A stretch of DNA of 64,000 nt from Planctomycetota bacterium (GCA_046290465.1 JBKAGP010000001.1:4672001-4736000); one strand, 5' to 3'; shown: positions 1 through 64,000, counted from the stretch's first letter. Notes: a model not told the origin generated them from the sequence alone. Translations and numbers: made by a program.

Positions 1-2
1 CC

Positions 3-332
3 GACGTGCACGCGTCGACCGACGACGGCAGCTTCGGCTTCCACGGCCTGGTGACGGCGCTGCTCGAGGACCTGCTCGCCAACGGGGCCGTCCGCGAGGG
101 CGAGACCGTGTTCTGCTGCGGACCCGACCCCATGATGCACGCCGTCGCCTCCCTGTGCGAACGGCGCGGCCTGCGCTGCTTCCTGAGCCTCGAGACCTAC
201 ATGGCCTGCGGCTACGGCGTCTGCAACGGCTGCACCGTCGAAGTCCAGGGCGACCGCTTCCACGGCTGGCCCTACTCCAAGACCTGCATGGAAGGCCCCA
301 TCTACGAAGCCTGCGAACTCAAGCAGTTCTGA
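3..332 (+). CDS. pyrK: Dihydroorotate dehydrogenase electron transfer subunit (C-terminal part, truncated by window edge)
   Basis: CGPDPMM NAD-binding loop and SLETYMACGYGVCNGC...C 2Fe-2S motif; frame open to the window start. Confidence 0.85.
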   Translation, partial: DVHASTDDGSFGFHGLVTALLEDLLANGAVREGETVFCCGPDPMMHAVASLCERRGLRCFLSLETYMACGYGVCNGCTVEVQGDRFHGWPYSKTCMEGPIYEACELKQF

Positions 333-391
333 GCCGTTCGTACGTCTGGTTTCGGGTCCATTAGGCTGGTTCCGGGAGCAGACCTGACGGA

Positions 392-1036
392 TCAGGAGTG
401 CGATCCGGTGGGCTGTCGCTTGCGGCCGAACATCGCGCCGAGCAGGAAGCCGGCGGTGACGGTCCACGGCACCCAGAAGCCGCCCTGCGCGATCGCGGTG
501 CTGAGCATGGTCGACGGCAGGTCGCGTTCGATGCCGGTCGGGCCGAACCTGGTGTAGTGCGTGTCCCACTCCATCTGCTTGGCGAGCAGCGTGAACACGA
601 CGACCAGGGCGCGCGCCGGGATCGCGTAGCACAGCATCGTCAAGGCCAGTCGCGGCCACAGCACGAACATGCCGACCATCAGCGTCGACGCGATGCCGGC
701 GAGTGTCAGCACGGCGACGCGCAGCTTCGCGAACGTCTCTTCGCTCTGGTCGGCCTCGAGCAGCGGCCCGAACTGCCAGCCGACCGACGCCACGATCGCG
801 GCGAATCCGATCAGCGACCACGGCCACGCCGGCCAGATCCGCGGCGTCGAACCCTCGCGGCGCAGCTGCATCCCGAACCACGCGCCGAACACGATCGCCA
901 GCCACGAGATGCCGAGCGGGTGCAGCGCGCCGCCGGAGCGCGGCGGGACCCACTCGTTGATCTCCGCGACCAGGCGCGCGGTGCTGACGAGCGCGGTGAT
1001 CAGCGACGGCCAGAGGATCAGGCGAAGCGTCGACAT
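392..1036 (-). CDS. Hypothetical integral membrane protein
   Basis: 214 aa with about 6 hydrophobic segments; co-oriented with the upstream gene. Confidence 0.75.
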   Translation of the reverse strand: MSTLRLILWPSLITALVSTARLVAEINEWVPPRSGGALHPLGISWLAIVFGAWFGMQLRREGSTPRIWPAWPWSLIGFAAIVASVGWQFGPLLEADQSEETFAKLRVAVLTLAGIASTLMVGMFVLWPRLALTMLCYAIPARALVVVFTLLAKQMEWDTHYTRFGPTGIERDLPSTMLSTAIAQGGFWVPWTVTAGFLLGAMFGRKRQPTGSHS

Positions 1037-1055
1037 GCGCAGCCCAACGGCGGGA

Positions 1056-1436
1056 TCAGCCCGGAATTGCGTGCTGCTGCAGCGCCGCGAGCGGCACGAT
1101 CTCCAGCGTGCGCTCGTGCGTCGACTCCAGCACGACCCGCGGCGCCTTGCCGGCCTCGGCCGCCTCCGCCCAGCGCGCCGCGCACAGGCACCAGCGGTCG
1201 CCCGGCTGCAGCCCGGCGAACGCGAACTCCGGTCGCGGCGTCGACAGGTCGTTGCCCGCCTCCTTGGAGAAGTGCAGGAACTCGTCGGTGACCTCGGCGC
1301 AGACCGTGTGCACGCCGTGGTCGTCGGCGGAGGTGTTGCAGCAGCCGTCGCGGAAGAACCCGGTCATGGGTTCGGTGCCACACGGTTTCAGTTCGGTTCC
1401 GAGGACGTTCTTGGCCAGGGCTTGCGTCGGGTTCAT
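1056..1436 (-). CDS. DUF2237 family protein
   Basis: NVLGTEL.PC...MTGFFRDGCC, H.VCA, GNDLSTPRPE, PGDRWCLCA.RW signature; ATG at 1436. Confidence 0.9.
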   Translation of the reverse strand: MNPTQALAKNVLGTELKPCGTEPMTGFFRDGCCNTSADDHGVHTVCAEVTDEFLHFSKEAGNDLSTPRPEFAFAGLQPGDRWCLCAARWAEAAEAGKAPRVVLESTHERTLEIVPLAALQQHAIPG

Positions 1437-1489
1437 CGGTGCTGGTCGCTTCGCGGTGACCAGCACTATAGATGCGTCGCCGGACGTTG

Positions 1490-3955
1490 CTACCAGCCGA
1501 TGCGCAGCGTGGTCGTGCGTTCGCGCTCGACCGAGAACCGCTCGAACCGCGCCGGCTCTTGGCCGCGTTGCGTCGACAGCACGTAGTCGCCCGGCGGCAG
1601 CTGCAGGTCGGTGTCGAGCACGCGCAGGCCGTCGACGCGCACGTCGAACGGTTGTCGCAGCGACGTGATCTCGACGTGCAGGTCCTTCGGCCGGTTCGTC
1701 GTCGGCGTCTCGAAGTGCAGCCGCCCGGGGCGCGGCAGCGGCACGGTGCCGAGGTCGCAGTCGGCCTTGCCGTCGATCCAGTGCCGTCCCAGCGACACCG
1801 CGCCGCAGCCGGGCAGCCACATCTCGACCTCGTAGAACCCGGCCGGCAGATGCTGTTGCTGCCACGGGAGGTGCGCCGACTCGACGACGCTCTCGATCTC
1901 CTGACCCTTGGCGTTGGTCCGCTTCGACTTCGCCCGCGGCACGCGGATGCCGCGGCTGACGTCCGACGCGACGTGCCGCACGCGCAGGCGCAGGTCGGTC
2001 AGGTCGCAGTCGTCGTCAGCGGTCGGCTGCATCGTCAGCGTGCTGCCTTCGCCGAGCGCGCCGGTCAGCGACAGGTCGGCCAGGCCGGGTAGCACGCTCG
2101 GTTCGCGTGCGATCGGGAAGCGACGGTCGTTGCCCTTGGCCCAGACCGTCACGGTGCCGCGCTGGTTGGGCAGGTTGGCGAGCACGAACGTGCCGTGCGC
2201 GTCGGTCATGGTCCGGTCGGCCCAGCTGCCGTCCTCGGCATACCACTCGACCGTGGCCTCGGCGATCGGCTCGCCGTCGCCGTCGAGCAGGACGCCGCGC
2301 ACGCACGCGTCGCGCTTCAGGTGCACGTCCTGGCGGTGCAGGCCGTTGGTCAGCAGCAGCGGCGCCGAGCCGAGCCCCGCCCGGTCGCCGCCGGCGCGGA
2401 TCACGACCTCGCCCCTGCCGAGGCCTTCGATGCGGTAGCGTCCCTGGTCGTCGGTGCGGGTCCGCTCGAGCGGCTGCGCGCCGCCGCCGAAGGCCATCAC
2501 CGGCACCCTGGCACACGGCCGGCCGTCCTCACCGAACACGATGCCCTCGACGACGCTGGTGGGCGCCTGCTCCGGGTTGGCCCGGTGCAGCCGGAACTTC
2601 GCGCCGCGAAGCTCGGGACTGGAGCCGGTGATCGCCAGCGAGGCGCTGGTGACCTCGTACTCGAGTTGCCCGAGCACGAGATCGAGGTGGCTGCTGGCGT
2701 CTTCGGGCTCGGTGCGGATCGACACCAGCGAACGTTCGCCAAACTGCGCGTGCGGATGGATGCCGAGGCCCAGTTCGGTGTCGTTGGTCCGTTCGGGGAT
2801 GGCCAGCTGCGAACTGATGTTGCTCAGGAAGCGAACCTGCGAGCCCTGGCTGTAGACGACGTACTGGCCGGTCTGCGCTTCGTGCAGCAGCGTCACGTGC
2901 GTTGGCTTGCCATGCTCGAGCACGACGCGCCGTCGGTGCCCGCGCGGATCGTGCAGGTCGACCTCGACGCGCGGCTGGCGGGCGTTCCACGAGACGACGG
3001 TGTCGCCGTCGGCGTCGGTGGCCTGCTTGCTGTAGCGCAACGCGCCGTGCGGTGGCGCCAGTCGCGGTCGGTAGTCCTTGATCGGCACGCCGAGCGGATC
3101 GACGACGTGCACGTGCAGCTCCATCGCGTACGGGTGCGCGAGCCAGCTGTCGTCGGTCGGGCCGCCGGCCATCGTCGTGCGCGCCGTGTCGTCGGGATCC
3201 GCGAGGTCGGGAGCCTCGGAGCTGCTCGCCGCGCCGTGCTCGACGCTCGTCTGCTGCTGGCCGATCGGTGGCGCCGGCTCACCGCCGTCGTAGAGCATCC
3301 ATCCGCCGAAACACAGCACGGCCGCCGCGGCGGCCACCTTCATCGAGGTCTTCATCACCAGCACTCCAGTCGTCACGGGAATCACGATGGAGCCGAGCGG
3401 CAGGCCGAACGCGACCGCGAGCGCGGGTCGCCATTCGTGTCGGCCGTCGCGGGACATGCGTTCGCGCAGCTGCGCCAGCCCGCGCGCGAGCCGGCTCTTG
3501 ACCGTCGCGACGTTGCTGTCGGTGCGCTTCGCGATCGCGCGCGGCGGCAGGTCCTCGAAGTAGCGCAGGAACACCACGGTCTGGTACGGCTCGTCGAGCT
3601 GCAGCACGGCGTCGGTCACCGACTGCAGCGTTTCCCGCCGCGCCAGGACCTCGGCCGGGGACGGCTGGCCCTCCCTTGCAGCACGCTCGGCGTGCCGGGT
3701 CTCCCGCTGCAGTCGGCGGCGTTCGCCACGCCGCCACTGGCGGGTGAAGTTGGTCACCGTGCGCTGCAGCCAGCCGCCGAGCGGCCCTGGCTGCAGTTCG
3801 TTCCGCGAGGTCCAGGCCTTGGCCAGCGTCTGCTGCGCGACGTCCTCGGCCGCGTGCGGGTCACGCAGCAGGTCGCGCGCGAGGCTGCGCACGGATGCGG
3901 CGTGGCGTTGCAGTTCCTGGTGTAGGTCGTCGGACATCGGCTCCGAGGGTTCCAT
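1490..3955 (-). CDS. ECF sigma-70 factor with TM helix and long C-terminal carboxypeptidase-regulatory-like (beta-sandwich) repeats
   Basis: AEDVAQQT region 2; LDEPYQTVVFLRYFEDL...IA...ATVKSRLARG region 4; TM segment; repeated GxVxDxDGxP motifs. Confidence 0.85.
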   Translation of the reverse strand: MEPSEPMSDDLHQELQRHAASVRSLARDLLRDPHAAEDVAQQTLAKAWTSRNELQPGPLGGWLQRTVTNFTRQWRRGERRRLQRETRHAERAAREGQPSPAEVLARRETLQSVTDAVLQLDEPYQTVVFLRYFEDLPPRAIAKRTDSNVATVKSRLARGLAQLRERMSRDGRHEWRPALAVAFGLPLGSIVIPVTTGVLVMKTSMKVAAAAAVLCFGGWMLYDGGEPAPPIGQQQTSVEHGAASSSEAPDLADPDDTARTTMAGGPTDDSWLAHPYAMELHVHVVDPLGVPIKDYRPRLAPPHGALRYSKQATDADGDTVVSWNARQPRVEVDLHDPRGHRRRVVLEHGKPTHVTLLHEAQTGQYVVYSQGSQVRFLSNISSQLAIPERTNDTELGLGIHPHAQFGERSLVSIRTEPEDASSHLDLVLGQLEYEVTSASLAITGSSPELRGAKFRLHRANPEQAPTSVVEGIVFGEDGRPCARVPVMAFGGGAQPLERTRTDDQGRYRIEGLGRGEVVIRAGGDRAGLGSAPLLLTNGLHRQDVHLKRDACVRGVLLDGDGEPIAEATVEWYAEDGSWADRTMTDAHGTFVLANLPNQRGTVTVWAKGNDRRFPIAREPSVLPGLADLSLTGALGEGSTLTMQPTADDDCDLTDLRLRVRHVASDVSRGIRVPRAKSKRTNAKGQEIESVVESAHLPWQQQHLPAGFYEVEMWLPGCGAVSLGRHWIDGKADCDLGTVPLPRPGRLHFETPTTNRPKDLHVEITSLRQPFDVRVDGLRVLDTDLQLPPGDYVLSTQRGQEPARFERFSVERERTTTLRIGW

Positions 3956-4016
3956 GCCGCACGACGCCGATCGATGGCGGAGAACTCACGAGTTTTCCGC
4001 CGGTGGTCCGGAGGCG

Positions 4017-5549
4017 CTACTTGCCGTCGATCGCCTTCAGCGGAAAGACCGACGACGGCGTGTGTTCGCGTGCGGCGATCTTCATCAGCTCGGCGACCTT
4101 GTCGGGCATCTCGGCGGCCAGGTCGTGCTGCTCGCGAGGATCCTTGCGCAGGTCGTAGAGCTCGGTCTTGGGCTGCTTGTGCATGTTCTTGCGCACCAGC
4201 TTGTAGCCACCGGCCCAGACCGCCTGCCAGCCGCGGTAGCCGGCGAACTCGCGGTAGAGGAACTCGCGATCGGCCTGCTCCTCGCCGCGCAGGGTCTGCG
4301 CGAAGCCGACCCCGTTGCAGCCATCGGGAACCTCACCACCGCACAGCGCGGCCAGCGTCGGCATCCAGTCCTCGAAGCCGGTCACGCGATCGCTGGCGCT
4401 GCCGGGCTCGACGTGGCCGGGCCAGCGCACGATCGCGGGAACGCGCACGCCGCCCTCGTACATCGACCCCTTGCGGCCGCGCAGCTCGCCGCACGATTCG
4501 AAGTAGTCGACGTCGGTGCCGCCGATCGGGCTGTGGGTCGCGCCGTTGTCCGACGTGAACACGACGATCGTGTCGTCGGCGAGATCGAGCTCGTCGAGGA
4601 TGTCGAGCAGTTCGCCGACCGAGCGGTCGAGGCGCGTGATCATCGCCGCGTAGGCAGCCTTCGGCTTGAAGTGCGGGGTGTAGCCCTTGCCGCCCGGATA
4701 CGGCTTGTCGTCGAACGCACCTTCGTACTGCGCCAGCTCCTCCTCGGGGACGTGCAGCGCCAGGTGTGGGATCACCGACGGGTAGTAGAGGAAGAACGGC
4801 TTGTCCTTGTTGCTGATCAAGAACGCCTTCGCCGCCGCCAGGATGTGGTCCGGCGCGTAGTCCTGGCCGCGGAAGCGCGCGTAGTTGGCCGGGTCGTTGG
4901 CATCCTCGCCGTTCTTCAGCTTGCCGTGGCCGGGCACGGCCGGCGAATTGGCCAGCCGGACCTTCTCACGGTCGCTCCACAGGTAGTCGGGGTAGTAGCT
5001 GTGCGCGTGGCGCTGGCAGTTGTAGCCGAAGAAGCGGTCGTAGCCGCGCGCCAGCGGATCGGCGTCGCTGCCCGGTGGGCCGAGGCCCCACTTGCCGAAC
5101 GCGCCGGTCGCATAGCCGGCATCGTGCAGCATCTCGCTCATCATCGGTTCGCCGCTGGGCAGCGCCCACTGCCCCTCCGGCTTGTGCTCCTTGTTGTTGC
5201 GCACGGCGGCGGTGCCCGGGTGCTTGCCGGTCATCAGCACGCAGCGCGATGGTGCGCACACGGGAGAACCCGAATAGTGCCGCGTCAGCCGCATGCCCTG
5301 GGCCGCGAGCCGGTCGAGCCGCGGCGTGCGGATCTTCTTCTGGCCGAAGCTGCCGAGCTCGCCGTAGCCGAGGTCGTCGGCCATCACGAACAGCACGTTG
5401 GGCTGCTTGCGCGTCTCGGCGCCGACGGTGCGGCCGAGGAAGCCCGCGGCTGCGCGGCGCGCCTGCTGATCCGGCTGCTGGCCCGCCAGCGGGCTCGGCA
5501 TCGGGATCACCAGCACGGCGACGAATGCGGAGAGGAGGTGGCGTTGCAT
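4017..5549 (-). CDS. Arylsulfatase (formylglycine-dependent sulfatase)
   Basis: PNVLFVMADDLGYG, CAPSR FGly motif, GKWGLG, FTSDNG, GRKGSMYEGGVRVP; signal peptide. Confidence 0.93.
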   Translation of the reverse strand: MQRHLLSAFVAVLVIPMPSPLAGQQPDQQARRAAAGFLGRTVGAETRKQPNVLFVMADDLGYGELGSFGQKKIRTPRLDRLAAQGMRLTRHYSGSPVCAPSRCVLMTGKHPGTAAVRNNKEHKPEGQWALPSGEPMMSEMLHDAGYATGAFGKWGLGPPGSDADPLARGYDRFFGYNCQRHAHSYYPDYLWSDREKVRLANSPAVPGHGKLKNGEDANDPANYARFRGQDYAPDHILAAAKAFLISNKDKPFFLYYPSVIPHLALHVPEEELAQYEGAFDDKPYPGGKGYTPHFKPKAAYAAMITRLDRSVGELLDILDELDLADDTIVVFTSDNGATHSPIGGTDVDYFESCGELRGRKGSMYEGGVRVPAIVRWPGHVEPGSASDRVTGFEDWMPTLAALCGGEVPDGCNGVGFAQTLRGEEQADREFLYREFAGYRGWQAVWAGGYKLVRKNMHKQPKTELYDLRKDPREQHDLAAEMPDKVAELMKIAAREHTPSSVFPLKAIDGK

Positions 5550-5640
5550 GGCGCGCAGTCTAGCCCGCATCGCGGCGGCGGTCTCGATCTGGTCCGGCTC
5601 GCTACCGGGCGTGGCCGATACGGCCGAGGAGCTGGTGCGC

Positions 5641-6312
5641 ATGAACCCGAATCCGCAAGACCCTGACCTTCGCCCCGACCGCAGCCGCGCGCTGCAGCGC
5701 GCCGCGGTGCTGGTGGCGCTGCTGCTGCTGGCGTTCTACGCCGCGATCCCGAACCTCGACGGCGTGCCGCGACGATCGGCCAACGAGAGCGCGGCGATCG
5801 CGACGCTGAAGAACCTGCGCGCCGGCCAGCGGGACCTTCGTGAGCGCGCCCTGGTCGATCGCGATGGCGACGGCGTCGGTGAGCACGGCTTCCTCGCGCA
5901 GCTGGCGGGCGCGGCCGAGTTGCCCGGCGGCGGCGTCGCCGACCCGCCGCTGGTATCGAGGGCGTTCGGCAACGTCGTCGACGGGCGGGTCCTGCGCAGT
6001 GGCTACCGCTTCGCGATGTTCCTGCCGCGTGCCGGCGGCGGCTGGCTGTCGGAGCTGCCGGACGGCGGCGAGCCGGACGACGTCGACGCCGACGCCGCGG
6101 AGCGTTCGTGGCTGCTGTACGCATGGCCGGTGGCACCGCGACGTTCTGGTCGGCGCAGCTTCGTCATCGACGAGCACGGCGACGTGCACGCGACCGGGGA
6201 CCACCGCGAGCCGGTGCCGGGGGTCAGCGCGTTCTGCGTCGTCGACGGGCAGCGGCAACTGGCGCACGCCACGGCCGACGAGCGCGGGGCGGTCTGGGTG
6301 ATCGTGCAGTAG
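5641..6312 (+). CDS. Pilin-like membrane-anchored protein (PNL...NESAAIATLK type, DUF2950-like C-terminus)
   Basis: TM helix then IPNL...ANESAAIATLKNL...DxDGDGVGEHG...SGYRF...YAWP...GRRSFVI. Confidence 0.7.
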   Translation: MNPNPQDPDLRPDRSRALQRAAVLVALLLLAFYAAIPNLDGVPRRSANESAAIATLKNLRAGQRDLRERALVDRDGDGVGEHGFLAQLAGAAELPGGGVADPPLVSRAFGNVVDGRVLRSGYRFAMFLPRAGGGWLSELPDGGEPDDVDADAAERSWLLYAWPVAPRRSGRRSFVIDEHGDVHATGDHREPVPGVSAFCVVDGQRQLAHATADERGAVWVIVQ

Positions 6313-6465
6313 GCGTCGCCGTCTCATTCCGGGCTGCGCCGACTTCAGTCGAGCGCGCCGGCCGACGACATAGGTGCGCCGGAGTGGACGGAGCATCGAT
6401 CGGTGGTCCGCGCGCCCGGCGTCCACCCACACTTCGGCGCCACGTTCTCGAACCAAGGAATGGTC

Positions 6466-7506
6466 ATGAACGTGCACTCGCGTCCTTCTTCTGCTGCTCT
6501 TCGTCGCCGCCAGCGCCTTCCTGGCGGCATTCCTGCGGCGCCGCCTGGCCGGCGGCGACCTGCACGCACCGGTTGGCTGGTGCTCGCCGTCGGCGGCGTC
6601 GTCGCCGTCGCGGCGACCGCGTTCGGCGTGCCCGTCCTCGACGGGTTTGCGGGCGGACCGGATCGGCAGCACGTCGACGTGCTGTTCGGTCACGACGCGC
6701 GCGTGCTCGGCTCGGTGCAGACGAACGACGCGCAGGTGGAGCTCGGCAGGTGGCTGTTCGAGCACACGCCGGTCGCCGCCGGCGCGGGCCATGCGAGCTG
6801 TGCCGAATGCCATCCGCGCGATCGGCTCGGCACCGACGGCCGGACCCACGAACGCAACACGCCGGCGCTGGTCGACGTGTCGCGGCAGCTGGTGCTCGGC
6901 TGGGACGGGGGCGAACGCGACCTCGTCGAGGTGGTCCGTCGAGAGCTGATCTCGCGATGCGGGATCGTCGACGACGTCGCGGTGCGCGACCTCCTGGAAG
7001 CCGACGACGAGCTGCGCGCGCTCTACCAGCGCGCGTTCCCGCGGCAGCCGGCCTCGCTCGGACGGTTGGCGGTGGCGCTGTCCGGCGAGCTGTCGACCTG
7101 GACCACGCGCGGCCGCTGGGACCGCTACGTCGAAGGCGACGACCATGCGTTGACGGCACTCGAGCGCCGCGGCCTCGAGCAGTTCGTCGCGGTCGGCTGC
7201 GGCGCCTGCCATCGTGGCCGCAACCTCGGCGGTGCGTCGGCGCACGTGCTCGGCTTGCGCCACGAGTACGACACCGACGACGACGGCCGCATGGCCGTCA
7301 CCGGGCGGCGCGAGGACCATCGCGTGTTCAAGGCGCCGATGCTGCGCCACGCGGCGAGGACCGGCCCCTACCTGCACGACGGTTCGGTGCACGAGCTGGC
7401 GGAGGTGGTGCGGCGGATGGCGCACCACGAACTCGACCGGCAGCTGCGCGACGACCAGGTGCAGGCGATCGTCGCGTTCCTGCAGGCGACCTCCGAGTCG
7501 CGGTGA
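6466..7506 (+). CDS. Di-heme cytochrome c peroxidase (bCcP/MauG family)-like protein
   Basis: CAECH and CGACH heme motifs, RNTP, WDG, FKAPMLR, TGPYLHDGS; AAGGA RBS before ATG 6466. Confidence 0.8.
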   Translation: MNVHSRPSSAALRRRQRLPGGIPAAPPGRRRPARTGWLVLAVGGVVAVAATAFGVPVLDGFAGGPDRQHVDVLFGHDARVLGSVQTNDAQVELGRWLFEHTPVAAGAGHASCAECHPRDRLGTDGRTHERNTPALVDVSRQLVLGWDGGERDLVEVVRRELISRCGIVDDVAVRDLLEADDELRALYQRAFPRQPASLGRLAVALSGELSTWTTRGRWDRYVEGDDHALTALERRGLEQFVAVGCGACHRGRNLGGASAHVLGLRHEYDTDDDGRMAVTGRREDHRVFKAPMLRHAARTGPYLHDGSVHELAEVVRRMAHHELDRQLRDDQVQAIVAFLQATSESR

Positions 7507-7560
7507 GCACGGCACGACGGAGCCACGTGCCTTCTTCCTACCGAGACCTGGAGACGAACG

Positions 7561-8298
7561 ATGAACGATGACAATGATGGGGTCGACGCGATCGATCCTC
7601 GAACGCCCGAACCCGAGGTCGCCCGACCGCGACGCCTGCGCTGGTGGTTGGCCGGTGCGCTGGCCGCGGCCCTGACGACGATCTGGTTGGTGGTGATCGA
7701 ACCCAACCTGCGCGCCGCGCGCATCAACCGCAACGAGTCCGCGGCGATCGCCGCACTCAAGAACATCTCGTCGGCGCAGGCGCAGATGCAGGCGGCCGGC
7801 GTCAACGACGGCGACGGCAACGGCCAGGGCGAGTATGCGTTCTTCGGCCAGCTGGCCGGCAGCGCGTTGCTGCGCCGCCCTTCGGGGCAGCCGCCGGTGC
7901 GCTGTGATCCGCCGGTGTTGTCGGCGAGGTTCGGCGACGTCGTCGACGGCCGCGTGCGCGTCGGCGGCTATTGGTTCGAGATGTTCCTGGCGACGGCCGA
8001 CGGAGAGTGGGTCGCGGAGCGCGCGGACCAGGTGCACCTGGTCAGCATCGCGGAGTCCGAGGTGCTGTGGACCTGCTACGCATATCCGGTCGAGCTGGGT
8101 GTGACCGGTCGACGTGCGTTCATGACCAACCAGTCCGGCGACGTGTTGATGACCAACCAGGCCGGCTATGCCGGCGACGATCGACCCGAGCCGGGACTAG
8201 CGGGGTTTGCCTACGACGGCGACCCGACCTGGATCGTCGGCGCGCGCGTCGCTGCCAACACCGCCGACGCGCACGGACACACCTGGGTCGTCGGTTGA
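7561..8298 (+). CDS. Second pilin-like membrane-anchored protein (paralog of 5641-6312)
   Basis: TM then PNLRAARINRNESAAIAALKNISSAQ...DGDGNGQGEY...GGYWF...YAYP...GRRAF. Confidence 0.75.
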   Translation: MNDDNDGVDAIDPRTPEPEVARPRRLRWWLAGALAAALTTIWLVVIEPNLRAARINRNESAAIAALKNISSAQAQMQAAGVNDGDGNGQGEYAFFGQLAGSALLRRPSGQPPVRCDPPVLSARFGDVVDGRVRVGGYWFEMFLATADGEWVAERADQVHLVSIAESEVLWTCYAYPVELGVTGRRAFMTNQSGDVLMTNQAGYAGDDRPEPGLAGFAYDGDPTWIVGARVAANTADAHGHTWVVG

Positions 8299-8358
8299 TG
8301 AGAACGCTTCCAGTCGCGTGACGATTGGATCCCGAGCGTGGAGGCGTAGCCTGACCGC

Positions 8359-9573
8359 ATGAACACGGTCGGGCGGCGCCTGTTCTGGATCACGACGAGC
8401 CTCGCGCTCGCGGTCTGCTGCGTGCAGACGATCCGCAAGGCGCTGCGGCCGTATGGCTACGACCTGACGGCCTACCTCGACGCCGGCGCCGCGGCGCTCG
8501 CAGGCCAGAGCCCATACGGGTTGGAGGTGACGTTCCCCTATCTGTACTCGCCATTCTTCGCGTGCCTGATGGTGCCGTGGACCTGGCTGCCGGGGACCGT
8601 CGCGGCGCTCTTGTGGTTTGCGATCAGCGTCTGGTCGCTCGGCTACGTGGTCGCGCGCGTCGGTGGCTGGGTCGGCGGCACGGCGCGCAGCGGCGGCTGG
8701 TGGCTCGCGGCGATGGCGCTGCTCGCCGTCGGCTGGTACCGGATCGTGCACAGCAACCTCGTCAACGGCCAGGTCAACCTGATCCTGTTGGCCATGTGCG
8801 TCGCGAGCTTCGAGGCCGAACGGCGCGGCCGCAGCGCAAGGGCCGGGTTCTGGCTGGCGCTGGCCGTGCACACCAAGGCGCTGCCGATCCTGCTGCTCGG
8901 CTACCTGCTGGTCCGACGGCGCTGGGCCGCGATCGGTTGGTGCGCGTCGTTCGGCGTCGCGTTCGCGGTCGCGCCGGCGGTGTTCTGGGGTGATGAGACG
9001 CTGGCGGTGTATCGCGCCTACGTCGAACAGCTGCAGCAGAAGATCGCGCGCGGCACGATCGACGACGGCGCGATCACGATCGCCAGCCGCGGGGATCTCG
9101 AGTACTTCACGCTGCGCGGGTTGCTGGCGGTGCTGTTGCCGTCGACCTCGGCGAGCGTGCTCGTCAAGTATGCGTGCCTTGCGGCCGTGGTCGGTGGCGC
9201 GTTCGTCGTCGACCTGGTGGCGCGCCGGTCACGCGAACGGCTCGTGCACGGCGCCGCGTTCGCGACCTGGCTCGCGGCGTCGCTGCTGATCTCGCCGATC
9301 TCGGAGAAGCACCACCTGGCGTTGACGTTCCCGGCATGGGCGGTGGGGGCGTTTGCGGTGGCGCGGCGTCCAAGTGCGGTTGCGATCGGTCTGTTGGCCG
9401 CGTGCACGGTCGTGATCTGGATCGCCAAGCACCTGCCCGAGGGGCCTTGGTACCTGCTGACGATCGTCGTGTCGCTGGCGATGGTGTGGCACGCAGCGTC
9501 GCCACGCAGCGGCCAGGTGGAACGCGAGGCCGGCTCCCTGCGCGAGGCCGTCGGCGGATCGGCTTCGACCTAG
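8359..9573 (+). CDS. Glycosyltransferase family 87 (GT-C, DUF2029-like) membrane protein
   Basis: DL.AY, SPY, YLYSPFFA, NGQVN, K.LP, SPIS..HH motifs; multiple TMs. Confidence 0.8.
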   Translation: MNTVGRRLFWITTSLALAVCCVQTIRKALRPYGYDLTAYLDAGAAALAGQSPYGLEVTFPYLYSPFFACLMVPWTWLPGTVAALLWFAISVWSLGYVVARVGGWVGGTARSGGWWLAAMALLAVGWYRIVHSNLVNGQVNLILLAMCVASFEAERRGRSARAGFWLALAVHTKALPILLLGYLLVRRRWAAIGWCASFGVAFAVAPAVFWGDETLAVYRAYVEQLQQKIARGTIDDGAITIASRGDLEYFTLRGLLAVLLPSTSASVLVKYACLAAVVGGAFVVDLVARRSRERLVHGAAFATWLAASLLISPISEKHHLALTFPAWAVGAFAVARRPSAVAIGLLAACTVVIWIAKHLPEGPWYLLTIVVSLAMVWHAASPRSGQVEREAGSLREAVGGSAST

Positions 9574-9605
9574 AGGAGCAACCGCCTTCTCGGCCGGTCC
9601 TCTAG
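9570..9605. repeat. 36-bp CTAG-bounded element with 8-bp terminal inverted repeat
   Basis: ctagagga (9570-9577) ... tcctctag (9598-9605); abuts the 83-bp array. Confidence 0.5.
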
Positions 9606-9771
9606 TGGGCAAAGCCCCGTCCGCACGCGTACACGCCGCCTCCGCGATCACGGTTGGCAGCGCGTCCACTACATGGACGCGCTCCTAGCGGGCAAAGCCC
9701 CGTCCGCACGCGTACACGCCGCTTCCGCGATCACGGTTGGCAGCGCGTCCACTACATGGACGCGCTCCTAG
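9602..9771. repeat. Two tandem 83-bp REP/BIME-like units
   Basis: CTAG at 9602, 9685 and 9768; each unit has a gggc-aaa-gccc hairpin and an agcgcgtcca-ctaca-tggacgcgct palindrome. Confidence 0.92.
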
Positions 9772-10820
9772 CGCCGCGGGAACCGCACCAGCCAGGCCTC
9801 GGGGCCGTCGCGCCGCTCCGACGCGACGAAGACCACGTCGCCGTCGGGCGCGAAGCAGATCGCCTCGCGCTGCGGCAGGATCGGCGTCGTGCCCGCGGGC
9901 AGCGTGCGCGGCGCGCGCTCCGGCAGATCGACCGTGAACGGCACCTGCAGCTGCATCGGGCGCTGCGCGAACGCGTCGCGCCAGCTTGCGTCACCGGCGC
10001 GGGTGTAGACGTAGGCGTGGCGGTTGGTCAGCAGCACGGCCTGGTCGCCGAGCAGGTCGAGTGCGGTCGGGTTGCGGCGCCAGGACGTCTGGTAGAGGTG
10101 TCGCGAGGCCAGGTCGTCGGGCTGTCGATCCCACGGGTCGAGGTCCGGCAGCGCAATCGACGTCCAGTCGGCAGCCGTCGGTGCATGGTGGTCGCGGTCG
10201 AGGTCGAGCACCAGCAGCCGCTTGTCGGCCGCGCGCTTCTCGACCAGCAGGACCTGCCGCCGCACCGCGTCGACCGCGACCGACTCGATATCCCGGATCG
10301 GTTCGCACGGCAGCTCGAACGTGATCGTGCGCAGCACGTCGACCTTCTTCTGCTTGGGCGAGGGCTCGCGCAGCACGTGCAGCTGGCCCACCTGGGCGCC
10401 GTCGTGGCGACGCGCGACCGTCTGCTCGCGGTTGGTGCCGACGTCGGCGATCAGCAAGAACGGCACGCCGCCGTCCTCGAACCAGGCCAGGTCCTCCCAG
10501 TCGAAGCGATCGACTCCGCGCACGTCGACCTTGCGCACCTTGACGCCGTCGTCGCGCACGCGGATCGAGAACAGCTTGGTGGCCGTGTCCGAGATCGCCC
10601 ACAGCGTGTGCTGGTGGGCGCGCGACGCCGCGAGTCCGCTGATCCCGCGCAGCTCGTCGTCGTGCGGCATCAGGTCGGCGACCACCTGCTGCGGCCCGAA
10701 CGGGGCGGCGGCCAACGGGCGGCCGTCGAGCGTGTCGATCAGCCCCGCGCCGGGTGCTCGTCGGCAGGCGGCCGACAGCGAAGCGACGGCCAGCAGAACG
10801 GCGATCGTTCGGCGTGCCAT
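9768..10820 (-). CDS. Hypothetical lipoprotein, probable beta-propeller
   Basis: Lipobox LSAAC; ISGLAAS, LWAISD, DWEDLA, IADVGTN, DIESVAVD, EAICF repeated blade-like motifs. Confidence 0.75.
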   Translation of the reverse strand: MARRTIAVLLAVASLSAACRRAPGAGLIDTLDGRPLAAAPFGPQQVVADLMPHDDELRGISGLAASRAHQHTLWAISDTATKLFSIRVRDDGVKVRKVDVRGVDRFDWEDLAWFEDGGVPFLLIADVGTNREQTVARRHDGAQVGQLHVLREPSPKQKKVDVLRTITFELPCEPIRDIESVAVDAVRRQVLLVEKRAADKRLLVLDLDRDHHAPTAADWTSIALPDLDPWDRQPDDLASRHLYQTSWRRNPTALDLLGDQAVLLTNRHAYVYTRAGDASWRDAFAQRPMQLQVPFTVDLPERAPRTLPAGTTPILPQREAICFAPDGDVVFVASERRDGPEAWLVRFPRR

Positions 10821-10824
10821 CGGG

Positions 10825-11034
10825 CTAGTCGCAGCCCGGTTCCTCGTGCAGCAGCGCGAGGTCGTTGCACGCGTTCCACAGCAGCACCATCGCCTGCTTG
10901 ACGTTGGCGGTGGCGACCGGCGGCAGGTCGTCGCGGGCGCTGAGCGTCTTGAGGCGCGCGTAGAGCCCGACGAGCTCCTTCTCGTCGGCCGTCATCTCGT
11001 TGCCGAGCAGGTCCTTGGTCGGTTCGTTCATCAC
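10825..11034 (-). CDS. Small hypothetical protein
   Basis: 69 aa, AGGA RBS, high GC3, tightly packed downstream of the CoA ligase. Confidence 0.7.
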   Translation of the reverse strand: MMNEPTKDLLGNEMTADEKELVGLYARLKTLSARDDLPPVATANVKQAMVLLWNACNDLALLHEEPGCD

Positions 11035-11054
11035 GGTTTCCTGGTAGCGGTCGC

Positions 11055-12398
11055 TCAGTATTGGGGGCGGAGGTCCTGCAGGCGCTTGGCCTTCAGCTCG
11101 AAGCGCGGCAGCTCGCCGTCGTTGGCCAGTTCGACGTTGAAGCGAAGGCCCTCGTGCGCGTCGGCGAGGTCCTTGCCGAGCTGGGCCTGCAGCTTGGGCC
11201 AGGTGTCCTTGCGGTCGGGCTTGAGCTCGACCTTGACGGTGATCTCGTCCTGCACGTCGTCGCGGCGCGAGATGATGATCTGGAACTCCTCGACCTCGCC
11301 GTGCTCGCGAACGACCGCCTCGACCGCGCGCGGGTAGACGTTGGTGCCGCGGATCAGCTTCATGTCGTCGACCCGGCCGAGGATGCCGCCCTCGTAGATG
11401 TCGCCGGTGCGCCCGCAGTCGCAGGTCGTGTGCGGCACCTTGCAGACGAGGTCCTTGGTCTTGTAGCGGAGCAGCGGGATGAAGCCGCGACCGAACGACG
11501 TCACGACGCGTTCGCCGCGTTCGCCGTAGCCGACCGGCTCACCGCTGTCGGGGTCGAGCACCTCCTCGATGAAGTGGTCCTCGATGATGTGCGGGCCGCC
11601 GGGCTGGTGGTCGCACTCGAAGATCATGATCGTGCCGATCTCGGTCATGCCGGCGGTGTCGCCGCACTTGCCGCCCCACATGTCCTCGATCATCTGCTTG
11701 ACCGCCGGGATCGAACCGGCCGGTTCGCCCGAGACGACGACGCGGCGCACCTTGCCGTCCTTCTTGAGGTCGATGCCCATCTTCTCGGCGGCCTGGCCCA
11801 TGCGCAGCGCATAGGTCGGCGTCGCGCACACGACCGTGACGCCCAGCTCGACGATCTGCTTGACGCGCTGCTCGGTGGTCATGTTGCCGGACGCGAGCGT
11901 CAGCGTGCCCATCTTCTCGCAGCAGTAGTGCGCGCCCCAGAAGCCGATGAAGGAGCCGTAGCTGAACGCGAAGAACACCTTGTCCGTCGGTCGGATGCCG
12001 AAGCCCCAAAAGCCGTAGCACCACATGTCGGCGATCCACGACCAGTCCTTGCGCCCGTCGAGCACGCGCAGCGGCTGGCGGCCGGACGTTCCGGACGTGA
12101 GGTGGTAGCGGATCGCTTCGTGCTCGGGTCGCGTGATCATGTCGCCGAACAGCGGCTGTTGCGCCTGGCACTCCATCCAGTCCTCGCGCGTCATGAACGG
12201 CAACCGCCGGATGTCGTCGAGCGTGCGGATCTGCGCCGGCGTGACGCCGGCCTGCTCGTAGAGGCGGCGGTGGAACGGCGACGTGTACCAGGCGCGATCG
12301 ACCAGCCGTTGCAGCTTGGTCAGCTGCAGGGCGCGCAGCTGTTCCTTCGGCAGGGTCTCGGTCTTGGGGTTCCAGAACGGCGATTCACTGACGGGCAC
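11055..12398 (-). CDS. Phenylacetate-CoA ligase family (PaaK-like) protein
   Basis: TSGTSG P-loop, ATPTYAL, SGEP, GMTE, LLRYKTKD, GRVDDM..IRGTNVYP; GTG start with GGGAGG RBS. Confidence 0.9.
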   Translation of the reverse strand: MPVSESPFWNPKTETLPKEQLRALQLTKLQRLVDRAWYTSPFHRRLYEQAGVTPAQIRTLDDIRRLPFMTREDWMECQAQQPLFGDMITRPEHEAIRYHLTSGTSGRQPLRVLDGRKDWSWIADMWCYGFWGFGIRPTDKVFFAFSYGSFIGFWGAHYCCEKMGTLTLASGNMTTEQRVKQIVELGVTVVCATPTYALRMGQAAEKMGIDLKKDGKVRRVVVSGEPAGSIPAVKQMIEDMWGGKCGDTAGMTEIGTIMIFECDHQPGGPHIIEDHFIEEVLDPDSGEPVGYGERGERVVTSFGRGFIPLLRYKTKDLVCKVPHTTCDCGRTGDIYEGGILGRVDDMKLIRGTNVYPRAVEAVVREHGEVEEFQIIISRRDDVQDEITVKVELKPDRKDTWPKLQAQLGKDLADAHEGLRFNVELANDGELPRFELKAKRLQDLRPQY

Positions 12399-12815
12399 GG
12401 AGAGCCTCCCTGGGGTTCGAGTGGGGGCGGCAGCGTAGGTGCAGGAACGCGCGGGTGCGAGCTTCGAGCGGATGGCGAACCGGCGCCGCGGCAGGCCGCG
12501 CGGTTGGTTTCGCAGGATGCTCGACCAGGCGAGTCGCACTCGTCGAGGTGGGTCGAAGTGCCGAGCGAGCGGAGAGTTGGAATATCGGACGGCGAACCCC
12601 GTCTGAGCGGGGCTGGCAGCCATCCCGACGCCTTGGAGGGTTGGCGGAGAGTTGGCGTCATGGCGCCAATACGCAGAACGCCAATCGACCGGGCGATCCG
12701 CTCGTCGAGCGCGACGCATCCGGACCTCGAAGCGGGGGCGTGACCGCTGCGGATTTCGCATGGATTCGTCGTCCCCCTTCTTGTCACGCGCGGCGTCACG
12801 CCGCAGGATTTGTCG

Positions 12816-13037
12816 ATGGAAGAAAGCGATCTACCGCGTTCGATGTTCGATGTGCCCGGTAGGCGCCCGGCCCGGTCGGATGATCGCGCGCGGCCTGGTG
12901 AGCCTTCGTCGCAACGGCTCGGCGATCTCTGGATCGAGTCGCGCCCGCAGCCCAACGTCAGCGATCTGGGCAGGGCCTTCTTCACGATCGATGACCATGG
13001 CACGGTCGTGCCGACCCGTCGCCGTGATCGCGACTGA
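12816..13037 (+). CDS. Possible small hypothetical protein
   Basis: AGGA upstream of ATG; second half has GC-rich third positions; fills an otherwise empty gap; convergent with SIR2 gene. Confidence 0.35.
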   Translation: MEESDLPRSMFDVPGRRPARSDDRARPGEPSSQRLGDLWIESRPQPNVSDLGRAFFTIDDHGTVVPTRRRDRD

Positions 13038-13093
13038 ACGACGTTGCCTGCGGCGGGCGCTCACGCCGAGCTGACCGGCGGTGGTAGGCGGCG

Positions 13094-14122
13094 TCAGCCG
13101 TGGTTGCTCGCCGCGCGCCCGCTCCGGAATCCGGGGTGGTTGCGAAGCGCGAAGTCGAGCCGCCCCCACTGGCAGTTCCGCGTCAGGGAGTGCAACACCG
13201 CGACCTGGTCCTGGAAGTCCCTTCGATGCGACCAATAGGTGTGCGTCACCCCGAGGTCCTCAAGGCGATCACACATCTCGCGTTGATTGGGAACGGCGCC
13301 GGGAGCGACCGAGGGCAGCATGGCCAGGTGCCCACCGCTGACGCGTCGGACCTGCGCAGCCAGTCGCAGCAGCTTGCGTACCGACGGGTCGGTGAAGCCG
13401 AATCCGTAGAACAGGCAGCGGTGCTGTGAGAACGTCGCGACCTGGAGCGAGTTCTGCCAGATGTCGGCGATCCCACCGCGAACCTCGTAGTCCTCGGCGG
13501 ACATCGTCAACGGTTGCTTGCGCAGGTCCTCCTCGAACTCGTCCGCCAACTGGCTCGCATCGACCGGAACCAGCCCGTGTGGGTGCAGGATGCGCACCTT
13601 CGGGAGGTCTCGAGCCGGGCGCTGTTCGGGTTCGAACACGACCTCGCGGTATGGCGCGGTCTCGCCGAGCACCGGTACCAGCGCGATCGCCTGGAAGCCC
13701 AGGCGTGCGATCGACAGTTCGAGCAGGCAGTCGACGTTGTAGGTGATCACGTGCGCCTGGCTGCGGGGCGCGCGCCACGCGATCTCGGCCGAGATCGCGG
13801 CCAGGTGCCGCACCGCGAAGAACGGCCAGGTGGTATCGGAGAGCACGAAGTTGTCTCCGTAGAGCGCGTCTCGGAGCGCCCGCCGGTAGCTCGCTTCGGA
13901 GCCGTTGCCGCGAACGCACTCGATGGCCCAGCTGGGCTCGACGTTGCAGCGTTGCAGCGAATCGCTGCCGCGAATGGCCTGCGCCAGATACGCAGCCAAC
14001 GTGTTCCAGTCGGGCAGCTGCGCATCCATGCTGGCGCCGGCACCGATGGCCAGGCGCAGGTCTCCCTCGTTGATCGCGGCGTCGCCGATCGACGCGAGTT
14101 CGCTGGCGGCGACTTCGCTCAT
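13094..14122 (-). CDS. SIR2-family (SIR2_2-like) protein, putative NADase
   Basis: IGAGAS..AQLPDW, VITYNVDCLLE, ILHPHG, LTMSAEDY, CLFYGFGFTDPSV motifs. Confidence 0.88.
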   Translation of the reverse strand: MSEVAASELASIGDAAINEGDLRLAIGAGASMDAQLPDWNTLAAYLAQAIRGSDSLQRCNVEPSWAIECVRGNGSEASYRRALRDALYGDNFVLSDTTWPFFAVRHLAAISAEIAWRAPRSQAHVITYNVDCLLELSIARLGFQAIALVPVLGETAPYREVVFEPEQRPARDLPKVRILHPHGLVPVDASQLADEFEEDLRKQPLTMSAEDYEVRGGIADIWQNSLQVATFSQHRCLFYGFGFTDPSVRKLLRLAAQVRRVSGGHLAMLPSVAPGAVPNQREMCDRLEDLGVTHTYWSHRRDFQDQVAVLHSLTRNCQWGRLDFALRNHPGFRSGRAASNHG

Positions 14123-17100
14123 AGCTCTGCCTCACCCTCCTGTCCCCGCGAACGGGGTTCCGGTGCCGTTCCGTGACGGGTACTCGTCTGCTGACTTGCG
14201 GCAGCGATGTTCTCGTCCGCCTGCGTCCGGTCCCCGAGCCGGGCGCTCGCTTGGATCGACGCGTTGCCGATGGCTCTGCGGATGCTCGGCTGCAGGGCGA
14301 TCATCGAGCCATAGAACGACGCGACATGACGGGCCCATTGCGCGGTGGTCGCGTCGGACACGAAGAACAGCCGACCTCTCTGGCACACGACGGCTTCGGA
14401 CGGATCGAGTGGCGGGCTGTGCGCATCGGCCATGCGCGCGGGCGGCAGGCGAAGTCGATCGTAGTCGGCGAATCTCGCGTCGTTCTCGCGCACCGGCTCG
14501 CGGATCCGTTCGTCCTCGTCGAGGTAGCCGCTGGTCACGGTCACGTTGTGGGTGTTGTTGAGCAGGAAGTCGCGGATGTCGCGCAGCCTTGCCCTCGCCG
14601 TAGCCCAGTGGCTGCGGGCCAGCGCCGCCGGCTTGCTGACCTTGACGGTTCCGGCCAGTCGCTCCTGCACGTATCGACGGCTGTCGCGGAAGAAGCTGGC
14701 GGCCATTCGCAGCACCCTCGGCGAACGAAGCCAGCCACACGCCTCGATCTGGTCGCCGACGAACTTGTCCCACGCGTTCTTCTCGAACAGATCGTGTAGC
14801 TGGCCGCGGCCGCCTGGATGCACGAGGCACTCCTTGTAGAGGCGCTCCCGCAGCAGCATGGCGCTGGCGCGCAGACGGTCCCGGATCCGGACCCAGCGGT
14901 CGAACTCCTCCCGATCATTGAGGTCTCCGTCGGCGTTGGGCTCGTCGGCCGACGCCGCGAGATCGCGGCAGAACTCGCCGAACAAGATGCGCATCACCAG
15001 GGTCAGAACGGTCTCCTGCTCGTAGGTCGTCCGTGCCGCGCCGCGGTCGTTCGCCTCCGAGTCGAGGCTCGAGGCGCGGATCTGGCAGGCGTCGTTCCTC
15101 AGCAGGCCCTGCAGCAACAGGGAGCGTGCCAGGGTCGCCGTGTCGACCTCGAGCAGCAGGCTGGCCAGGTAGAAGTTGGCTCCCAGCAGCAGCCGCTTCG
15201 AGTCCGTCGCGTCCGAGCACTCACGCAGATCGTGGTAGGCCTCGGCGAGCTGTCGCAGGTCCACGCTGCCTCCAGGGTCGTTGCCCTCGGGGTTGGGCCG
15301 GCCCTGCACGTCGAACTCGTTGAGGACCTCGAGGAACATCGTGGCGACGTGTGAGGCGAGTTCGTCGAAGAACAGGGGCTGCTCGACGATCGCGATGGGG
15401 ACGCGCAGCAGCACGACGTCGACCTGCAGGCTCGCCTGGCTCACGGGCTCCCCTACGGTGGCGATGCATGCCCGAGGCGGATCCAGCAGCGTGCCGACCA
15501 TCGTCCATCCAACCAGTGTGGCGATGCTGCGGATCTGCTCGAGGTTGCCTGGACGGCGCAGGTTCAGGTCCGCGTTCGAATCGATGGGGGCGACGCTCCA
15601 ATGCGGTGCCGACAGCACGGTCCGGACCGCGGCGAGGGTCTCGCCGATGTCCTGACTCAGGTGGCGCAGCCTCTGCTCGACGGCCTTTCGCCGGGTGGAG
15701 GCCGGGTTCTCGTGAAGGTCGCGCAGCCTGGCCGCCAGGCGACGCAGGTAGTCGACCAGCGACGAAACGACCGGTCGCAGCTCCACCGTGCCCTCCCACA
15801 GCCACATCGAGTCCCAGGTCCAGCGGAGCACGGAGACCGTGTTGATGACCTGTTCCGTGTCTTCGTACGTGACCTGCAGCACGCGCAGCAGGTTGCGCAT
15901 CTCGGCAGGGCCGTTGGGTGCCAGCTGGTTCCAGTTGGAGCCGAACAGGTGGCGGCGCGGATCCTCGTCGACGTGGTCCTTGGGCACGTCGTCGCAATCG
16001 CTCGACGCACTGGTCGAGATCGACGATGCCGACGCGAAGAAGTCCTGGCGCCCGCGTCCGTCCGATCGCGTTGCACCCCGGAACAGTCGCGTCCTGAGCA
16101 TCGTGGTCAGGGCTGCAGCCGCAATCGCATCGACGTGGTTGCCGTCTGCGTCGTCGGACTTCTTGCCGATCGGGTGGATGTCGAACGCGGGTGACGACGT
16201 GTCGTAGCCGCCGACGTTGAAGCTGGTGTTGCGTTCGGCCTGCTCGTGTTCGTCGAAGAACTGCAGGAACGGCTTCTCGTGGCCCGGGTTGATACAGAAG
16301 TGCGTTCGGCACGTCACGCGCGGGCCCTTGGGCTTGCTGCTGCGTCGCCCGGCGCGATGTGACTGACGCGAGAGATCTTCCGAGACGCGGTTCGCCGATT
16401 CCTGCAACTGCTCGAGTGTGGCATCGGGGCGCAGCCCCGCGGCCGCAGCGGCAGCTGCACTCTCGATTGCGTAGTCGAACCCCAGCGTCGAGGAGGTGAC
16501 GAGTGCGGTATGAGCGCTTGCCTGCTTGCCGACGGGCACCTGCGACCTGCGTACGCGCAGGATGAGGTCGAGCAGAGGGTGCAGATCGCTGGCGTGGGCG
16601 ACGAGCACCACTTCGTGCCACGAGAGCGACAGGCCGAGCGCGGCACGCGTCTGGTCCGACTTCCGTCGCCCGGGTTGCTCGTTGCGCCAGGCCTGCACCG
16701 TTTGCGCGATCGAACGCACGGCTTCGTGGGTTCGGCTGTTCTGGTTCTTGCTCCAGGTCGAGTAGGGGGAGAGCTTGATCTGGACGATCGCGAGGAAGCG
16801 GTCGCCTGCGTCCTTCGGCTGCTCATGGCTGGAGGCCTTGCCCACCGATTGCAGGTAGTGCGCGTTGCAGTCCTCGTCACCGGTGCCGAGCTTGGGCAGG
16901 AACAGCGAGAACTCGCTCTGCCGGACCTCCAGTTCTGGCGCTGCCGGCAGTGGTGTCAGGCTCGGGCTGAGGTAGACCGCGGCCAGATCGTACGAACCCC
17001 AGAGGCTGTACAGGGATGGCACGTAGGTCGGGGTCGACGCGGTGCTCGCACGTTGGTCGATACCCGTTGCCGATAGCTTGTCCAGAGTGGGTTCGTCGAT

Positions 17101-17286
17101 GCCGAGTCGCAGAGCGAGGTCACGCTTGCGCCGGATCGGGACCTCTTGGATACGTTTGAAAACGGCTTCGGCGGTCTTGTCGTAGTCCGCCGCCGCGTCT
17201 CCGTTCGTAAGGCGTCGCAGGGACGGCTGCAGCAGCCGTGCGTGCAAGAAGCTGTCGTGATACTCGAACGCATTGCGTCGCGACAT
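14119..17286 (-). CDS. Large hypothetical protein (~1055 aa) with apparent tandem Lrp/AsnC(RAM)-like repeats
   Basis: Long uninterrupted ORF with protein-like composition, GGAGG RBS, ATGA overlap with the SIR2 gene; GSYD/GGYD repeats. Confidence 0.75.
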   Translation of the reverse strand: MSRRNAFEYHDSFLHARLLQPSLRRLTNGDAAADYDKTAEAVFKRIQEVPIRRKRDLALRLGIDEPTLDKLSATGIDQRASTASTPTYVPSLYSLWGSYDLAAVYLSPSLTPLPAAPELEVRQSEFSLFLPKLGTGDEDCNAHYLQSVGKASSHEQPKDAGDRFLAIVQIKLSPYSTWSKNQNSRTHEAVRSIAQTVQAWRNEQPGRRKSDQTRAALGLSLSWHEVVLVAHASDLHPLLDLILRVRRSQVPVGKQASAHTALVTSSTLGFDYAIESAAAAAAAGLRPDATLEQLQESANRVSEDLSRQSHRAGRRSSKPKGPRVTCRTHFCINPGHEKPFLQFFDEHEQAERNTSFNVGGYDTSSPAFDIHPIGKKSDDADGNHVDAIAAAALTTMLRTRLFRGATRSDGRGRQDFFASASSISTSASSDCDDVPKDHVDEDPRRHLFGSNWNQLAPNGPAEMRNLLRVLQVTYEDTEQVINTVSVLRWTWDSMWLWEGTVELRPVVSSLVDYLRRLAARLRDLHENPASTRRKAVEQRLRHLSQDIGETLAAVRTVLSAPHWSVAPIDSNADLNLRRPGNLEQIRSIATLVGWTMVGTLLDPPRACIATVGEPVSQASLQVDVVLLRVPIAIVEQPLFFDELASHVATMFLEVLNEFDVQGRPNPEGNDPGGSVDLRQLAEAYHDLRECSDATDSKRLLLGANFYLASLLLEVDTATLARSLLLQGLLRNDACQIRASSLDSEANDRGAARTTYEQETVLTLVMRILFGEFCRDLAASADEPNADGDLNDREEFDRWVRIRDRLRASAMLLRERLYKECLVHPGGRGQLHDLFEKNAWDKFVGDQIEACGWLRSPRVLRMAASFFRDSRRYVQERLAGTVKVSKPAALARSHWATARARLRDIRDFLLNNTHNVTVTSGYLDEDERIREPVRENDARFADYDRLRLPPARMADAHSPPLDPSEAVVCQRGRLFFVSDATTAQWARHVASFYGSMIALQPSIRRAIGNASIQASARLGDRTQADENIAAASQQTSTRHGTAPEPRSRGQEGEAEL

Positions 17287-17495
17287 GTGGACTCGATCCT
17301 CCACGGCCACTGTCGTCGCAGGTCGTGTCGGATGCAAGTTGCGGGCATCTGCTCGTACGAAACCGTTGGGTATGGACCCATGCGCCGTACATCCACATGT
17401 GTGTCAGCCGCACGCCTGCAAGCGTCCGCCCAGGCACCGCCCGACGGCCATGGCCGCGCGCCACGATCGCCGTAACCCGTTCCGGGTGCGGACCC

Positions 17496-18587
17496 TCAGA
17501 AGCCGAAGCCGGTCGTGCGCAGCCGCATCCGCAGCAGGTAGCTGTCGGCGGTGACGAACAGCGTCGCGCCGTCCTCGCCGAACGCACAGTTGCTGGTCGC
17601 CTCGCCAGTGCGCAGCGTGCCGAGGTGGCGGCCGTCGGGCGTGATCACCAGCACCCCGCCGGGACCGGTCGCGAACAGCACGCCGTTGCGGTCGACCTTC
17701 AAGCCGTCCGGCAGACCCTTCTCGCGGCCGACCATCGACGTCGCGTCGAACAGCACGCGACCTTCGCCGAGCGTGCCGTCGGCCGCCACCGGGAACGCCA
17801 TCCAGATCGCGCGCTTCGGATCCGAGTTGGCGACGTACAGCGTGCGCTGGTCCGGCGAGAACGCGATCCCGTTGGGGCGCGACATCGCCTTCGTCAGCAG
17901 CGTCACCGTGCCGTCCCTGGCGCAGCGGTAGACCCCCTGGAACGGCAGGTCCTTGCTCGGATCCTCCATCTTGCGGGTCAGGCCGTATGGCGGGTCGGTG
18001 AAGTACAGGTCGCCATTGCGATGGAGCGTCGCGTCGTTGGGGCTGTTGAAGCGCTTGCCGTCGAACCGCTCCGCGATCGGCGCGTAGCTCGCCTTCGGCG
18101 CGTCGAGCGGCGCGCGCATGCGGCCGACCTGGCGTTCGCCGTGCTGGCACAGCACCAGACGTCCCTCGGGATCGAGCAGCAGGCCGTTGGAGCCGGGTTC
18201 GTCCGGCGCGATGTGTCGCGGCCGCGGCGTCGGGCCGAGGTAGCCGCTCTTGTCGAGGTAGACGCTGGTGCCTTCGCCGGCCTGCCATCGGATCACGCGG
18301 TTCGGCGGGATGTCCGAGAACAACACGTAGCCGCCGTCCTGCGGGATCCACAGCGGCCCCTCCGCCCATTCGAAGCCCTCGGCGAGCACGTCGAAGCGCG
18401 CGTCTTTCGCGACCAGGGCGTCGAGCTCTGGCGACAGCCGCTCGACCTCGCCGAGCGGGCGGAGCACGTCGCTGGTCGCGCAGGCGGCCAGCAGCGACAT
18501 GAGGGCCAGCAGCGGCATGAGGGGCAGCAGCGGCACGGGGGTCGGCTGGGACAGCGGAGAGTGGGCGGCGAGGCGTGGTGTGGGCAC
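17496..18587 (-). CDS. SMP-30/gluconolactonase/LRE family lipoprotein
   Basis: AEGPLW, FSDIP, GSNGL, FNSPND, YFTDPPYG, PNGIAFSPD, PDGLKVD. Confidence 0.92.
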   Translation of the reverse strand: MPTPRLAAHSPLSQPTPVPLLPLMPLLALMSLLAACATSDVLRPLGEVERLSPELDALVAKDARFDVLAEGFEWAEGPLWIPQDGGYVLFSDIPPNRVIRWQAGEGTSVYLDKSGYLGPTPRPRHIAPDEPGSNGLLLDPEGRLVLCQHGERQVGRMRAPLDAPKASYAPIAERFDGKRFNSPNDATLHRNGDLYFTDPPYGLTRKMEDPSKDLPFQGVYRCARDGTVTLLTKAMSRPNGIAFSPDQRTLYVANSDPKRAIWMAFPVAADGTLGEGRVLFDATSMVGREKGLPDGLKVDRNGVLFATGPGGVLVITPDGRHLGTLRTGEATSNCAFGEDGATLFVTADSYLLRMRLRTTGFGF

Positions 18588-18626
18588 GCCGCCATTCGAT
18601 CCGGGTCGTTGCGCGGTTGCCAGACG

Positions 18627-20009
18627 TCAGCGCACGACGTGCCAGCGGGTCTGCCGGCCGCCGAGGTAGTAGACGCTGCGGCCGTCGAAGCAGGCGTCCT
18701 GTTCGAGGCCGATCTGCACCCATTGGTCGCCCCACTCCGGGACCTGCACCTTGACGTTGCCTTCGATCGCGTAGCAGGTGTTGGCGTGCAGCGGCCAGTC
18801 GCCGCGCACCGGCGTCGGGCCCTGGTTGTCCCACATGCCGATCGTCGGACCCGGGGCGTGCCCGAAGAAGCCGAGCGGGTGGGTGTAGACGCTGGCTCGC
18901 AGCCCTTCGGACGCGCACTTGCCGAGCGTCGTCGCCAGGATCTGGTTGCCGGTGCGACCGGCGACGAACGACGAGGTCAACAGGTCCTGCCAGTGGTTGC
19001 CGACCTGCAGCGCTGCGACCAGGCCGGCCGGCACGTCCCGTTCGTCGGGGTGCAGCACGTAGCCCATCTCCTGCGTGTCGGTGCACAGCCGCAGGTAGCG
19101 GATGCCGACGTCGCAGTGCAGCACGTCGCCGCGACGGATGGTCGCGTCGCTGTCGCCGAGGAACGGGCGGTCGCCGTCGGCCTGGTCGTTGCGTCGCTGC
19201 ACGTCGCAGATCGGATGGAACCAGACCGGCAGGCCGAGCGACGCGAAGCGCTGCCGCAGCCACCACCGAACGTCGTCGGTGGTGGTGACGCCGGGTGTGA
19301 TCACGTCGTTGGAGAACGCCTCGGCGATGACCCCTCGCGCCAGCTGCACGATCTGCGGATAGACCTCGAGTTCGAGCGTGGTGCGCGTCTCGAGCCAGCG
19401 CACGCACAGCTGCTCGGCGGAGCGCAGCCGCGCCGAACGTTCGCCGAGCGCCGCCTCGAGGCGGGCGCGCAGGCCCGCGCTCAGGCCGTCGGCGACGGCC
19501 CAGTCGTCGCTCGTGTCGACGGCGATCGTCTCGGGGTCGCGCTCGGCGACGATCTCACCGAGTCGCTGCCACTGCTCGTCGACGGAGCCGGTCGTGCCGC
19601 CGTCCCAGGCGCTCTGGTAGAGGTCGCCGAGGCCGTAGCGGCTGACGGTCAGGCGCTCGACCCCGTGCTCGTCGCCGCGGTCGAAGAACACCAGGATGGT
19701 CGTGCGCCGCGCCGCGAACACCGGCGCGGGCACCAGCGTGCGGTAGACGGGGTCCTCGTTGTACTCGCGATTGGCGACGATCCACATCGCGACGCCGCAC
19801 TCGCGCATCAGGCGCGGCAGCAGGTGGTCGAGCCGATCGACGAGCAGTTCGTTGATCTTCGCGCGCTGCGCCGCCAGCGGCAGCACCGCCGGCGGGCGAG
19901 GGACCTGGTAGCCCTGGTCCCATTGCTGCTGGGCCGGCAGGCCGGTGGCCGCGGCGGCGACCAGGGCGAGGGCTGCGGTGAGGTGGCGACGGGTTGGCTG
20001 CGCACGCAT
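18627..20009 (-). CDS. M24 family metallopeptidase (Xaa-Pro aminopeptidase-like)
   Basis: REYNEDPV, GDVLHCDVG, CTDTQ, YTHPLG..GH, AIE motifs; signal peptide. Confidence 0.85.
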   Translation of the reverse strand: MRAQPTRRHLTAALALVAAAATGLPAQQQWDQGYQVPRPPAVLPLAAQRAKINELLVDRLDHLLPRLMRECGVAMWIVANREYNEDPVYRTLVPAPVFAARRTTILVFFDRGDEHGVERLTVSRYGLGDLYQSAWDGGTTGSVDEQWQRLGEIVAERDPETIAVDTSDDWAVADGLSAGLRARLEAALGERSARLRSAEQLCVRWLETRTTLELEVYPQIVQLARGVIAEAFSNDVITPGVTTTDDVRWWLRQRFASLGLPVWFHPICDVQRRNDQADGDRPFLGDSDATIRRGDVLHCDVGIRYLRLCTDTQEMGYVLHPDERDVPAGLVAALQVGNHWQDLLTSSFVAGRTGNQILATTLGKCASEGLRASVYTHPLGFFGHAPGPTIGMWDNQGPTPVRGDWPLHANTCYAIEGNVKVQVPEWGDQWVQIGLEQDACFDGRSVYYLGGRQTRWHVVR

Positions 20010-20032
20010 GCCCGTCAGCGTAGCCGCCGCGG

Positions 20033-21682
20033 CTACGGACGCCGCAACGTCCAGCGTTCGGCGCCGAGCGCGCCGGCGCCGGTGTCGAGCCCGCCCTCGG
20101 GGATCGCACCCTGATGGTCGCGACCCGCGCCGAGCTGTGCCGGCAGGGACTGCGGGCGCGGAGCCTCGGTCGAGCGGCGCATCAGCCAGGTCAGTTCGGC
20201 GCCGAGGCGTTGGCCGGCGTCGTAGGGACGGATTGCGAACGAGGCGCCGTCGAACACGCGCGCGACCTCCGGGACCAGGATCGACGCGTTCTTGGCGACC
20301 TCGCCGTTGACGCGGCGCACCGCGGTCGTCTCGCGCCCGTGCCGCACCGTGTGGTTGCGATCGAGCATCGTCGGCATCGTGATGCGGCCGTCGCCGAGGT
20401 CGAGCCGCAGCTCGGCGTTGACGAGCGACGTGCGCTCGATCATGCGCAAGAACGAGATCGCGCGCTCCCTGGTCTCGCCCTCGGCGATCAGCAGCAGGCG
20501 GCCGCGACGGAACAGCGCGTGCGCGGTGTCGTCCCAGCTGTCGGGGCTGACGTTGCTGTGCAGCAGGTCCTGCAGCTCGTCGGCGTCGAAGCGGCCGGAC
20601 TGCGGCTCCTCGTCGTAGGACTCGTGCAGGTCCTCGCGGCCGCCGACCAGCCGTTCGCTGTCGTGGAAGCGCGGCCAGATGCCGCCGAACGAGGTCAGCG
20701 CCGAGGTCGGCAGCACGGCGACGTCGGCGGGGAGCTTGGCCTTCGGCGGTTCGTGGCGGGCGCGCACGACGATCGTGACGTTGCCGCCGAGTTCTGCCGG
20801 CGCGGTCGCGTTGAACACCAGCGCGCCGCCGTTGGGGATGCGCGCCGACATGCAGCCGGTGGTCGTGTCGACCAGCGGGCGCTGCAGGTCGCCCTGCAGC
20901 GACAGTCCGGTCTGGTGGTCGACCAGCGTGTCGAGTCGGCCGATCGCGAACTGCACCTGCACGACCAGGTCGTCGTCGCTGATCACGCGGTGCGGCGCCA
21001 CCAGCATGCCGACCCCGTCGAACGCCTCGTCGAACGTCGGCACCGCTAGCTGGCGGCCCTCGCTGATCTGCGGCTCGTAGGTGTGCAGGTAGCGCGTCGC
21101 GGTGTGGCGGCCGAGGTATGACGTCATGCCGGCCGGCGTCTGCGCCTTGCCGCGCCAGACCGGGTCGTGGCTCTCGAACAGACCGCGTGCCTGGTCGGGC
21201 TGCACGATCGTCGGCGGCAGCAGCGTGCCGTCGTGGCGGATCACGACCGCGTCGATCTGGACCTCGCAGACCAGGTGGTCGTCGAGTGCTGCGAGCAGCG
21301 CCTTGGTCTCGGCGAGGTGCGCCTTGGGTGCGGTGACGTGCAGGCGTCCTTCGCGCGCGTCGAGGCGGGCGCCGTCGGCCTCCTCCTCGAAGCGCCGATC
21401 GAGCAGGTGCACGATCTCGAACAGCTCGTCGAACTCGACCACGCACTCCGGTTCGGCGCGGGCGTGCACGAGGAACGGCCAGGACTCGAGCCGGCGCAGG
21501 CCGACCATCGACTGGAACGGCAGCCGCGGCGTCGGCTGGTGGACTCCGGTCAGGTGCTGGACCGGCAGGATCGCGTAGGCGTTGGGCTCGACGACGTCGC
21601 TCTGTGCTACGGCGGGGGTGGCGAGGGCGGCGAGCAGGACGGGCGACCACGCCGGACGGATGCGGCGGAGGGGGTGCTTCAT
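20033..21682 (-). CDS. Secreted protein with two secretin-like modules
   Basis: Signal peptide; two similar segments (YLHTYEPQISEG...DGVGMLVAP and AVRRVNGEVAKNA...DGASFAIRP); N3-like LLHSNVSPDSW. Confidence 0.55.
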   Translation of the reverse strand: MKHPLRRIRPAWSPVLLAALATPAVAQSDVVEPNAYAILPVQHLTGVHQPTPRLPFQSMVGLRRLESWPFLVHARAEPECVVEFDELFEIVHLLDRRFEEEADGARLDAREGRLHVTAPKAHLAETKALLAALDDHLVCEVQIDAVVIRHDGTLLPPTIVQPDQARGLFESHDPVWRGKAQTPAGMTSYLGRHTATRYLHTYEPQISEGRQLAVPTFDEAFDGVGMLVAPHRVISDDDLVVQVQFAIGRLDTLVDHQTGLSLQGDLQRPLVDTTTGCMSARIPNGGALVFNATAPAELGGNVTIVVRARHEPPKAKLPADVAVLPTSALTSFGGIWPRFHDSERLVGGREDLHESYDEEPQSGRFDADELQDLLHSNVSPDSWDDTAHALFRRGRLLLIAEGETRERAISFLRMIERTSLVNAELRLDLGDGRITMPTMLDRNHTVRHGRETTAVRRVNGEVAKNASILVPEVARVFDGASFAIRPYDAGQRLGAELTWLMRRSTEAPRPQSLPAQLGAGRDHQGAIPEGGLDTGAGALGAERWTLRRP

Positions 21683-21828
21683 GGGCGGGCTTCGAGGGTG
21701 ATGGGTTCGCCCGGTTGGACCGTGCGAGGCCGTGCGCGTAAGGACCGCGGCGCGTCGGCGGCGAATAGTTCCCGACCGTCACGTAGGCTGGCCCCGCCCG
21801 ATCGAACCCCCGCGACCGCGACCCCGCG

Positions 21829-23628
21829 ATGAGCCAAGCAAGCCAACCCAAGTCCCTCGGCCGCCGCCTGTTGACGTTCTTCGCCGTGGCTGCGGCGCTG
21901 CTCGGAGCGGTCGCCTTCTGGATCTGGAACGGCCCCGCCGCCGCGCCGCGCAATCCGCTGCGGCCGTTCGTCGTCGAGCGCCAGGCCGACGGCTCGTGGC
22001 CGCCGCTGCCGTCCGAGGAGCGGGCCTTCGAGGTGTCGTTCGGTGCGACCGAGCGGAGGTCGCAGACCCAGACGTCGACCCGGCAGGGCGTGACCGCCTC
22101 GCAGGACGCGCGCTTCGCCTGCCGTTCGATCCTGGTGACGACCCGCACGGACCGCCCGCTGGAGCAGGCGATCGCCGCGCGCGTCGTCGCCGGCCTGCAG
22201 CAGGACGACTACGTGCGGCAGGTGCGCTATCGGTCGGCGAACGCCGAGGTGCCGGTCGGCGTCGCGCGGCCGGACCTGGTCGTCGAGATCGAACTGCGGG
22301 ACGTCGACGACGACACGCTGCTCGGCAGCGGCGAAGGCAAGGCCGAACTCGTCGTGCACGTCGGCACCGGCATGCGGCACGGCAGCGTGCACAGGACCGA
22401 GGACCAGCCGGCGCCGCCGCGGATCGATCTGGATCTCGAGGTGACGGTGCAGTCGACGTTCGAGCAGGGTGGTTTCGCGACGCCCAACCTGGTGTTCGCG
22501 TCGATCGCCGACGAGCTGGCCGCGCCGGTGTGCAAGCACTTCGACAAGGAGTTCGCCGCGCTGCGCGAGCAGTACGGCGTGCCGCCGTACCTGCCGCCCG
22601 GCTTCGCCGTCGCGTTCCGTCCGGTCGACGAGCGCTTCGATGTCGCCCGGCTCGTGCCGGAGGGCGTGCCGGTCCGGCTGCTCGCTGCCTGGAACGGGCC
22701 GCTGATGCACAACGAGAGCTGGTGGTCGGCGCGCATCGACGGCACGGTGCAGGGCACGCTCGAGTGGGTCGAAGCCGCGATGGCCGAGATGGGCTACCAG
22801 CCCGACAAGGTCCACACGCGATCCCATCGCATCTACCGCGCGGGCGACGTCGTCATCACCGTCGACGCGATGCAGCCGCGCCGGCGGGTCGGCGTGCTCT
22901 ACCGCGCCGACGAGCCGCAGCCCGAGGTCGTCGACCTGAGCGTTCGCTATCGTCATCGCGCCGATCGGCAGCTGGTCGCGGCGGCGTTCGAGGGCGTGCT
23001 GGGGGACGGCGTCGCACCCGAAGTGCTGCTCGCCTGCCTCGCCAAGATGAAGGGCGACGCCCACGAGCGCGGCCTGCAGCGCGTCGGCGCGCTCGAGCTG
23101 GACGAACCGTCCGATCTGATGCTGCGGGCGCGCGCACGGGATCGCGCCGGCGACGCCGCCGGCGCGGCCGACGACCTGCTGCGGGCGCTGCTGTTCGCCG
23201 ACGTCAGCTTCGACCGGCGCAAGCAGGTCGAGAAGGTCGAGAGCGCCGCCAAGTCGCTGGAGATCGAGCTCGACCGCTACGGCGTCGCCCCGGAGTGGCT
23301 GCGGGACAACGGCTTCTTCGAGCTGCAGAAGGACGGCGAGGCCGTCGAGGCGACGGCGACCGGCAGCGAGCCGGTGCGCTGCTTCGTGATGTCGCAGGAC
23401 GGCGACGGACGCGACGTCGCCAGGCTGTTCGCGGTCGGGCCGGACCGCTCGAGCAGCAGCGGCGAGTGGCTGGGTTCGATCCTGGTGTTCGACCACGGCC
23501 ACACCAGTTCGCAGGGGCGCGGCGGCAGCGGGGAGCGCACCTACCCCTCGGACTTCGGCACGATCCACTACGAGTTCGTCGACGATCCGGCCGACGCGCG
23601 TGCCGACGTGCGCGTCCGGTTGCGCTGA
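21829..23628 (+). CDS. Hypothetical membrane-anchored protein
   Basis: 599 aa, N-terminal TM, high GC3 in this frame. Confidence 0.75.
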   Translation: MSQASQPKSLGRRLLTFFAVAAALLGAVAFWIWNGPAAAPRNPLRPFVVERQADGSWPPLPSEERAFEVSFGATERRSQTQTSTRQGVTASQDARFACRSILVTTRTDRPLEQAIAARVVAGLQQDDYVRQVRYRSANAEVPVGVARPDLVVEIELRDVDDDTLLGSGEGKAELVVHVGTGMRHGSVHRTEDQPAPPRIDLDLEVTVQSTFEQGGFATPNLVFASIADELAAPVCKHFDKEFAALREQYGVPPYLPPGFAVAFRPVDERFDVARLVPEGVPVRLLAAWNGPLMHNESWWSARIDGTVQGTLEWVEAAMAEMGYQPDKVHTRSHRIYRAGDVVITVDAMQPRRRVGVLYRADEPQPEVVDLSVRYRHRADRQLVAAAFEGVLGDGVAPEVLLACLAKMKGDAHERGLQRVGALELDEPSDLMLRARARDRAGDAAGAADDLLRALLFADVSFDRRKQVEKVESAAKSLEIELDRYGVAPEWLRDNGFFELQKDGEAVEATATGSEPVRCFVMSQDGDGRDVARLFAVGPDRSSSSGEWLGSILVFDHGHTSSQGRGGSGERTYPSDFGTIHYEFVDDPADARADVRVRLR

Positions 23629-23743
23629 CGCCGTCACCGATGCGCCGGTGCGAAGGGCTGGACGGCCGCGTGGCGCGCCCGGTGCGATCGGTGGTGCAAT
23701 CGGTGGCTTGAGTTGCGCGGCGTTCGGAAGTTCGATGGGGGCA

Positions 23744-24073
23744 ATGACCTCGGACTTCTACTGTGACGAAGTGCTGAGCGGGCGCACCGCCGTCGACGTG
23801 GTCGCGGAGACGCCCGAGGTGCTCGCCTACCACCACACGCGGCCGTTCTGGCCGGTGCACATCGTCGTGATCCCCAAGCTGCACGTGCCGTCGCTGACCG
23901 ACCTCGGAGACGGCGACGAGGCGCTGCTGCATCGGCTGCTGACGGTCGTGCGCGAGGTGGCTTCGGACGTCGAACGCGAGCACGGCAAGGCGCGCGTGCT
24001 GACCAACCTCGGCGCCTACCAGGACAGCAAGCACCTGCACTTCCACGTCAACAGCGGGGAGCCACGGCGATGA
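23744..24073 (+). CDS. HIT family protein
   Basis: DFYC, HIVVIPK.H, HLHFHV histidine triad. Confidence 0.9.
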   Translation: MTSDFYCDEVLSGRTAVDVVAETPEVLAYHHTRPFWPVHIVVIPKLHVPSLTDLGDGDEALLHRLLTVVREVASDVEREHGKARVLTNLGAYQDSKHLHFHVNSGEPRR

Positions 24074-25173
24074 GTCGCGCTCCGATCGACCCCGCGCACC
24101 TGCGAGACGCGGTGTCGCAGTTCGCCATCGCCGGCGAGCTGTGCGACGTGCAGCCGCTGCAGCGTGGGCACATCCACGACACGTTCGTGTCGACCTGGTC
24201 GGACGAGGGGCGGCAGCGTCGCTTCCTGCACCAGCGCATGAACGACAAGGTGTTCCACGACATCCCGGCGGTGATGCACAACATCGAGACCGTCAGTCGG
24301 CACCTGCGGCGCAAGATGGCCGGCAAGAGCACGCTCGACGGCTTCCGTGTGCTCGACCTGGTGTCGACGCGTGAGGAGCGCTCCTACCTGGTGGCGGACA
24401 GCGGCCAGTGGCGCACCTACTCGTTCATCGAGAACACCTCGAGCCGTGATCACTGCAGCCGGCCGGAGCAGGCCTTCGAGGCGGCGCGCGCGTTCGGTTG
24501 GTTCACGTCCCAGCTCGCCGACCTCGACGCGAGCAACCTGCGCGAGACGTTGCCGCGGTTCTTCAGCACGCCCTACCGGCTGCAGCAGTTCGAGGATGCG
24601 CTCGCGGAGGATCCGCGCAACCGCGCCAAGGACTGCGTCGGCGAGATCCGCTTCGCGCAGACGCGGCGCGAGTCGGCGTTCGTGATCGACGGCATGCTGC
24701 AGCGCGGCGAGCTGCCGATGCGGACCGTGCACGGTGACACCAAGCTCAACAACGTGCTGTTCTGCAACGAGACCGACCGGGCGCAGTGCATCGTCGACCT
24801 CGACACCTGCATGCCCGGCTACTCGCTGTACGACTTCGGCGATCTGGTGCGATTCACCGCGGCGACCTCCGACGAGGACGAGCGCGACCTCGACCAGGTC
24901 GGCACCGACCTCGGCCTCTACCGACAGCTCGTCAACGGCTACCTCGAGGGCACGCGCGGCGCGCTCTCCAAGGTCGAGATCGAGCTGATGCCGTTCGCGG
25001 CGCGGCTGGTCACCTGCACGATCGGACTGCGCTTCCTCGCCGACCACCTGGCCGGCGACGTGTACTTCAAGGTCCATCGTGAAGGGCACAATCTCGATCG
25101 GGCGCGCGTGCAGTTTCGGATGGTCGAGAAGATGGAGGAGCAGGCCGACGCGATGGCCGTCGTCGCCAGCTGA
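24070..25173 (+). CDS. Aminoglycoside phosphotransferase family kinase (N-acetylhexosamine 1-kinase-like)
   Basis: GHIHDTF, HGDTKLNN, VDLDT.MPG, DFGD, GDVYFK...HNLDRA. Confidence 0.85.
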   Translation: MSRAPIDPAHLRDAVSQFAIAGELCDVQPLQRGHIHDTFVSTWSDEGRQRRFLHQRMNDKVFHDIPAVMHNIETVSRHLRRKMAGKSTLDGFRVLDLVSTREERSYLVADSGQWRTYSFIENTSSRDHCSRPEQAFEAARAFGWFTSQLADLDASNLRETLPRFFSTPYRLQQFEDALAEDPRNRAKDCVGEIRFAQTRRESAFVIDGMLQRGELPMRTVHGDTKLNNVLFCNETDRAQCIVDLDTCMPGYSLYDFGDLVRFTAATSDEDERDLDQVGTDLGLYRQLVNGYLEGTRGALSKVEIELMPFAARLVTCTIGLRFLADHLAGDVYFKVHREGHNLDRARVQFRMVEKMEEQADAMAVVAS

Positions 25174-25184
25174 GCTTCCGAACG

Positions 25185-25952
25185 ATGTGCGAGCTTCGCA
25201 GCTACCTGATCTGTGCGACGCAGCGATGCGGCAGCACGCTGCTGTGCGAGTGGCTCGACCAGACCGGCGTGCTGGGCCATCCCAACGAGTACCTCGGCCT
25301 GTGGCAGGAGTACGCGAATCGGGACGACGCGCCGTTCTGGGAGCTGGTGGTGCAGGAGACCAAGGACCGCTGGCGCGGCGCCAACGGCGTGTTCGGCTGC
25401 AAGGTGATGGCCAACACGTTTCCGGTCGCGATGCAGTGGCTGCGGCGAGTGCCGGCGGCCGCGGGCCTGGACGACTGGCGCGTCGGACAGCTGGCGTTCG
25501 GGCCGGGGCCGGTGGTGCGGGTGCAGCGGCGGGACCGGGTGCGACAGGCGATCTCGCGCTACATCGCGATGCAGACCGGCATCTACCACGTCGCCGCCGA
25601 CGATGCGGTCGGCAGCGAACTGCTCGGGGGCGCGCTGGGCAGTCGCGAGGCGGACCGCCGCGAGCGGATCCCGTTCGACTTCGCCGCGATCGACGCGCAG
25701 GTGGCGCTGATCGGCCGGGAGGAGCGCTACTGGGACGAGCTGTTCGCGGCGGCCGGGGTGGCGCCGCTCGAGCTGGTCTACGAGGACTTCGTGCGCGACC
25801 GGGCCGGCACCGTGCGGGCCGTGCTCGAGCACGTCGGCATCGACCCGGCGGACGCCAACCTCGCGTTCGAGGAGCGCATGGCGCGCATGTCGGACGGTGT
25901 CAACGAGCGGTTCTATCGGGAGTACCAGGCACACAAGGATGCGGCGGGCTGA
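25185..25952 (+). CDS. Stf0 family sulfotransferase
   Basis: SYLICATQRCGSTLL, P.EY, NGVFG.K.M, RRD.V.QAIS, YED. Confidence 0.88.
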   Translation: MCELRSYLICATQRCGSTLLCEWLDQTGVLGHPNEYLGLWQEYANRDDAPFWELVVQETKDRWRGANGVFGCKVMANTFPVAMQWLRRVPAAAGLDDWRVGQLAFGPGPVVRVQRRDRVRQAISRYIAMQTGIYHVAADDAVGSELLGGALGSREADRRERIPFDFAAIDAQVALIGREERYWDELFAAAGVAPLELVYEDFVRDRAGTVRAVLEHVGIDPADANLAFEERMARMSDGVNERFYREYQAHKDAAG

Positions 25953-25973
25953 TCCGGTAAGGTCTCTCGGCCG

Positions 25974-27473
25974 ATGTCCGACGACGACCTGCACCAACGA
26001 GACCGACACGAGCCGCACCTGCAGTGGCTCGAGGCCCTGGCGGCCTCCCCCGAGCGGCTGCTCGACCTCGACGAAGACCTGCTCAACCGGCTGCGGCGCG
26101 CGGCCGGCAAGGTCGCGCTGCCCGACCGCATGACGCGCCGCAAGCTGGCGCACGAGCGGCGCAGCCGGCTCCGCCGTGAGGTTCGCGAGCAGGACGACCG
26201 CGCGCTCGAGGCGACCAGCAACCGCCAGCTGAAGCGCGCGCTGTCGTTCCCGGTGGCGCCGCGGCAGCTCGAGATCACCGCCGAACAGCGGCAGTTGCTG
26301 GAGCGGCAGGCGCGCGAACGACCCAAGGAAGAGCGCCGACGCCTCAACAAGTCGCAGGCGTGCTACGTCTGCAAGGAGCAGTACACCGAGCTGCACTTCC
26401 ACTACGACTCGATGTGCCCGAACTGCGCCGACCTCAACTGGGTCAAGCGCACCGCGACCGCCGATCTGAGCGGCCGGGTCGCGATCGTCACCGGCTCGCG
26501 CGTCAAGATCGGCTACGAGATCGTGCTGTTCCTGCTGCGCGCCGGCTGCCGGGTGATCGCGACGACGCGCTTTGCGTGCGATGCCGCGCGGCGCTTCGAG
26601 CAGGCCGAGGACTTCGAGCTGTGGCGCGATCGGCTCGACCTGCGCGCGCTCGACCTGCGCCACACGCCGTCGGTCGAGAACTTCTGCGACGAGCTGCTGC
26701 GCACCGAGACGCGGCTCGACTTCCTGGTGCACAACGCCTGCCAGACCGTTCGGCGGCCGCCCGACTGCTACCGCGACATGGCGTCGCGCGAGAATCCGCA
26801 GGACCTGCCGCCGCAGCTGCAGGGCCTGCTCGGCCAGCAGACGTCCGAACGGGCGCTGTCGATCCACCGCGCGCCGGACAGCGTCGCCGCGCTGAGCCAG
26901 CTCGACTTGCTGGGCGAGGGCGACCAGAGCCACCTGTTCCCGACCGAGATGAAGGACGGCGAGGGCCAGCAGCTCGACCTGCGCGACAAGAACTCGTGGC
27001 GCATGGAGCTGGCCGAGGTGCCGACGGTCGAACTGCTCGAGGTGCAGCTGGTCAACCAGATCGCTCCGTTCGTGATGAATGGCCGGCTCAAGCCGCTGAT
27101 GCTCGCGGTGCCGACGGCGGACAAGCACATCGTCAACGTGTCGGCGATGGAGGGGCAGTTCAACCGCGCGCTCAAGACGACGCGCCACCCGCACACCAAC
27201 ATGGCCAAGGCGGCGCTCAACATGATGACGCGCACGTCGGCGGCGGACTACGTCAAGGACGGCATCCACATGAACAGCGTCGACACCGGCTGGGTGACCG
27301 ACGAGGACGACTTCGCGCGCACGGTCGAGAAGGAGGAAGCGCAGAGGTTCGCGCCGCCGCTCGACTCGATCGACGGCGCCGCGCGGTGCGTCGATCCGAT
27401 CTTCGTCGGCATCAACACCGGCCACCACTGCTGGGGCCAGTTCCTCAAGGACTACGCGCCGGCGCCGTGGTAG
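25974..27473 (+). CDS. SDR oxidoreductase with N-terminal CxxC...CxxC domain
   Basis: CYVC...CPNC, VTGSRVKIG, HPHTNMAKAALNMMTRT, VDTGWVTDE. Confidence 0.88.
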   Translation: MSDDDLHQRDRHEPHLQWLEALAASPERLLDLDEDLLNRLRRAAGKVALPDRMTRRKLAHERRSRLRREVREQDDRALEATSNRQLKRALSFPVAPRQLEITAEQRQLLERQARERPKEERRRLNKSQACYVCKEQYTELHFHYDSMCPNCADLNWVKRTATADLSGRVAIVTGSRVKIGYEIVLFLLRAGCRVIATTRFACDAARRFEQAEDFELWRDRLDLRALDLRHTPSVENFCDELLRTETRLDFLVHNACQTVRRPPDCYRDMASRENPQDLPPQLQGLLGQQTSERALSIHRAPDSVAALSQLDLLGEGDQSHLFPTEMKDGEGQQLDLRDKNSWRMELAEVPTVELLEVQLVNQIAPFVMNGRLKPLMLAVPTADKHIVNVSAMEGQFNRALKTTRHPHTNMAKAALNMMTRTSAADYVKDGIHMNSVDTGWVTDEDDFARTVEKEEAQRFAPPLDSIDGAARCVDPIFVGINTGHHCWGQFLKDYAPAPW

Positions 27474-27475
27474 GG

Positions 27476-28186
27476 ATGCTCGAACAGGTGCACGTCGTGC
27501 TGTTGCGGCCGCGCTGGGCGCGCAACCTCGGCAGCGTCGCGCGCGCGATGAAGAACTTCGGCCTGCAGCGGCTGTCGATCGTCGAGTCGCAGATCGGTTC
27601 GTGGAACGACGCGTGGCAGATGGCGGTGCACGCCGACGACGTGCTCGACGCGGCCGTGCAGACCGAGGACCTGGAGGCGACGCTCGCCGAGGCCAGCTGG
27701 GTCGTCGGCACGACCAACAACCCGCCGAAGTCGGTGCGCGTCATGACGCCGCGCGAGGTCGCCGAGGAGGCGTTGCGGCGCGGCCCGCCGACGCTGCTGT
27801 TCGGCGGCGAAATCAACGGCCTCGACCCCGCCGAACTGCTGCGCTGCCATGCCGTGTCGGTGGTGCCGACCGCGCCCGCGCAGTCGTCGCTCAACCTCGC
27901 CCAGGCGGTCTGCGTCTACGGTGCCGAGCTGTTCGCCGCGTGCCGGCAGGCGGAGACGAGCGACGCGCCGGTCGAGGTCGCGGCTTCGACCGAGTTGATG
28001 CAGCGGCTCGAGAAGCTGCTCGAGCACGCGCTGAGCCAGTCGCAGTGGGCCAAGGCCAACCGGCCGAAGAACGCGATCGGCCAGCTGATGCAGCCGTTCT
28101 ATCGGGCCGGCCTGACCGAGAGCGAGGTGCACGCGTGGCTGTCGGCGATGGGCAAGATCTGGCGCCCGAAGGACGCCGAGTACTAG
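27476..28186 (+). CDS. trmJ: SPOUT RNA methyltransferase, TrmJ/LasT family
   Basis: NLGSVARAMKNFGL, LFGGE.NGL, SLNLAQAV. Confidence 0.8.
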   Translation: MLEQVHVVLLRPRWARNLGSVARAMKNFGLQRLSIVESQIGSWNDAWQMAVHADDVLDAAVQTEDLEATLAEASWVVGTTNNPPKSVRVMTPREVAEEALRRGPPTLLFGGEINGLDPAELLRCHAVSVVPTAPAQSSLNLAQAVCVYGAELFAACRQAETSDAPVEVAASTELMQRLEKLLEHALSQSQWAKANRPKNAIGQLMQPFYRAGLTESEVHAWLSAMGKIWRPKDAEY

Positions 28187-28352
28187 GAGCGCGTCCATGT
28201 AGTGGACGCGCTGCCAACCGTGATCGCGGAAGCGGCGTGTACGCATACGGACGGGGCTTTGCCCACTAGGAGCGCGTCCATGTAGTGGACGCGATGCCAA
28301 CCGTGATCGCGGAAGCGGCGTGTACGCTTGCGGACGGGGATTTGCCAACTAG
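28183..28352. repeat. Two tandem 83-bp REP/BIME-like units, reverse orientation relative to the 9602-9771 array
   Basis: CTAG at 28183, 28266 and 28349; near-identical to the reverse complement of the 9602 units, second unit more diverged. Confidence 0.92.
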
Positions 28353-28493
28353 CCCGCAACCGCCCATGCCGTCGGGGGCACGGTCCCCGTTCACGATGCC
28401 GCGAGCGGCGTGCCGATGGAGCGATGTCGAGCCGCGCGTCCCACGGACGCGTGGCCCGGCCTTGTTCGACGAAGCGCACCCGCGACCTGCAGC

Positions 28494-29267
28494 ATGGACA
28501 TCTTCAGTCTCCTCGGCCTGATCCTCGCCTTCATCGGCGTCATCGGCGGCATGATCCTCGAAGGGGGTCACCCGGAGGAACTGCTGCAGGTCACGGCCTT
28601 CATGATCGTGATCATCGGCTCGCTCGGCGCGACCCTGGTGGCGACGCTGCCGTCGGACACCGGCCATGCGATCCAGTCGCTGAAGCGGATCTTCCTGCCC
28701 GGCAAGTACGACTTCCACGGGCTGATGGACAAGATCCTCGAGCTCGCCAACCTGGCGCGCCGCGAGGGGCTGCTGGCGCTCGAGACCTATGCCAACAGCG
28801 GCGAGGGCGACCCGTTCCTGGTCAAGTGCCTGACGCTGGCAATCGACGGCAGCTCGGCCGAGGCCATCCGTGAGACCGTCGAGGTCGACATGCACATCGC
28901 CGAGGAGGACCAGAAGGCCGGCATGAAGTTCTGGGAGACCTGGGGGGCGCTGGCGCCGACGGTCGGCGTGCTGGGCGCGGTGCTCGGTCTGATGCACGTG
29001 ATGTCCGTGCTCGACCAGCCGGAGCTGATCGGTCCCGGTATCGCCGTCGCGTTCGTGGCGACGGTCTACGGCGTCGGCTTCGCCAACGTCGTCTGCCTGC
29101 CGATGTCGTTCAAGCTGAAGCGCCACATCGAGCACGACCAGCTGCTCAAGAGCATGGTGCTCGAGGGCGTCGTCGGTATCCAGTCCGGCATCGCGCCGGG
29201 CGCCTTGCGCAGCAAGCTGAAGGTCTACGCCGACAGCCACGGCGGCGGCGGCGGCGACAAGCACTAG
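28494..29267 (+). CDS. motA: Stator protein MotA
   Basis: ARREGLLALE, IDG, APTVGVLGAVLGL, GIAVAFVATVYG, EG..GIQSG. Confidence 0.9.
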   Translation: MDIFSLLGLILAFIGVIGGMILEGGHPEELLQVTAFMIVIIGSLGATLVATLPSDTGHAIQSLKRIFLPGKYDFHGLMDKILELANLARREGLLALETYANSGEGDPFLVKCLTLAIDGSSAEAIRETVEVDMHIAEEDQKAGMKFWETWGALAPTVGVLGAVLGLMHVMSVLDQPELIGPGIAVAFVATVYGVGFANVVCLPMSFKLKRHIEHDQLLKSMVLEGVVGIQSGIAPGALRSKLKVYADSHGGGGGDKH

Positions 29268-29287
29268 CAATCCGGATCCGCGCAGCG

Positions 29288-30022
29288 ATGGCGAAGAAGC
29301 ACAAGCACGAAGAGCACGTCAACCACGAGCGGTGGGTCATCTCGTTCGCGGACATGATGACGCTGCTGTTCGCGCTGTTCGTCGTGCTCTACGCGATGGG
29401 CGTGCAGGACCTCGAGAAGCTCAAGAAGCTGAAGAAGTCGATCCAGTTCGCGTTCAACATCGCCGGCGAAGGCAAGACGCGCGACACCGGCATCTTCGAC
29501 GACGTCAAGGGGGCGGGCGAGGTGCAGGTGCCCGCGCCGCTGGTGACCGCGCAGGACGGGTCGATGAAGGAGTTCCTCGAGGAGATGCTCGAGGAGTTCC
29601 GCGAGGAGAACGGCAAGTCGCTCGACATCGTGATGGTCGACGACACGATCTCGCTGACCGCGCCGATGTCGAAGTTCTTCGGCGAGGGCCGCGCCTATCC
29701 GGTGCGCCGCGAGATGGCCGATCGACTGGACCGCCTGTTCGACGGCTCGCTGTCGTTCACGTCGACGATCCGCATCCGCGTCGAGACGCCGAATCTCCCG
29801 ATCGCCGAGCGGCGTGACGGCAGCGTCGTGACGTCGATGGACCTCTGCGTCGCGCGCGTGCGCACCCTCGGTCGCATCGCCCGCAACAACCCGCAGGTGT
29901 TGCCGGAGATGGTCAACCACGAGTTCGTCGAACAGAACGAACGGCCCGGTGTCGGCGGCACCTGGGAGGATCAGGCCAAGGTCGTCATCTCGTTCTCCAA
30001 CGCCCGTCCCGAGAACCGCTGA
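29288..30022 (+). CDS. motB: MotB-like stator protein with degenerate OmpA-like domain
   Basis: ERWVISFADMMTLLFALFVVLYAM TM carrying the essential Asp; C-terminus lacks GHTD and LS..RA. Confidence 0.8.
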   Translation: MAKKHKHEEHVNHERWVISFADMMTLLFALFVVLYAMGVQDLEKLKKLKKSIQFAFNIAGEGKTRDTGIFDDVKGAGEVQVPAPLVTAQDGSMKEFLEEMLEEFREENGKSLDIVMVDDTISLTAPMSKFFGEGRAYPVRREMADRLDRLFDGSLSFTSTIRIRVETPNLPIAERRDGSVVTSMDLCVARVRTLGRIARNNPQVLPEMVNHEFVEQNERPGVGGTWEDQAKVVISFSNARPENR

Positions 30023-30103
30023 CGGCAGCGCGCCGACGGGCGGTTGGTAGGGTCTGCTCCCGGAACCGCACGTGCGGACCGCGGGACCGAACTTGCGGAC
30101 CGG

Positions 30104-30745
30104 TCAGACCAGGCCCAGTTCGATGGCGCGGAGGACGGCGCGGGTGCGGTCGTCGGCGGCGAGTTTGCCGAGGATGACGCTGACGTGGTTCTTGACGGTG
30201 CCCTCGGCGAGGCCGAGGCCGTCGGCGATCTCGCGGTTGGTCAGGCCGGCAGCCATCAGGCGGAGCACGTCCGACTCGCGCGGCGTCAACGCCGGCGCTG
30301 CCGCCTCCTGCGGTGCGCCCGAACGTCCGGCCAGCACGTTGCGCACCCGGTCGCCGACGGCCGGCCGCAGCGCCAGTCGCCCCTCGTGAACGTCCCGGAT
30401 CGCCTCGAGCAGTTCGTCGCGCGACGTGTCCTTGAGCAGGAAGCCGCGTGCACCGCGCCGCGCCGCGAGCAGCAGCGCCGCGTCGTCGTCGAACGTCGTC
30501 AGCACCAGCGCGCGCGGCCGCTCCCGTTCGGCCTCCTGCAGCCGGCGCAGCACTTCGTGGCCGTCCATCTCCGGCATGCGCAGGTCGAGCAGCAGCACGT
30601 CGACCTCGGTCTCGGCCAACAGGTCGAGCGCCTCGACACCGTCGGCGGCGTGGCCGACCACGGTGACGTCGTCGCTCGTGTGCAGCAGCGCTGCGAAGCC
30701 CTCGCGCACGAGTCGGTGGTCGTCGACGATCGCGACGCGGATCAT
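30104..30745 (-). CDS. NarL/LuxR family response regulator
   Basis: IVDDH, LLDLRMP, LTTFD, FLLKD, LTPRE...GLTNREIA...TVKNHVS. Confidence 0.93.
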   Translation of the reverse strand: MIRVAIVDDHRLVREGFAALLHTSDDVTVVGHAADGVEALDLLAETEVDVLLLDLRMPEMDGHEVLRRLQEAERERPRALVLTTFDDDAALLLAARRGARGFLLKDTSRDELLEAIRDVHEGRLALRPAVGDRVRNVLAGRSGAPQEAAAPALTPRESDVLRLMAAGLTNREIADGLGLAEGTVKNHVSVILGKLAADDRTRAVLRAIELGLV

Positions 30746-31851
30746 GCTCGTTCCTCCGCGGGCAGCGACATGCGAACGGTCGTGCCCTCGCCGGGGATGC
30801 GTTCGATCGCGAACCCGCAGCCGGCCGCGCGGCAACGTTCGGTCATGCCCGAGATGCCGCGGCCCCGCAGCGCACCGCTCCAGCTGGCACCGTCGTCCTG
30901 CACCTCGATGGCGTCGGTGTCGACACGCAGCGCGATACGCTCGGCGCGCGCGTGCTTGCGCGCGTTGGTGACGGCCTCCTGCACCGCACGGAAGCACTCG
31001 CGCGCGGCGGCGGCGGGCATCGCGCGGGCGCGCCGGTCGTCGCGCACGTCGACGGTGACCGGCGGGTGCGTGCGTTCGTCGTGCAGCTCCTGCAGCGCAT
31101 GCACGAGGTCGAAGTCCTCGCGCTCCTGCATCTCGTCGACGACGCCGCGCACCTCGGCCAGCAGCAGCCGCGACAGCTGCCTCGCCTGCTCCAGGTGCGG
31201 GTTGCAGCCGTCGCCGCGCGCCGCCTCGAGCTGCAGCTGCAGCGCGACCAGGTGGTGGCCGAGCACGTCGTGCAGGTCGGCGGCGATCTGGTTGCGTTCG
31301 GCGCGGCGGGCCGCGGCCTCGAGTTCGACCCGCGTCCGTGCCAGCGCCGTGCGCGCGCGCCGTTCCGACGCCGCCGTGCGCGAGAACCGGTAGCCGATGA
31401 CCTGGAACCCGAAGAACCCGAACGCCGCCGAGATCCCGACCTCGACGCTCCATCGGCTCACGTAGACCGACACCAGCACCAGGCTCTGCGCGAGGATCCA
31501 CGGCATCGCGTGACGCGGTGCGACGTCGTGCAGCCGCGCGGCGACCAGCACCAGCAGCGTCGCGGTCAGCGCCGCGCCGCCGTAGACCACCGGGATCAGC
31601 CAGATCGCGACGCACGCGAGCACCGAGGCCAACGCCAGCAGGGCGAACCGCGGCGGCCCGCTGCGGCGGATCGCGACCTGGTCGACGGCGGCGAACACCG
31701 CGACGCACGCGAGCCACCAGCCGAGGTGGTCCGGCAGCGTCTCCGGGTGCAGCAGCGAACGCTGCACGATCGGGCTGATCGCGACGGCGATCGCGAGCGG
31801 GCCGAGCCACGCCGAGATCGAGCGTGCGCCAGCTTCGCGACCGTCTGCCAT
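30742..31851 (-). CDS. Membrane sensor histidine kinase (HisKA_3, DesK-like)
   Basis: About 5 TMs, ERNQIAADLHDVLGH, QEAVTNARKHA, DDG, G.G.SGM.ER. Confidence 0.9.
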   Translation of the reverse strand: MADGREAGARSISAWLGPLAIAVAISPIVQRSLLHPETLPDHLGWWLACVAVFAAVDQVAIRRSGPPRFALLALASVLACVAIWLIPVVYGGAALTATLLVLVAARLHDVAPRHAMPWILAQSLVLVSVYVSRWSVEVGISAAFGFFGFQVIGYRFSRTAASERRARTALARTRVELEAAARRAERNQIAADLHDVLGHHLVALQLQLEAARGDGCNPHLEQARQLSRLLLAEVRGVVDEMQEREDFDLVHALQELHDERTHPPVTVDVRDDRRARAMPAAAARECFRAVQEAVTNARKHARAERIALRVDTDAIEVQDDGASWSGALRGRGISGMTERCRAAGCGFAIERIPGEGTTVRMSLPAEERA

Positions 31852-31960
31852 CGCGCGGATCCTAGCGGGTGGGCCGGACCGGCACCCGTGCCGATGGTCA
31901 TGGGTCGACAGGGGACCGGCGGCACTGTCGCGGCCGGTCGCCGCGATGCATCTTGGGGCC

Positions 31961-32893
31961 ATGAACCTCCGACTGCCTCGTCCGTCTCGCTGGCTGGGTC
32001 TCGTCCTCTTGCTCGGTGTCGCCCTGGTGCGGGCCCCGGCGGCCGTCGCCCAAGAGCCGCAGTCCGCCCCCGAGAAGCTCTGGCGCGACGACCCGGCCGC
32101 CGTCATCGACCACTACCTGGCGCAGGCGAAGCTGAAGCCGATCGAGGTCGTGCTGGTCGGCACGTTCCACTTCGACGACCAGGGCCTCGACGAATACAAG
32201 CCGACGCACCACTTCGACGCGCTCGCCGACGACCGCCAGCAGCAGATCGTGCGGGTCGTCGACGACCTCGCCGGCTGGAAGCCGGACCTCGTGTGCGTCG
32301 AGCGGCGTCCGAGCGGCCAGGGCCGCGTCGACGCCGACTACGCGACGTTCCGCGACGGTGGCCTGCGCGACCGGAAGAACGAGGTCGTGCAGATCGGCTA
32401 CCGCCTCGCCGATCGCCTCGGGCACCAGCGGGTGCACGCGATCGACGCCGGCGGCGCCTGGCTGCAGCCGCGCGTCGACCCGATCGCCTGGGCCAAGAAG
32501 AACGGCCGCATCCGCCAGCTGATGACGCCGCTGCAGGCAGTGGGAGCCGCCTCGCGCGCCGACGAGGACCGCTTCATCGACCGCGAGGACCTCAGCACCA
32601 TCTACCGCTTCATGAACCACCCGCGCGTGCACCAGGTCGCACACGCCGTCTACCTGATCGGCGCGTTCCACGCGGCCGACGGCGAGCAGTTTCCCGGCCC
32701 CGACGGCTTCGTCACGCACTGGCACAACCGCAACCTGCGCATCTTCGCCAACCTGCGCCGGGTGGCGAAGCCGGGACAGAAGGTCGTGGTGCTGTTCGGC
32801 AACGGCCACATGCCGATCCTGCGGCACTGCATCGCGTCGAGCCCCGAGTTCCGGTTGACGGAGCTGCGCGACGTGGTCGGCAAGACGCGCTGA
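31961..32893 (+). CDS. Secreted DUF5694-like protein
   Basis: Signal peptide; VGTFHF, KPD.V.VE, NEVVQIG.RLA, W.NRNLRIFAN, FG.GH; divergent from the two-component pair. Confidence 0.7.
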   Translation: MNLRLPRPSRWLGLVLLLGVALVRAPAAVAQEPQSAPEKLWRDDPAAVIDHYLAQAKLKPIEVVLVGTFHFDDQGLDEYKPTHHFDALADDRQQQIVRVVDDLAGWKPDLVCVERRPSGQGRVDADYATFRDGGLRDRKNEVVQIGYRLADRLGHQRVHAIDAGGAWLQPRVDPIAWAKKNGRIRQLMTPLQAVGAASRADEDRFIDREDLSTIYRFMNHPRVHQVAHAVYLIGAFHAADGEQFPGPDGFVTHWHNRNLRIFANLRRVAKPGQKVVVLFGNGHMPILRHCIASSPEFRLTELRDVVGKTR

Positions 32894-32913
32894 GCGCGCG
32901 TCGGCTCGAGCGA

Positions 32914-34095
32914 CTAGTCGGCCAGCATGCGGCCGAGGATGGTCTTCTGGATCATCGACGTGCCCTCGTAGATGCGCAGCGCCTGGATGTCGCGCCACAG
33001 CCGTTCGACCGGGTAGGCCGAGGTGTAGCCGCGGCCGCCGTGCAGCAGCACGGCCTGCTCGGCGGCGGTCGCCGCGGCCTCGGTCGAGTACAGCTTGGCC
33101 ATCGCCAGATCGGCGTGTGTCTCCGAGCCGGCGTGCCGGCGGTTGGCGCAGCGGTGCACCAGCGCGCGGCTCGCGTGCAGTGACGTCAGCATGTCGGCGA
33201 GCCGCTCCTGCACCATCTGGAACCTGACGATCGGTTTGCCGAACTGCTGCCGCTCGCGAGCGAACGCCGTGGCTTCGGCGAGCGCGCGGCGGTGGATGCC
33301 GACGGCGCCGGCGGCGACCGACAGGCGGCCTTGGGCGAGGCCGTTCATCGCGATCGAGAAGCCCTTGCCGATCGGGCCGACGATCTCGCTCGCGGCCGCG
33401 CGCACGCCGTCGAGCGTGATCACGGCGTGGTCGCTGCCGCGGTGGCCGAGGTCGACGCCGGGCATCGGCTTGCGGTCGATGCCGTCGCGATCGGTGCTCA
33501 GCAGGAACGCGGTCAGGCCCTTGTGGCCGAGCGACGGGTCGACGGTCGCGAACAGCAGCATCACGTCGGCGACGCCACCGTTGGTGATCCAGTGCTTCTG
33601 GCCGGAGATGCGGTAGCTGCCGTCGGCCTGCTGTTCGGCGTGCGTCTGCAGCGACGCCACGTCGCTGCCGGCGTCCGGCTCGGTGAGCCCGAAGCAGCCG
33701 ATCGCCTCGCCGCGGATCAGCGGGCCGAGCCAGCGCTCGCGTTGTGCGTCGCTGCCGTTCTGGTGCAGGCACTGCGTGACCAGTCCGGTCTGCACCGCAC
33801 AGAACCCGCGCGCGTTGCCGCAGGCCGAGCCGAGCTCCTCGTGCGCGATCGCCAGCTGCAGCGGCGTCCAGCCGCCGCCGCCGGCCTCTGTCGGCAGCGG
33901 TCCGCCGAGGATGCCGGCGGCGCCGAGGTCGTCGACCATCTCGCGACGGAACGTGCAGGTCTCGTCGATCTCGCGCGCGTGCGGCGCGAGCTTGTGCTCG
34001 GCGAACGCGCGGATCTGCTGCGCGAACGCCCGCGCGTCCGCGTCGAGGTCGCTGTCGGGCAGGTAGAGGTCGCGGTAGTCGTGCTCGTTGCTCAT
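32914..34095 (-). CDS. Acyl-CoA dehydrogenase
   Basis: LTEPDAGSD, GQKHWITNG, RQQFGKPI..FQ, HGGRGY, IYEGTS. Confidence 0.93.
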   Translation of the reverse strand: MSNEHDYRDLYLPDSDLDADARAFAQQIRAFAEHKLAPHAREIDETCTFRREMVDDLGAAGILGGPLPTEAGGGGWTPLQLAIAHEELGSACGNARGFCAVQTGLVTQCLHQNGSDAQRERWLGPLIRGEAIGCFGLTEPDAGSDVASLQTHAEQQADGSYRISGQKHWITNGGVADVMLLFATVDPSLGHKGLTAFLLSTDRDGIDRKPMPGVDLGHRGSDHAVITLDGVRAAASEIVGPIGKGFSIAMNGLAQGRLSVAAGAVGIHRRALAEATAFARERQQFGKPIVRFQMVQERLADMLTSLHASRALVHRCANRRHAGSETHADLAMAKLYSTEAAATAAEQAVLLHGGRGYTSAYPVERLWRDIQALRIYEGTSMIQKTILGRMLAD

Positions 34096-34889
34096 CGTCC
34101 CTCGAACTTCGGCTCCCGCTGCTCCATCCACGCGTCGTAGAACTCGCGGTGGTCGCGCGCGCGCAGCAGCAGCGCCTGTGCCTGCGCCTCCTGTTCGATC
34201 GCCGCGTCGAGGTCCATCGGCCACTCGTGCCAGACCATCTTCTTGGTCATGCCGATCGCGAGGCCTGGCCCGTTCGCCAGCCGGCGCGCGATCGCCATCG
34301 CCTCGTCGAGCACCTGCTCGGGTGCGACCACGCGGTTGGCGAGGCCGATGCGATGGCACTCGTCGGCCGGGATCTTGTCGCCGAGCGTCAGGTATTCCAT
34401 CGCGCGTCCGGTGCCGATGACCTTCGGCAGCAGCCAGGCCGCGCCCATGTCCGCGCCGGTCAGCCCGACCTTGGTGAACAAGAACGCGAACTTCGCCTTC
34501 TCGGACATCACGCGCAGGTCGCTGGCGAGCGCGAGCACCGAGCCGGCGCCGGCGGCCACGCCGTTGATCGCCGCGACGATCGGCTTGTCGAGGCGCAGCA
34601 TGTTGCGCACCACCGCGCCGGTCATGCGGGTGAACTGCAGCGTGCCGTCGAGGTCGCGGTCGAACAGCGGGCCGATGATCTCTTCGACGTTGCCGCCGCT
34701 GCAGAATCCCTTGCCCTTGCCGGTCAGCACGATCGCCTTGACGCGCTCGTCGCTGCGCAGGTCGACGAACAGCCGCTCGAGCTGGCCGTAGATCTCGAAC
34801 GTCAGCGAGTTGAGCGTGTCGGGTCGGTCGAGGGTCAGCACCGCGACGCCGTCGTCGTCGATGTCGAAGTGGAAGTCGTGGTCGCTCAT
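34092..34889 (-). CDS. Enoyl-CoA hydratase/isomerase family protein
   Basis: GFCSGG, AAINGVAAGAG, FLFTKVGLTGADMGA. Confidence 0.9.
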   Translation of the reverse strand: MSDHDFHFDIDDDGVAVLTLDRPDTLNSLTFEIYGQLERLFVDLRSDERVKAIVLTGKGKGFCSGGNVEEIIGPLFDRDLDGTLQFTRMTGAVVRNMLRLDKPIVAAINGVAAGAGSVLALASDLRVMSEKAKFAFLFTKVGLTGADMGAAWLLPKVIGTGRAMEYLTLGDKIPADECHRIGLANRVVAPEQVLDEAMAIARRLANGPGLAIGMTKKMVWHEWPMDLDAAIEQEAQAQALLLRARDHREFYDAWMEQREPKFEGR

Positions 34890-34904
34890 GGCATTCGCGC
34901 GGGA

Positions 34905-35681
34905 TCAGTCGAGGAACGCGGCGGGGTCGCGGTCGAGTTCGTAGACGCAGCCGTCGGGTCGTTCGCGCAGCAGCATCGCGACCGCGTCGGCGACCTCCTG
35001 GCAGGTGTGCATGCGCCCGATGCGATTCTGCTGGCCCATCCGGGCGAGCGCCTCATCGGCGGTCGAACTGCCCTTGCTCGCGACCGCGGCGGCCGCGTTG
35101 CGGGTGATGTCGCTGTCGACGAAGCCCGGACAGACGGCGTAGACGTGCAGGCCCTTCGGCGTCAGTTCGGCGTGCAGGGCGCGCGACAGCCCGACCATGC
35201 CGTGCTTGGCGGCGGTGTAGGCCGACGTGAACGGATAGCCGCGCAGGCCGGCGGTCGACGCCAGGTTGAGCAGGCAGCCGGAGCCGCGCTGCTTCATCGC
35301 GGCGGCGCAGGCTCGCGCGAACGCGAGCGGAGCCGCGACGTGCAGGTCGAAGGCCTCCTGCATCATCTCGGCGGTGGTGTTCTCGACCTTGTCGGACGGC
35401 GCCGTGCCGGCGTTGTTGACGACGTGGTCCGGCGTGCCGAAGTGTCGCTCGGTCGCCGTGATCACGTTGCCGGCGGCGTCCGGATCGCGCAGGTCGACCG
35501 CGAAGGTCGCGACGTCGCCGCCGGCGCCCTGCAGTTCGGCCGCGACCTCGTCGAGGCGGCCGCCGTCGCGCGCCACCAGCACGAGCCGGTGGCCATCGGC
35601 GGCGAGGGCGGTGGCGATCGCGCGGCCGATGCCGCGGCTGCTGCCGGTCACGATCGTCACGGGGGCTTCGGTCGACGCCAT
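34905..35681 (-). CDS. SDR oxidoreductase (3-hydroxyacyl-CoA dehydrogenase-like)
   Basis: [25 protein letters not shown]. Confidence 0.9.
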
Positions 35682-35830
35682 CGTGCCATGCTCGCGCACC
35701 GGGCCCGCCCTTCGCAACGAACGTTTCGTTCCTGGACCCGCGAGGAAGGGCTCAGGTCCGGCGGCCGCGCGCGCCGATAGGGCGTGTGGGACAGGGAAGC
35801 AGGGGCGTCGAGTTGCGGACGACCCTCAGG

Positions 35831-35865
35831 AAGGGCTCGGTGGGGACCGAGCCCTTTCTCTTTGT
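35831..35865 (+). terminator. Intrinsic terminator-like hairpin in a divergent intergenic region
   Basis: aagggctcggt-gggg-accgagccctt 11-bp stem followed by tctctttgt. Confidence 0.55.
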
Positions 35866-35971
35866 ACGGCGATCCTTCCGGGCGTGCCTGCCGGCTCGCA
35901 CACGGCCGCGCCGGATCGGCTTGGGTGCGAGGCGCCGAGCTGCCGATGGCAAGGGCTCCTGGAGGTAAAGG

Positions 35972-37093
35972 ATGCCCGAGAACGTGCTCGCGATGCTGTT
36001 GTTCGCCTGCCCCGCCGCGCTGGCCCAGAGCACGGCCACCGTGCCGCCGGTCTGCGAGACCCTGCCCGGCAATGCGGCGCTGGCGATGCCCCTGCGCTGG
36101 AGCGAGGGCCGGATGCAGGTGTTCGTCGACCCCGGCCTGCTGCCGCCGAACTTCGTCGGCGAGACCATCACTGGCCTCAAGCTGCGCCGTTCGGTGCTGC
36201 CGGGGGACGTCGCCTATCCGGCGATCTCGCGCACCCTGACCGTGCGCGGTGGCTTCCAGGGCCCGGCGGCGGCGCTGGTCAACGGCAGCTACACGCAGAA
36301 CCAGCCCGGCAGCATGCAGACGCTGTTCGGCCCCACGATGGTCAACGTGCCGGCGACGCCGGCGCCCGGGCCCGCCACGACCGTCGGCGAGTCGTTCGTC
36401 GACATCGTCTTCACGACGCCGCTGCCGGTGGTCGCCGGCACGCTGTTCCTCGAGTTCGAGGTCTCCAACCCGCCGCTGTCGATCAGCAGCGACCACTGGG
36501 TCGACGCGGTCTGGTTCGAGGACGGGGTCGACGAAGGGCTGGTGGTGCGCGTCGGCGACGGCGGCTGCACCACGCGGTCCGAACCGACGATGCTCGAATA
36601 CACCAGCAGCGATGCCCCGATCGCCGGCACGACGGTGGATCTGGAGGTCACCGGCGCACCGCCGACGATCAACGGCGCGTTCGGCTTCGTCGTCGTCTGG
36701 GCGGGCACCGACCCCGAAGGACGGGCTCCCGGCCCGACCTACGTCGGCTACGGCAACACGTTCGCCGCGGCGGATCCGCTGATGGCGAACTGCCACCAGT
36801 GGGCGCCGTTCGACTTCAGCTGGTTCGGACCGACCGACGGGGCCGGTCGCTTCGCGACCACGTTCGACATCCCTGGCAGCGCCGGGGTCGGCTTCCGGCT
36901 GGCGCTGCAGGCGGCCTGGCTGGACACCTCGCGGCCGGTGGTGCCGCTGTCGTTCAGCAACGGCCTGCAGCTCGTCTGCACCGGTGCCGGCGTCGGCAGC
37001 CGCTGCAACACGTTCTTCTTCCCGGGGCAGACCCAGGTCTCGCCGTGGGGGCCCCAGATCGGCCAGATGCCGGTGGTGCTGCTGGACTACTGA
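35972..37093 (+). CDS. Secreted hypothetical protein
   Basis: GGAGG RBS, signal peptide ALA-Q, beta-rich. Confidence 0.8.
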
Positions 37094-37134
37094 CGCAGGG
37101 TCGCGCCCGGGTGCCATCCGGGCCCGGGAAGCCC

Positions 37135-37162
37135 TTGCGATTTGCGGATCGATCGCTACTCT
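37135..37162 (+). promoter_or_regulatory. Putative sigma70 promoter of rpmG
   Basis: TTGCGA-N16-TACTCT about 50 bp upstream of the L33 start. Confidence 0.4.
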
Positions 37163-37212
37163 GCTCGGCCCTCCCAATCCGGCCTCCGCCTGAGGTCGGC
37201 ACCTTTCCAGCC

Positions 37213-37377
37213 ATGGCCAAGCCCAAGAAGAAAAGAGAAATCGTCTTCCTCGTCTGCGAGGAGAGCGGCGATCGCAACTACACGCTGCTGAAGAAGCCCG
37301 GCACGCCGAAGCTGGAGCTCAGCAAGTACTGCCCGCGCCTGCGGAAGCACACCAAGCACATCGAGAAGAAGAAGTAG
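37213..37377 (+). CDS. rpmG: 50S ribosomal protein L33
   Basis: [16 protein letters not shown]...[20 protein letters not shown]. Confidence 0.95.
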
Positions 37378-37463
37378 TTGCAGGGAGGCCAGGGCCTCCC
37401 GCCCCGACGCGGTCGCAGACCGTCCGTCGGCACTTCTCCCCGATCTGCATGGCGGGCCGCCCT

Positions 37464-38942
37464 TCAGCGGCCGCCCCCGGGCACGCTCCGAGCCAGGATC
37501 TCGTCGAGCAGCTCGCGACTGCGTGGCGCCAGCGCCATGCTCTGCAGCCGCGTGCCGAGCCGCGCCAACGTGTTGGCGTCGCCGTGCTCGAGGTTCTGCA
37601 GCGCCAGCACCACCGCGGCGAGGTGCATCGGGTCACCGGCAACGGCCGGGTCGTCGAGCACCTGGTTGACCGCCGCCTCGGCCCCGGCGGCGTCGCCGTG
37701 CACCGTGTGCACGAACATCGCCTGGATGCGCACCTCGACCGACGGGTCGTTGTCGAGCGCCAGCTTCGCGATCGAGAGGCCGCGCTGGTCCGGCAGCATG
37801 CCGACGCCCATGACCAGCTCGCGGCGTAGCTGCGGGTGCGTGTCGGCGGCCAGGTGCTCGCGGTAGGCGTCGGCGACGACCTCGGGGGCGCGCACGCCGA
37901 TCGCCAGGAACGTGCCGCGCGTGTGCTGCAGCTGGGGCGACAGCTCGCGCAGGACCAGCAGCGCGTCGGCGGGCGCCAGTTCGCGGCCGGCCAGCTTCGC
38001 GATCGCCTGGGCCAGCGTCGGGTCGTCGCGTTCGCGCAGCCACGCGAGCGCCAGGCCGCGGTAGTGCGGGTCCGACAGCAGCTGCCGGCAGGCCGCGACG
38101 ACCTGACTCGGGTCGCTGTCGTCGAGCAGCACCAGCGCGAGCTGCGACAGTTCGGCCGAGCTGCGCGCGCCGGTCGCCTTCAGGTTGTCCCACAGGGTCA
38201 GCAGCATGCGGGTCGCGATCTCGCGCGAGAACGTGCCGTCGCTGGCCTGCTGCAGCAGGTGCAGGACCATCGGCTCGTGCGTCACCTGCAGGTAAGGGCG
38301 ATCGTGCAGCACGCGGTCGCCCATCTCCGCCGTGTTGGCCCCGATCGGCATCGAGTCGAGCACCGATCGGGTCAGCTCGTCGATCCGCGCCCGTTCGCCG
38401 AGTCGGGTGGCCTCGTCGTGGCGCCGCGCCAGCTCGGCCGCGAGCACCACCTGCAGCACGCCGAGCCGGATGTTCTCGCCGGGCAGCCGCCGCGCGCCCT
38501 CCGCGGCGTCGGGCATCGCGACCACCATCGCCAGCGCCCGGTCGCCGGCGTCGGCGAAGTCGCCGAGCAGCCGCTCGAGCACCTCACGGGCCTCGGCGTC
38601 CAGCTCGCGCGCCGCCTCGATCTCGTCGTCCTGCGCCAGCGCGGCGGTCCGGCCGCTGAGCACGCACAGCCGATCGACGACCTGCTCGAACGTCTGCTCC
38701 GGCGACCGCCCGGCTACCGGTCCGTCCGCAGGTCCTTGCAGCAACGCGGCTTCGCGCTGCGGCTGGTCGACCGCGGCAGGACCGGTCGGCCGTGGTGGCG
38801 GAGGCTCGCGCTGCTCGGCGGTCTCGGCAGCAGCCGGTGGCGTGGTCGTCGACCAGACGGCGACCCCGGCGATCACGCCCAGCAGCAGGGCGAACAACGA
38901 CAACAGGTGCGCGGTGCGCGACCCGGACTCTCTCTGCGACAT
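37464..38942 (-). CDS. Hypothetical membrane-anchored helical (HEAT-like) protein
   Basis: N-terminal TM, Leu/Ala-rich helices, DxDP.V repeats; GAGGAG RBS. Confidence 0.7.
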   Translation of the reverse strand: MSQRESGSRTAHLLSLFALLLGVIAGVAVWSTTTPPAAAETAEQREPPPPRPTGPAAVDQPQREAALLQGPADGPVAGRSPEQTFEQVVDRLCVLSGRTAALAQDDEIEAARELDAEAREVLERLLGDFADAGDRALAMVVAMPDAAEGARRLPGENIRLGVLQVVLAAELARRHDEATRLGERARIDELTRSVLDSMPIGANTAEMGDRVLHDRPYLQVTHEPMVLHLLQQASDGTFSREIATRMLLTLWDNLKATGARSSAELSQLALVLLDDSDPSQVVAACRQLLSDPHYRGLALAWLRERDDPTLAQAIAKLAGRELAPADALLVLRELSPQLQHTRGTFLAIGVRAPEVVADAYREHLAADTHPQLRRELVMGVGMLPDQRGLSIAKLALDNDPSVEVRIQAMFVHTVHGDAAGAEAAVNQVLDDPAVAGDPMHLAAVVLALQNLEHGDANTLARLGTRLQSMALAPRSRELLDEILARSVPGGGR

Positions 38943-39007
38943 CGACTCCTCCTCGAGGTGGACGCAGCGCCACCCCGGCGCCGCGTCCATCAGTGCGCGA
39001 CCGGGGG

Positions 39008-39454
39008 CTACGGCTCGACCGGCGTGGACGTCGGCGGCCACGGATCGCAGGCGACCGTCGTCATGCGCGGCAACGCCGCGCCCGCATGTCGGCGCTCGAG
39101 CGTGCAGGTCGAGTCCCACGGCACGAACAGCAGGTAGTCGCGCTCGCAGACGTAGTGGTAGACCTCGGTCGCGACCTGGCCCCAGATCCGCGTCTTGGTG
39201 CGGTTGCCGTTGGTCTGCGGCACCTCGACCTCGTGCGTCGGCACCTGGACCGCCAGCAGCGGGCAGCCCTGATTGGGGCCCGAGAACGTCGTGCCGCCGA
39301 TCGTGAAGCTGACCGAGCCGCACTTGACGAGGCCGAAGAACTGCACGTCGAGCGGCACGGTCTGCGCCTTCGTCTTGGGGCAGGTGTCCTGCGCGATCAC
39401 GGGGTTGGCGAACATCGCCGCGAGCGCGACGACACCGAAGAACATGTGCTTCAT
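39008..39454 (-). CDS. Small secreted Cys-rich protein
   Basis: AGGAG RBS, signal peptide VIA-Q, six Cys. Confidence 0.75.
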   Translation of the reverse strand: MKHMFFGVVALAAMFANPVIAQDTCPKTKAQTVPLDVQFFGLVKCGSVSFTIGGTTFSGPNQGCPLLAVQVPTHEVEVPQTNGNRTKTRIWGQVATEVYHYVCERDYLLFVPWDSTCTLERRHAGAALPRMTTVACDPWPPTSTPVEP

Positions 39455-39605
39455 CTCTCCTCCTTGCTGCGCGGAGCGGGTCGGGCCGCAGCCCGGCGGC
39501 GAAGGGCTCCGCTCCGACGCCGCCACCGTTACTGGGGCCCGCGATCGGCGGCGGTCGCAGCAAATCCGTCGAAACCGGTCGCCGCGCGGCCCGGCTGCCG
39601 GAGGA

Positions 39606-40580
39606 TCAGCCGGCCTGGATCTGCCGCCAGGCGGCTTCGATGCCCGGCGTCACGGGCCCGGCGCGCCAGTCCAGCTCGCGGTCGGCCTTGGCGCTCGAGT
39701 ACCACATGTGCCGCGCCGCGAGCTGCAGGATCTGGCTGGTGACCGGCGGTCGGCTGCCGAACATGCGTTCCTTCATGCGCAGCGCACGGGCTCCCGCCAG
39801 CACCATCGAACGCGGCGCGACGCGCCTCGGGGCCCTGCCGCCGACGACCGCAGCGATCCGTTCGAGCAGTTGCCGGCCGCTGAGGTTCTCGCCGCCGAGG
39901 ATGTAGCGTTCGCCGCTGCGGCCGCGCTCGAGCGCCGCGAGCATGCCGTCGCAGACGTCGTCGACGTTGGCGACGTTGGTGCCGCCCGGTGGCGCGATGC
40001 GCACGCGGCCCTGCATGACCGAGCCGAGCAGCGAGTCGTCGCCCTTGCGGCGGTCGCCGGCGCCGTACATCGACGGCGGGTTGACGATCACGACGTCGAG
40101 GCCGGTGCGGCACGCGTCGAGCGCGCGCTGCTCCGCCGCGAACTTGCTGTCGCTGTAGCCGATCCGCAGCGGGCCGAAGTTGAACGGCGTGCGTTCGTCG
40201 AGTTCGCGCGGTTCGTCGGTGAAGCCGACCGCCGAGATCGTCGAGACGTGCAGCAGGCGCCGGACGTCCGCCGCGCGGGCGAGCTGCGCCAGGCGCGCCG
40301 TGCCGTCGGCGTTGACCTCGAACATGCGCCGCCGGTCCTCGGGCCGGAACGACACGATCGCGGCGAGGTGCACGACGTGGTCGACCCCGCGCAGGCCGGC
40401 GGCGAGCGCGGCTTCGTCGTCGAGCCTTCCTTCGACGCGTTCGTGCGTAATGCTGGCGAACTGCGGCAGCTGCTGCCCCGGTCGCAACAGCAGGCGCAGA
40501 CGGTGCGTGCGCGCGAGGCGCGGCACCAGCGCGCGGGCGACGAAGCTGCTGGCGCCGGTCACGAAGCAGAGCGGGAGCAC
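39606..40580 (-). CDS. NAD-dependent epimerase/dehydratase (HpnA/DFR-like)
   Basis: VTGASSFVA, HLAA, YSDSK, VNP..MYG.GD. Confidence 0.88.
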   Translation of the reverse strand: MLPLCFVTGASSFVARALVPRLARTHRLRLLLRPGQQLPQFASITHERVEGRLDDEAALAAGLRGVDHVVHLAAIVSFRPEDRRRMFEVNADGTARLAQLARAADVRRLLHVSTISAVGFTDEPRELDERTPFNFGPLRIGYSDSKFAAEQRALDACRTGLDVVIVNPPSMYGAGDRRKGDDSLLGSVMQGRVRIAPPGGTNVANVDDVCDGMLAALERGRSGERYILGGENLSGRQLLERIAAVVGGRAPRRVAPRSMVLAGARALRMKERMFGSRPPVTSQILQLAARHMWYSSAKADRELDWRAGPVTPGIEAAWRQIQAG

Positions 40581-40633
40581 GCCGCGAAGATAGCGTCACG
40601 GCGGCCCGGACGTCATGCTGGATGCGGCGGCTG

Positions 40634-41929
40634 ATGCGGATCCTGCACACGGCAGACTGGCACCTGGGACACACGCTGCGCGACCACGCGCGCACGGCGG
40701 AGCACGCCCATTTCCTGTCGTGGCTCGTCGACACGGTGGTCGAGCGCCGCGTCGATGCAGTGCTGATCGCCGGCGACGTCTTCGACAGCGCCAACCCGCC
40801 GCCGGCGGCGTGGCGGATGTGGTTCGCGTTCCTCGGCGAGCTCAAGCAGAAGAAGCCCGACGTGCAGGTCGTCGTGATCGCCGGCAACCACGATTCGGCG
40901 GCGCGGCTCGAGGCCCCGCGCGAACTGCTGGCCGCGTTCGACGTGCGCGTCGTCGGCCGGCTCGGCCGCGCCGCCGACGGTGCGCTGAAGGTCGACGACG
41001 TGATCGTGCCGCTGCGGGACGCCAGCGGCGAGGTGGTGGCGCAGTGCGTCGCGATCCCGTTCTTGCGAGCCAGCGACGTGACCGGGCTGGCTCCGCGCGA
41101 CGACGAGCACGACGCCGAAGTGGTGCCGCGCCCGGTGGACCCCGGTCGCGACCCGTTGATCGACGGCATGCGCGCGCTGCACGAAGAGCTCTTCGCGGCG
41201 GCGCGGGACCGTCGCACGGACGGCCAGGCGCTGGTCGCGATGGCGCACGGCTACCTCGTCGGCGGCGCGCTCAGCGAACTCAGCGAGCGCAAGGTGCTCG
41301 GCGGCAACCAGCACGCGCTGCCGGTCGACCTGTTTCCGGACGATTGTGCCTACACGGCGCTCGGCCACCTGCACCGGCCGCAGGCGGTCGGCGGCGTGCA
41401 GCGCGACGAGGTGCGCTACTCCGGCTCGCCGATCCCGCTGTCGATGCCCGAACGGCTGCACGCGCACCACGTCGTGTTCTGCGACCTCGACGGCGCCGCC
41501 GTCGAGAAGATCTGGTCGCTGCGCACGCCGCGGCTGGTCGAGCTGGTCCGCCTGCCCGAGCGCGGCGAACTCGACCCCGACGCGGCGCTGCAGGCGGTCG
41601 AGGCGCTGCCGCCGCGCGACGACGAGATGGCCGACGACCTGCGGCCGTTGGTCGAGGTCGCGGTGCGGCTCGAGCAGCCGTCGCCGTCGGTTGCCGAGCG
41701 CATCGCGCGCGCGATCGCCGACCGCAACGCGCGGCTGGTGCGCGTCGAGGTGGTGCTCGCCGGCGGTCCGGACAGCGCCCCGGCGGCGCCGCGCGAACTG
41801 GCGTCGCTGCAGCCGGAGGAGGTGTTCGTGCGCCGCTACCGCAGGGACTTCGACGGCGACGTGCCGGCGCCGCTGCTGCGCGCGTTCCGCGAACTGCTCG
41901 ACGAGGTCGAGCACGGAGGCTCGGCGTGA
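40634..41929 (+). CDS. sbcD: Exonuclease SbcCD subunit D
   Basis: HTADWHLG, IAGDVFD, GNHDS, ALGHLH, YSGSP. Confidence 0.95.
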   Translation: MRILHTADWHLGHTLRDHARTAEHAHFLSWLVDTVVERRVDAVLIAGDVFDSANPPPAAWRMWFAFLGELKQKKPDVQVVVIAGNHDSAARLEAPRELLAAFDVRVVGRLGRAADGALKVDDVIVPLRDASGEVVAQCVAIPFLRASDVTGLAPRDDEHDAEVVPRPVDPGRDPLIDGMRALHEELFAAARDRRTDGQALVAMAHGYLVGGALSELSERKVLGGNQHALPVDLFPDDCAYTALGHLHRPQAVGGVQRDEVRYSGSPIPLSMPERLHAHHVVFCDLDGAAVEKIWSLRTPRLVELVRLPERGELDPDAALQAVEALPPRDDEMADDLRPLVEVAVRLEQPSPSVAERIARAIADRNARLVRVEVVLAGGPDSAPAAPRELASLQPEEVFVRRYRRDFDGDVPAPLLRAFRELLDEVEHGGSA

Positions 41930-44900
41930 GGATCCTCGCGATCCGGGGCGAGAACCTCGCCAGCCTGGCGCGCTCCTTCGCGGTCGAGATGGCCAGCGGT
42001 GAGCTGGCCGACGTCGGCCTGTTCGCGATCACCGGGCCGGTCGGCGCCGGCAAGAGCACGCTGCTCGACGCGCTGTGCCTGGCGCTGTTCGACCGCACGC
42101 CGCGGCTGAGCGGCCGCGGCGGCACGCTGATCGGCGACGACGGGCAGGACGAGAGCGACTGGCTGCGCGCCAACGACCCGCGCACGCTGCTGCGGCGCAA
42201 CGCGGTCGAAGGCCACGCCGAGGTCGACTTCGTCGGGCGCGACGGCGTCGTCTGCCGAGCGCGCTGGTCGGTGCGGCGCGCGCGGCGCAAGCCGGACGGG
42301 CGCCTGCAGGAGCAGGAGATGTCGCTGACCGACGTGCACCAGGACGTCGTCGTCGCCGGCGGCCGGCGCACCGAGGTGCTCGCGGCGATCCGCCAGCGGC
42401 TGGGACTGGAGTTCGGCCAGTTCTGTCGTTCGGTGCTGCTCGCACAGGGCGAGTTCCACGCGTTCCTGCACGCGCCGGCCCGCGAGCGCGCCCGGCTGCT
42501 CGAGACCCTGACCGGCGCGCAGATCTACCGGCGGCTGTCGCGCGCGGCGCACGAGAAGCGCGTCGAGCACGACAAGGCCGTCACCCGCATGCGCGGCCAG
42601 CTCGACCAGTGCGAGGTGCTCGAGGACGAGGCGCGGCAGCGGCTCGAACGCGACGTCGAGCGGCTCGACAAGCAGGTCGGCATCTGCGACGTCGGCATCA
42701 CGGTCGCGCGTCGCTACGTGCTGTGGCACCAGGACGCCGAGCAGCGGCGCGAGGCCGAGGACGAGGCCGCGCTGCGGTTGCGCGAGGCGATCGAACGCAA
42801 CGACGCGGCCGCCGAACGGCGCGAACTGCTGCGCACGCGGCAGCGCGCGATCGCCGCGGTGCCGCGCTTCGAGGTCGCCGAGCAGGCGCGTGCGCGGGTC
42901 GGCAAGCTCGACGGCGAGGTGCGGGCCTCGATCGCCGCACAGGATGCGGCCGAGGCGCGGGTCGCCGACGCCGAGCAGCAGCTGCGTTCGCTCGCCGAAC
43001 GGCACTTCGGGGCGGCGATCGCGATGCCGCGGCTCGTACGCGACCTCGGCCAGTGGGAGTCGTCGCTGCAGCGCTGGCACGCCAACGAACAGCGGCTGCG
43101 CGAGGCCGAGCAGGCGCTGCCGCAGCTGGCCGCGGAGGTGGCGACCTCGCAGCGCACGCTCGACGGGCTGCGCGACGGGGAGGCCGCGCTGCGCCAGGCG
43201 GCGCGCGAGGCCCAGGCCGCGGTCGAGCAGGCCGAACGGGCGCTCGGCGAAGCCGACTACGACCAGCTCGCCGAGCGGCGGCGTGCGCTGTCGACGCTGC
43301 GCGACGAACACCGCACGACCGAGGCGGCCCTGGTTGCCTGGCGGCAGGCCGATGCGGACTGCAGCGCGAAGCGCAAGGCCGCCGAGCAGGCTGCCGCCGC
43401 CCTCACGCAGCGCGAGCCCGAGCGCGCCGCGGCGCAGCAGGTCGTCGAGCGGTGTGCTGCCGAGCTCGCCGGACTGCGGCGCCGGATGCGCGCGGCCGAG
43501 CAGCAGCACGGTCTCGATGGCCTGCGGTCGCAGCTCGTCGACGGCGAGGCGTGTCCGCTCTGTGGATCGCCCGAGCATCCGGCCAAGGGCCATCGCCGCG
43601 ACGACGTCGACGAGCTGCGCGCGGCCCTCGAGGCCGCCGAGCAGGCTCACGACCGCGCCGTCGCCGACGCGGCGCGCGCCGAGAGCGAGTGGCAACGCGT
43701 CACCGCCGAGCGGGCACGGGCCGACGAGCACGCGCAGGCGGCGGCGGTGGCGCTGGCCGACCGGCGCGCCGCGTTCGCCCGGTTCGACGACCCGCTGCAG
43801 GCCACCGCCGACCTCGAGGCGCAGCTCGCTTCGTGGCAGCAGCAGGACCAGGAACTGGCCACCATCGAGGCCGACGCGCGCCGCCGTTCGCAGGTCGTGC
43901 GCGCCGCGCGGCAGCGGCGCAGCAAGGCCGAGCAGGAGCTGGCCACTCGCAGCGAGCAGCTGGCGGCGGCCGAGGCCGCGCTGCGCAAGCAGGTCGACGC
44001 CCACCGCGACGGCGAACGTCAGGTCGAGCGGCTGCGCGACGCGCTGGCCGAGCTGCGTCACGGCCTCTCGGCCGCGTGCGCGGGGCTGCCCGGCGGCGTG
44101 CAGGCGATCGAAGCGCTCGGGGCCGATCGGCTCGCGATCCTGCGCGTGCTGCACGAACGCGACCAGGCACACGTCGACGCCCTCGCCAAGGCGCGCGCCG
44201 CTGTGGCCGCCGTCGAGCAGGTGCGCGAGCGCGAGCAGCACGCGCGCGGCGAGCGCGAGCAGGCCGACGCGGCGCTGGCGACGGCCCTGTCGGTCAACTC
44301 GGTTAGCGAGCACGACGTCGCGGTGGCGCGGCGGCTCGGCGTCGATGCGCTGCGCGAAGAGGCGGACGCGCTCGAACAGCTCGCCGGCGACGTGCAGCGC
44401 TGCCGCACCGAGCTGGGCCTGCGGACCAGGCTGCGCCGCGAACACGAGGACCACCAGCGGCCGACGCTCGGCGCCGACGACGCGCTGCGTGCGCTCGACG
44501 ACGCGCAGAAGGACAAGGACCGCGTCGCGCGGCTGCTGCTCGACGCGCGCACGCGGCTGTCGTTCGACGACACGATGCGCAAGCGCCGCTCCGACCTGCT
44601 CCCCGGGCTGACGCGGGCCGAGCAGGAGTTCGAGACGTGGCGCGCGCTCGACGACCTGATCGGCAGCAGTGCCGGCGATGCGTTCGCGGTGTTCGCGCAG
44701 GCGCTGACGCTCGACCTGCTGCTGCTCGAGGCCAACCGCCGTCTCGAAGAACTGGCCCGCCGCTACCGGCTCGAGAAGAGCGTCGGTGGCGAGCTCGACT
44801 TCGTCGTCGTCGACCTCGACATGGGTGGCACGCGTCGCAGCCTGCACACGCTGTCCGGTGGCGAGACGTTCCTGGTGTCGCTGGCGCTGGCCCTGGCGCT

Positions 44901-45138
44901 GGCGACGCTGGCCGCGCCGCGCTCGCGGGTCGAGACGCTGTTCCTCGACGAGGGCTTTGGCACGCTCGACGCGCACAACCTCGAGATCGCGCTCGGTGCG
45001 CTCGACTCGCTGCAGGCGACCGGCTGCCAGGTCGGCATCATCAGCCACGTCGACGGCATCGCCGAGCGGATCGGCGCGGTGGTCGAGGTGCGGCCCGAGG
45101 GGTCGGGGCAGAGCCGGGTGGTTGCGCGAAGAGGCTGA
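41926..45138 (+). CDS. sbcC: Exonuclease SbcCD subunit C
   Basis: GPVGAGKST Walker A, LLAQG, CPLCG zinc hook, LSGGE, FLDEGFG; GTGA overlap with sbcD. Confidence 0.95.
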   Translation: MRILAIRGENLASLARSFAVEMASGELADVGLFAITGPVGAGKSTLLDALCLALFDRTPRLSGRGGTLIGDDGQDESDWLRANDPRTLLRRNAVEGHAEVDFVGRDGVVCRARWSVRRARRKPDGRLQEQEMSLTDVHQDVVVAGGRRTEVLAAIRQRLGLEFGQFCRSVLLAQGEFHAFLHAPARERARLLETLTGAQIYRRLSRAAHEKRVEHDKAVTRMRGQLDQCEVLEDEARQRLERDVERLDKQVGICDVGITVARRYVLWHQDAEQRREAEDEAALRLREAIERNDAAAERRELLRTRQRAIAAVPRFEVAEQARARVGKLDGEVRASIAAQDAAEARVADAEQQLRSLAERHFGAAIAMPRLVRDLGQWESSLQRWHANEQRLREAEQALPQLAAEVATSQRTLDGLRDGEAALRQAAREAQAAVEQAERALGEADYDQLAERRRALSTLRDEHRTTEAALVAWRQADADCSAKRKAAEQAAAALTQREPERAAAQQVVERCAAELAGLRRRMRAAEQQHGLDGLRSQLVDGEACPLCGSPEHPAKGHRRDDVDELRAALEAAEQAHDRAVADAARAESEWQRVTAERARADEHAQAAAVALADRRAAFARFDDPLQATADLEAQLASWQQQDQELATIEADARRRSQVVRAARQRRSKAEQELATRSEQLAAAEAALRKQVDAHRDGERQVERLRDALAELRHGLSAACAGLPGGVQAIEALGADRLAILRVLHERDQAHVDALAKARAAVAAVEQVREREQHARGEREQADAALATALSVNSVSEHDVAVARRLGVDALREEADALEQLAGDVQRCRTELGLRTRLRREHEDHQRPTLGADDALRALDDAQKDKDRVARLLLDARTRLSFDDTMRKRRSDLLPGLTRAEQEFETWRALDDLIGSSAGDAFAVFAQALTLDLLLLEANRRLEELARRYRLEKSVGGELDFVVVDLDMGGTRRSLHTLSGGETFLVSLALALALATLAAPRSRVETLFLDEGFGTLDAHNLEIALGALDSLQATGCQVGIISHVDGIAERIGAVVEVRPEGSGQSRVVARRG

Positions 45139-45324
45139 CGCGGCATACGCGCGACTGGTGGACGGTTCGAGATGTTGCTTGCGTTGCTGGGACGGGGGCG
45201 CACACCTGACGGAGATGGAGACGCTACGTGGGGCTACTGGCGCCTTGATGACGGCGCCACGACGTACAGGCTTCGGCAACGTGCAGCGCTCAGGTAGCGT
45301 GACGGTGACCTGCGGGGGGTGCGG

Positions 45325-45774
45325 TTGAGAGTCGTTGCGCTCGTCGCGGTCCTGTCTTCTCGCGGGCTTGGCTCTCGTGCTCCTGTGGCCCCAGCCCGAG
45401 GTCCCGACGTTCGTGGATCCGCCGGCCGCGCAGTCATGGCGTACCGATCCTCCATCGGTGCCGGCAACAGCCGATGTTCGTGAGCCGGCAATGGGCCACC
45501 AAGCGTCGGAGGCAGCGGATGCAGACGAGTCCTCCTCTGCTGAAGCAGTCGACCGATTCGGGCGGCCGCTGGATCCGATCGCCTTCCTGCATTCGATGAT
45601 CGGGACTATCCGGACAGCTTCGTCTTGCTGGATGAGTTGCGGGAGCTGCGTCTCGATGCACAGGAGGAGATGTGCAGGGTGGATCGGCGCGTCGTTGGCG
45701 GCTTGCGGGAAGGTCTGGTACTGGTGAAGCCCGCCGCGACGGTGCAGAGCCAGCGTGGCGCGGCTGGAGGCTGA
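45325..45774 (+). pseudogene. Possible frameshifted remnant of a membrane-anchored protein gene
   Basis: Protein-like text switches frame twice (RVVALVAVL / LAGLALVLLWPQ... / DDRDYPDSFVLLDELRELRL); AT-richer than neighbours. Confidence 0.3.
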
Positions 45775-45938
45775 AGCGGCGCGGGCTGGATCGCGTGGTT
45801 ACCGAACGGCTGTCCGGGGCTAGTCCGGGGTGCCGGTGGGACGTTCGTCCTCGGTGAGGAAGAAGGTCGCACCACGCCATTTGTCTGCCCCCGGCGAATG
45901 CTCTTCGAGGCTCCTTTCCCCAAGAAGGAGGCGCTCAA

Positions 45939-47303
45939 GTGCCCCGACCGATCCGTCTGTTGGCCGTCACCGCGCTTGCGGTGATCAGCGCGGAACTCTC
46001 CGCCCAGAACCGTTACCGCATCCGCAAACTGCGTTGCGAAGGGCTCGCCCACGGCGTGGCCTGGAGCATCGCCGACGACGGCACGGTCGTCGGCGAGATG
46101 CTCGACACAGCGGGGAGGCCGCATGCCGTGCGCTGGCGTGAAGGGGCCGGCGCGCAGTCGGCCGGCGAACAGCTGGCCGGCGCGGGCGGCAGCGAGGTCG
46201 GGGTCGCGTACTGGACAGGAACGGCCGGTGCGATCGCCGGCGCGACGGGCCTCGGCCTCTCGCGCACGTCGGCGACCGTCTGGCTGCCAGGAGATGGGGA
46301 AGGTCTGCGCGCGGTCGATCTCGGCGCGCTCACCGGTGCGTTCGGTTCGGCGGCGCTCGCCGTCGGCCACGATCGCGCGGTGGGCTTCGTCGACGACGGC
46401 CTGCAGGGCACGCCGATGCTGTGGCACGACCTGTCGTCGAAGCCCACGCCGATGGCGCTGCCGATGCCCGCATGGGCGTTCGCCGGGGAGGCGGTCGCGA
46501 TGCTGCACGCCGAGGCCGCGGTCGGCTTCGTCGCCGACTTCGGATCGGTGCAGCCGGTCGTCTGGCGGCTCGCCGGTCCCCAGCCGAAACTGCACGTGCT
46601 GCCGACGGCCGGCGGCCAGGGCATGGTCCAGGCCGCGCGGGGCGGCACCGCGGTCGGCGTGGTCTGGCCGCCGCTCTCGGGTCGGGCACACCTCGCGACG
46701 TGGGCCGACGGCGAACTCGACGACCTCGGCAACCTGCCGGGCACCGACTGCTACGGCCGCGCGGTCAACCGCCGCGGCGACGTCGTCGGCTACGCGCGCA
46801 CCTACTCGCTGCCGGCCTACGTCGGCGTGATGAAGCTGCGCGGCCAGCCGGTCGTCGACCTCAACGAACTGTTGCCGCCGAACTCCGGCTGGACGATCGC
46901 GCGCGCGCTCGACATCTCGGACGACGGCGTGATCGTCGGCACCGGCGTCTTCGACGGCTTCTACGAGCCGTTCGTGATGGTGCCCGAAGGCGTCGCGCTG
47001 GCCGCGCCCGCGCCAGGCATCGCCGGCGCCAACAACGAAATCACCGTGGACGGCGCCTCGCCGCTCGGGTCCGTGATCCATTGTGTTGCGCTCATGAGTG
47101 GGAACGCGCCGGTGCCCGGTTGCGATGCGAGGCTCGACCTCGACTCGCCGCTGGTGTTCGGCGTGATCGAGGCGGACACGAGTGGTCGGGCGTCGTTCCC
47201 GGTGTTCGTTCCGGCGGTGCTGCGCGGCATCCCGCTGCGGTTCCAGGCCTTCGACCATTCGATCTGCGAGCCGAGCAACGTGGTGCCGTTCGCGTTCCGG
47301 TGA
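45939..47303 (+). CDS. Secreted HAF-repeat-like beta-propeller protein with C-terminal beta-sandwich
   Basis: AGGAGG RBS, signal peptide; A.SI.DDG.VVG, DLG.L.G, DLNELLP..SGW repeats. Confidence 0.78.
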   Translation: MPRPIRLLAVTALAVISAELSAQNRYRIRKLRCEGLAHGVAWSIADDGTVVGEMLDTAGRPHAVRWREGAGAQSAGEQLAGAGGSEVGVAYWTGTAGAIAGATGLGLSRTSATVWLPGDGEGLRAVDLGALTGAFGSAALAVGHDRAVGFVDDGLQGTPMLWHDLSSKPTPMALPMPAWAFAGEAVAMLHAEAAVGFVADFGSVQPVVWRLAGPQPKLHVLPTAGGQGMVQAARGGTAVGVVWPPLSGRAHLATWADGELDDLGNLPGTDCYGRAVNRRGDVVGYARTYSLPAYVGVMKLRGQPVVDLNELLPPNSGWTIARALDISDDGVIVGTGVFDGFYEPFVMVPEGVALAAPAPGIAGANNEITVDGASPLGSVIHCVALMSGNAPVPGCDARLDLDSPLVFGVIEADTSGRASFPVFVPAVLRGIPLRFQAFDHSICEPSNVVPFAFR

Positions 47304-47342
47304 GCAACGAGGACGCGACGCGGCGCGCGTCGTCGCGGTAGC

Positions 47343-49136
47343 ATGCGGCGCATGCTTGCCTCGCTCGCGTTCTGCATCGCCCTCGTCCCCCAGGGCGGCG
47401 TCAAGACGGCCGGCACGGTCGTCGACGTCGACGGTAGCCCGGTCGCCAACGCGCAGGTGACGTTCTTGTCGCGGCAGATCCCGCGCGCGCTGCATGGCGT
47501 CGAGGATCGGCGCGTCGCGACCACCGACGAACGCGGCCGCTACCGCGTCGAACTGGCGAAGGAGACCAGCTACAGCGCCTGGGCGACCTGGCCGGAGCGC
47601 GCGACCGACGTCGTCGAGGGCGTCATGGGCGGCTCGTTCCTCGGGCTGCGCGGGGTGCCGGGCACCGGCTCGTACGAGGTGCGCATCGACGGCATCGACG
47701 CGTGGCCGGACCACGCCGAGTTCACGGTGCGCGCGCTGGTCGGCGCCTCGAACGTCGACTTCGTGCCCTGCGAACGGGAGGGCGACGGCTTTCGCGTGCC
47801 GCCGCTGCCGCCGATGACGGTGCGTGCGATCGAGGTGCTGGACCCGCGCGGCGAGATCGTCGCGGTCGGCTCGGCGCAGAACACGCAGGACGGCTACACG
47901 TTCGCGATGTCGCCGCCGGTGGAGTTCCCGATCGAGGTCGTCGACGCGCAGGGGGCGCCCGTCGCCGGCGCCGAGGTGCGCTGGCACATCCGCAACTACT
48001 GGTACTCGGCCGACGACACGCTGGCGTTCATGCAGCGGTTCCGTTCGCCGTGTCCGGTGGTCGCGCGCACCGATGCGGACGGCGAGGCCGACGTGCGGGT
48101 GCCGGAGAAGGCGGTCGACGACCTCTGGCTGATCACGTCGAAGGACGGCTTCCGGATGTCGATCGACGGCTTCCACCGCGGCCAGGTCGTGCAGGGCGGC
48201 GTCGGCACCGGCGACGTGCCGAAGCCGCGGCAGCTGCGCGTGGTGCTGAAGCAGGCCGATGTCGAGCGCATCGACCTGACCGACCGCGGTCTGCCGCAGG
48301 CCGAGGGCTTCCTGCGCATGGGGCTGCGCATCTACGTCAAGAGCAAGAACTCGACGCGCGGCACGATCCTGCCGTTCAACGCGCCGATCGAGGACGGCAA
48401 GGCGGTGTTCCGTTCGCCGCTGCCGGCCAAGACCGAGGTCGAACTGCTGGAGGTGTCGCTGACCGACGTCGTGCGCGACAAGCTGCGCGAACGGTTCGGC
48501 TTCGCGCCGCGGTTCTGGCGGCTGGCCGAACCCGAGACGTTCGCGGTCGACAAGGTGGTCGAGGACCCGCTCGGGCTGCGCGACGCGCGCATGGTGCAGG
48601 TGACGGCCGCCGATGGCCGGCCCGCGGCGCACGTCGGCGTGCTCTATCGCGACGACCGCGGCTCGACCATGGGCGTGCGTGTCGACCGGCTCGGTCGCGC
48701 GCTGATCTCCGGCCACGTCGGTCGCGGCAGTCCGATCGGTTCGTGTTCGATGCGCGGCTTCGCTGCCCGCTCGATGCCCGAAGAGATCTCCGAACGGGTG
48801 TTGCTGCAGCTGCAGGAGATGGTGCCGCTGGCGGTGCGCGTCGAGGTCGACGGTGATCCGGTGGCGGAGCCGGTCCTGGTGCAGCCGACCGGCCTGCAGC
48901 CCGACGAAGCAGAAGGGGGCGACGGGGTCGGCGCGGCCGGAGCCTGGATCGTCGAGCAGGCGAGTTCGTTGTTGCCCGGCGTCTGGAGCGATGCGAGCGG
49001 TGTCGTGATGCTGCGGCTGCCGCCGATCGGCGGGCGGCTGAGTCTGCGCTCGTCGCGCAAGGTCGTCGACGGCGGCACGCTGGTCTGGGAGCCCGGGCGC
49101 ACCAAGGAGCACGTCGTGACGATCGAGTCGCGTTGA
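47343..49136 (+). CDS. Secreted carboxypeptidase-regulatory-like domain protein
   Basis: GTVVDVDGSPVANAQV, VVDAQGAPVAGAEV, TD..G repeats. Confidence 0.72.
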   Translation: MRRMLASLAFCIALVPQGGVKTAGTVVDVDGSPVANAQVTFLSRQIPRALHGVEDRRVATTDERGRYRVELAKETSYSAWATWPERATDVVEGVMGGSFLGLRGVPGTGSYEVRIDGIDAWPDHAEFTVRALVGASNVDFVPCEREGDGFRVPPLPPMTVRAIEVLDPRGEIVAVGSAQNTQDGYTFAMSPPVEFPIEVVDAQGAPVAGAEVRWHIRNYWYSADDTLAFMQRFRSPCPVVARTDADGEADVRVPEKAVDDLWLITSKDGFRMSIDGFHRGQVVQGGVGTGDVPKPRQLRVVLKQADVERIDLTDRGLPQAEGFLRMGLRIYVKSKNSTRGTILPFNAPIEDGKAVFRSPLPAKTEVELLEVSLTDVVRDKLRERFGFAPRFWRLAEPETFAVDKVVEDPLGLRDARMVQVTAADGRPAAHVGVLYRDDRGSTMGVRVDRLGRALISGHVGRGSPIGSCSMRGFAARSMPEEISERVLLQLQEMVPLAVRVEVDGDPVAEPVLVQPTGLQPDEAEGGDGVGAAGAWIVEQASSLLPGVWSDASGVVMLRLPPIGGRLSLRSSRKVVDGGTLVWEPGRTKEHVVTIESR

Positions 49137-49260
49137 GCGGCCTTGGCGCGAGCGGCCCATGCGATCGCGTCGTCGCCGGTTCGCGCGTCCGATCGGGACA
49201 ACCCCGCGACTTGTTGTGGCGGTCGGGTCGGACTACCTCGGGTAACCTCTCGACCCTTCG

Positions 49261-50331
49261 ATGCGCTCCTTCGTCGCCTACGTCCTGGCCCTGCTCGCCG
49301 TCTGTGCGGGTGTGTGGTTCGGCTTCTTCTCCAAGAACGACGTCGAGGGCAAGGAGTCCCGGCGCGCCGCCGGTGCGACTCCGGTGATCCTGGCGCCGGT
49401 TGTCGACGCTCCGTTCGCCGACAAGCTGGCCGCGCTCGGCACGGCGGTCGCCAACGAGTCGGTGACGCTGACCGCCAACCGCAGCGACCTCGTCAAGGCG
49501 ATCCACTTCGACGACGGCCAGCAGGTCGAGAAGGACCAGGTCCTGCTCGAGCTGCAGACGGCCGAAGAGCAGTCGATGCTCGCCGAGGCGAAGGCGCTGA
49601 TGGTCGAGCGTGAGGCCGCGCACGAGCGCGCCGTCGAACTCAACGGCCAGGGGATCTCGCCGAACAGCGAGGTGCAGACCACCGCCGCCCAGCTCAACGC
49701 CGCGCGCTCGCGCGTGCAGACCCTCGAGGCGACGATCCGTGACCACGTGGTGCGGGCGCCGTTCGCCGGCGTGCTCGGCCTGCGTCGCGTCAGCGTCGGC
49801 TCGCTGCTGCAGTCGTCGACGGTGATCACGACGCTCGACGATCTGTCGGTGGTCAAGGTCGACTTCACGCTGCCGGAGACCTGGCTCGCCGCGGTGCGGG
49901 TCGGCCAGCCGGTGCAGGCGCGCAGCGACGCGTGGCCCGAAGAGGTGTTCGTCGGCAAGGTCTCGGCGATCGACACGCGACTCGATCGGCGCACCCGTTC
50001 GGCGACGATCCGCGCGATCGTCGACAACAAGGACCTCAAGCTGCGTCCCGGCATGCTGATGAAGGTCGACGTCGACCGCGGTGAGGCGGCGTCGCGACAG
50101 GTGCCCGAGGAGGCGTTGATCCAGAAGGGCGAGCAGCACTTCGTCTACGTCGTCGGCGACGACACGGTCGCCAGGGAGGTCGTCATCGACGTCGGCCGCC
50201 GCCAGGTCGGCCGCGTCGAGGTGCTCGGTGGCCTCGAGGTCGGCCAGCGCGTCGTGGTCGAAGGGCTGGTGCGCGTGCGCGACGGCAGCAAGGTGCAGGT
50301 CGTCGCGGTGCGCGACGGAGACAAGCAGTGA
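49261..50331 (+). CDS. RND efflux periplasmic adaptor (MFP)
   Basis: N-terminal TM, lipoyl-like half motifs, RAPFAG, LRPGM. Confidence 0.92.
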   Translation: MRSFVAYVLALLAVCAGVWFGFFSKNDVEGKESRRAAGATPVILAPVVDAPFADKLAALGTAVANESVTLTANRSDLVKAIHFDDGQQVEKDQVLLELQTAEEQSMLAEAKALMVEREAAHERAVELNGQGISPNSEVQTTAAQLNAARSRVQTLEATIRDHVVRAPFAGVLGLRRVSVGSLLQSSTVITTLDDLSVVKVDFTLPETWLAAVRVGQPVQARSDAWPEEVFVGKVSAIDTRLDRRTRSATIRAIVDNKDLKLRPGMLMKVDVDRGEAASRQVPEEALIQKGEQHFVYVVGDDTVAREVVIDVGRRQVGRVEVLGGLEVGQRVVVEGLVRVRDGSKVQVVAVRDGDKQ

Positions 50332-53300
50332 TCCTGTCCGACCTGTCGGTCCGGCGGCCGGTGCTCGCGTCGGTGCTGAGCCTGGTGCTGGTCACGCTCG
50401 GCATCGTCGGGCTGATGCGGCTGTCGATGCGCGAACTGCCCGACATCGATTCGCCGCGCGTCAGCATCAGCACCAACTACCCGGGGGCCGCGGCCGCGGT
50501 CGTCGAGACGCGCGTCACCCAGGTCATCGAGAACGAGATCAGCGGCATCGACGGGATCCGCACGATCTCGTCCAACACCTCGGACGGCCGTTCGTCGATC
50601 GACGTCGAGTTCGTGCTCGGTCGCGATCTCGACTCGGCCGCCAACGACGTGCGCGACCGCGTCGGCCGCGTGCTCGACCGGCTGCCCGAGGAGGTCGACC
50701 CGCCCGAGGTCGCCAAGGTGCAGTCCGGCTCCGACACGGTGTTCTGGATGAGTCTGGCCTCGCCGATCCGCGACGCGCTCGAGCTGACCGACTACGTCGA
50801 CCGCTACCTTGCGGACCAGTTCGCCAACGTCGAAGGGGTCGCGCAGGTGCGCTACGGCGGCGGCAGCCGCTACTCGATGCGGATCTGGCTCGATCGCGAG
50901 GCGCTGGCCGCGACCGGGGTGACCGCCGGCGACGTCGAGGCGGCGCTGCGGCGCGAGAACGTCGAGCTGCCGGCCGGTCGGGTCGAGTCGACCAGCCGCG
51001 AGTTCACCGTCCGGGTGGCGCGCCGCTACCAGACCGCCGAGCAGTTCGGCCGCCTGACCGTCGGTCGCGGCGACCAGGGCCACCTGCTGCGCCTGGAGGA
51101 CGTCGCGCGCATCGAGCTCGGCCCGTCCGACGACCGCAACGTGTTCCGTCGCAACGGCGAGGACATGGTCGGCATCGGCATCATCGCGCAGGCCAAGGCC
51201 AACGTGGTCTCGGTCGTCGACGGCGTGCGCAAGCGTATGGCCGAGATCAACGAGACGCTGCCGCAGGACATCCAGCTGTATCCGTCGAGCGACTCGTCGG
51301 TCTACATCCGCGCCGCGATCGACGAGGTCTACCGCACGCTGTTCATCACCGCGCTGGTGGTGATCGGCGTGATCTTCCTGTTCCTCGGCAGCGGGCTGGC
51401 GACGCTGATCCCGGCGCTGACGGTGCCGGTGTCGCTGGTCGGCACGTTCTTCGTGCTCGACCAGCTCGGCTTCTCGATCAACCTGCTGACGCTGCTCGGG
51501 CTGGTGCTGGCGATCGGCCTCGTCGTCGACGACGCGATCGTCGTGCTCGAGAACATCGCGCGCCGCATCCGCAACGGCGAGCCGCCGCTGCGCGCCGCGT
51601 TCGTCGGCACGCGCCAGGTCGGCTTCGCGGTGGTCGCGACCACCGTCGTGCTGGTGGCGGTGCTGGTGCCGGTCACGTTCGTCGAGGGCAACACCGGTCG
51701 CCTGTTCACCGAGTTCGCGCTGGCGCTCGCCGGTGCCGTGGTGCTGTCGACGGTCGTCGCGCTGACGTTGACCCCGGTGATGTGCTCGCTGCTGCTCAAG
51801 GGCGGCAAGCCGACGCCGCTGATCCGCGTGGTCGACTGGATGTTCGTGCCGGTGCAGCGCGGCTACCGCTGGCTGCTCGAAGGGCTGGTGTCGCAACCGC
51901 TCGCGGCGATCGCGATCGCCGGCGGCCTGGCGCTTTCGATCGGCGGCCTCTACCAGGGGCTGCCGCAGGAATACGCGCCGCAGGAGGACCGCGGTTCGTT
52001 CCGGATCAGCATGAAGGGTCCGGAGGGCGCGTCGTTCGAGCACGCGGTGCGCGCCGGCGGCGAGGGCGAGAAGGTGATGATGGCGCTGATCGAGTCCGGC
52101 GAGGCGCAGCGGGTGCTGCTGCGGGTGCCGGGCTCGTGGTCGTCGTCGGGCAGCGTCAACTCGGCGTTCGGCACCGTGCTGCTGCAGCTGTGGGGCGAAC
52201 GCGAGCGCACCACCAGGGAGATCATGGCCGACGTCGATCGGCAGCTCAGTGCGATCCCGGGCTACCGCGCGTTCTGCATCGCGGAGTCGGGCCTGCTGCG
52301 CCGATCGGGGCAGCCGGTGCAGTTCGTGCTGACCGGTTCGACCTACGAGGAGCTGGCCGGCTGGCGCGACGTGGTGGTGGCCGAGGCGCGCCGCAACCCG
52401 GGCCTGGTCGCGGTCAACAGCGACTACGAGGAGACCAAGCCGCAGCTCGAGGTGATCGTCGACGACGATCGCGCCGCCGACCTGGGCGTGTCGTCGGTCG
52501 AGGTCGGGCGCACGCTCGAGACCATGATGGGCTCGCGCCGCGTGACGACGTTCGTCGAGCGCGGTGAGGAATACGACGTCGTGCTCGAAGCCGAGGACAG
52601 CGACAAGCGGTCGCCGACCGACCTCGAGCAGATCTACGTGCGCTCGCAGACGACCGGCGAACTGGTGCGGCTCGCCAACGTGGTCTCGGTGCGCGAACTC
52701 GCCGACTCGGCGACGCGCAACCGCTACGACCGCCTGCGTTCGATCACCATCAACGCCAACCTCGCCGAGGGCTACACGCTCGGCGAAGCGCTGACGTTCT
52801 TGCGCGGGGTGGTGCGCGACAAGCTGGGCGGCCAGCCCGGCATCGCCTACGGCGGCCAGAGCCGCGAGTTCGTCGAGTCGTCGGACGCCCTGCTGCTGAC
52901 GTTCCTGGTGTCGCTGCTGCTGGTCTACCTGGTGCTGGCGGCGCAGTTCGAGTCGTTCGTGCAGCCGCTGGTGATCCTGCTGACGGTGCCGTTGGCGGTG
53001 TTCGGCGGCCTGCTCGGTCTCGAGCTCGGCGGTGGCACGATCAACATCTACAGCCAGATCGGCATGGTCATCCTGATCGGCCTCGCGGCGAAGAACGGCA
53101 TCCTGATCGTCGAGTTCGCCAACCAGCTACGCGACGAAGGCAAGCACTGGCGCGACGCCGTGATCGACGCCAGCGTGCTGCGCCTGCGGCCGATCCTGAT
53201 GACCGGCCTGTCGACGTCGCTCGGCGCGCTGCCGCTGGTGCTCGCCAGCGGCGCCGGTGCCGAGGGCCGCGCGGCGATCGGGCTGGTGGTGCTGTTCGGC

Positions 53301-53462
53301 GTCACGATCGCGACGCTGACGACGCTGCTGGTGGTGCCGGGCACCTACGGCCTGATTGCGCGGTTCAGCGGTTCGCCACAGGCGCGCGCGCGCGAGCTCG
53401 AGTCGCAGCTGGCGGACGGCGTCGAGAGCAAGCAGCCGGCCACCGCCAGCGCCGTCGGCTAG
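50328..53462 (+). CDS. RND efflux permease (AcrB/HAE1 family)
   Basis: RRPV, YPGA, GLVVDDAIVVLEN, AKNGILIVEFAN, RLRPILMT. Confidence 0.95.
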   Translation: MILSDLSVRRPVLASVLSLVLVTLGIVGLMRLSMRELPDIDSPRVSISTNYPGAAAAVVETRVTQVIENEISGIDGIRTISSNTSDGRSSIDVEFVLGRDLDSAANDVRDRVGRVLDRLPEEVDPPEVAKVQSGSDTVFWMSLASPIRDALELTDYVDRYLADQFANVEGVAQVRYGGGSRYSMRIWLDREALAATGVTAGDVEAALRRENVELPAGRVESTSREFTVRVARRYQTAEQFGRLTVGRGDQGHLLRLEDVARIELGPSDDRNVFRRNGEDMVGIGIIAQAKANVVSVVDGVRKRMAEINETLPQDIQLYPSSDSSVYIRAAIDEVYRTLFITALVVIGVIFLFLGSGLATLIPALTVPVSLVGTFFVLDQLGFSINLLTLLGLVLAIGLVVDDAIVVLENIARRIRNGEPPLRAAFVGTRQVGFAVVATTVVLVAVLVPVTFVEGNTGRLFTEFALALAGAVVLSTVVALTLTPVMCSLLLKGGKPTPLIRVVDWMFVPVQRGYRWLLEGLVSQPLAAIAIAGGLALSIGGLYQGLPQEYAPQEDRGSFRISMKGPEGASFEHAVRAGGEGEKVMMALIESGEAQRVLLRVPGSWSSSGSVNSAFGTVLLQLWGERERTTREIMADVDRQLSAIPGYRAFCIAESGLLRRSGQPVQFVLTGSTYEELAGWRDVVVAEARRNPGLVAVNSDYEETKPQLEVIVDDDRAADLGVSSVEVGRTLETMMGSRRVTTFVERGEEYDVVLEAEDSDKRSPTDLEQIYVRSQTTGELVRLANVVSVRELADSATRNRYDRLRSITINANLAEGYTLGEALTFLRGVVRDKLGGQPGIAYGGQSREFVESSDALLLTFLVSLLLVYLVLAAQFESFVQPLVILLTVPLAVFGGLLGLELGGGTINIYSQIGMVILIGLAAKNGILIVEFANQLRDEGKHWRDAVIDASVLRLRPILMTGLSTSLGALPLVLASGAGAEGRAAIGLVVLFGVTIATLTTLLVVPGTYGLIARFSGSPQARARELESQLADGVESKQPATASAVG

Positions 53463-53494
53463 GAAGCGCGTCCACTACATGGACGCGCTCCTAG
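53459..53494. repeat. Single REP-like palindrome of the same family, 36 bp, CTAG at both ends
   Basis: ctaggaagcgcgtccactacatggacgcgctcctag lying between two convergent TAG stops. Confidence 0.88.
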
Positions 53495-54621
53495 CGGATG
53501 CGCAGCACGTCGACGTTGGTCGTCGACAGGCCGCCATCGATGGCCAGCGCCTGGGTCAGGTAGACCTGTCCCTGTAGCGCCGGCTGCGCCGGGATCGCGA
53601 CGCTGGCCGTCGTGACCGCGCCGCTCGTCGGAAAGCAGCCGATCAGTGCAGAGAATGCCGGCGCCACGAACAGGTCGCCGATGCCCGGCGCCGCCGCCGA
53701 CTGGGTCGGCAGCGTCAGGAACGGGCACACGAAGCTCGGGTTGGTCGCGAATCGCATCGAGAACACCGCGCTGCTGCCGATCGTCGGGGACGATACGCGC
53801 AGTCCGGCTTGGTCGACGGCGACCACCGAGGTCGCCGTCGTCGGGAAGACCGTGGGTGCGCCGGTCACGAACGACACGCCCGGGTCGAACTGAACGTTCG
53901 AACTGCTGTCGACGAAGAAGTCGAACAGCCCGAACGAGCTCTGTGTGAATTGCAGCCCCAGCACGCTGCGCAGGCGCGCGGTGCTGTTGGTCAGTTCCAC
54001 GCCGAACGCGAACGCGCCGAAGCCGAAGTTCATGCGGATTTCGCCGTCGGTCATGTCGAGCTGCGCGTCGAGGAGGTTGATGATCGATCCGGACGAGCTC
54101 GATGCGGGGCCGGCAACCGTTCCGTCGAGCCACAGCCGGCCGGCCGTCACCGTGGTCGGGCCGATGTAGGAGTCGCGGATCACGAGGTCCTGGATCGTCG
54201 CGACGCTGATGCGCGGCTCGAGCGAGCCCTGCTCCGGGAACACCTCGTCCAGCAGCACCGCGCTGAGGCAGTTCACGATGCGGATCGACGGCTCGCAGAT
54301 GCACGGGGTCTGCGGGCTGCGCAGATCGACGTCGTGGATCGAGCACGACATGCCGGCCGGGATGCCGTCCACCTCGATCGTCTCGGTCTGGAACGTCGAC
54401 GTGATGACGACGCCTGCCTCGCCGAAGATGTGTACTGCCCGATCCACGACGAACGGGCTGTAGGCGCCAGGACGAATCTCGATGCGGTCGCCCGCGTTGG
54501 CTGCCGTGATCGCGGCCTGGACCTGCTGGTAGGGCGTGCCGCCGGCGATGTCGACGACCAGCGTCTGCTGCGCGGACAGGCTCGATACGAGGCATCCGGC
54601 GAGGGTGAAACGGGAGAGCAT
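53491..54621 (-). CDS. Secreted beta-helix-like protein with C-terminal beta-sandwich
   Basis: Signal peptide LSA-Q; QAAI.AA..GD.I.I.PGAY start typical of beta-helix proteins. Confidence 0.75.
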   Translation of the reverse strand: MLSRFTLAGCLVSSLSAQQTLVVDIAGGTPYQQVQAAITAANAGDRIEIRPGAYSPFVVDRAVHIFGEAGVVITSTFQTETIEVDGIPAGMSCSIHDVDLRSPQTPCICEPSIRIVNCLSAVLLDEVFPEQGSLEPRISVATIQDLVIRDSYIGPTTVTAGRLWLDGTVAGPASSSSGSIINLLDAQLDMTDGEIRMNFGFGAFAFGVELTNSTARLRSVLGLQFTQSSFGLFDFFVDSSSNVQFDPGVSFVTGAPTVFPTTATSVVAVDQAGLRVSSPTIGSSAVFSMRFATNPSFVCPFLTLPTQSAAAPGIGDLFVAPAFSALIGCFPTSGAVTTASVAIPAQPALQGQVYLTQALAIDGGLSTTNVDVLRIR

Positions 54622-54741
54622 GTGCAGATGGTAGCGCCGGTGGGCATGCAGGGAGACATTCGTCACGGAGGTGCTGCCAACCTGGATTAGCGGGAAGTTC
54701 CGTGACGCCGGGCCGTCCAGGACGCCCCAGGAAGAAGCCGC

Positions 54742-55698
54742 ATGAAGATCCACAGCCTGCTCTGTTCCTTGCTCCTGTCGGTAGCGGTCCTTGCCCAGGA
54801 GGACGCCGCCGCGACCAAGGCCGCTCCAGCGAGCGACCTGCAGAAGGTGCTGCGCGCCGCTGCGCTCGGCGACGGGGCCGTGTTCGACGTCACCTGGTCG
54901 TGGCCGATCACCTTCGTGGGCTCGGCGACGACGTCGCGGTCGGGAGGCTCCGGCAAGGAGCAACTGGGCGGTCGCTTCGATCGGGACGCGATTGCCGTCG
55001 ACTACGACGCGGGCCGTCTGGGCAAGATCTCGATCGTGCAGGTCGGTCGGCACACGATGTTGCGCGACGGCGACGGCCCGTGGCGGCTCGACAACCTGTC
55101 CGGGGCGCGCGCGCTCGGCCTCTCGTTCCTGCCGGATCCGCAGCGCATGCTGCTGTCGCTGGCTGCAGCCGCCCCGAGGCCGACGATCCGCGAGATCGTC
55201 GAGGTCGATGATCGGGCGGTCGAGCGCGTCGGCATGACGCTCGACAAGGAGCAGTTGACCACGTTGGTGCGCGCCGGCGCGATCCACGACCCAAGCCCCG
55301 GCGGGGCGGTGCAGCAGGCCCTCCGCATGGCTGGGCGGGGTCGTCCGCGCGGCAACGCGGAGGTCGTTCCGGTCGACGTGGTCGTCGACATCGACGTCGA
55401 GACTCGCAACGTCACGCGGGTCGCCTTCCGTGCGATCACCAAGGAACGGGACTTCCGGGCCGCGATGCGCCGCATGCGCCAGCGCGGCGGTGGCGTGGTG
55501 CAGGAGCAGGGGCGCGCCGACGAGCCCGAGCAGCCGCAGGAAGAACGGAAGCAGGGCCCGATGAAGTACGAGGGCGGCATGCCGGTCCGTGCGAAGGACG
55601 GCAAGACGGTCTACTCGATCGAGCTGAAGTTCAGCCAACACGGCAAGCAGTCGGCGGTCCGCCTCGGCGACGCGCAGCAGCGACTGCTGGGCCGCTAG
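54742..55698 (+). CDS. Secreted hypothetical protein
   Basis: Signal peptide VLA-Q, high GC3. Confidence 0.75.
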   Translation: MKIHSLLCSLLLSVAVLAQEDAAATKAAPASDLQKVLRAAALGDGAVFDVTWSWPITFVGSATTSRSGGSGKEQLGGRFDRDAIAVDYDAGRLGKISIVQVGRHTMLRDGDGPWRLDNLSGARALGLSFLPDPQRMLLSLAAAAPRPTIREIVEVDDRAVERVGMTLDKEQLTTLVRAGAIHDPSPGGAVQQALRMAGRGRPRGNAEVVPVDVVVDIDVETRNVTRVAFRAITKERDFRAAMRRMRQRGGGVVQEQGRADEPEQPQEERKQGPMKYEGGMPVRAKDGKTVYSIELKFSQHGKQSAVRLGDAQQRLLGR

Positions 55699-55726
55699 CC
55701 GACTCGCTGCTACGTTGCGTCGTGCC

Positions 55727-57055
55727 ATGCACGACCCCTCCGACTCCGGCGCTCCGCGCCGCGGCATGTCGCTGCCGACGAGGATCTTGATCGGGCTCGT
55801 CGTCGGCGCGGCGGCCGGCGTCACGCTCAACCTGCTGTACGCACCCGAGCTGGGCGCGGCCAAGTCGGACGCCTACGTCGAGGTCGAATGGTGGGCGGAC
55901 CAGGTCGTCAAGCCGTTCGGCGACCTGTTCCTGCGGCTGCTGTTCATGGTGGTCGTGCCGATCGTGTTCTGTTCGCTGTTCCTCGGTGTCTCCGGCCTCG
56001 GCAGCGTGCAGAAGATCGGCTCGCTCGGTTCGCGCACGTTGATGTGGTTCCTCGGCACGACCACGGTGGCGGGCGTGCTGGGCATCACGCTGGTGCGCCT
56101 GATCGCGCCCGGCGAGAACGTCGCCGACGAGACCGTCGCCGCGATCAAGGAGCAGTACGGCGCGGTCGCCCAGGCCAAGATCGACCAGTCGGTGCAGGCC
56201 AAGGGCTGGCTGCAGATGGTCGTCGACTTCGTGCCGACCAACATCGTCGGCGCCGCTGGCGACAACAAGAGCATCCTCGGCCTGATCATCTTCGCGCTGA
56301 TCCTCGGCGCGGCGGCGACGCGGGTGCCCGCCGATCGCACGCGCATCCTGCGCGAACTGCTCGAGGGCCTCTACGAGCTGTGCCTGAAGGTGCTGTCGTG
56401 GGTGATGGAGTTCGCGCCGATCGGCGTCGCGTGCCTGATCTTCCATGCGACCGCCATGCTCGGCGTCGACGTGATGCGGCTGGTGGGCTGGTACTTCGTC
56501 ACCGCGATGGGCGGGCTGGTCTTCTACCAGCTGGTCGTCGTGACGCTGCTGGCGCGCGTGTTCGCGGGGCTGTCGCCGCGGCGCTTCTACCAGGGCATCC
56601 GCACGCTGCTGGTCACCGCGTTCTCGACGTCGTCGTCCAACGCGACGATGCCGACGACGATCCGGACCGCGACCGACGAGTTCGGTGCGCCCAAGGAGAT
56701 CGCCGGCTTCGTGATGCCGCTGGGTGCGACCATGAACATGAACGGCACCGCGCTGTTCGAAGGTGTCTCGGTGCTGTTCCTGGCGCAGGTCTACGGCGCC
56801 GATCTCGGCCTCGGCCAGCAGGCGCTGATCGTCGGCTTCGCGGTGCTGATCGCGATCGGCGCCGCCGGCGTGCCCGGCGGTTCGATCCCGCTGCTCGCGA
56901 TCGTGCTGACCCAGGTCGGGGTGCCGCCGGAGTTCCTCGCGCTGATCCTCGGCGTCGACCGTCTCGTCGACATGACCCGTACGCTGCCCAATGTCAGCAG
57001 CGACCTCGTGTGCAGCCTGTGGTTGTCGCGGCGAGAAGGGCACGCGATCCGGTGA
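55727..57055 (+). CDS. Dicarboxylate/amino acid:cation symporter (GltP-like)
   Basis: AFSTSSSNATMP, PLGATMNMNGTALFE, DMTRT..NV. Confidence 0.92.
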   Translation: MHDPSDSGAPRRGMSLPTRILIGLVVGAAAGVTLNLLYAPELGAAKSDAYVEVEWWADQVVKPFGDLFLRLLFMVVVPIVFCSLFLGVSGLGSVQKIGSLGSRTLMWFLGTTTVAGVLGITLVRLIAPGENVADETVAAIKEQYGAVAQAKIDQSVQAKGWLQMVVDFVPTNIVGAAGDNKSILGLIIFALILGAAATRVPADRTRILRELLEGLYELCLKVLSWVMEFAPIGVACLIFHATAMLGVDVMRLVGWYFVTAMGGLVFYQLVVVTLLARVFAGLSPRRFYQGIRTLLVTAFSTSSSNATMPTTIRTATDEFGAPKEIAGFVMPLGATMNMNGTALFEGVSVLFLAQVYGADLGLGQQALIVGFAVLIAIGAAGVPGGSIPLLAIVLTQVGVPPEFLALILGVDRLVDMTRTLPNVSSDLVCSLWLSRREGHAIR

Positions 57056-57076
57056 GCGGCGTCTGCGGGCGGGCTA

Positions 57077-57436
57077 TCACGTGCACGGCTCCTCCGCCAT
57101 GTCCACGACGTACCCCATCCCGCGCACGCGCTCCATCACCACCGGGGCGAACAGCAGGCCGGTGCAGCGATACGGTACCAGCAGCGCGCGCAGCTGGCGA
57201 ACGGTGGTCGGCCGGTAGCCAGGGTGCGGCGTCGGAGCGCGGTGCGGTGGCGTGTAGAGATGCCACTGCGGCCAGTTGGGCGCACCTTGGCAGCCGAGCA
57301 GCACCGGCGCGGCGGTCCAGGTGGCCCGCATCGGCGTCGATCCGAAGTCGACGCACTGCTGCGCGCGGGGCGCGCAGACGGTGAGGCCGAGGGCGAGCGG
57401 CAGCAGCGCCAGCAGGCGCGATCGGTGGACGTTCAT
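57077..57436 (-). CDS. Small secreted Cys-containing protein (similar to 39008-39454)
   Basis: Signal peptide; C...PPH...YRC..LLFAP...ER...M....C. Confidence 0.65.
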   Translation of the reverse strand: MNVHRSRLLALLPLALGLTVCAPRAQQCVDFGSTPMRATWTAAPVLLGCQGAPNWPQWHLYTPPHRAPTPHPGYRPTTVRQLRALLVPYRCTGLLFAPVVMERVRGMGYVVDMAEEPCT

Positions 57437-57483
57437 GCAGGCAGTGGCACGGCGCGCTGCATTCCGGTCCGCGGGTCGCCGGA

Positions 57484-57726
57484 CTATCCGGGCAGCTGCG
57501 CGTGGGCGCCGTCGCAGAACGGGCCGTTCTTGCTGTGCTTGCAGCCGCACCAGGCGACCTTCTTCGCCTCGGTGAGCTCCTCGACGATCGGCACCATGCC
57601 GGTGCCCTTGTGCTGGCCGTCGCAGAACGGCTGGTTGCTGCTCTTGCCGCACGAGCACCAGGCGTACTTGCCCGGCTGGCAGTCCATCACGAACGGAGCA
57701 CGCTGCGGGACGTCGGGTTCGGTCAT
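57484..57726 (-). CDS. CDGSH iron-sulfur domain protein (two motifs)
   Basis: WCSCGKS.NQPFCDGQH and WCGCKHS.NGPFCDGAH; AGGAGG RBS. Confidence 0.92.
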   Translation of the reverse strand: MTEPDVPQRAPFVMDCQPGKYAWCSCGKSSNQPFCDGQHKGTGMVPIVEELTEAKKVAWCGCKHSKNGPFCDGAHAQLPG

Positions 57727-57735
57727 GGTCGCCTC

Positions 57736-57996
57736 CTAGTCCTGTTGCCCGTCCTTCATGTCGGCGATCAGCTGGCGCTTCTCGTCGTCGCTCTTCTTCT
57801 CCCACTTGCGCGCACAGCTGGCGCAGCAGAAGTAGACGGTCTCGCCGTCGAACTCGGCCGAGCGGCTGTCGCCGTAGACCGGCTCGCCCGGCATCATCAC
57901 GCAGGTCTGGTCGGCGAGTCGTTCGCCGGTTGCCGCGCAGCCGCACAGCAGGAACGCGCCGAGCACGGGCGCGACGAGACGCTTGAGGTGGATCAT
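57736..57996 (-). CDS. YHS/TRASH-like domain lipoprotein
   Basis: Lipobox LCGC; C.MM...V...DGETVYFCCASC. Confidence 0.75.
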   Translation of the reverse strand: MIHLKRLVAPVLGAFLLCGCAATGERLADQTCVMMPGEPVYGDSRSAEFDGETVYFCCASCARKWEKKSDDEKRQLIADMKDGQQD

Positions 57997-58174
57997 GTGC
58001 GGATTGTCGAATCGGCCTGTTGGATCCGCCAGCCAGAATGCCACCCCCGACGGATTCGCTGGCCCGGCGCAATGCCGGCAAGGGCCGCGGCCCCCGGCCG
58101 CTCGGCGCTGCCCGCAGGCAAGGGGAGCAAACTGTCGGTGGCGCCGAACCACCGGCGGTGCTCCACTACCGCGC

Positions 58175-58504
58175 ATGGAACTTTCGCCCTCCGAGCGCCT
58201 GAACCTGATGAAGTTCGTGTGCTCGTTCGCGTGGACCGACCTCGTCGTGTCGCAGTCCGAACGGGACCTCGTCATGCGCATGTGCGGCAGCCTCAAGCTG
58301 ACCGAGGACGAGACCGCCAAGGTCAAGCAGTGGCTCGATCTGCCGCCGCCGATCGAGGAGGTCGATCCGACCGCCGTGCCGCGTGAGCACCGTCAGATGT
58401 TCCTGACGACGCTCGAGATGGTGGTCAAGGCCGACGGCAAGATCGTGCCGGCCGAGTCGGAGTCGCTGCAGTTGTTCAAGGACCTGATGTCCGGCGGCGA
58501 GTAG
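58175..58504 (+). CDS. TerB family protein
   Basis: AWTD...SE and KADG.I...E repeats. Confidence 0.8.
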   Translation: MELSPSERLNLMKFVCSFAWTDLVVSQSERDLVMRMCGSLKLTEDETAKVKQWLDLPPPIEEVDPTAVPREHRQMFLTTLEMVVKADGKIVPAESESLQLFKDLMSGGE

Positions 58505-58522
58505 CCGCGACGGACCGCCGCT

Positions 58523-60226
58523 TCAGAAGTCGCGGCGGTAGCGGTCCCACATCCGTTCGCAGAACGGGCTGTAGCCGCGCATCCAGTGGCCCTGCTGCTC
58601 GACCTGCATGTAGCGGTCGACGTAGTCGAACAGCGGCGCATGGTCCCACGCCTCGCGCATGCCGAGGATGCGCGCCGCCAGCACGAAGCCGTGCCAGACG
58701 TTGGCGGTGCAGCAGCGTCGGTAGGGATCGGCGGTCCACGCCTTGCGGTCGAGGCTCGGGTCGTCGGCGTGGCGGTTGCCCCATTCGGGCAGGCCCAGGT
58801 CGTCGCTGCCGTAGCCGCCGTGGCCGCCGTTGACCACGCCGGGCGAGGTCCGCTCGACGTAGAACGTCTGCGCATCCTCGCCGAACGCGAACTTGCGTTC
58901 GGCCGCGAGCTTCAGCATGTGCTCGTCGTCGAGCACGGTGCCGGCGAGCATCAGCGGAAACTTGCGGCCGCTGCCGCTGCCGCCGTCGGCGACGAAGCGG
59001 CCGCCGTTGTCGACGATGCCGTAGACGTCGATGCCGACCTGCACCATCGCGATCAGCAGTGCGCGCTTGTCGTCGGACGGCAGTTCGAGGTGCAGCGCCA
59101 GCGCGCCGGTGCTGACCAGGTCGGCGATGTCGCGACCGTAGTCGGGCATGTTCTCGCGCGGGTGCAGGTAGCGGCCGGTGAAGCCCGGCAGGTGGTCGAG
59201 CCAGGTCTGCTCGAAGCGTGCCACCAGTTCGCCGATCGACGGCGCGCCGGGGACCGGTTCGAGTCGCGCGAAGCGGGTCAGGTCGAGGGCGTCCGCGGAC
59301 CAGCGCGCGCGCTTGTCGGTGCCGCAGTACGGCGGCCGGAACGCGTCGGCCGACGGCGGCTCGTCGACCACCGTCAGCACGGCGCAGCGGTCCAGCTGCG
59401 GCAGCTGTCCGGCGGTGGGATGGCTGACCGTCGACACCAGCGACGATCCGGGCCGCAGCGACAGCGGCTGCTGGCGCGAGACGCCGAGCGCGGCGTTGGC
59501 GGCGTCGCTGTAGCGGCCACCGGCGCCGTCGCCGAACATCGCGTTGTCGTAGCCCTGCGTCAGCGCGGCGGGCGACGGGTTGACCATCGAGCCGTGGCGC
59601 ACCCGGCTGCCGTCGCGCAGGCTCTCCGGCTTGATCGCGACCACGTCCACGGGCCCGACGACCCACCAGTCGCCGTTGACGTAGCGGCCGCAGCGCGCCG
59701 GCCTGGCGAACGTCCACGAGATGCCGTTGCGGTCGAGGCCGCCGAAGTGTCCGGGGCGCGCTTCGATGCCGGGCTGCGGCCGGACGGCGGCCGTGCGGTC
59801 GACGGTCTCACCGACCACGACGCCGTCGCTGCTGGCGACCGCGCTGCGGTTGCCGGCGACGTCGCGGGCGCGCACGTTGACATGCAGCATGACGCCGATC
59901 GGCAGCTGGATGTCGCCGATCGCGGCGCGCTGGGCGCCGGCGGCCTCGCGCCAGTCGAGCACGTCGGTCGCGCCCGGCTGCGTGCCGACGCTCCACTCGT
60001 AGACGACCGGTTGGCCTTCCGGGTCGACGAACGCGTCCCAGTTGGCGAACAGCGACGTGCGTCGCTGCTGCGTGTCCACGTCGGGACCGAGGCCGTCGCG
60101 AACCTGGGCAGTCTGGGGCGGGCTGTTCTGGTTCGCGACAGGAGCCGGCGGCGCGCTGCACGCGGCGGCCAGCAGCAGCGCGCAGCAGGCGGTGGCAGCG
60201 GTGCTCGTTTCCCGGGTGGAGCTCAT
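58523..60226 (-). CDS. Lipoprotein with FN3-like N-terminal domain and uncharacterised C-terminal domain
   Basis: Lipobox LAAAC; W..F.DPE...YEWSVGT..G...VRA..AG; GISWTF...NGDWWVVGPV. Confidence 0.75.
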   Translation of the reverse strand: MSSTRETSTAATACCALLLAAACSAPPAPVANQNSPPQTAQVRDGLGPDVDTQQRRTSLFANWDAFVDPEGQPVVYEWSVGTQPGATDVLDWREAAGAQRAAIGDIQLPIGVMLHVNVRARDVAGNRSAVASSDGVVVGETVDRTAAVRPQPGIEARPGHFGGLDRNGISWTFARPARCGRYVNGDWWVVGPVDVVAIKPESLRDGSRVRHGSMVNPSPAALTQGYDNAMFGDGAGGRYSDAANAALGVSRQQPLSLRPGSSLVSTVSHPTAGQLPQLDRCAVLTVVDEPPSADAFRPPYCGTDKRARWSADALDLTRFARLEPVPGAPSIGELVARFEQTWLDHLPGFTGRYLHPRENMPDYGRDIADLVSTGALALHLELPSDDKRALLIAMVQVGIDVYGIVDNGGRFVADGGSGSGRKFPLMLAGTVLDDEHMLKLAAERKFAFGEDAQTFYVERTSPGVVNGGHGGYGSDDLGLPEWGNRHADDPSLDRKAWTADPYRRCCTANVWHGFVLAARILGMREAWDHAPLFDYVDRYMQVEQQGHWMRGYSPFCERMWDRYRRDF

Positions 60227-60360
60227 CGCCAGGAACGCTACCGAGCGGCCGCGGCGGTTTCTCGTGCGCGCCGGAGCCGGGGGTCAGTTCGGGCTGCCCG
60301 AATGTCGAAAGAACCACGGATCCGCACCCTTCATGCCGTGCCAACGGGGCGTGGTGTAGG

Positions 60361-62037
60361 ATGCCGCCGGCCGACGAGACGCCGACCGACATGACGAAGA
60401 ACCTCTCCGAAGAGATGCAGCGCAACGCTCGCCAGGCGCTGGCCGGACTCCAGCCCGTCGAACAGGGCGAGGAGGTCGGCGGCCTGCCGGTGAGCAAGCT
60501 GCTCAGCGCCTTCTTCCGCGCACGCTACCTGGTGATCGGGACCACGCTGTTCGGCGTGCTGATCGGCACGTTCATGGCGATCACGACGCCCAACAGCTAC
60601 ATCAGCACGGGCAAATTCCTGTTCACCTCTTCGGGCGCCGAGAGCCGCGTGCTCGACCCGACGCAGGCGAAGGAGACCAGCCAGGAGACGATCGCGACCG
60701 GCGCGGCCTACATCCTCAACTCCGACGACCTGCTGATGCGCGTCGTCGAGCGGCTGACTCCGGAACGCATCCTGCAGCCCTACCAGCCGAGCGGCACCGG
60801 CGAGAACGCGGCCAAGGACCTGTTCTTCAAGATCCAGCGCGACTGGAACGCCGTCGACGAGGCCAACATGTCGACGGAGGAGGCGTTGAAGCGGCTCCAG
60901 AAGACGATCTTCGTCGAGCGCCCGCGCTTCACCGACGTGCTGATCGCGACCTGCGCGGCCAACAACAACGAACTCGCTCGCGACATCCTTGCCGCCTACA
61001 TGGACGAGGCGGTCAAGTGGCACATCGAGAAGTACGACGACCAGAAGGCGTACGAGGCCGCGAAGGAGGCGTACGAGCAGTCGGTGACGGACCTGCAGGG
61101 CGTGCAGCGCTCGATGCGCGACTTCCTCGACCGCAAGGCGCAGGTGCCGTCGTTCGACGAGCACATGCGGGCGGTCGTGCTGGCCGAGACCGAGGCGAAG
61201 ACGCGCCTGGACAGCCGCAACGACGACCTCGTGATCAAGCGTGAGCAGAAGAAGCGCACCGACGCGCAGCTCGCCGATCCGGAGCAGCTGCCGCCGACCA
61301 AGACGCGCAAGGTTCGTCAGAGTCTGCAGAGCGAGACCGGTGCCGAACTGCGGGGCAAGCTCGCCGACGCGATGGTCGAGCTGAGCCGGCTGAAGCGCCA
61401 GTTCGTCAATCCGGAGGCGCTGGAGATCAAGGCGCAGGAGAGCAAGATCGAGGACATCCGCGGCGCCATCAAGGCGCTGTCCGGCACCGGCGACGAGTCG
61501 ACGCTGGTCGAGGAGGTCTACGACAACCCGCAGTACCTCGCGGCCGTCGAGGACGCGGACCAGCTGCGACGCGACATCTGGGAGCTCGAGGCGCAGGTCA
61601 AGCAGGCCAAGTCGCTGCACGACGACAAGGCCAAGGAGCTGAAGCGTCTGGTCGACCTCGAGCCCGAGTACGAGACGCTGCGCGCAGCGCTGCTGCGGGC
61701 CGAGGACGCCAAGAAGACCTCGGCGCTCAACTGGGAGCTCGCGCAGCAGAAGCGCACGCTCGGCATCGGCAACTTCAGCTCGCTGAAGCCGATCCAGGCG
61801 GCGTCGCTGCCACTCGAGAAGGAAGGCCCCAACCGCGGCAAGCTGCTGATGGGCGGCCTGTTCGTCGGCCTGTTCCTCGGCCTCGGCCTGGTGGTGCTGC
61901 GTGCGCTGCCCGACCGCGTCGTGCGCACGCGCGACGACCTGGAAGAGATCGAGGGGCTGTCGGTGATCGGCGTGATGCCGCGCCTCGACCGGACGAACCT
62001 GCGTCGCCACATGGCGAGGCGCGAACAGGGCTGGTAG
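60361..62037 (+). CDS. Polysaccharide co-polymerase (Wzz/GumC/Wzc periplasmic part)
   Basis: Two TMs flanking a long coiled coil; P...GP...GLFLGLG C-terminal TM. Confidence 0.85.
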   Translation: MPPADETPTDMTKNLSEEMQRNARQALAGLQPVEQGEEVGGLPVSKLLSAFFRARYLVIGTTLFGVLIGTFMAITTPNSYISTGKFLFTSSGAESRVLDPTQAKETSQETIATGAAYILNSDDLLMRVVERLTPERILQPYQPSGTGENAAKDLFFKIQRDWNAVDEANMSTEEALKRLQKTIFVERPRFTDVLIATCAANNNELARDILAAYMDEAVKWHIEKYDDQKAYEAAKEAYEQSVTDLQGVQRSMRDFLDRKAQVPSFDEHMRAVVLAETEAKTRLDSRNDDLVIKREQKKRTDAQLADPEQLPPTKTRKVRQSLQSETGAELRGKLADAMVELSRLKRQFVNPEALEIKAQESKIEDIRGAIKALSGTGDESTLVEEVYDNPQYLAAVEDADQLRRDIWELEAQVKQAKSLHDDKAKELKRLVDLEPEYETLRAALLRAEDAKKTSALNWELAQQKRTLGIGNFSSLKPIQAASLPLEKEGPNRGKLLMGGLFVGLFLGLGLVVLRALPDRVVRTRDDLEEIEGLSVIGVMPRLDRTNLRRHMARREQGW

Positions 62038-62049
62038 CGGGAGGATTCG

Positions 62050-62715
62050 ATGCGCAACCTGATCAAGAAGGCCGACTCGAAGAGCCGCCGTGCCGACGTC
62101 ATCGCGACCGAGCTCGGCTACCTGTGGTCCAACCTGCTGCAGCGCGGCGCGGGCGACTCGCACCGTTCGATCGGCTTCGTCGCGATCGGCGACGACGAGG
62201 GCTCCAACACGCTCGCGGCCAACATGGCGCTGTTCCTCGGCAGCAAGGGGCTGCAGGTCGCGCTGGTCGAGGCGTCGCTGCGCAGCCGCGCGCTGGCCTC
62301 GGTGTTCGACGCGACGCCGATGCCGGGCCTCGCCGAGGTGCTGACCGGCCAGGGCGTGATGCGCGATGCGCTGCGCCAGGAGGTCGCCGCCGGCGTCGAC
62401 CTGCTGCCGGCGGGCGAGACGCCCGACCCGTTCTGGGCGTTCACCGGCGACAACCTGCGCAACATCCTCAAGGAGGCGCTCGAGGGCCGGGACCTGTGCC
62501 TGGTCGACGTGCCGCCGCTCAACCGCGCGCCGGAGGCGAGCTTCGTGGTGCGGTCGCTCGACGCGATCGTGCTCGTGGTCGAGGCGAACCGCCACGGTCG
62601 CGAGGTCGTGCAGCGCAACCTCAAGATGCTGCGTTCGCTCGGCACGCCGGTGCTCGGCTCGGTCGTCAACGAGCTGGTGCACGAGGTGCCGACGCTGGTC
62701 AACAAGATGGTCTGA
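62050..62715 (+). CDS. CpsD/CapB BY-kinase-like protein with degenerate Walker A
   Basis: GDDEGSNT, VEASLR, LLPAG, VDVPP, G.V.N; directly follows the co-polymerase. Confidence 0.8.
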   Translation: MRNLIKKADSKSRRADVIATELGYLWSNLLQRGAGDSHRSIGFVAIGDDEGSNTLAANMALFLGSKGLQVALVEASLRSRALASVFDATPMPGLAEVLTGQGVMRDALRQEVAAGVDLLPAGETPDPFWAFTGDNLRNILKEALEGRDLCLVDVPPLNRAPEASFVVRSLDAIVLVVEANRHGREVVQRNLKMLRSLGTPVLGSVVNELVHEVPTLVNKMV

Positions 62716-62773
62716 GGGCGGTTGCCTGAGGCGCGGTTGGTTTGCGGCCCGCGTGGGCGTTACAAAGCCCCCC

Positions 62774-64000
62774 GTGAGCAGACCCGAACCCGCCCTCGCG
62801 ATCGACGCCAGCGAGTGGTTCGTCGACGAAGCGTGGCGGGAGCACGTGGCGCGACGACACTGGCGTCGCCTGCCGGCGCGCGCCGACGTGGCGTTGCGGC
62901 TGGCGTTCGCGAAGCTCGAACAGCTGGGCGCGAAGGCGACGTTCTTCGTGCCGGCGAGCATCGCGGACCGCGCCTCGGAGCTGCTGGCGGAGATCCTCCA
63001 GGCCGGCCACGAGGTCGGGCTGTCGGTGCGCACGCCGGTGCCGCTCGACGAGGTCGCCGAACGGGATCGAGAGGCCTACCGACGTGCCTGGCACGAGGAG
63101 CGCTGTGTGCTCGAGGCGACGCTCGGCCAGGGGGTGCACGGCTTCGCCGCGGCGTGGTCGGTGGCCGAGCGCAAGGGCGACGGCTGGTGGCACCCGGTGC
63201 TGCGCGAGCTGGGCTTTGCCTACGACGCGACGCCGGTGCGCGAACCGGAGGCGTTGGCGAGGGCACTCGACGGCAGCGTGCTCGAACTCGAACGGTTCGC
63301 CGCGTGGCAGCTCGACGACGAGCAGCCGCGCCTGATGGGCCTGCCGCAGGACGTGCGCGAGGCGCACAACCAGCGCCTGCTCGGCGCCGCCGAACGGCTG
63401 GCGCAGAAGGCGGGCGTCGCGAAGACGGCGATCGCCGAGCGCATGGGGCTCGCAACGCGGCCGGTCGGTCCGCTGCCGGAGCGGGCGCCGTCCGGCGGGG
63501 ACCAGGGCTGCCGGATCGCCCCGGACGTGCCGCGGCTCGCGGTGATCGTGCCGCTCAAGGACGAGGCCGAGGGCGTGCCGTCGCTGTTCGTCGAGCTCGA
63601 GGTGCTGTCGCGCGCGATCGCCGACGTCGCCGACTGCGAGTTCGTATTGGTCGACGACGGCAGCACCGACCAGACCTGGCCGCTGCTCGAACGGCTGGCG
63701 CGCAACCGGCGGCGCGTGCGGCTGGTCCGTCACGACGTCAACCGCGGCGTCGCCGCCGCGATCCGCACTGGCATGCAGGCGACCGAGGCCGAGCTGGTCG
63801 CGTCGATCGACGGCGACCTGTCGTACGACCCGATGGAGCTGCGCCACATGGTGCCGATGATCGATTCCGCCGACGTGGTCACGTCGTCGCCGTACCACCC
63901 GGACGGCAGCGTGCGCAACGTGCCGGACTGGCGCCTGTTCCTGTCGCGCACGCTGTCGCGCGCCTACCGGATCCTGCTCGGCAGCAAGGTGCGCACGTGG
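62774..64000 (+). CDS. Fusion of degenerate polysaccharide deacetylase domain and GT2 glycosyltransferase (runs off window end)
   Basis: Manually translated stop-free frame from GTG 62774: KATFF, GHEV, GFAYD, then VIVPLKDE, VDDGSTD, NRG, IDGDLSYDP; absent from the ORF track. Confidence 0.82.
   Translation, partial: MSRPEPALAIDASEWFVDEAWREHVARRHWRRLPARADVALRLAFAKLEQLGAKATFFVPASIADRASELLAEILQAGHEVGLSVRTPVPLDEVAERDREAYRRAWHEERCVLEATLGQGVHGFAAAWSVAERKGDGWWHPVLRELGFAYDATPVREPEALARALDGSVLELERFAAWQLDDEQPRLMGLPQDVREAHNQRLLGAAERLAQKAGVAKTAIAERMGLATRPVGPLPERAPSGGDQGCRIAPDVPRLAVIVPLKDEAEGVPSLFVELEVLSRAIADVADCEFVLVDDGSTDQTWPLLERLARNRRRVRLVRHDVNRGVAAAIRTGMQATEAELVASIDGDLSYDPMELRHMVPMIDSADVVTSSPYHPDGSVRNVPDWRLFLSRTLSRAYRILLGSKVRTW

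Follow-up and report, generated by a model that had tools for sequence, protein, structure and literature searches.

Bacterial immune systems have repeatedly taken up SIR2 NADases as their death effector, and it is the sensor that defines each known system. In Sir2-HerA (Nezha, PD-T7-2) and SPARSA, a separate SIR2 gene with conserved catalytic Asn and His is accompanied by a dedicated partner, as at the locus described here, whereas the partner here has no Walker A pattern, matches neither HerA nor Argonaute in Pfam or PADLOC, and combines a gluzincin-like core with dimeric alpha+beta barrels. DSR1, DSR2 and Avs5, as far as the available portions of the sources describe them, also combine a SIR2 effector with a large, mostly helical regulatory part, but DSR1 and DSR2 are single polypeptides with an N-terminal SIR2, whereas the module here consists of two genes without a STAND NTPase, and its weak Dsr1 profile matches cover the SIR2 part only. 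ThsA of type I Thoeris is the best PADLOC match of the SIR2 protein here, yet this protein has no SLOG domain and its partner has no TIR match. Lit, described in the available portion of its source as a zincin-like anti-phage protease (PMC3506569), would share with this locus a zincin-like domain in an anti-phage setting; unlike in Lit and other HExxH defence peptidases, the domain here is embedded in a protein of 900–1300 aa that has SIR2 as its partner, and in this clade its presumed zinc ligands are gone.

Judged by titles and the opening lines of abstracts, the literature examined, outside subscription journals and the supplementary tables of defence screens, does not describe a SIR2 paired with a barrel–gluzincin protein, and this architecture was not found there among SIR2 partners; broader literature on SIR2 defence returned known SIR2 systems only. 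The gene pair is put forward here, with a probability of roughly 0.55, as an undescribed two-gene sensor-plus-SIR2 module for abortive infection by NAD depletion, horizontally mobile and with proteolysis not obligatory.

Organization of the locus

The window, meaning the whole stretch of 64,000 nt that was analysed, holds two minus-strand ORFs joined by an ATGA overlap (Table 1), as the preliminary description had reported, and its other observations on the layout were reproduced. GGAGG/GAGG lies 5' of both ATGs (spacings ~11 nt and 7–13 nt), providing an RBS for each gene, and profile matches identify the flanks as unrelated metabolic genes, an SGL/gluconolactonase-like gene on one side and a PaaK-like CoA ligase gene on the other. 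The start of the large gene is slightly uncertain, an NCBI record from that cluster giving a length of 1063 aa. The greater use of A/T at third codon positions is real and modest, with GC3 of 0.845 and 0.860 against 0.93–0.95 in flanking genes (SGL, paaK-like and phytase-like); the large gene and the SIR2 gene stand at the 11th and 14th percentiles among 2587 ORFs (≥300 aa) that were called heuristically, the median being 0.931. None of the other loci retrieved matches the segment downstream of SIR2, which elsewhere in the genome has a match of only 35 nt. A single gene split by a frameshift is ruled out by the conservation of the split across loci and the reversal of gene order, and a decayed pseudogene by the intact ORFs, the excess of synonymous changes given below and the listing of no coding indel in either gene across four sequencing runs.

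Table 1. Features of the SIR2 locus, with positions counted from the first letter of the window.
Feature	Position	Strand	Basis
Inserted segment of ~5.0 kb, from SGL-like to paaK-like gene	12463..17495 (edges approximate)		Empty site in congeners
~630 nt inside the insertion, past the 3' end of SIR2, without convincing gene	12463..13093		Short ORFs only
Stand-alone SIR2_2 (PF13289) protein, 342 aa, predicted NADase effector	13094..14122	-	Pfam match
His182 of HPHG, presumed counterpart of DSR2 H171	13577..13579	-	Invariant in alignments A4, A7
Asn129 of TYNVD, presumed counterpart of DSR2 N133	13736..13738	-	Invariant in alignments A4, A7
ATGA stop/start overlap of both genes	14119..14122	-	Sequence
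Large partner gene, 1055 aa from ATG, unnamed family	14119..17286	-	ORF, homologues, AlphaFold2 model
Gluzincin-like domain, residues ~606-780, catalytically degenerate in this copy	14947..15471	-	Family motifs, P0020 model
Family HExxH position, residues 645-649; this copy reads SHVAT	15340..15354	-	Alignment A1 columns
Helical bundle, residues ~443-600, conserved LQ, EQ, two Trp	15487..15960	-	Model and conservation; generic helical matches only
Probable third ferredoxin-like unit, residues ~324-425, conserved PGHE and GxxD	16012..16317	-	Model secondary structure and conservation
Tandem ferredoxin-like pair of dimeric alpha+beta barrel type, residues 9-277, candidate sensor	16456..17262	-	VIA-align, Foldseek

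The SIR2 protein

The smaller protein, the only SIR2_2 in the host genome, matches PF13289 with E 2.6e-8 and 34.5 bits against a gathering cut-off of 24.5. The motifs GAGAS, TYNVD and HPHG are present and no second Pfam domain was found, in agreement with the earlier account of an intact SIR2 without a fused domain. The catalytic Asn, Asp and His (N129, D131 and H182) are kept in all 16 intact SIR2 sequences. According to the available portion of PMC11087589, N133 and H171 are required for the NADase activity of DSR2, and these would correspond, by motif position, to N129 and H182. The protein looks catalytically intact and is predicted to be an NAD+-hydrolysing effector. Weak matches to the ThsA and SIR2 profiles of PADLOC (PADLOC-DB 2.0.0, 2023) were obtained with the query (E 1e-5 to 3e-5); the best matches over the SIR2 set were ThsA, SIR2, Dsr1 and LmuA, with ThsA at E 1e-5 for the query and reaching E 2e-10 for homologues. 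The Aga_SIR2 profile gave a marginal match to the first 54 residues (E 0.076).

The large partner protein

The large protein has no match in Pfam, NCBIfam, PADLOC or PHROG and no significant PDB sequence match, and a profile of alignment A3 found nothing significant among PDB sequences. The expectation that it would match no known family is borne out, although it is not an orphan: 28 homologues (27 plus one; branch A) and a sister branch of 56 proteins (branch B) were found, and the family comprises at least 85 proteins without a library name. The absence of a Walker A pattern was confirmed in the query sequence, and of the 29 branch-A and 56 branch-B proteins just 2 and 3, respectively, contain the pattern, in positions that are not equivalent. 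In keeping with the preliminary description, which had seen no such motif in the sequence, the partner matches no TIR, cyclase, PIWI/Argonaute or HerA profile in Pfam or PADLOC, nor TIR or cyclase by fold. SPARSA (a SIR2-APAZ fusion with a short Argonaute) is set aside by the lack of a PIWI/Argonaute profile match, and Sir2-HerA, Avs5 and STAND-linked SIR2 systems, with their P-loop NTPase, by the lack of Walker A and of a Pfam or PADLOC match. No hydrophobic segment exceeds KD 1.61. The AlphaFold2 model (pTM 0.84, pLDDT 77.9) has an architecture of barrel domains, helical bundle, gluzincin-like core and helical C-terminus. Synonymous changes account for nine of the 14 variant codons in the gene, where 25% would be expected (p 0.002), and purifying selection appears to act on the large protein of this copy.

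The closest folds of residues 9–277 are chlorite dismutase (Cld), HemQ, ABM and HmoB-like proteins. VIA-align gave Z 12.0 to 3f44 (rmsd 4.0, 179 aligned), with similar rows besides, and Z 12.6 to HemQ 6vsa (rmsd 4.1, 208 aligned), the tandem-barrel fold being recovered at Z 11–12.6 over 150–210 residues; the best Foldseek E was 3.5e-3. The tandem ferredoxin-like fold is shared with Cld, HemQ, DyP and ABM proteins (Z 11–12.6), whereas identity to them is 6–13% and the pair here is part of a large multi-domain protein. The label "multi-RAM-like" that had been given to the partner holds in so far as ferredoxin-like units make up about the first 430 residues; the rest differs, and the gluzincin-like core had been overlooked. 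Pfam gave no RAM match on the protein, hhalign of the units against four RAM domains gave weak probabilities of 0.4–1.9% (units 1 and 3 scored higher than each of 30 shuffles, unit 2 did not), and no Lrp/AsnC domain stood among the top 50 VIA rows, a cut below which small domains may drop.

The gluzincin-like core

Gluzincin metallopeptidases are defined, in the available portion of PMC7542363, by HExxH and a downstream Glu. This combination is present at the level of the family, HExxH being kept in 17/25 branch-A and 53/55 branch-B proteins and the downstream Glu in 19/25 and 54/54, and is absent from this copy, which has Leu at the Glu column. The HExxH His and downstream Glu would be the zinc ligands, and the domain comprises a three-stranded sheet, an HExxH helix and an ExxxD helix. 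A model of the HExxH-intact homologue P0020 (pTM 0.85) found 22 zincin-type entries, judged from entry titles, among its best 25 VIA rows, at Z-scores (5.2–6.5) that are individually within the range of chance arrangements; Foldseek returned E 0.15 or worse, with no row reaching E 0.001. The zinc-site motifs are lost in four members of one branch, namely this copy and the three proteins nearest to it (tree support 89, or 99 once the half-degenerate P0008 is included). These members are long diverged (25–33% identical to the query) and full-length or nearly so. The ancestral large protein was probably an active zinc peptidase. Loss of the motifs with continued conservation of the protein therefore suggests that in this clade the domain would work as a pseudo-peptidase binding module, for which proteolysis is not obligatory.

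Conservation of HExxH at ~25% identity implies that most family members are catalytic, and together with that of the downstream Glu and the precedent of Lit (PMC3506569, available portion) it favours the strongest of the alternatives, namely that a triggered gluzincin cleaves SIR2, itself or an inhibitor and so frees the NADase, or kills directly in the manner of Lit, SIR2 being the second effector. On this view the present copy would be a derived variant that has another mode of action or is slowly decaying. Against this stand the loss common to four long-diverged, near-complete members, the apparent purifying selection on this copy with its intact SIR2, and the pattern in branch B (n=55), where the first His is lost in none and the Glu and second His in two; the alternative is accordingly considered unlikely. 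A somewhat better, still tentative chance is given to the family as a whole being the prototype for SIR2 immunity gated by a zinc peptidase, in which the protease-like cleft of the barrel–gluzincin protein would cleave or trap a phage protein and thereby activate a separate NADase.

Pairing of the two genes and proposed mechanism

The SIR2 gene lies directly downstream in 6/6 branch-A loci found by the large protein alone, two of them broken, and directly upstream in 6/6 branch-B loci, two of which were found without using SIR2. Pairing thus persists despite reversed gene order, and junctions still overlap: those at L002–L007 overlap or nearly abut, and L080–L083 have ATGA overlaps. Two separate ORFs are present at all 13 loci in either order, and the pair recurs in phyla other than that of the host. 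In ~800 genomes, this SIR2 clade gave no strong full-length match that lacked the partner; 14 of 18 neighbourhoods of distant SIR2 matches had no large-protein profile match, and these 14 are other SIR2 systems. The conserved pairing that the preliminary description had proposed to look for is therefore present, and neither of the computational findings it had named as counting against the proposal, a partner from a known system or housekeeping family and homologues never occurring with SIR2, was made. Its "new sensor-plus-SIR2 pair" stands as a conserved, mobile, coupled pair with SIR2 adjacent at all six loci of each branch, and requires revision in that the partner is not simply multi-RAM.

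In the sensor-plus-SIR2 reading, the large protein would serve as sensor or regulator and the stand-alone SIR2 as the NAD+-hydrolysing effector, both probably made together through translational coupling, as the observed gene overlap suggests. A complex of the two most likely holds SIR2 off. On infection, by analogy with known systems, an invader molecule may be bound by the large protein, with the gluzincin-like cleft (for a protein) or the N-terminal barrel (for a ligand) as candidate sites, and SIR2 would be switched into an active oligomer. NAD+ would then be depleted and growth would stop, as the examples of DSR2, ThsA and Sir2-HerA suggest. A complex prediction for residues 436–1036 with SIR2, the N-terminal barrels being left out, scored 0.00, which is evidence neither for nor against the complex.

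Insertion, mobility and distribution

The SGL-like and paaK-like genes are adjacent, with the module absent, in four of nine congeners that have both flanking genes (G003, G005, G007 and G012), the gap between the flanking homology blocks being 10–50 nt in three genomes and ~80 nt in the fourth. Flanking repeats and tRNA genes were looked for at the insertion and none was found; a transposon, prophage or tRNA-integrated island is rejected on these grounds. The module is present in 4/4 sequencing runs (three studies), none of which joins across it, and for this reason it looks stable in the species and not flickering. It occurred in 1/401 genomes of the host phylum and 2/401 genomes of another class. 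These frequencies are lower bounds, because the searches of ~400 genomes each took just 2–5 candidates from a genome into scoring and branch B escaped the A1 profile within the same class. The large-protein query alone had no match in the genome-contig collection or in 60 relatives, branch-A patterns none in metagenome or viral contigs, the branch-B pattern none in viral contigs, and neither branch any in plasmid sequences; a metagenome locus (L008), the sole find of a SIR2 scan, was dropped as spurious, with no ORF at the match.

Neighbouring genes differ at each branch-A and branch-B locus inspected. Two of six branch-A loci are on elements with coupling-protein and relaxase/MobC genes, and the other four, with the inspected branch-B loci, lie amid housekeeping or metabolic genes. 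Copies at L002 and L007 are truncated or frameshifted. The interpretation of the pair as a conserved, mobile and translationally coupled module is supported. The enrichment in defence islands that had been suggested as a check was not seen: no recognised defence system was beside the module at the six branch-A loci scanned, where profile matches were to a methyltransferase, IS21, a kinase, PDC-S70, PDC-M52B and generic entries.

Typical antitoxins are far smaller than multi-domain proteins of 850–1300 aa. The size of the partner, together with the SIR2-first order of branch B, opposite to the usual antitoxin-first order, makes it improbable that SIR2 is a constitutive NAD+-depleting toxin which the large protein neutralises or degrades, stabilising a mobile element with phage defence secondary, although the coupling and mobility of the pair, its presence on mobilisable elements at 2/6 loci and the lack of strong full-length partnerless matches among ~800 genomes are all consistent with such an addiction module.

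Slightly less probable again is a regulator outside defence, in which the barrel would sense heme, redox state or a metabolite and SIR2 would ADP-ribosylate or deacylate a cellular target. The nearest barrel folds belong to proteins that handle heme and oxygen, the N-terminal part has several conserved His residues, metabolic genes are often neighbours, and some sirtuins are ADP-ribosyltransferases, as stated in the available portion of PMC9503650. A barrel fold in common, however, says nothing of function, the neighbours differ at every locus and therefore give no pathway link, the distribution is very sparse, and the SIR2 is of PF13289 type with defence sirtuins as best matches. A Thoeris-like diffusible signal, made by the large protein and read by SIR2, fits the two separate genes and the weak similarity to ThsA profiles but is very improbable, since SIR2 lacks SLOG, Macro and any further domain, and neither the sequence nor the fold of the partner matches a TIR, cyclase or nucleotidyltransferase.

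If the large protein is a defence sensor, as in the sensor-plus-SIR2 reading, it would add a new mode of infection detection. The family offers a natural pair of probably active peptidase and pseudo-peptidase forms of the same large protein, so that a step from protease to sensor would be directly testable by comparing homologues; the module, being just two genes, can be directly cloned and tested. The source organisms are uncultured marine and soil lineages, barely covered by defence libraries. An Atlas search with the large-protein query gave no usable match, and one with the homologue P0009 gave, as a lead only, three unnamed clusters of hypothetical proteins of 650–880 aa (scores 0.88–0.93) from Verrucomicrobiota, Bacillota and Melainabacteria.

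A two-gene unit inserted between metabolic genes

The module is a real, conserved two-gene unit that joins a known kind of effector (SIR2) to a new kind of partner, and is apparently undescribed, no description having been found in open-access literature libraries. The two minus-strand ORFs of the preliminary description, joined by ATGA, are real and lie where it placed them. Both genes have, as it also held, more A/T at third codon positions than their flanks, with GC3 values of 0.845 (large gene) and 0.860 (SIR2 gene) vs. 0.93–0.95 in the nearest flanking genes, ranking at the 11th and 14th percentiles of 2587 heuristically called long ORFs. The host genome is 6.59 Mb in size with 70% GC. 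No match to tubulin/FtsZ was found in it, against 13 of 14 genomes used as controls that gave one, and this absence fits Planctomycetota.

Coordinates of the gene pair, its homologues and neighbouring features
Feature	Location	Strand	Description
Large partner gene	window:17286-14119	minus	ORF, 1055 aa
SIR2 gene	window:14122-13094	minus	ORF, 342 aa; stand-alone SIR2_2
Segment between flanks	window:12463-17495		~5.0 kb
Part of insertion w/o convincing gene	window:12463-13093		~630 nt
Pilin-like genes	window:5548-6312; 7561-8298		paralogous; labels by sequence reading
Truncated branch-A copy	L002:9980-13030		SIR2 ends at 106 aa
Modules within mobilisable elements	L003:14218-21093; L004:14564-22247		two Acidobacteriota
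Branch-B pairs	L080:6890-10659; L081:762-4525; L082:6855-10501; L083:453-4222; L099; L100		SIR2 first, HExxH-intact large gene second; Thermoanaerobaculia-type genomes
Distant SIR2	L077:6749-8311		521 aa
SIR2 protein beside two genes	L079:3864-9282		546 aa

The module, whose two genes are coupled, is mobile; in the window it is an insertion between the SGL-like and paaK-like genes, in agreement with the placement between metabolic genes proposed earlier. Of 14 congeners, 13 gave a match to the paaK-like flank and 10 to the SGL-like flank; both occur in nine, and in four of these (G003, G005, G007, and G012) they are direct neighbours, whilst in the other five they lie on separate contigs, with a different arrangement of the region in G001 at least. 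A search of 60 relatives did not recover the large gene, and the SIR2 profile had no match in the four empty-site genomes (74–88% complete). Neither a flanking repeat nor a tRNA was found at the insertion edges. Contigs of all four sequencing runs compared (three studies) partly cover both genes at 95–100% identity and none joins the flanks across the segment; the module looks stable within the species. Among 40 listed variants out of 163, 15 lie in the large gene, in 14 codons, nine of them synonymous (vs. 25% expected by chance, p 0.002), an excess which, though the sample is small, favours a protein under selection. Within the gene-poor part of the insertion, a possible remnant is a minus-strand stretch of 55 codons that begins near 12998, and a 35-nt piece recurs ~104 kb away in the host genome.

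Conserved pairing in two branches

Searches of Pfam, PADLOC, NCBIfam, PHROGs, and PDB sequences found nothing that matches the large protein. An exhaustive search gave 27 homologues at 23–35% identity, mostly of 900–1300 aa, and a later search one more (branch A), the named sources being Myxococcota and Acidobacteriota; the family occurs in at least 1/401 genomes of the host phylum and at least 2/401 in the class of genome G452. In all six branch-A loci fetched with a pattern built from large proteins alone, the next gene downstream, on the same strand, is a SIR2 homologue, and the two genes overlap or almost touch; within the limits of the contigs, four of the six show no damage. The L002 copy, whose large gene lacks about the first 150 residues, is decaying; it is immediately followed by a lolA-like gene and tgt. 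Both genes of L007 are frameshifted, which may reflect decay or assembly error. P0012 and the SIR2 P0034, each from 5144-nt Logan contigs, hint at a further pair.

A sister branch (B) carries the module in reversed gene order, SIR2 first. In 4 of 18 neighbourhoods from a SIR2-profile search, a more distant SIR2 precedes, each time with an ATGA overlap, an 870–940-aa ORF that weakly matches the large-protein profile; its protein has 56 homologues and no Pfam or PADLOC match. The branches are colinear, with a profile–profile probability of 81% (E 1.3e-5, score 60 vs. 17–22 for five shuffles; 61% in an earlier four-sequence comparison), and cross-hmmsearch reaches E 5e-8. Searching 127 genomes with the branch-B large protein gave six matches, SIR2 being directly upstream in both new ones too. 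SIR2 thus adjoins the large gene in 13/13 loci (six per branch and the window), eight of them independent of SIR2 selection and the branch-B loci being related members of one order, which bears out the pairing anticipated earlier.

The L003 and L004 modules sit on mobilisable elements (relaxase or MobC, RadC, Toprim primase, IS21, methyltransferase), and the other four branch-A loci are surrounded by genes of metabolism or housekeeping; the same holds for the branch-B loci inspected, judging by an unscanned ORF listing. A type IV coupling-protein gene directly follows the L003 and L004 modules, shortened in L003 where it adjoins the IS21 element; branch-B insertions are close to housekeeping genes, among them thrS-infC-rplT-pheS, valS, and one that is ftsE-like. 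No copies were found in phage, viral contigs, or plasmids.

Partner architecture and loss of the zinc site

The AlphaFold2 model of the large protein is confident (pTM 0.84, pLDDT 77.9). Residues 9–277 match tandem ferredoxin-like dimeric alpha+beta barrels of chlorite dismutase, HemQ, HmoB, and ABM-like proteins (Z 11–12.6, rmsd 3–4.5, 150–210 aligned; best Foldseek E 3.5e-3), and residues 324–425 look like a third such unit by secondary structure. Likeness to four Lrp/AsnC RAM domains is limited to a G-x-x-D hairpin at a probability under 2%, so that the earlier term "RAM-like" is fair as a fold class but does not amount to an assignment. After the barrels come a helical bundle, a three-stranded sheet, a motif helix reading L-E-S-L-[AG]-H-E-V-G-H in most homologues, and an E-x-x-x-D helix.

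Among the 25 branch-A proteins covering this region, HExxH is complete in 17, reduced to HE in four and lost in four, and 19 carry the downstream Glu; branch B keeps them in 53/55 and 54/54, respectively. The two together are given as the definition of gluzincins (PMC7542363). For a core model from an intact homologue (pTM 0.85), 22 of the 25 best VIA rows are zincin-type entries, judged from their titles (M1 aminopeptidases, M48, M30, M36, M13, thermolysin, and minigluzincins; Z 5.2–6.5), and the top Foldseek rows are mostly zincins, none significant. Single scores are middling, and the gluzincin assignment is made because motif and fold class agree.

The window copy has lost both motifs, with SHVAT in place of HExxH and Leu for Glu, as have its three closest relatives. 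A quick maximum-likelihood tree, to be read with caution because of its long branches, groups these four together (support 89, or 99 when the half-degenerate P0008 is included). The SIR2s P0002 and P0031–P0033 likewise form one well-supported branch. Inactive metallopeptidases are said to work commonly by protein binding (PMC11266112). In an Atlas search (homologue P0009), unnamed clusters of 650–880-aa hypothetical proteins from Verrucomicrobiota, Bacillota, and Melainabacteria have model features in common with the large protein, and may form a wider superfamily with it.

Possible mode of action

The small protein is the sole SIR2_2 in the host genome (PF13289, E 2.6e-8), with weak PADLOC matches to ThsA and SIR2 profiles. 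Asn129, Asp131, and His182 are kept in 16/16 intact SIR2 sequences of both branches, a count that leaves aside the copies in L002 (truncated) and L007 (frameshifted), confirming the intact Asn and His reported at first. Asn129 and His182 match, by motif position, N133 and H171 of DSR2, described as needed for NAD+ cleavage and as shared by ThsA and further sirtuins of defence systems (PMC11087589). A 2023 review lists as SIR2 systems Thoeris, SPARSA, DSR1, DSR2, Sir2-HerA, Avast V, and PD-T7-2 (PMC10952713), none with the large protein as SIR2 partner. Membership in Thoeris, DSR, SPARSA, Sir2-HerA, or Avs was rejected.

By analogy, the module probably works like two-gene SIR2 abortive-infection systems. 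The large protein and SIR2 would form a complex, an invader molecule that binds in the zincin cleft or to the barrels would activate SIR2, and NAD+ depletion would abort infection; jointly, these steps are given a probability of roughly 0.55. Against a defence reading, no clear defence island was seen around module loci (66 and 57 selected ORFs scanned), and most neighbourhoods are metabolic or housekeeping. A protease-gated mechanism for the family is considerably less probable, with strong conservation of HExxH elsewhere in the family and the precedent of Lit (PMC3506569) in its favour. That the pair is a toxin–antitoxin is unlikely, non-defence regulation (PMC9503650) somewhat more so, and a second-messenger system highly improbable.

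The strongest distant SIR2 match (L077, E 4.5e-33) has an N-terminal extension before its SIR2 domain and lies within a low-GC3 cluster of genes without assigned function, with no large-partner homologue nearby. The L079 SIR2 protein adjoins what we take to be DUF6884-like and TcmP-like genes, a possible defence cluster. Elsewhere in the window, the two pilin-like genes have a common "ANESAAIA.LKN" segment and enclose an ORF read as cytochrome c peroxidase-like.
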